Positions 1-20,000 of a DNA stretch of 20,000 bases are shown here, piece by piece. The notes beneath the pieces were generated by a model that was given only the letters and a program-made list of their open reading frames with translations, made no database searches and was not told the origin of the DNA. Source of the stretch: an uncultured virus (IMG/VR IMGVR_UViG_3300029309_000019) (taxonomy: Duplodnaviria; Heunggongvirae; Uroviricota; Caudoviricetes); the IMG/VR virus record IMGVR_UViG_3300029309_000019, positions 44,678 through 64,677 of that record, one strand, 5' to 3'. The position numbers were made by a program, and so were the translations under genes. Positions within the stretch are counted from its first letter, which is position 1. Each line of letters begins with the position of its first letter.

Positions 1-1
1 T

Positions 2-3000
2 ATAGGTCAAGAAGTAGTTGACTTTACTCAACAAGCAGAAGTAGTTATTACAAGAAAGCAAACTAAAGTGATGGAGGATAAGCTACGTGCTTACAGAGAT
101 GGTTTAAGAAGAGGTGGTATAAATACTAGAAAACTTACAAGAGATTATAAAAGAGAGATAGAGAAGTTTATCAAAGAAGACCTTGGGATACCTCAGTCAA
201 TACTTACTAGGTCAGAAGTCAAAAGAATGACTAAGAAGATGTTTGAGGTTACAAGCCCAGAGCAAGCTCATAGAGCGTTAACAGAGATTGTAGCTATTGC
301 AGAAAAAGCTAAAAACAGAGAACTTCTTACACAGTTAGAAACTCTAGGTAAAAAAGGACTAAAGGTTACAAAGCAAGGCTCTATTAGAAAGGGTAAGGCA
401 ACTGCGGAAGCTCAAGCTACATTTGATAAAATGAACGAGATGATGAGGTCAGAGATGACTAAAGAGCAGGCTCAAGATAGAATGTCCGAACTTGTTGATA
501 AAATAGAAACATTAGAACCTGGCACAAAAGAGTATAAAGATGTGGCTAACGAAATAGAAATGCTAGGATTTGTTGGTTACAAATCTCAATCTAATCAGCA
601 GCTGCAAGACTTACAGGCTAAAATGAAAAGAGTTGTTGAGGATGGCAGAACTGAAAGACAACACAAAGACGCTGAAAGAAGTGCTGAGAAAGAAGCTAGA
701 GTAGAAGAGTTTTTGAAGATTCTAACCAAAGGAGATGGAGTTGCTGTTACTACAGAGGGTAAATTAGATGCGTCTCGTATAGGTAGAACAATAGAGCAAA
801 TAAGTAATCTAGAAAACTGGATGTTAGGATGGGACGCTTTGATTGACAAAGTTTCTAAGTTTGACAAGTCTTCTGGTATGTATGAATCTGCGTTAAGTAA
901 GTTTACTGAAAACGTACACATCTCTGAGTTTAAAGAAAACGCAAAACAAGAGCAGTATATGTCTGAGGTAGAAGTTGCACTTCAAGATATTTATAAAACA
1001 TCAGGTAGAGCTCTTAATAGAATACTAAGACAAAACACAAAGGTTCAAGAAATAGGAACTTTTGAATTTGCAGATGGAACAACAAGAAGAGTAGTTGCTA
1101 GTCAAAATCAAGCCTATAAAAAAGTTATGGAGTGGAGAAATCCTGATGCCAAAGAAAAATTAGAGCAAAACAACGGATACACTCAAGAAGTTATAGATGC
1201 TATGGAAGCATTTTTAAAACCAGAAGTAAAGCAGTGGATGGAATGGCAGTTAGGTACTTTTTATCCTAAGACGGGTCAAGAAGGGTTAAAACAGGCTGCT
1301 GAAAGGTATGGAGTTATGCCAGAGCTTCAAACAAATTACTCTCCTTTAGTATTAAAGACAGCTGTTAGAAAAACAGGAGCTGAACTAACTCCTGAAGGAA
1401 CCGTGGCCTACACAACTACAGGGACTACTAAGTCTTTTATGAAACAAAGAACAAAGCATAAGCAAGAGGTGGACATGGTTGATGGTGACGCTATATTAAT
1501 GAAACATATTACAGACATGGCTCACTACACTTCTTGGGAAGGAACTGTAAGAGATTTGAGGTCTGTTTTTTATGATGGTAGAGTTAGACGTGCTATACAA
1601 GAAAATCACGGTGGTCAGATACTAGGTAAGATAAACGACTATATAGACACATTTGCTGCTGGTAGAAACTTAAAAGCTCAAACCATAAGCGCTATAGAAA
1701 ATGCTAGAGCAAGATTCGTTCAAGCTTCTATTGGATTAAACCCAGTAGTATTTGTTAAGCAGTTAACATCTATACCTGCGTATGTTGCTGATGTTGGTGT
1801 TAAAAAGTTTATAGATGGATTTACTGATGTATTGAATCCTACAAAAACAAAAGAGATATTTGACATACTTATGGAATCAGACTTTATGAAAGCCAGATAT
1901 AAAAAAGGTTTTGATAGAGACATGATGATTGCCATGAAGGAAATGAAGTTGAAGCCTAAAGATGGAATTACTTTAACAGATGTATCATTTGCTTTGACTA
2001 AGCTAGGGGATAAAATGGCAATTGTTGCTGGTGGATGGTCTGTATATAAATCAGCTAAGGCTGAAGCTATAGCTAAAGGTAAAAGCGAGGCAGAGGCTCA
2101 TAAGATAGCTTTAAACAGATTTTCTAAAGCTAGTAAAAGAGCTCAGCAGGCTGGTGGTATAGCTGACCTTTCTATGTTCCAACAAGGTGGTACATTTGCA
2201 AGATTAATGACAATGTTTAAGACTGCTCCAAACCAGTATTTTAGATTATGGGGTGGTTCAATTAGGTCTTTAGCGTACGGTAGAGGTAATAAGAAAAAAG
2301 CATTAAGAACATTTGCCCTTACTCAATTTGCGTTACCTATGTTTTTCCAAGCGGCTGCAAATGGATTTAATATATATGACGAAGACGCAGATTTAGAGTC
2401 AACATTTGATTATCTAGACCCAAGAAACTTAAGTAAAGAACAAAAAAGAGCAGCAGGACTTGGTGTATTTAACGGTGTATTTCTTGCTGGTGATATAATA
2501 GATAATCTATCAAGACACGTATATTTAGGTCAAAGCTTTGATTATGGCACAACACCTTTACAGTCTACTGTTAAAGAAATGAAAAGAGTTATTGACTTTG
2601 CTGAAAAGTTAGATTACGAAAACATGAGCGCTGAAGAAATATCTGAAGCCATAGATTTAACGTTAAATGTTGTTGGTAAAGCAACTGGTGTGCCATATCA
2701 ACCAGCTAGAAGAACATATGAAGGAGCTAAGGCATATATAGATGGTAAAACTGATGATGAAAGAAGATTGTTAGGTTGGTCTACATTTATGCTGGGTACT
2801 AGCGAAGAGAAGGAGTATGCCGATAAAATAATTAGTGAAGGCATATTGACCAAGAAAGAAGCTATGGAATCTTACAAACAGAAGTTTGAGATAGGTGGTA
2901 GTAGAGACGATAAGAAAGCTTTACAGGACTTTGAAAAGTATTATGATGCTTACTTAGCTTTTGGAGAAGAAGTTGATGGAGAGTTTGTTTTTAAGGATAG

Positions 3001-3586
3001 AGAAGCTATGTTCTTTTTAGATAAGTATACGCCTACCGAAAGAAAAGTAGCAAAACTTAGAGATTTACAAAAAGAGATGCCTGCTGATGAGTTTAGAAGT
3101 TTTTATCAAAAACTAGATAATAACAAACTTTTGTCTAATGATTTAAAGAAATCGTTCAGAAACAAAAAAGGTGTTGTTGAAGATAAGTCTGCTCTTGAAA
3201 ACATGGAGTATGTGTATGACGATTTAATTTTTGGCAAGGGTGATGTTACACCTGAAAACTTTAATTCTAAATTAAAAAAATCTTTTGAGACAGCATTAAA
3301 AAATGAATCTAATCCGTTCAAAAAGAAACAGATAGCTAGCAGATATAAATCATTAATTAAGAAGGCTGCCATACTAAAAGCTGTGGGAGAAAGACCTGCA
3401 TATTTCTATGATGCTCTGAGCCTTGAAGAAAACTCACAGACTAGACTTGAGATATTCAAGGAGGCTAGACAACAGCTTTCATCAGAAGAATATAAAGCTT
3501 TGTATTTTAATCTAGCAAAAGCTAAGTTCTTTAAAGACATAGAATTTGCTAGGGGTCAGAAGAATATACACTTAGGTGTTGATTAA
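2..3586 (+). CDS. Very large alpha-helical phage protein, 5'-truncated; probable internal virion / DNA-ejection protein
   Basis: The frame is open from position 2 (ata ggt caa gaa...) with no stop before the track's GTG at 68, so the gene starts upstream of the window. Over 1190 aa, K/E/A-rich, with mildly hydrophobic segments (IVAGGWSVY, FALTQFALPMFF, GLGVFNGVFLAG) as in podovirus-type ejected proteins. Lies just before tail-like genes. Function inferred from size, composition and position. Confidence 0.6.
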   Translation: MGQEVVDFTQQAEVVITRKQTKVMEDKLRAYRDGLRRGGINTRKLTRDYKREIEKFIKEDLGIPQSILTRSEVKRMTKKMFEVTSPEQAHRALTEIVAIAEKAKNRELLTQLETLGKKGLKVTKQGSIRKGKATAEAQATFDKMNEMMRSEMTKEQAQDRMSELVDKIETLEPGTKEYKDVANEIEMLGFVGYKSQSNQQLQDLQAKMKRVVEDGRTERQHKDAERSAEKEARVEEFLKILTKGDGVAVTTEGKLDASRIGRTIEQISNLENWMLGWDALIDKVSKFDKSSGMYESALSKFTENVHISEFKENAKQEQYMSEVEVALQDIYKTSGRALNRILRQNTKVQEIGTFEFADGTTRRVVASQNQAYKKVMEWRNPDAKEKLEQNNGYTQEVIDAMEAFLKPEVKQWMEWQLGTFYPKTGQEGLKQAAERYGVMPELQTNYSPLVLKTAVRKTGAELTPEGTVAYTTTGTTKSFMKQRTKHKQEVDMVDGDAILMKHITDMAHYTSWEGTVRDLRSVFYDGRVRRAIQENHGGQILGKINDYIDTFAAGRNLKAQTISAIENARARFVQASIGLNPVVFVKQLTSIPAYVADVGVKKFIDGFTDVLNPTKTKEIFDILMESDFMKARYKKGFDRDMMIAMKEMKLKPKDGITLTDVSFALTKLGDKMAIVAGGWSVYKSAKAEAIAKGKSEAEAHKIALNRFSKASKRAQQAGGIADLSMFQQGGTFARLMTMFKTAPNQYFRLWGGSIRSLAYGRGNKKKALRTFALTQFALPMFFQAAANGFNIYDEDADLESTFDYLDPRNLSKEQKRAAGLGVFNGVFLAGDIIDNLSRHVYLGQSFDYGTTPLQSTVKEMKRVIDFAEKLDYENMSAEEISEAIDLTLNVVGKATGVPYQPARRTYEGAKAYIDGKTDDERRLLGWSTFMLGTSEEKEYADKIISEGILTKKEAMESYKQKFEIGGSRDDKKALQDFEKYYDAYLAFGEEVDGEFVFKDREAMFFLDKYTPTERKVAKLRDLQKEMPADEFRSFYQKLDNNKLLSNDLKKSFRNKKGVVEDKSALENMEYVYDDLIFGKGDVTPENFNSKLKKSFETALKNESNPFKKKQIASRYKSLIKKAAILKAVGERPAYFYDALSLEENSQTRLEIFKEARQQLSSEEYKALYFNLAKAKFFKDIEFARGQKNIHLGVD

Positions 3587-3609
3587 AATCATTAAAATTC
3601 GTATATTTG
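3579..3609 (+). promoter_or_regulatory. Bacteroidota primary-sigma promoter (TTG-N20-TATATTTG)
   Basis: TATATTTG at 3602-3609 matches the -7 consensus TAnnTTTG. TTG at 3579-3581 lies 20 nt upstream. Intergenic, ending 18 nt before the ATG at 3628. Confidence 0.65.
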
Positions 3610-3627
3610 TAACTTAAATTAAAAAAA

Positions 3628-4365
3628 ATGAATAAAAAATTTGATTTATCATTAGGACTTGGAGGCCCAACTCTACTAATGTCAGATGGAGATAGAGCTA
3701 CTGGAATAAACGGTTATGCTCTTCAAGCGTTGGAAGATTGTGTGTTTAGTGAAATTGTACTAGACCAAACTACTACAATTCCTTTAGAAAAAAAATTAAC
3801 TATTACAAAGATAACTAATGCTAGTAATGAGTTTGAATTATCAGCTGATGATATAGCATTACTATCTGTTGGTGATAAGATATATTACAATCATGGTGGA
3901 GTTGACCTTCCTGAAGGAACAGTTCAAGATGGTGAAGGACGAGCAACAGAATTAAAAGATAAAAGTATATATTTTGTAGCGTCTATTGATACTGCAACTA
4001 ACGAAATAACTATTGAAGAAAGCGTAGGCATTGGAGCTATCACGTTAGATGATGATGGTACTTTGTACGGATTAGATACGTATTTTGCTAGAATACCTGA
4101 GCCTTATCAAAAAAACAATCCTCATGGAGAGTTTTCAAGAAATGCTAGTGGTGCTAATGATAGAACTCACCACATTGTTGGAGCTACAGACGGTCGTATA
4201 TTTACCACATATGATGATGGAGGTGTTCAGGTAAATATGTTTGACACAACTGGTGGAGCTAATGTTGGAGACGTAACAATACCAAGAGGTATGACTGTAT
4301 ATCTTCCTATTACAAGTATTTTATTAACCACAGGAGCATGTATAGTTTATACTAAAGGTATGTAA
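3628..4365 (+). CDS. Putative virion/tail-associated beta-rich protein with an apparent inserted domain
   Basis: 245 aa, G/T/D-rich. Flanks YALQALEDCVF and VTIPRGMTVYLPITSILLTTGACIVY resemble two halves of a small phage protein family. The middle (LSVGDKIYY...YFVASID...GAITL) resembles a tail-fibre module. Confidence 0.55.
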   Translation: MNKKFDLSLGLGGPTLLMSDGDRATGINGYALQALEDCVFSEIVLDQTTTIPLEKKLTITKITNASNEFELSADDIALLSVGDKIYYNHGGVDLPEGTVQDGEGRATELKDKSIYFVASIDTATNEITIEESVGIGAITLDDDGTLYGLDTYFARIPEPYQKNNPHGEFSRNASGANDRTHHIVGATDGRIFTTYDDGGVQVNMFDTTGGANVGDVTIPRGMTVYLPITSILLTTGACIVYTKGM

Positions 4366-4367
4366 TT

Positions 4368-4619
4368 ATGGCTGGAAGTTTAGGTTTAGGAACAAATTTA
4401 TTACATCAGACTCATCTTGAGTATACAACTATTTCTGGATATTTATGGGAGTTGTCGGGTACTGACCTGATGCCTTTTCCTACTGGCTCTGTAACTGATT
4501 ATAATTTAGCTTGGGATTTAGATGGCACTGATTATATGCCTCAATCATCTTTGAGTTTTTCTGGCACTGAAGGTAACTGGGAAGAAGTAAGTGGAGAACT
4601 AGCTCCAATAGAAGTATAA
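4368..4619 (+). CDS. Small acidic repeat protein (three 22-aa units), probably tail-associated
   Basis: WELSGTDLMP / WDLDGTDYMP / WEEVSGELAP, with Trp codons at 4446, 4512 and 4578 (66-nt period). N-terminal SLGLG motif. Confidence 0.65.
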   Translation: MAGSLGLGTNLLHQTHLEYTTISGYLWELSGTDLMPFPTGSVTDYNLAWDLDGTDYMPQSSLSFSGTEGNWEEVSGELAPIEV

Positions 4620-4638
4620 TAAATAAAAATAAAATAAA

Positions 4639-5514
4639 ATGGCAACACCAAATATAGTACCAAGAGCAAATAACGAAGGAGAATTAGGTACAACTAGTAA
4701 AGCTTGGGCTAAAAGCACCGTTGGAACATCTGCGCAAGTAGGAACTAACGCAGCTCAAAATTTAGTTTTACAGGCAGGTAGAATTACATTTACTCCATCT
4801 ACTGGTGATACTGTAACTTTAGCAGCTGCAACTAACGGAGCTTTAAGTATAGCTACAGATGATGCAGCAGCAGATAATGCCGACTTAGATTTACTTATTG
4901 ATGGTAACATAACTTATAATTCTTCTTCTGGAGTTCATGAGTTTAAACACGCTTCAACTACTTTAGGAGCTATAAAAGGTAATTTTTCTCAGTTTAATAC
5001 AATAGAATATGTTAGAGTTTTAGGATATACATCAGGAACAGCTAGTACAAATGTATTCGGGCCAGACATTTCTCAGGGCTCAACTTCTCACATATGGGCA
5101 GACTCTCTTTTTGCTGATGGGGGTGCGGTACAAGTATCATCACCCGATAAAGCTATACAAGCAGCTCAGTTAGTTGCTGGTAGAGGTGGATATATAAATA
5201 ATATACATGGCTGGATTTCTGGTACTAACGGTAAAACAGCTACTTTTAGAGTATTCAAAGCTACGCCTACTGATGATGGTGCAGGAACTTTAGCTATGAC
5301 AGAGCTCGGTCAAGCTAACGGTGTAGATGTAGCCTTAGACGGAACAGGTGAGTCTACTAGAGTAGATTATAACTCTGTAGCAAGTTCTGACCTTGGCAGT
5401 ACGGCTACGTTTTCTGCTAACGACTTAATAGTTGTGGGTCTTCAAAGTGACAGCGCTGGAATGGTTTCCAGATTTGCTTTAACTATGGAGGTTGTATACA
5501 CAGAAATAATCTAA
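4639..5514 (+). CDS. Tail fibre / receptor-binding-like protein
   Basis: N-terminal NIVP..N...LG.....W motif typical of phage fibres, an A/T/G/S-rich shaft and a beta-sandwich-like C-terminus. A-rich leader. Confidence 0.65.
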   Translation: MATPNIVPRANNEGELGTTSKAWAKSTVGTSAQVGTNAAQNLVLQAGRITFTPSTGDTVTLAAATNGALSIATDDAAADNADLDLLIDGNITYNSSSGVHEFKHASTTLGAIKGNFSQFNTIEYVRVLGYTSGTASTNVFGPDISQGSTSHIWADSLFADGGAVQVSSPDKAIQAAQLVAGRGGYINNIHGWISGTNGKTATFRVFKATPTDDGAGTLAMTELGQANGVDVALDGTGESTRVDYNSVASSDLGSTATFSANDLIVVGLQSDSAGMVSRFALTMEVVYTEII

Positions 5515-5521
5515 TAGTAGC

Positions 5522-6556
5522 ATGAAAAAAATAGCTTACTTATTATTATTTTTTTTGTTATCGCTATCTGCGACAGCACAGTTTAAGAAAGCTATAAAAT
5601 TTTCTACATTCTATGTGGCTGCTAATGGGGGTACATCTTTATCAGATAGAGAGGTGTACTCTGTTAATAGTAGCACACTATTATACGACACAATTATTAC
5701 ACCATACGATTACTCATTAGCTATGGGTATACGTAAAATACAGAGGTTTCAATATGAACCTCAACTACCATTTAAAGATGGTACAGAATCCTCTTTTTCT
5801 GATGCGGCTAACATAGGCAGAAATCCTTTTGAGTATTTATTTCAAATAGAATATAAAAGACAAGAGGGGATAGAATACTTAGACCAACATCATTTTATAA
5901 GATACATTAGACCAAAATGGTTTACAAAAGCTGAGTATATTAAAGATGGTTTTGCAGACATAGAATACTTTGAAGGCACACATAGACTAAGATTGAATGG
6001 TAGCAAAAAGTTATCATTCAATATAGGTGCTGTGCAAAGGCTAGCAGAACCATATGGCTATGACCCGCTAGAAGAGTGGACAATGACTACTGGTGATATA
6101 CACTATACACAGCTAGCTATTGAAGAAGGATATAGTATAGATGTGTATGAATCTGAATATAGAGCGCCAAGCGGTGCTATTGTAGCAACTAGTTCTGAAG
6201 TATGGAATGAAGTTGTTATGCCACAAGTATTAGAAGACTATGTGTCTAATAAAAGAGGACAGTTAGCTAATCAGTGGCAACACTCACTAGTTATAGGATT
6301 TGATTTCTATCACTACAAGAAAAACTTTTGGTTACACTCCTGGGGTAACCTAATGCCTTATCACTATGATGATGATAGTGAATACTCTTATCATAATTTT
6401 AATGACGAAGAACAATGGTATGATTACTCAGGTGGTATTATATTTGGATTGAAAGCAACTAAAAGTTTGGGTTGTTTTATAGAAGGAAAATACAATAAGT
6501 ACTGGAATAAAGAATGGTACGGATTTAAATTAGGAATTAACTACGTTATACTTTAA
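5522..6556 (+). CDS. Exported protein, probable outer-membrane beta-barrel
   Basis: Sec signal MKKIAYLLLFFLLSLSATA|Q. Many alternating aromatic/hydrophobic strands (LVIGFDFYHY, FWLHSWGN, YSGGIIFGLK, LGCFIEGKY) and a terminal strand YGFKLGINYVIL resembling a beta-signal. Confidence 0.7.
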   Translation: MKKIAYLLLFFLLSLSATAQFKKAIKFSTFYVAANGGTSLSDREVYSVNSSTLLYDTIITPYDYSLAMGIRKIQRFQYEPQLPFKDGTESSFSDAANIGRNPFEYLFQIEYKRQEGIEYLDQHHFIRYIRPKWFTKAEYIKDGFADIEYFEGTHRLRLNGSKKLSFNIGAVQRLAEPYGYDPLEEWTMTTGDIHYTQLAIEEGYSIDVYESEYRAPSGAIVATSSEVWNEVVMPQVLEDYVSNKRGQLANQWQHSLVIGFDFYHYKKNFWLHSWGNLMPYHYDDDSEYSYHNFNDEEQWYDYSGGIIFGLKATKSLGCFIEGKYNKYWNKEWYGFKLGINYVIL

Positions 6557-6559
6557 AAG

Positions 6560-6646
6560 ATGAAAAAAATTTGTAACTTAATTAAAATGTTAACTTTTGG
6601 AAAAGTGTGTTTAGGACACTGCTGTTCTAGTAACTGTGAGAGATAA
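6560..6646 (+). CDS. Unannotated 28-aa cationic Cys-rich peptide MKKICNLIKMLTFGKVCLGHCCSSNCER
   Basis: ATG at 6560, 3 nt after the previous stop. Its TAA (6644-6646) overlaps the next ATG (TAATG), so it exactly fills the gap. 5 Cys. Confidence 0.7.
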   Translation: MKKICNLIKMLTFGKVCLGHCCSSNCER

Positions 6647-6924
6647 TGGCAACTGAGATAAGCAAAGAAACAAAACTAAAATTAAGTTTAGAAACTATAA
6701 TAGCTATAGGTTTTGTGTTAGTAACAATGACTGGTATGTGGTTTACATTGAAAGCTGAAATACAAGAGGCAAAAGAATTACCTGAGCCACCACCAGCAGA
6801 AGTTACACGAATGGAGTTTGATATGAAAGACCAGCTTGTGCGTCAAACAATAATGACTACACAAGAGGATGTGAAAGAAATCAAGGAGACACTAGAAAAA
6901 ATAGAACGAAAGATTTATCAATAA
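6646..6924 (+). CDS. Single-TM membrane protein with Pro linker and C-terminal coiled coil
   Basis: TM IIAIGFVLVTMTGMWFTL, linker LPEPPP, heptads VKEIKETLEKIERKI. TAATG overlaps at both ends. Confidence 0.75.
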   Translation: MATEISKETKLKLSLETIIAIGFVLVTMTGMWFTLKAEIQEAKELPEPPPAEVTRMEFDMKDQLVRQTIMTTQEDVKEIKETLEKIERKIYQ

Positions 6925-7262
6925 TGTGGAAATACTTTGGAACCTATTTATTAGTATTATTTTTCTTGGCTCTCTCGCATATTGCTTCATGTCAGGTGAC
7001 AGCGATTCATTTTAACGCTGGCTTTAACGCTCATAATGATGTTGAGTGGTTTGATGAGTTAGTGGATTGTGAAAAAGAAAGCAAGACCATTGATGGTAAT
7101 GACAATCAAAAAAAGTACACGATAGCAGTTGTACCTACTATAATTGTGTTTGATGAAGGAGAAGAGGTGAAAAGATTTCAAGCAGACCTAAGTTTTAAAA
7201 TGGTAGCTACTGAAAAAGATGTGCAGGATTATATTGATGAATTAATAATGAGTAAATTTTAA
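6924..7262 (+). CDS. Exported thioredoxin-fold protein lacking CxxC
   Basis: Signal peptide ending IASC-Q. Thioredoxin signatures HFNAGF (cf. F.A.W) and KYTIAVVPTIIVFDEGEEVKRF (cis-Pro VPT, F..GE). The CxxC position reads NAHN. Confidence 0.7.
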   Translation: MWKYFGTYLLVLFFLALSHIASCQVTAIHFNAGFNAHNDVEWFDELVDCEKESKTIDGNDNQKKYTIAVVPTIIVFDEGEEVKRFQADLSFKMVATEKDVQDYIDELIMSKF

Positions 7263-9118
7263 TGAACAACTTTACTAAATTTTTATACGCTTTTATAATA
7301 TTTATAGTATTTACTATTTCTATTTCTTTTGGACAATGCCCTCCAAGTACATGGAGTTTAAATGTAACTATAAATCCTGACCAGTATCCAGAAGAGACAT
7401 CATTTTATGTTTTGAACTTAGGTGGTGACACTATTTTTCAAGGGGGCCCTTTTGAAAATATAGTAGATTATCAACCTCAATATATTAGCTCCTGTGTACC
7501 AATAGATAGTTTTATATTAGTTTTAAAAGATGAATATGGTGATGGTATGGCTGGTAGTTTATGGGGCGGTAATGATGGCTCTGTATACATAGAACAATGT
7601 GGCGATACAATTTGGCAACTAGACACACCAGACTTTGGTTATGAAATATACGATACAATATATACTTCTGGATGCCCTCCTCCCGCACCAATATATGGTT
7701 GCATGGATGAAAACTTTTTAGAGTTTTTACCAGTGGCAACAGTTGATACTGGTATGTGTGTTACACCAAAACTATTTGGTTGCACTGATTCACTAGCTTT
7801 TAACTACGATTCTACAGCTAATATAGATGAATATATAGATAGCTGTGCACATGAACTAGAATTAACCGACCTAGCTGGAAATGGTTGGGCTGGTTCTACA
7901 CTGAAATTATATCAAGCAACAAACATAGTACCTCCGTTTAATTATGAAGATATTGGTACATACACATTAATAGATGGTTTTGATACGACTTTCTTTATAA
8001 ACCTAGCAGCAGATTATCCTGTCAAAGCAGTATTTGAAATTACACAACAATCAGACTTCACAGCAGTACAATGTGGATTTAGCTTGTACTCTGAAGATTA
8101 TGTAGCTATAGATATAGAAGGTGGATTTGTAAATCCTATACCACCATTCTTGCCAATCATGGCAGAACCATACTGTGGTAACACTTGTATAGAAAGAACA
8201 TATGGCTGTATAGACAGCTTAGCAGTAAATTATAACGACACAGTAAATACAGATGATGAAACTTGCTATTATAATCCAGGGTGTACTAATCCAATTTATT
8301 TGGAGTACAATGCGCTTTATGACTACGATGATGGTTCGTGTGCTACGTTGGTTGCATACGGATGCATGGACTCAACTGCATTTAATTACGACCCTTTGGC
8401 TAACGTGGAGCTACCTGGCTCTTGTATTGCTGTCGTAGAGGGCTGTATGGACGATGGTGCATTTAATTACAATATAAACGCTAATGTTGATGACGGAAGC
8501 TGTATACCTCTTATATTTGGCTGTATAGAGCCGTCTGCATTTAATTACTGTGATACATGTAATACAGACAATGGTAGCTGTATAGACGTTGTAAATGGCT
8601 GTATGGACAGTTTAGCACTAAACTACAATCCTTTAGCAAATGTAGATAATGGTTCTTGTATATTACCATTGGCGGGCTGCACTGATGTAACTGCAGTTAA
8701 TTATAATGTTAATGCTAACATACCTGACAGTAGCTGTTACTATGAGTCTGGTTGTTATGCTACAGTACCGTATTACATTCCTAATGCTTGTTTTGAATGG
8801 GTTATAGATATAGACCCTTATTGTTGTGATGACAGTTGGGATAACACATGTTATGACTTATATAATTATTGCCAAGATGGATGGTCGGGGCCAGTAAGCG
8901 TTGACATGTATAAGAGAACTAAATATATACCTTATCCAAACCCAACAAGAGACTACGTAAACTTTACTGAATTAGTAGATGTATTGGTTATAGATAATTT
9001 AGGTAAGAACCATAAGTTATATAAGAATACTAAAAGAATAAAATTAGATAAAGGAATAAACTATATAAAAGTTTCAAACAATAAATTAAGTTTTACTACT
9101 ATAATAATTGTACAGTAG
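7262..9118 (+). CDS. Secreted Cys-repeat surface protein with T9SS type-A C-terminal sorting domain
   Basis: Sec signal ...TISISFG|Q. Two acidic beta domains (DEYGDG, DLAGNGW), nine GCxD..A.NY...D.GSC repeats and a DPYCC..WD..C module. Basic C-tail YPNPTRD...IDNLGK...LDKGINYIKV...TTIIIVQ matches the Por secretion tail pattern (TIGR04183-like). Confidence 0.8.
   Translation: MNNFTKFLYAFIIFIVFTISISFGQCPPSTWSLNVTINPDQYPEETSFYVLNLGGDTIFQGGPFENIVDYQPQYISSCVPIDSFILVLKDEYGDGMAGSLWGGNDGSVYIEQCGDTIWQLDTPDFGYEIYDTIYTSGCPPPAPIYGCMDENFLEFLPVATVDTGMCVTPKLFGCTDSLAFNYDSTANIDEYIDSCAHELELTDLAGNGWAGSTLKLYQATNIVPPFNYEDIGTYTLIDGFDTTFFINLAADYPVKAVFEITQQSDFTAVQCGFSLYSEDYVAIDIEGGFVNPIPPFLPIMAEPYCGNTCIERTYGCIDSLAVNYNDTVNTDDETCYYNPGCTNPIYLEYNALYDYDDGSCATLVAYGCMDSTAFNYDPLANVELPGSCIAVVEGCMDDGAFNYNINANVDDGSCIPLIFGCIEPSAFNYCDTCNTDNGSCIDVVNGCMDSLALNYNPLANVDNGSCILPLAGCTDVTAVNYNVNANIPDSSCYYESGCYATVPYYIPNACFEWVIDIDPYCCDDSWDNTCYDLYNYCQDGWSGPVSVDMYKRTKYIPYPNPTRDYVNFTELVDVLVIDNLGKNHKLYKNTKRIKLDKGINYIKVSNNKLSFTTIIIVQ
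7691..8740 (+). repeat. Intragenic ~26-aa Cys repeats (GC[MTI]D..A.NY...A..D.GSC), nine copies
   Basis: Two copies at about 7691-7850 and seven tandem copies at about 8200-8740, separated by a non-repeat domain. Degenerate at the DNA level. Confidence 0.9.
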
Positions 9119-9121
9119 AAG

Positions 9122-9445
9122 ATGAGTAAAAGTAAATACTATTATGATTACACAAGAAATATGAGTAACGAACAAATACAAAAAATTTGCACAGAAGAAT
9201 GTGATTGTGTGGAAAATAAAAATAAATTAATTGACATATTCAAAGATGACAATAATTATAATGAAAAATCTATTGTAGGATTTATAGCATTTGCTATCAT
9301 GATTTTTGTTATATTTGTAGATGTGATTACTGGTTTCTTTGGAAAGGACTTAGTTATAAAAGAATTTGTATATAATTCATTTGTGGTTATAGTTTTAGGT
9401 TCTTTTGGAATCAGTGGAGTAGAAAAAATATTTAATAAAAAATAA
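9122..9445 (+). CDS. Two-TM membrane protein, holin candidate
   Basis: Hydrophobic segments IVGFIAFAIMIFVIFVDVITGFF and FVYNSFVVIVLGSFGISGV, a basic tail EKIFNKK, and a location near a putative lysin. Confidence 0.55.
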   Translation: MSKSKYYYDYTRNMSNEQIQKICTEECDCVENKNKLIDIFKDDNNYNEKSIVGFIAFAIMIFVIFVDVITGFFGKDLVIKEFVYNSFVVIVLGSFGISGVEKIFNKK

Positions 9446-9446
9446 A

Positions 9447-9854
9447 ATGGCAAAATTAAATGTATCTTTGACATTAACTTCTACAGATATACTACCTGGA
9501 GAATTAAGCTTTACAGAGACAGATGAAATCACTGTTACTGGTGTAACTAGTGGATTTGGTACTACTGATGCTCCTGTATCAGGTGGTTCAATAACTCACA
9601 TAAACTCTGTATCTTTTGCTGGTACGAATAAGAAAGCTTATATTTATCTAAAGCATACAGGATTAAAAGGAGATGGTACTACAACCTCAACTGACAACTT
9701 AAATGTTTATGATGATGATGATAAAGCTATCGCTATCTTAGCTCCAGGTGAGTTTTTGTTTTTACCAGTTCAGGATAATAATGACGTTGCTGTTCGTTCA
9801 GCTAGTGGTTCTAACACTATTCAGGTAGAGTTCTTTTTTGTTGAAGCAGACTAA
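9447..9854 (+). CDS. Beta-rich putative virion protein, paralog 1
   Basis: Shares MAK, AYIYLKHTG..GDG, LAPGEF..LP and EFFFVEA with the next gene. Confidence 0.7.
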   Translation: MAKLNVSLTLTSTDILPGELSFTETDEITVTGVTSGFGTTDAPVSGGSITHINSVSFAGTNKKAYIYLKHTGLKGDGTTTSTDNLNVYDDDDKAIAILAPGEFLFLPVQDNNDVAVRSASGSNTIQVEFFFVEAD

Positions 9855-9867
9855 TTAAAATAATAAA

Positions 9868-10308
9868 ATGGCAAAATTTTCGGTAAATTTATCAATAAGA
9901 AGCACAGAGCTTTTTTCTAATCAAGATGTTGTTATATCTGAAAGCGACACTCTTACTGCTGGTGGAGACGTTGTTGGATATGGTAAACTTGTTGTACCTT
10001 CTGGTAATGCGCATGGCTCAGCAATACCAGTAAACGTTGCAGATAGTTTTTCAGCTAAATCTTACGTATATCTAAAACACACAGGATTTGATGGTGATGG
10101 CTCTACAGCTACATCTCTTAATATTCTTGTATTCAATAGCGCTAGTACAAAAATTCAGTTTGCTACATTAGCTCCAGGTGAGTTCATGATTCTTCCTTAT
10201 ATAGGAGGTGGAGACTTTACAGACATCAATGTTTGTACATCTGACGCTTCTGGTTCAGCTACTACTGACCAAGCAACACTTGAGTACTTCTTTGTAGAAG
10301 CAGCGTAG
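9868..10308 (+). CDS. Beta-rich putative virion protein, paralog 2
   Basis: SYVYLKHTGFDGDG, LAPGEFMILP and EYFFVEA; colinear with the previous gene. Confidence 0.7.
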   Translation: MAKFSVNLSIRSTELFSNQDVVISESDTLTAGGDVVGYGKLVVPSGNAHGSAIPVNVADSFSAKSYVYLKHTGFDGDGSTATSLNILVFNSASTKIQFATLAPGEFMILPYIGGGDFTDINVCTSDASGSATTDQATLEYFFVEAA

Positions 10309-10309
10309 T

Positions 10310-10780
10310 ATGGAGCTTGAGGTATTAAGATTTAGCTCTCAGTCAGATTGTACTAACGGTTTACTTTTTGAAGTAACAGATTTAGGTAAAAGATTTTTGT
10401 GCTATACTTTGGAGGATGAACATAGAGCTTCCAAGGTTAAGGGAGAGACAAGAATACCAGAAGGTAGATATGAAATCAAACTTCGTAAGGAAGGTGGTTT
10501 TCATTCTCGTTACGAGAAAAAATATGCAGGAATGCATAAAGGTATGTTACATGTTCAGGATGTTCCAGGGTTTGAATGGATACTAATCCACACAGGTAAC
10601 ACTGATGAACATACCGCAGGATGTTTGCTTGTTGCTGATACACAACAAAATAACATCATTGTAAAAGATGGATTTATTGGTCAATCAGTAAATGCATACA
10701 AAAGAATATATCCTCCTATAGCTGAGGCTATAGAAAATAATGAGGATGTCTATATAACGTATATAGACTACGATTTGTAA
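10310..10780 (+). CDS. DUF5675-like protein, putative cell-wall enzyme/lysin (L,D-transpeptidase-like His/Cys motif)
   Basis: CYTLED...ETRIPEGRY...VPGFEWILIHTGNTDEHTAGCLLV pattern. HxGN..T.GC resembles the YkuD catalytic motif. Confidence 0.75.
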   Translation: MELEVLRFSSQSDCTNGLLFEVTDLGKRFLCYTLEDEHRASKVKGETRIPEGRYEIKLRKEGGFHSRYEKKYAGMHKGMLHVQDVPGFEWILIHTGNTDEHTAGCLLVADTQQNNIIVKDGFIGQSVNAYKRIYPPIAEAIENNEDVYITYIDYDL

Positions 10781-10831
10781 GATAACTTTCCTCCGTGTTA
10801 TTCAACATGGTTTGTTTTGTTGTTTGATGAG

Positions 10832-10863
10832 GGAGCCTCGTTTTGCGGGGCTTCTTTTTTTTT
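10832..10863 (+). terminator. Rho-independent terminator
   Basis: Stem GGAGCCTCGT / GCGGGGCTTC (10 bp including G-U pairs), loop TTT, followed by nine T. Confidence 0.85.
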
Positions 10864-10872
10864 GTATATTTG
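10842..10872 (+). promoter_or_regulatory. Bacteroidota primary-sigma promoter (TTTG-N19-TATATTTG) overlapping the terminator
   Basis: TTTG at 10842-10845, a 19-nt spacer and TATATTTG at 10865-10872: a full -33/-7 consensus upstream of the ATG at 10898. Confidence 0.75.
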
Positions 10873-10897
10873 CATTGAACAACAAATTTAATTCAAG

Positions 10898-11638
10898 ATG
10901 AAAGAGTACGGAAAAAGAATCCGATTATCCCCTGAAGAAGTACAATTAGTTGAAAATCATAGACTTACAAAAAACGTAGGTATAATTGGAGACACACATG
11001 AACCCTTCTGTCATCCAAGGTACAGAGATTTTTGTTACGAAGTTTTTAACAGGTTTGCCTGTGGAACTATAGTTCACATAGGAGATGAGGTAGATAATTC
11101 TGCTCTGTCATACCATGAGAAGATGGCTGAGATGCCTAACGCAGAGAGCGAAGCAGAAAAAGCTCAGAGAGCTATGGAGAGATGGTATGCAACCTTTCCA
11201 GATGTTATGGTATGTGTGGGAAATCATTCAGCTTTACCTTTTCGCCAGGCTACCACAGCAGGAATACCTAAAAGATTTATGAAGTCTTACGAGGAGATAT
11301 GGAATGCTCCTAAAGGATGGAAGTGGGAAATGGAATGGGAGATAGATAATGTTTTATATACTCATGGTACAGGTTCTGCTGGACAAAATGGAGCTAGAAA
11401 TAGAGCTATAGCTAACAGACAATCCACTGTTATAGGACATCTACACTCTTTTGGAGGTGTATCTTACATGGCATCTAGAAATGATATTATATTCGGCCTC
11501 AATGTTGGATGCGGAATATCTGTAGACCATATGGCCTTTTCATATGGTAAGGTGTTTCCAAAGAAACCAACGTTAGGATGTGGTGTTGTTCTAGATGAAG
11601 GAAGGACGGCTATATTTATACCTATGAATTTAGGAACA
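10898..11638 (+). CDS. Calcineurin-like metallophosphoesterase (3' end runs into the N gap)
   Basis: All five motifs are present: GDTH, GDEVD, GNH, THG, GHLH. Confidence 0.85.
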
Positions 11639-11648
11639 NNNNNNNNNN
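11639..11648. other. Assembly gap (10 N)
   Basis: Run of n from 11639 to 11648; the true length is unknown. Confidence 0.98.
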
Positions 11649-12265
11649 TGGAAGTGAATAAATACATTAACATAATTATATTTATTATATTTATAAGTCT
11701 AGGTGCTTATGGATATACTGAGTTGATGTCCTGGAAAAGCAAGTATGATAGTGTTCTGAAGATTGTTGAAGGTAAAGATGAGGCTATAAGAATGAATGAA
11801 AACGTTCTAAATGATTTGAAAAGTCAGAACAAAGAACTAAAAATAAAACTGAATGAGTTTAAGAATGTTGAATCTGTCACAAAGGTTGTTACTAAAACTG
11901 TCATTGATACGGTGGTTGTTGAGTACGACAATAGTATCGTTGTTGGTAATGATGGTACTTTTGTTGGCAATGTTGATATTGACTCCACATTTTACAATCT
12001 TAGCTGTACGTTCAATGAAAAGAGTTTTACATTAAATTCATTATCAATACCAAACACTCAGACTATAATAGTCGGTGATAAAAAAATAAGAGGATGGACT
12101 GGTATAACAACAGGCACAGAGTTTTCCGTGATAGTAGACAACACAAATCCCTACATTCAGAACGTGAATGTTCAAAACTATACAATAAAGAAAGAAAAGA
12201 AGTGGTTCCAAACGCAGGGATTCGCTGTCGGAGTCGGTATTCTAGGCGGACTCTTATTAGATTAA
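11649..12265 (+). CDS. Membrane-anchored coiled-coil/beta protein, spanin candidate (start probably at the gap edge, nTG GAA GTG)
   Basis: N-terminal TM YINIIIFIIFISLGAYGY, coiled coil, beta-rich region, then KKEKKW and a C-terminal hydrophobic Gly-rich segment GFAVGVGILGGLLL. Confidence 0.55.
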
Positions 12266-12273
12266 TTAATCTA
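12258..12273. repeat. Perfect 16-bp palindrome TAGATTAATTAATCTA at the convergent strand switch
   Basis: Self-complementary and centred between the abutting stops TAA (12263-12265) and TTA (12266-12268). Confidence 0.9.
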
Positions 12274-12457
12274 CTAACCCCTTGAGGTCTTCATCTTCTG
12301 ATTCGTCACTCTTATCAAGAGAGAACTGTACTTTAGGTGGGGTATCAAATTTAATCCATTCGTAGCATTCATTGTATAATAAATCAATCAATGCTTCTTT
12401 TTTTAGATTGTTAGGCAAACCTTTTTCTTTTATTTCAACTGTAATTGAAGCTTTCAT
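12266..12457 (-). CDS. Hypothetical protein (63 aa)
   Basis: Abuts both neighbours with zero spacing; co-oriented with the - arm. Confidence 0.7.
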   Translation of the reverse strand: MKASITVEIKEKGLPNNLKKEALIDLLYNECYEWIKFDTPPKVQFSLDKSDESEDEDLKGLVD

Positions 12458-12832
12458 TTATAAAACTTTTATTATTACTCCTGGGTTTTCTTTGTCGTAT
12501 TCGTACTCCTCTAATATAGGAATTATATTGTCACAATTATCATCCTCTAACCAATTATTTTTAACCATAAGGTCTTGAACAGTCTGTAAAGGATTAACGT
12601 AATCAAACTTTCTCCTAGAGCCTCTAATAAATTTAAAGGAAACCTTGTAAGGTTTTTTCTTGTCTGCTATCATTTTTTGGAAATACTCAACATTGTCAGC
12701 GTAACATTGTTTAGTTTCTTTGATGTAATTCATTGTAGTTTTTGAATGAATTAACATTTTACCTGTCCATCTTTTTGAGTTTTTACTTGATGGTACATTG
12801 CCAGGTATGAATATCCATTTTTTATATGGCAT
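12458..12832 (-). CDS. rusA: RusA-like Holliday junction resolvase
   Basis: PGNVPSSKN, RRKFDYVN...VQDLM...LEDDN and a C-terminal KENPGVIIKV follow the RusA layout. Confidence 0.7.
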   Translation of the reverse strand: MPYKKWIFIPGNVPSSKNSKRWTGKMLIHSKTTMNYIKETKQCYADNVEYFQKMIADKKKPYKVSFKFIRGSRRKFDYVNPLQTVQDLMVKNNWLEDDNCDNIIPILEEYEYDKENPGVIIKVL

Positions 12833-13091
12833 CTATCATTGCTTTTTTGATATTAGAAATATCCATGCATACCTCATATTCTTCTGTCTCTGTAAAATAC
12901 TCAATAACCTTATCAAGTTTTTGAGGTTCACTTATTATCTCCTCTATATTTACTTTTAGATTCTTGATATACAGTTCTTGTTCAAATGTAAGTTTAGACT
13001 GCATGACATTTCTTTTCTCTTCTGGATTAAAAGTATCCATCAGTTCATCATACACTCCGATTAAAATAGCTCTTTTGGTTGAATCATTCAT
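12822..13091 (-). CDS. Hypothetical protein with C-terminal E.EEYE.C..I helical (UVR-like) motif
   Basis: IEYFTETEEYEVCMDISNIK; short overlaps with both neighbours. Confidence 0.65.
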   Translation of the reverse strand: MNDSTKRAILIGVYDELMDTFNPEEKRNVMQSKLTFEQELYIKNLKVNIEEIISEPQKLDKVIEYFTETEEYEVCMDISNIKKAMIDAI

Positions 13092-13584
13092 TGATTTTAT
13101 GTTTAGTTATTGTGTCTACAAAAAAGTGTTCTTTATATTTATTTCTTTTAAGAAGAATCATTTTGCTCTGATTATTATCTCCTCCATAAATTGTTTTAAT
13201 CTTACCGTCTGCATACTCTTTTTTTATCAGAGATTTTAGCTCATCTACCTTTATCATCCAAAGATTGTTAATACTCAAATGATAATAGTAATATACAAAA
13301 ACATCTGCTTCTGTGCAAGATATTCCACTAGGTTTTTTTTTACATTCTATTTCTATGGCCATATTACCACTATCGAAGGACTCTTTACAGTATTCATCTG
13401 TCTTGACTTCAAAAAACACTTGGGTTGAAGTTTTCGGACTTGTTCCATATATGTCATATTCTTTGAAGTATCCTTCTGTTTGTTTGATGTCTCTGTATCC
13501 ATTACATAATAGATACAACATAATTAATGACTCTCCTTTCTCTCCCAAGGTTTTATCTCTAGTAAAGTCTATATTCTTTTTCAT
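13084..13584 (-). CDS. PD-(D/E)XK restriction-endonuclease-like nuclease
   Basis: GEKGE helix, YDI, FFEVKTD, SGNMAIE, KPSGI..TEAD motifs. Confidence 0.75.
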   Translation of the reverse strand: MKKNIDFTRDKTLGEKGESLIMLYLLCNGYRDIKQTEGYFKEYDIYGTSPKTSTQVFFEVKTDEYCKESFDSGNMAIEIECKKKPSGISCTEADVFVYYYYHLSINNLWMIKVDELKSLIKKEYADGKIKTIYGGDNNQSKMILLKRNKYKEHFFVDTITKHKINE

Positions 13585-15332
13585 ATAAAGAAGTCTTTAT
13601 TCTTTTGATAAATTTCATTATCCTCCTGTTCATTCTCTTCTGTAAATCTACCGTTCTGTAGATTGTATTTAAAGTCAGCAGAACCTATATTACCTATGTG
13701 CCTAAATTTAACCTTCTGTATATATGCTGTGGTTGTTTTATTCATCATATTTCTATAAACTGTAATACCATTATCAACTTGATTATAAAAGTTTGCTGAG
13801 CCAGCTATATCGTACAGTGTTGGTATGTCATAAGAACCATCAGGTCCTTTCATCATCTTTCTAGGATGAGCCACAAGAAATATATGTATGTCGTACTTCT
13901 GCTTAAATATAGTAAGCTTAGTAAGAAACTCATTGACATAATTAGTCTCACTTGTTGAGCCATCTATCTTATGTGATATTTTGTTGTATGGGTCTATGAT
14001 GAGAGCGTTGATTCCGTACCTCATGATTAAAGACTTTGCGGATTTTAAAATGTCATCAATCGTAAAAGTATCATTTTCCGTGTCAGGTCTTATCCAAAAG
14101 TAATGGTCGTTTATAAATTCTTTTGCTTCACTAAGCTCGGTTCTATCCATTCTAGAACAAAGGTATCTAGTCTTTTGCTTTGTGTAAAGTTCTGTTCTTG
14201 TCAAGAATCTTTCACCAAAAGATTTACCTATATACTTTTCTGCCAGGGAAGAGAAATGTAATTGAACTGGAAAGTGCTCAGGTGAAAACACTCCGAACTT
14301 CCATCCATGTTGGGCAGATAATCTCATACATAAATGCTCCAAAAAATGTGACTTACCATGTGTAGGTACACCTGTAATCACAGTCAGTTGTGATGTAACA
14401 AAAGTAAAAAGCCTATCAAATTTTTCATGACCAACCTTTAATCCGCTTTGTAATCCGTTATCATACAACCTATCAATATCATTTTCCAAACCCTTGACAG
14501 TAAGTATTCCTTCAATAGGATATGGCTCAGCATTACTTATACACTCATCTATTTCTATCTGACCATGCTTCATTAAAACATCATTAGCATCTTTACAGTC
14601 ATCAGGAAATATAACACGTAAGCATCTGTCTCTTCCAAGTCTACGAGATAACTCTTGTTCAAGAACAACACCTTTCTCATCATTATCTACAGCTATGAAT
14701 ATTTTATCTAGGTCTTCAAAATACTCAATAGAGTTTTCTAGAAAGTCCATCTTCTTGTCTGATGCACCATTAGGCACCGATATACAATTAGGGTATCCAG
14801 CTACTTCAAAAGCTAGCTTATCTATTTCTCCCTCTACAATGATGCATGTGTTGTGGTCCTTAATATCATCTATACCATAGAATGTTGGTTCACCATTTTT
14901 AAACATTTTGAAGTTCTTCTTGCCGTCCCTATACTTGACATTTACTATCTCTCCTTCTTTGAAATAATTGAAGTTGATAGCATTTCTTTCTCCTCCTACT
15001 TGAGGAAAGTATTCAGAACTTTCAGTGACTTTGTTTCTTATTAAGACTTTTTGAGATATGCCTCTATCCTTAAACCATTTAACCATGTTGTCTGACAACT
15101 CTGTATTGTTTGTCCAAACTGGTTTTTCATATATTTTTGTCTTAGTATAACCTTTGTTTATACTGCCACTCCAACCACAATTATGACAATTCCAAACCCC
15201 TTCGTCTATGTTAACAGACAGGCATGGCTCATTCTTTTTCTTTCTTGTGTGTGAGCATTTTGGACATTTAACTTTAGTTTGTCCACTGCTTTTCTTAATA
15301 ATTATACCATGTTTATTAAATCCCTCCATCAT
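13581..15332 (-). CDS. Bifunctional DNA primase/helicase (T7 gp4 / Twinkle-like)
   Basis: Zn finger CPKC...CHNC, TOPRIM EGEID and DND, Walker A GVPTHGKS, IIDPYN, LVAHPRK, DIAGSANF and QKVKF SF4 helicase motifs. Confidence 0.93.
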   Translation of the reverse strand: MMEGFNKHGIIIKKSSGQTKVKCPKCSHTRKKKNEPCLSVNIDEGVWNCHNCGWSGSINKGYTKTKIYEKPVWTNNTELSDNMVKWFKDRGISQKVLIRNKVTESSEYFPQVGGERNAINFNYFKEGEIVNVKYRDGKKNFKMFKNGEPTFYGIDDIKDHNTCIIVEGEIDKLAFEVAGYPNCISVPNGASDKKMDFLENSIEYFEDLDKIFIAVDNDEKGVVLEQELSRRLGRDRCLRVIFPDDCKDANDVLMKHGQIEIDECISNAEPYPIEGILTVKGLENDIDRLYDNGLQSGLKVGHEKFDRLFTFVTSQLTVITGVPTHGKSHFLEHLCMRLSAQHGWKFGVFSPEHFPVQLHFSSLAEKYIGKSFGERFLTRTELYTKQKTRYLCSRMDRTELSEAKEFINDHYFWIRPDTENDTFTIDDILKSAKSLIMRYGINALIIDPYNKISHKIDGSTSETNYVNEFLTKLTIFKQKYDIHIFLVAHPRKMMKGPDGSYDIPTLYDIAGSANFYNQVDNGITVYRNMMNKTTTAYIQKVKFRHIGNIGSADFKYNLQNGRFTEENEQEDNEIYQKNKDFFI

Positions 15333-15700
15333 ACATATATTTTTTCTCCATCTACTTCTATAAAACCTTTTTTATTTATCTTATTATGTGAGACCTTTTT
15401 GTCCTTGTACTTGGACATTTTTGTCCCACCTTCAATTAGTACCAAAGGTTTAATAAATCTTTTAGAGTTGTTTTTGTTTTGAATCTCTATATAACAATAA
15501 TCCTCTAGTTGTTTGATTGCTCTTGATATAGTTTTACTTGAACAACCATAAACTTTTGAGAAGTATGTATTACCAGCATAACACCCTGAAGATGATGATA
15601 GTGATATAATATCACCATAAATCAATCTTGATAAAGGAGTTAGTCTATTGTCTTTTTTAACTTCGTTAGGTATGCGTATGTATCCTTTAAAGTTCTCCAC
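15329..15700 (-). CDS. Winged-HTH protein resembling phage replication-initiator N-terminal domain
   Basis: YIRIP..V..D..L...RLIYG.I.SL...GCYAGN.YF..YG.S..TISRAI..L...YI. Lies directly upstream of the primase-helicase. Confidence 0.75.
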   Translation of the reverse strand: MENFKGYIRIPNEVKKDNRLTPLSRLIYGDIISLSSSSGCYAGNTYFSKVYGCSSKTISRAIKQLEDYCYIEIQNKNNSKRFIKPLVLIEGGTKMSKYKDKKVSHNKINKKGFIEVDGEKIYV

Positions 15701-16016
15701 CGCCCCAAGTATGATTTGTACTATTAACTACTTCATCTTGCCAAGCTGTTTTATTTTTATGCATGGCAACTTTAAGTAATATCAAGTAACCAATAATATC
15801 CTTAACGGTGTCTTCTGTCTCATCATTGATACCTTTGTTTTTGACCCTCATAAGTTTATCATCTAATCTAGCGCATAAACTTTCTACGGCATTACCTTTT
15901 GAAAAAATGTTGCATGGGTTAGTTGCACTATCTCCATAAGCTCTATTCTTTTCTATTAGCAAATCAATTACTTCATTACCAATCTTCTGTATTAGTTCCT
16001 CTGTATTCATAGTCAT
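15687..16016 (-). CDS. DUF1599 / nucleotide-modification-associated domain-like protein (all-alpha NTP-PPase-like fold)
   Basis: EKNRAYGDS, RLDDKL.R and EDT..DIIGY..L motifs. Alternative start at 16010. Confidence 0.75.
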   Translation of the reverse strand: MTMNTEELIQKIGNEVIDLLIEKNRAYGDSATNPCNIFSKGNAVESLCARLDDKLMRVKNKGINDETEDTVKDIIGYLILLKVAMHKNKTAWQDEVVNSTNHTWGGGEL

Positions 16017-16179
16017 ATGTTTGTGTTGTATACCTTCGGCTATGCATTAATTCCAAAGCTCTATCTTGGCTAGCTCTATGAACCCAACCAGTAATAAGAT
16101 AAAATGAAATATCTTCAGTTATAACTTTAGGTATAATAATTTTATCCTTTGGTATTCTATGTTTTATTTTTTTTATCAT
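15976..16179 (-). CDS. Hypothetical protein (67 aa)
   Basis: Fills the gap between the hairpin and the DUF1599-like gene; overlaps the latter by 41 nt. Confidence 0.55.
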   Translation of the reverse strand: MIKKIKHRIPKDKIIIPKVITEDISFYLITGWVHRASQDRALELMHSRRYTTQTYDYEYRGTNTEDW

Positions 16180-16183
16180 AACG

Positions 16184-16215
16184 AAAAGTTAAAGCGAGGG
16201 GCTTTAAGCCCCCCG
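16184..16215 (-). terminator. Probable intrinsic terminator/attenuator downstream of SSB-like gene
   Basis: The - strand reads CGGGGGGCT-TAA-AGCCCCTCG (9-bp stem, 16215-16195) followed by an interrupted U tract, CTTTAACTTTT. Confidence 0.65.
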
Positions 16216-16239
16216 ATTAACAAAATGAAAAATTAGTGA

Positions 16240-16515
16240 CTAGAAAGGTAGGTCGTTGTCTTCCTCCTCAACCACAGCCTGTTCAGCTTGTGCTTGTGGT
16301 TTGAATGTATCTACCTTTACATAGTGCGTCTTTCCGTAGTCATCAGCTCCACCCTTTTTCTTTGCTACAACTAGCTTGATATACTTCTCACCATTGTATT
16401 CAAAGATGTGCTCTGATGCCTCCTTTGTTAGTTTACTTAAATTTACAGAGAACTCAACAAGGTCTCCGTTGAACTTTTCAGTTCCATTTCCTACATAAAT
16501 TTTTTGTTCTGACAT
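16240..16515 (-). CDS. Putative single-stranded DNA-binding protein
   Basis: Small beta-rich domain (YIKLVV...DDYGKTHYVKVDTFKP) with an acidic tail EEEDNDLPF typical of SSBs. Located in the recombination/replication module. Confidence 0.65.
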   Translation of the reverse strand: MSEQKIYVGNGTEKFNGDLVEFSVNLSKLTKEASEHIFEYNGEKYIKLVVAKKKGGADDYGKTHYVKVDTFKPQAQAEQAVVEEEDNDLPF

Positions 16516-16517
16516 AA

Positions 16518-16817
16518 TTAGTTTTTTAATTGGTTATAAATTTCATTAGTTAATCTTCTGGATTTACCAGAAATCCTGTAAAGTCTGGATTTATCTTTTT
16601 CCCTTTGTCTGACTATCTTCAAGTAACCTTCTGATAGAAGTCTTTGAAGTGAATGTATTATACTAGTCCTAGAAGCAGGGAAGTGTTTAAAGAGATTGCT
16701 CTGAGAAAAATAGTCAAGTCCTGAGCCAAACAATAATAGTTCGACATCAATTCTTTTTAACGACTTCTCTCGACAAACCCTGTTCAAACACTTTCTGTAA
16801 AACATTAAGTTCATCAA
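16518..16817 (-). CDS. Winged-helix (MarR-like) DNA-binding protein
   Basis: FSQSNL....ASRTSI..SLQRLLSEGYL......RLYRISGKSR; very basic. Start uncertain. Confidence 0.6.
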   Translation of the reverse strand: MMNLMFYRKCLNRVCREKSLKRIDVELLLFGSGLDYFSQSNLFKHFPASRTSIIHSLQRLLSEGYLKIVRQREKDKSRLYRISGKSRRLTNEIYNQLKN

Positions 16818-17235
16818 TAGTTTTTTTATTAGTTTCTTTTAATGATTTGTTTTCTTCCATCAACAGTTGTAACCTGTTAGATAGGAATTGATTCCTATAA
16901 TATACCCTATCCATAAGACATCTGAGCTTTTCCTCTTGCATCTTTTTTCTAGGTACTATAATAGCTTTACATTCTCTCAATTTTCTCTTATATGTTGTAT
17001 CGTATTTCAACAAGTCTATGTGAGTCTTTTGATAATATACAACAGATGAGTGGTCTCTACATATTGTATTAGCAATCTCTGTTAGATTATGGTAGGTAGC
17101 TTCTCTGGCTATATTTGAAAATATAACTCTTGCTTCTACCAAATCTCTTGTTCTGACCTTACTCATTACATCTGTTTCTTTTAAATGTAAAACCATACAG
17201 ACATCTTTTAGTATTCCGCTTAGTGTGTTATCCAT
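16747..17235 (-). CDS. DnaA domain-IV-like HTH protein with C-terminal coiled coil
   Basis: SKVRTRDLVEARVIF...NLTEIA..ICRDHSSVVY matches the DnaA C-terminal pattern (S..R...I..AR...SL.EIG...RDHTTV). Start at 17235 preferred because it lies just after the upstream stop at 17238. Confidence 0.75.
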   Translation of the reverse strand: MDNTLSGILKDVCMVLHLKETDVMSKVRTRDLVEARVIFSNIAREATYHNLTEIANTICRDHSSVVYYQKTHIDLLKYDTTYKRKLRECKAIIVPRKKMQEEKLRCLMDRVYYRNQFLSNRLQLLMEENKSLKETNKKTIDELNVLQKVFEQGLSREVVKKN

Positions 17236-17237
17236 AA

Positions 17238-18017
17238 TTATATTGTTTCCCAATAACAGTATTCATCGGGGTTAAATTCTTGTGCAATAAATCTTGCATG
17301 ATATTCTTTCATAAGTTCATCTATCTCTTCTCTACCTTTTTGTACTGTCTCAGGAGACAAGGTGTATACCCCCATGTTGTATGGAAACTTTTTCTCTATT
17401 GCAACTATTGTAAATTTGTGTAAACCAAATCCATCAAGATAGTAGGCGGCCTGCCTATGATAGCCGTACTTGTAAACACTTCTTTCAAACTCTCTTGGTG
17501 AAGCATTTGATGTTGTTTTTAAATCCACCATAACGCCTTTGTCAAAGCTCACAATGTCAGCTTTACCTTTACACCAAAGATTATTAGCATTCCATATGTT
17601 TACTACTTCTGTTTGAGTATGGTCTAAATCTAACATCATAGCCTCGCACGCCATGGGATTTGAGTTTATCCTAGCATACATGCTTTCAAGAGTATGCATT
17701 TCGTCCTGAGTAAGTATTAGCTTGCCATCATTCTCTGCTTGAAACACATCCCATGCTTTACCTACTTTTCTTTTGCCATCAAACACAGCAACCATGTTCA
17801 TCTTCTCAGGTTCAAGCACAGCCATGTGGAAGGCTTTACCAAAGTTTAATGCTTGTGTTGATGAGTCTAGTTCCCCTTGCATGTATGCATGTAACTCCAG
17901 TGGGCTTTTGTTTAGTTTGCTCAGCATAGAGTTTGTAACATACTCATTATCAGCATAATACAATTCATCATCGTGTAGTCTGATGATTTCCTCTTCAATA
18001 TCTCTTTGTGTTAGCAT
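17238..18017 (-). CDS. RecE / exodeoxyribonuclease VIII-like PD-(D/E)XK exonuclease (DUF3799-like)
   Basis: ALNFGKAFHMAVLEP, CKGKADI, VDLKTT, YGYHRQAAYY and IVAIEKKFPY motifs. Confidence 0.88.
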   Translation of the reverse strand: MLTQRDIEEEIIRLHDDELYYADNEYVTNSMLSKLNKSPLELHAYMQGELDSSTQALNFGKAFHMAVLEPEKMNMVAVFDGKRKVGKAWDVFQAENDGKLILTQDEMHTLESMYARINSNPMACEAMMLDLDHTQTEVVNIWNANNLWCKGKADIVSFDKGVMVDLKTTSNASPREFERSVYKYGYHRQAAYYLDGFGLHKFTIVAIEKKFPYNMGVYTLSPETVQKGREEIDELMKEYHARFIAQEFNPDEYCYWETI

Positions 18018-18604
18018 TACTTAAGTGCTTTAGTTAGTTTATCTTTTTGTGCTTTAGTCATATCGTAAGCAGACAATCTTCCTTTGACTACATCTTTCTT
18101 ACCCTCGTCTATTGCTTTCATCATAGCATCCATGACTTCTTTAGTCATCTTCTTCTTAGCGGATGGATTCTTACTTGTGAACTCCTCTTTGACTTGTGCT
18201 ACATACTTGTTGTCATCCCACATGCCTAGGAATACATCAGCAGAAAATCCTAGCTTGGACAATCCTTTTGTAAGCGCATCCGTAGATACCTTCTTAAAAC
18301 AGTCATCATCTAGCTTACCAGACTTGTTGTGTGTTGCAATAGATGAGTTAATGGCAAATGAGTTTTTCTTTTCTTCATTCATCCACCAAAATGTAGCTTG
18401 GTATCCTAGTAAGCCATCTGTGTACATGTGGAAATGCTCATCTCTTACACCCCATCCTTCACCGCATGCACCGAACTGCTCGGTAGCACACATAATCTGA
18501 TATTGAGCATTTATACTTGTAAACTTTCTTCCGAAGTTAACTTCCTTCGTGTACTTGGGGTTTGTCTTTTCGACACTCTTCCAAATCTTCATGTTCTCTT
18601 TCAT
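18017..18604 (-). CDS. Rad52/Sak-like single-strand annealing protein
   Basis: FTSINAQY...EQFG..GEGWG and KKVSTDALTKGLSKLGFSADVF resemble the Rad52-fold K...TDA.K....G motif. TAATG-coupled to the exonuclease. Start at 18604 (MKENM) has an A-rich leader. Confidence 0.7.
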   Translation of the reverse strand: MKENMKIWKSVEKTNPKYTKEVNFGRKFTSINAQYQIMCATEQFGACGEGWGVRDEHFHMYTDGLLGYQATFWWMNEEKKNSFAINSSIATHNKSGKLDDDCFKKVSTDALTKGLSKLGFSADVFLGMWDDNKYVAQVKEEFTSKNPSAKKKMTKEVMDAMMKAIDEGKKDVVKGRLSAYDMTKAQKDKLTKALK

Positions 18605-18611
18605 TTTATAT

Positions 18612-18833
18612 TTATTTATTATTAATAATTTTGCTATCTGATAAAAGTTCATCCATAAATACATTGCTTAAATCAGAGCATTTATGCGATAATAGATGCA
18701 TGTTATCAGTAGATAAAGCTAGTCCAATAGTGGATACAATAATACCCATATCACTAGCTTCAGGAGAATTACTATCTTGCAATAGCTTGACTATCTCCAA
18801 AAGTCGCTTGTGTATCTCATTGTTTGATGTCAT
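18612..18833 (-). CDS. Hypothetical protein (73 aa)
   Basis: A-rich leader CAAACAACAAAAAT and a promoter motif immediately upstream. Confidence 0.7.
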   Translation of the reverse strand: MTSNNEIHKRLLEIVKLLQDSNSPEASDMGIIVSTIGLALSTDNMHLLSHKCSDLSNVFMDELLSDSKIINNK

Positions 18834-18852
18834 ATTTTTGTTGTTTGGTTGG

Positions 18853-18860
18853 CAAATATA
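18853..18860 (-). promoter_or_regulatory. Bacteroidota -7 promoter element TATATTTG for the recombination/replication operon
   Basis: + strand CAAATATA at 18853-18860, intergenic and the same octamer as the other two promoters. No clear -33 TTTG. Confidence 0.6.
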
Positions 18861-18871
18861 TATATTTTTTT

Positions 18872-19147
18872 TTAATTATTCCTATTGTTTTCGTAAAACA
18901 TTTCTATCTCTCTGTCAATAGATTCTTGTATGTTATCTATGTTGATAATCATTATTGTCATTCCTTTTCCTATAAAGAAATCTCCATGTTTACAACTGCC
19001 TTGTAGGTCTAATTCAAAGTCTGTTATCAACTCATCCTCGTTCCAAGTTCCAGTATAATTAAGTTCGCTTTCTGCCTCATATACCTTGTACATAATGGCA
19101 TCTTGAAATGGTTTTTTGTTCTTTGATTGTAGCGCTATATATCTCAT
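18872..19147 (-). CDS. Hypothetical early protein (91 aa)
   Basis: Part of a tightly packed run of co-oriented small ORFs. Confidence 0.7.
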   Translation of the reverse strand: MRYIALQSKNKKPFQDAIMYKVYEAESELNYTGTWNEDELITDFELDLQGSCKHGDFFIGKGMTIMIINIDNIQESIDREIEMFYENNRNN

Positions 19148-19360
19148 TTAGTATTCTTTTATTTGATTCATCAGTCCACTCATATCTAGTCCCGCCTTCC
19201 ATATGTGCATGTAGTTGCTATGTAATTTAGGATATTCTTCCATGTGCATTACTACCTCTACTAAATACCTCTTGCATTCTGATACAAGTTCCTTGTGTCT
19301 CTCGCATGTTAACTCTAGTTTTTCTCTGTCTTCCGTAAATGTTTTCTTACTTGCTCCCAT
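19148..19360 (-). CDS. Hypothetical early protein (70 aa)
   Basis: Abuts the downstream gene; starts MGASKKTF. Confidence 0.7.
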   Translation of the reverse strand: MGASKKTFTEDREKLELTCERHKELVSECKRYLVEVVMHMEEYPKLHSNYMHIWKAGLDMSGLMNQIKEY

Positions 19361-19580
19361 AATTAAATTGTATTGCTTTTGTATTGTTATTTATTTTTTT
19401 AATTGTTTTATCTCTTAGCTCTATGTAGTGTGCGTGATTATATTTTATATCATCAAGCAACCTATCTAAGTCTCGTTGGTGATAATCATGCTTACCATCT
19501 TCTACATAGTCAGCTATGTTTCTAAGTGATTTTACTACACTTTCTTTGTAGTACTTCCATTGTGCTTTATTCGTTGTCAT
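19347..19580 (-). CDS. Hypothetical early protein (77 aa)
   Basis: 14-nt overlaps with both neighbours. Confidence 0.7.
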   Translation of the reverse strand: MTTNKAQWKYYKESVVKSLRNIADYVEDGKHDYHQRDLDRLLDDIKYNHAHYIELRDKTIKKINNNTKAIQFNYGSK

Positions 19581-19806
19581 AATACTCTGGTTTATCGTTA
19601 GTTATATTTAATGTATTCTCTAGTAGTGTTTCTACTTCATCATATCTTTCATTGAAGAAATCTTGTGCCTCTTCTGTAAATCCTAGTTCATTCCTCTCTA
19701 CATCCATATCAAAGGTATCTTCGTGAAAGTTTAGTTCGGTGAGTTGTGTAGCTATCTCGCTAATAAACTCCATCCATTTTTCGTTTGGTATTCTGTGTTT
19801 ACTCAT
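19567..19806 (-). CDS. Hypothetical acidic early protein (79 aa)
   Basis: ATGA overlap with the upstream gene. Acidic, with motif FTEEAQDFFNERYD. Confidence 0.75.
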   Translation of the reverse strand: MSKHRIPNEKWMEFISEIATQLTELNFHEDTFDMDVERNELGFTEEAQDFFNERYDEVETLLENTLNITNDKPEYYDNE

Positions 19807-20000
19807 CTTGTAAAAGGTTTAAAATATACTCGTTCATTCTTGTTTGCTACGCTATGCTTTTCCCCTACGTAGTAATTCCAATACGCCTCGATAGTGTTCT
19901 TAGTTTTGAACTCATCAGGCATACATTGAGGAGGTGGTACGAATGGGATGTTAGGCATATCGCTAGGGGGCTTGGCTAGAGCATCTGCACACTTGATGAT
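19803..20000 (-). CDS. C-terminal part of pyrimidine-dimer DNA glycosylase / endonuclease V-like protein (5'-truncated, not in ORF track)
   Basis: Hand translation from 20000: IIKCADALAKPPSDMPNIPFVPPPQCMPDEFKTKNTIEAYWNYYVGEKHSVANKNERVYFKPFTR*. PPQCMPD..K....AY..YY..EK is the family's C-terminal signature. The stop overlaps the next ATG. Confidence 0.75.
   Translation of the reverse strand: MIKCADALAKPPSDMPNIPFVPPPQCMPDEFKTKNTIEAYWNYYVGEKHSVANKNERVYFKPFTR

Follow-up and report, generated by a model that had tools for sequence, protein, structure and literature searches.

The sequence analysed here, referred to as the window, is a 20,000-nt stretch that constitutes the last 20 kb of a 64,677-bp uncultured virus record with terminase, portal and virion genes and a primase-helicase. 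Seven of the 19 proteins scanned matched a PHROG family, and five of these seven matches are head and packaging functions. Four genes on one strand form an envelope cassette, encoding a predicted outer-membrane beta-barrel, a small membrane protein with a predicted coiled coil, an exported thioredoxin-fold protein and a 618-aa protein that we have termed the cargo (Table 1); PHROG offers no family for any of the four. The cargo starts with a signal-peptide-like segment, continues as an acidic, Cys-rich passenger and ends in a basic tail homologous to the C-terminal domains (CTDs) of T9SS proteins.

Table 1. Features of the cassette, the cargo and the surrounding unit (positions in the window).
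Feature	Position	Strand	Basis and remarks
Candidate Bacteroidota -7 promoter element, TATATTTG	3602..3609	+	26 nt before ORF 3628; opens the unit of the cassette
Outer-membrane beta-barrel (predicted) of 344 aa with a signal peptide	5522..6556	+	Model, fold search, clusters
Single-pass membrane protein, 92 aa, predicted C-terminal coiled coil	6646..6924	+	Sequence, conserved neighbour
Exported thioredoxin-fold protein without CxxC, 112 aa	6924..7262	+	Profile searches, alignment
Cargo gene, 618 aa, acidic, Cys-rich	7262..9118	+	HMM, PHROG and cluster searches, alignment
Predicted Sec signal peptide, residues 1-24	7262..7333	+	Hydrophobicity, model helix 3-23, alignment; judged by pattern
N-terminal beta-sandwich domain A, residues 25-144	7334..7693	+	Model and fold search
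Nine Cys/Asp-rich repeats, ~26 aa	7697..8743	+	A pair at 7697 and 7778, the remaining seven from 8204 on
Beta-sandwich domain B, residues 193-306	7838..8179	+	Model and fold search
Small helical Cys-rich domain directly before the tail	8744..8896	+	Alignment, model, chromosome search
C-terminal domain (residues 546-618), T9SS-like, type A, divergent	8897..9118	+	HMM, composition, predicted fold, alignment
DUF5675 gene, lysin role inferred	10310..10780	+	HMM; last gene of the unit
Terminator-like hairpin closing the unit	10829..10857	+	After the DUF5675 gene

In the cargo, the predicted signal peptide is directly followed by an invariant Q25-C26-P27. The repeat stretch 262-442 failed to fold in the model (pLDDT <50). 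The small helical domain ahead of the tail is kept across the cargo family, and a search of 401 chromosomal genomes found it in one of them only, on a phage-like contig. Pfam, NCBIfam, PHROG and Atlas cluster searches detected no enzyme domain in the cargo, and a lytic domain is likewise absent. The family comprises 6411 proteins at E<=0.001, including those that match in the repeats only. Since neither the cargo nor the barrel found a match in 50,697 GenBank phage records, the search of these records yielded no cultured model. One public contig is identical to the window across 8641-11638 (0 differences) and may represent the source sample.

The two beta-sandwich heads, weakly similar to a calcium-dependent carbohydrate-binding module (domain A; best match 2xhh, Z 6.7, unclear) and to pilin domains (domain B; CnaB/SpyCatcher-like chains, Z 6.8, low confidence), sit on a stalk of a kind that is common to giant host surface proteins. 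Such an arrangement would suit an adhesin, exported by the T9SS, by which infected cells attach to particles or to other host cells, with progeny released beside new hosts. We consider this role unlikely: the head matches stay below Z 7, at low confidence, and the cargo matches no lectin or adhesin family.

An earlier note, made from the sequence of the window, had proposed that the tail is a divergent type A T9SS sorting domain. The residues it quoted are indeed in frame at the end of the ORF at 7262-9118, with YPNP at 8933-8944, and the switch from acidic to basic that it described over the last ~70 aa is borne out by residue counts: there are 76 D+E, 5 K+R and 33 Cys in residues 26-545 vs 6 D+E, 13 K+R and no Cys in residues 546-618 (pI 9.8). 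The tail alone matched TIGR04183 with 21.1 bits (E 2.3e-4) over model positions 2-72 of 72 (residues 558-618), as expected of a domain of ~70 aa at the exact C-terminus, and PF18962 with 19 bits (E 1.7e-3). The HMM search suggested in the earlier note thus yielded a near-full-length TIGR04183 match, but both scores fall under the curated cut-offs (23 and 27 bits, respectively), as do the lower scores of the whole 618-aa protein (16.3 and 13.9 bits). Against a profile built from eight cellular tails, the variant tail reached 7.9 bits, a score also attained by eight out of 1993 plain shuffles and, when YPNP was kept, by 289 out of 2000, and it ranked fourth among the phage's own ORFs. A phmmer search of the PDB with the tail alone found no CTD. 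We judge the signal from the tail's own sequence to be modest.

The tail is assigned to the CTDs because of its homologues and its predicted fold; it is derived from a CTD and recognisable as such mainly via its family. Among 60 homologues (the first 60 of 120 listed), 53 match TIGR04183 at E<=0.05 and 23 score at or above its cut-off, the best with 44 bits. The two best PDB sequences for a profile of 52 family members are F. johnsoniae CTDs (E 0.007 and 0.01). Of all domains in the AlphaFold model of the cargo, the tail is folded best (pLDDT 73-80 over residues 561-610), with a predicted Ig-like beta-sandwich fold. Compared with 48,161 chains, the tail model found two T9SS CTDs on top, 8glj_D (Z 8.1, rmsd 1.8, 66 residues aligned) and 8glk_D (Z 7.5), where Z 8.1 is close to the level reached by common folds and the input alignment of the model included canonical tails. 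Further down the ranking appear 5ag9, 8qb1, 8gl6_D, 8gl8_D, 5m11 and 5y1a. The absence of any structural match to CTDs, which the earlier note had named as refuting its proposal, is therefore not what was found: the predicted fold best matches solved T9SS CTDs.

For the comparison of motifs, six of 202 proteins were set aside as lacking YPNP, and an alignment was made of 162 distinct tails. The motif B glycine in the loop between beta3 and beta4 (Gly581) occurs in all 162 and Gly598 of motif D in 160. The loop glycine is reported to be required for secretion, and CTDs to be species-specific in some cases (PMC11285876). Of the Por-tail motifs read in the earlier note, YPNP stands, whereas the "L..G.Y" element does not as written: the tail has G598-I-N600-Y601, with Asn600 at the position of the motif D tyrosine, a place taken by Tyr in 122 of the 162 tails and by Asn in 37. 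GxN in motif D has been recorded in some Prevotella short CTDs (PMC11969387). Ile577 occupies the position of the motif B tyrosine. The missing terminal lysine, also remarked upon earlier, corresponds to Ile614, where the near-invariant Lys of motif E, in the last strand, is expected and where 94 of the 162 tails have K or R. The triple form I577/N600/I614 is present in 35 of the 162. The tail is not filed as a canonical type A CTD, because it scores under the cut-off and deviates in two motifs; homology and divergence are nevertheless both supported by HMM, homologues, fold and alignment, as had been proposed. The linker ahead of the tail resembles the PT/GI cleavage consensus reported in PMC11969387. 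According to PMC10994853, conserved CTD residues mostly specify the fold, while binding is plastic and mostly a matter of shape and hydrophobicity; the terminal Lys is described there as nearly invariant and important for function, probably at some later stage, the structures suggesting that PorV binding is not its main role.

The ratio dN/dS for the tail lies between 0.08 and 0.23 in five out of five pairs, as a rough measure with synonymous sites near saturation, and tail identity (67-77%) is similar to that of the passenger (63-76%). Judged by these ratios, the variant tail is under purifying selection. Canonical tails (37.8 and 40.7 bits) occur in phages whose barrels share 87% and 83% identity with the present one. 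In a tree of 119 barrel proteins, which excluded incomplete barrels as well as close ones lacking a complete cargo, the six variant-tail rows need six changes. Variant and canonical tails thus appear to have been exchanged among close phages, as suggested by the six changes for six rows and by the canonical tails beside the 87% and 83% identical barrels. It is mainly because the tails interchange on one passenger that we think the variant is likely to work still as an export signal. The HMM scores under threshold and the weak result with the profile of eight cellular tails would fit a decaying relic or a chance resemblance, but the full-length model match at the exact C-terminus, the canonical orthologues, the predicted CTD fold, the low dN/dS and a tail conserved as well as its passenger make this highly improbable; the homologue scan, dN/dS and the fold search have already largely refuted it. 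The variant also offers a natural experiment on what the conserved terminal Lys does in the T9SS, an unsettled question; canonical and Lys-less tails on near-identical passengers permit direct comparison.

The passenger is, furthermore, rich in the Bacteroidota O-glycosylation motif D-[ST]-[AILVMT] (PMC8729774). The present cargo has 10 such sites where 2.5+-1.5 are expected, and 89 distinct cargos together have 929 vs 290+-16 expected, with six control patterns at 0.7-1.1 fold; as the counts come from related sequences, they are not independent trials. Outside the repeats, the excess in these 89 cargos is 2.7-fold; it is at least 2-fold in 68 of them and lower in 21. Sequons occur in 222 of 486 repeats of the cargos vs 2 of 76 repeats of the same type in long virion-region proteins without a signal peptide; host chromosomal proteins have them in 86 of 282 repeats, with an overall excess of 1.2-fold (209 vs 173+-13). 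On these counts, the passenger is probably O-glycosylated, though the Asp-Ser/Thr pairs may instead serve protein structure or bind calcium. O-glycosylation sites are reported to be avoided by the abundant T9SS cargo of P. gingivalis and carried by its periplasmic proteins (PMC8729774), and for this reason the sequons argue for passage through the periplasm more than for display at the surface.

The barrel model (pLDDT 71) has about 12 membrane strands and a 75-residue insertion (residues 176-250) that is probably outside and is conserved. Its best fold match is OmpG (Z 12.6); 6h3i_F, which we take to be a PorV chain, comes at rank 21 amongst generic barrels (Z 9.5). We looked at the barrel as a copy of PorV and found this unsupported, the fold resembling generic barrels without any particular likeness to PorV and neither Pfam (E<=0.1) nor NCBIfam (E<=1), PorV/PorP profiles included, giving a hit. 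A BFVD search returned one unnamed homologue. A cellular origin of the cassette was also considered and rejected: a GTDB scan for the barrel found six contigs, in MAGs of unrelated taxa and all with phage-like neighbours, and the Atlas clusters are 100% viral. The barrel was seen solely on phage or phage-like contigs, and patterns for it were found in about 900-1600 viral stretches. The 112-aa protein shows thioredoxin-fold homology (E 4.9e-7) with the WCxxC loop deleted, so that it lacks the redox CxxC; a Gln stands directly after its signal and no Cys is conserved, so that it lacks a spanin lipobox as well.

The four genes travel together. In 46 viral loci with a cargo, some of them incomplete, the 344-aa gene is present in 41, the 92-aa gene in 40 and the 112-aa gene in 41. 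Among the best 80 barrel loci of 576, 62 have a cargo, as do all 48 that extend at least 4.5 kb to both sides, the tail being of type A in 33 and short in 15. Another 79 barrel loci, from 80 of 587 confirmed stretches and with a few contigs in common with the first set, divide by identity: barrels at least 45% identical have a cargo in 43 of 47 loci (26 of 26 with full flanks), and those below 45% in none of 32. The distant loci keep the trio of barrel, coiled-coil and thioredoxin-fold proteins in 13 of the 14 with full flanks, which confirms at the level of gene content that the trio can occur without the cargo. A different exported product ending in a CTD-like tail is encoded in nine of the 32 distant loci. 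Eight of the 32 have a small, unrelated one, whose stalk is packed with sequons and whose CTD-like tail is short, and one has a type A cargo.

The association with the barrel bears on whether the cargo uses the T9SS at all. Conceivably, the variant tail no longer does so, and the cargo stays periplasmic, or is exported or held by the barrel trio, as part of an envelope complex built by the phage. In its favour, the Lys and two Tyr were lost together and their loss is kept under selection, close barrels with full flanks always come with a cargo in both sets (a few contigs being shared), the helical Cys-rich domain is restricted to phages by the search of 401 genomes and the barrel has its large conserved insertion. 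This reading is rather improbable to us, however: the variant tail is scattered on the barrel tree amid sister phages with canonical tails, so the barrel has not co-diverged with the tail, the distant barrels lack the cargo altogether and the present barrel matches no PorV or PorP model. Export of the cargo through the host T9SS, which we regard as likely, is the reading we pursue below.

The unit to which the cassette belongs opens with an element like the Bacteroidota -7 consensus of PMC6847099. In 54 of 80 relatives, such an element is absent both inside and from the 3 kb upstream, which suggests that the cassette is co-transcribed with virion genes; from this layout, it would be expressed late. 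A scan for sigma-70 promoters gave a result at chance level (40 vs 41.5). One metatranscriptome contains short identical pieces over the barrel, the thioredoxin-fold gene, the start of the cargo and other late genes, and none over the tail, in contigs that cannot tell RNA from DNA.

Lysis genes are frequent nearby. A DUF5675 or M15-like gene is present in 39 of 48 close loci, the present unit ends in a DUF5675 gene and a terminator, and in distant phages, where the trio lies without this cargo, 10 of the 14 full-flank loci include a gene of lysin or holin type no more than 2 kb away. The trio could hence act in lysis as a spanin of an unconventional type, in which case the cargo would simply ride along in the late operon, or else help to rupture or vesiculate the outer membrane. 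We hold this as doubtful, as the thioredoxin-fold protein has no lipoprotein Cys, the cargo has no lytic domain and a different exported protein ending in a CTD-like tail is present in nine of the 32 distant loci. Moreover, a gene at about 11651-12265, outside the cassette, encodes a coiled-coil protein with two membrane segments that matches no family and, by its architecture, is presumably a separate spanin-like protein. The observations on lysis genes concern the trio; they are compatible with T9SS export of the cargo.

A Bacteroidota host, in line with the T9SS-positive one that the earlier note took the tail to imply, is supported by several lines of sequence evidence in addition to the -7 element. 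The capsid-like protein matches 85 GenBank phages (<30% identity among the matches listed), of which 84 are named for Flavobacterium, Cellulophaga or Maribacter. The Cys/Asp repeats match 119 of 401 genomes, mostly of 1-2 Mb, in a sample drawn from the order of a MAG titled Flavobacteriales. In 12 chromosomal regions, the genes with repeats lie among ordinary cellular genes and often have type A tails. Five repeat-bearing genomes include, over the cut-off, SprA in four, PorU in four and the PorV family in all five. The two sequencing runs with more than half of the cassette's words are both marine.

On balance, we favour a reading in which the variant tail likely routes the passenger via the host T9SS and the infected cell would, late in infection, display or shed a non-enzymatic stalk that is probably O-glycosylated. 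The steps of transport and function that we infer are the following. Expressed late together with the barrel, the membrane protein, the thioredoxin-fold protein and the lysis genes, the cargo would cross the inner membrane by Sec, and disulfides would form and D-[ST]-[ALIVMT] sites be O-glycosylated in the periplasm. SprA/PorV would bind the tail despite the missing Lys, with a cut near the G-P-V-S-V linker. The host T9SS would carry the cargo out, and a host-like acidic stalk would be left on the infected cell or shed from it. As to what it does there, we can offer tentatively, and as the least certain step, that a stalk of host-type repeats would shield the infected cell's surface from competing phages, or remodel it to that effect, during maturation of the phage. 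It is distinctly improbable that abundant ocean phages make a surface appendage of their own on the infected cell, in which the host-glycosylated, T9SS-exported stalk docks on the phage barrel, the coiled-coil and dead-thioredoxin proteins link this barrel to the inner membrane, and the Lys-less tail is exported but escapes the host's cleavage and LPS attachment; if true, it would be the first case of a trans-envelope complex that a phage makes and a host T9SS supplies.

Known type A CTD cargo of the Bacteroidota T9SS is represented by the CTDs of F. johnsoniae FspA, NucA, RemA and RemZ (8GLJ, 8GLK, 8GL6 and 8GL8) and of P. gingivalis RgpB (5AG9). The present protein has in common with them a signal peptide, a C-terminal beta-sandwich, YPNP, the loop Gly, the motif D Gly and a basic charge; it differs in being encoded by a phage, in its shorter loops, in the replacement of the motif B and D Tyr and the terminal Lys, and in its scores under the cut-offs. 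The T9SS proteins encoded in small-genome Flavobacteriales chromosomes (L229-L240) share the Cys/Asp repeat and type A tails, and one of them, L237, has the short tail type that is also found on phage orthologues of the cargo. Unlike the cargo, these chromosomal repeat proteins are mostly far longer, without the Cys-helical domain (by the query used here), with fewer sequons and without an adjoining trio. In two-component spanins (lambda Rz/Rz1), an inner-membrane coiled-coil protein is paired with an outer-membrane lipoprotein that has a lipobox Cys; the trio resembles these in its inner-membrane coiled-coil protein, its late position and the lysin or holin genes nearby in distant phages, but where these have a lipoprotein partner, the trio has a barrel integral to the membrane and an exported protein of thioredoxin fold.

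Phage proteins with T9SS tags are already in print (PMC7468147, PMC6949934). Cryophage genes bear type A sorting domains, for which a hijack of the host system, possibly for superinfection exclusion, has been proposed (Bellas et al. 2020, PMC7468147). The Cryophage cargos are variable enzymes or PA14 proteins, whereas here a conserved non-enzymatic repeat protein belongs to a fixed barrel cassette of marine phages. BACON-bearing gut phages, too, have T9SS-tagged ORFs near the virion genes of phages of Bacteroidota, with another passenger, and the accessible portion of PMC6949934 describes neither the cassette nor a mechanism. That of PMC8776804 does not mention the T9SS. In the main texts found in the open-access literature, no phage protein is shown to use the T9SS, and there is no account of the cassette or the Lys-less variant; supplements may list these genes. 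What is new here is the motif-level account of the variant tail, the evidence on how it is selected and exchanged, and the controls for the sequons. Given the large cargo family, T9SS remodelling of the cell surface would be routine in marine Flavobacteriales phages if export works.

The cassette (outer-membrane barrel, membrane coiled-coil protein, exported thioredoxin-fold protein and repeat cargo) also occurs on larger contigs (L041, L050, L051, L105, L112, L129 and L167), which carry ribonucleotide reductase-like, Que-like or Gp23 capsid genes, most of these names being assigned by eye; it therefore crosses phage lineages. In three loci (L128, L183 and L192), the barrel is preceded by a tandem pair of repeat proteins with type A tails. 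Several of the features discussed here are collected in the table.

Features of the phage genome (G000) and of the compared loci (L)
Feature	Position	Strand	Remark
3189-aa protein	G000:C1:38694-48263		its end is window 68-3586
Small membrane protein, family TM24	window 9122-9445		recurs adjoining the cassette
204-aa reading frame, spanin-like candidate	window about 11651-12265	+	start ambiguous in assembly
Repeat protein with the same ~38-aa short tail as phage cargos	L237:2303-5068		chromosomal
Series of exported proteins, one a cohesin-like type A cargo	L212:3790-9918		upstream of distant trio
224-248 aa exported protein, example P0391	L171:7554-8234		adjoins distant barrel

The 3189-aa protein closes the virion module directly before the unit that holds the cassette; for the portion of it inside the window, neither Pfam nor PHROG gave a match. 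The TM24 membrane protein is, we infer, holin-like. The 204-aa frame, with one homologue (in L006), consists of an N-terminal membrane segment, a coiled coil and a hydrophobic C-terminal end, an architecture that we take to be spanin-like. Throughout the phage genome, nine of the 20 intergenic TAnnTTTG sites stand 20-35 nt upstream of a same-strand ORF (a raw count without positional control), among late and replication genes alike.

On the same cargo, a short tail of ~38 aa replaces the type A tail in 15 of 48 full-flank close loci, among the matches listed (e.g., L034, L038, L104 and L111). It is matched by no NCBIfam model and is a candidate T9SS signal for which no model exists. The Cys/Asp repeat of the cargo also occurs in long virion-region proteins that lack signal peptides (L019:811-2859, L055-L060 and L078-L081); their repeats mostly have Pro at the Ser/Thr position of the cargo, and O-glycosylation sequons occur in two of 76.

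Distant barrels are adjoined in L141, L171, L172, L174, L175, L179, L203 and L210 by exported proteins of 224-248 aa, unrelated to the cargo, in which a Cys-rich head with an LDL-receptor-A-like motif is followed by a stalk and a short tail. The stalks of these eight proteins hold 57 sequons versus 7.8 expected. Their short tail is similar to the short CTDs of Prevotella; no CTD match was found in NCBIfam or Pfam.
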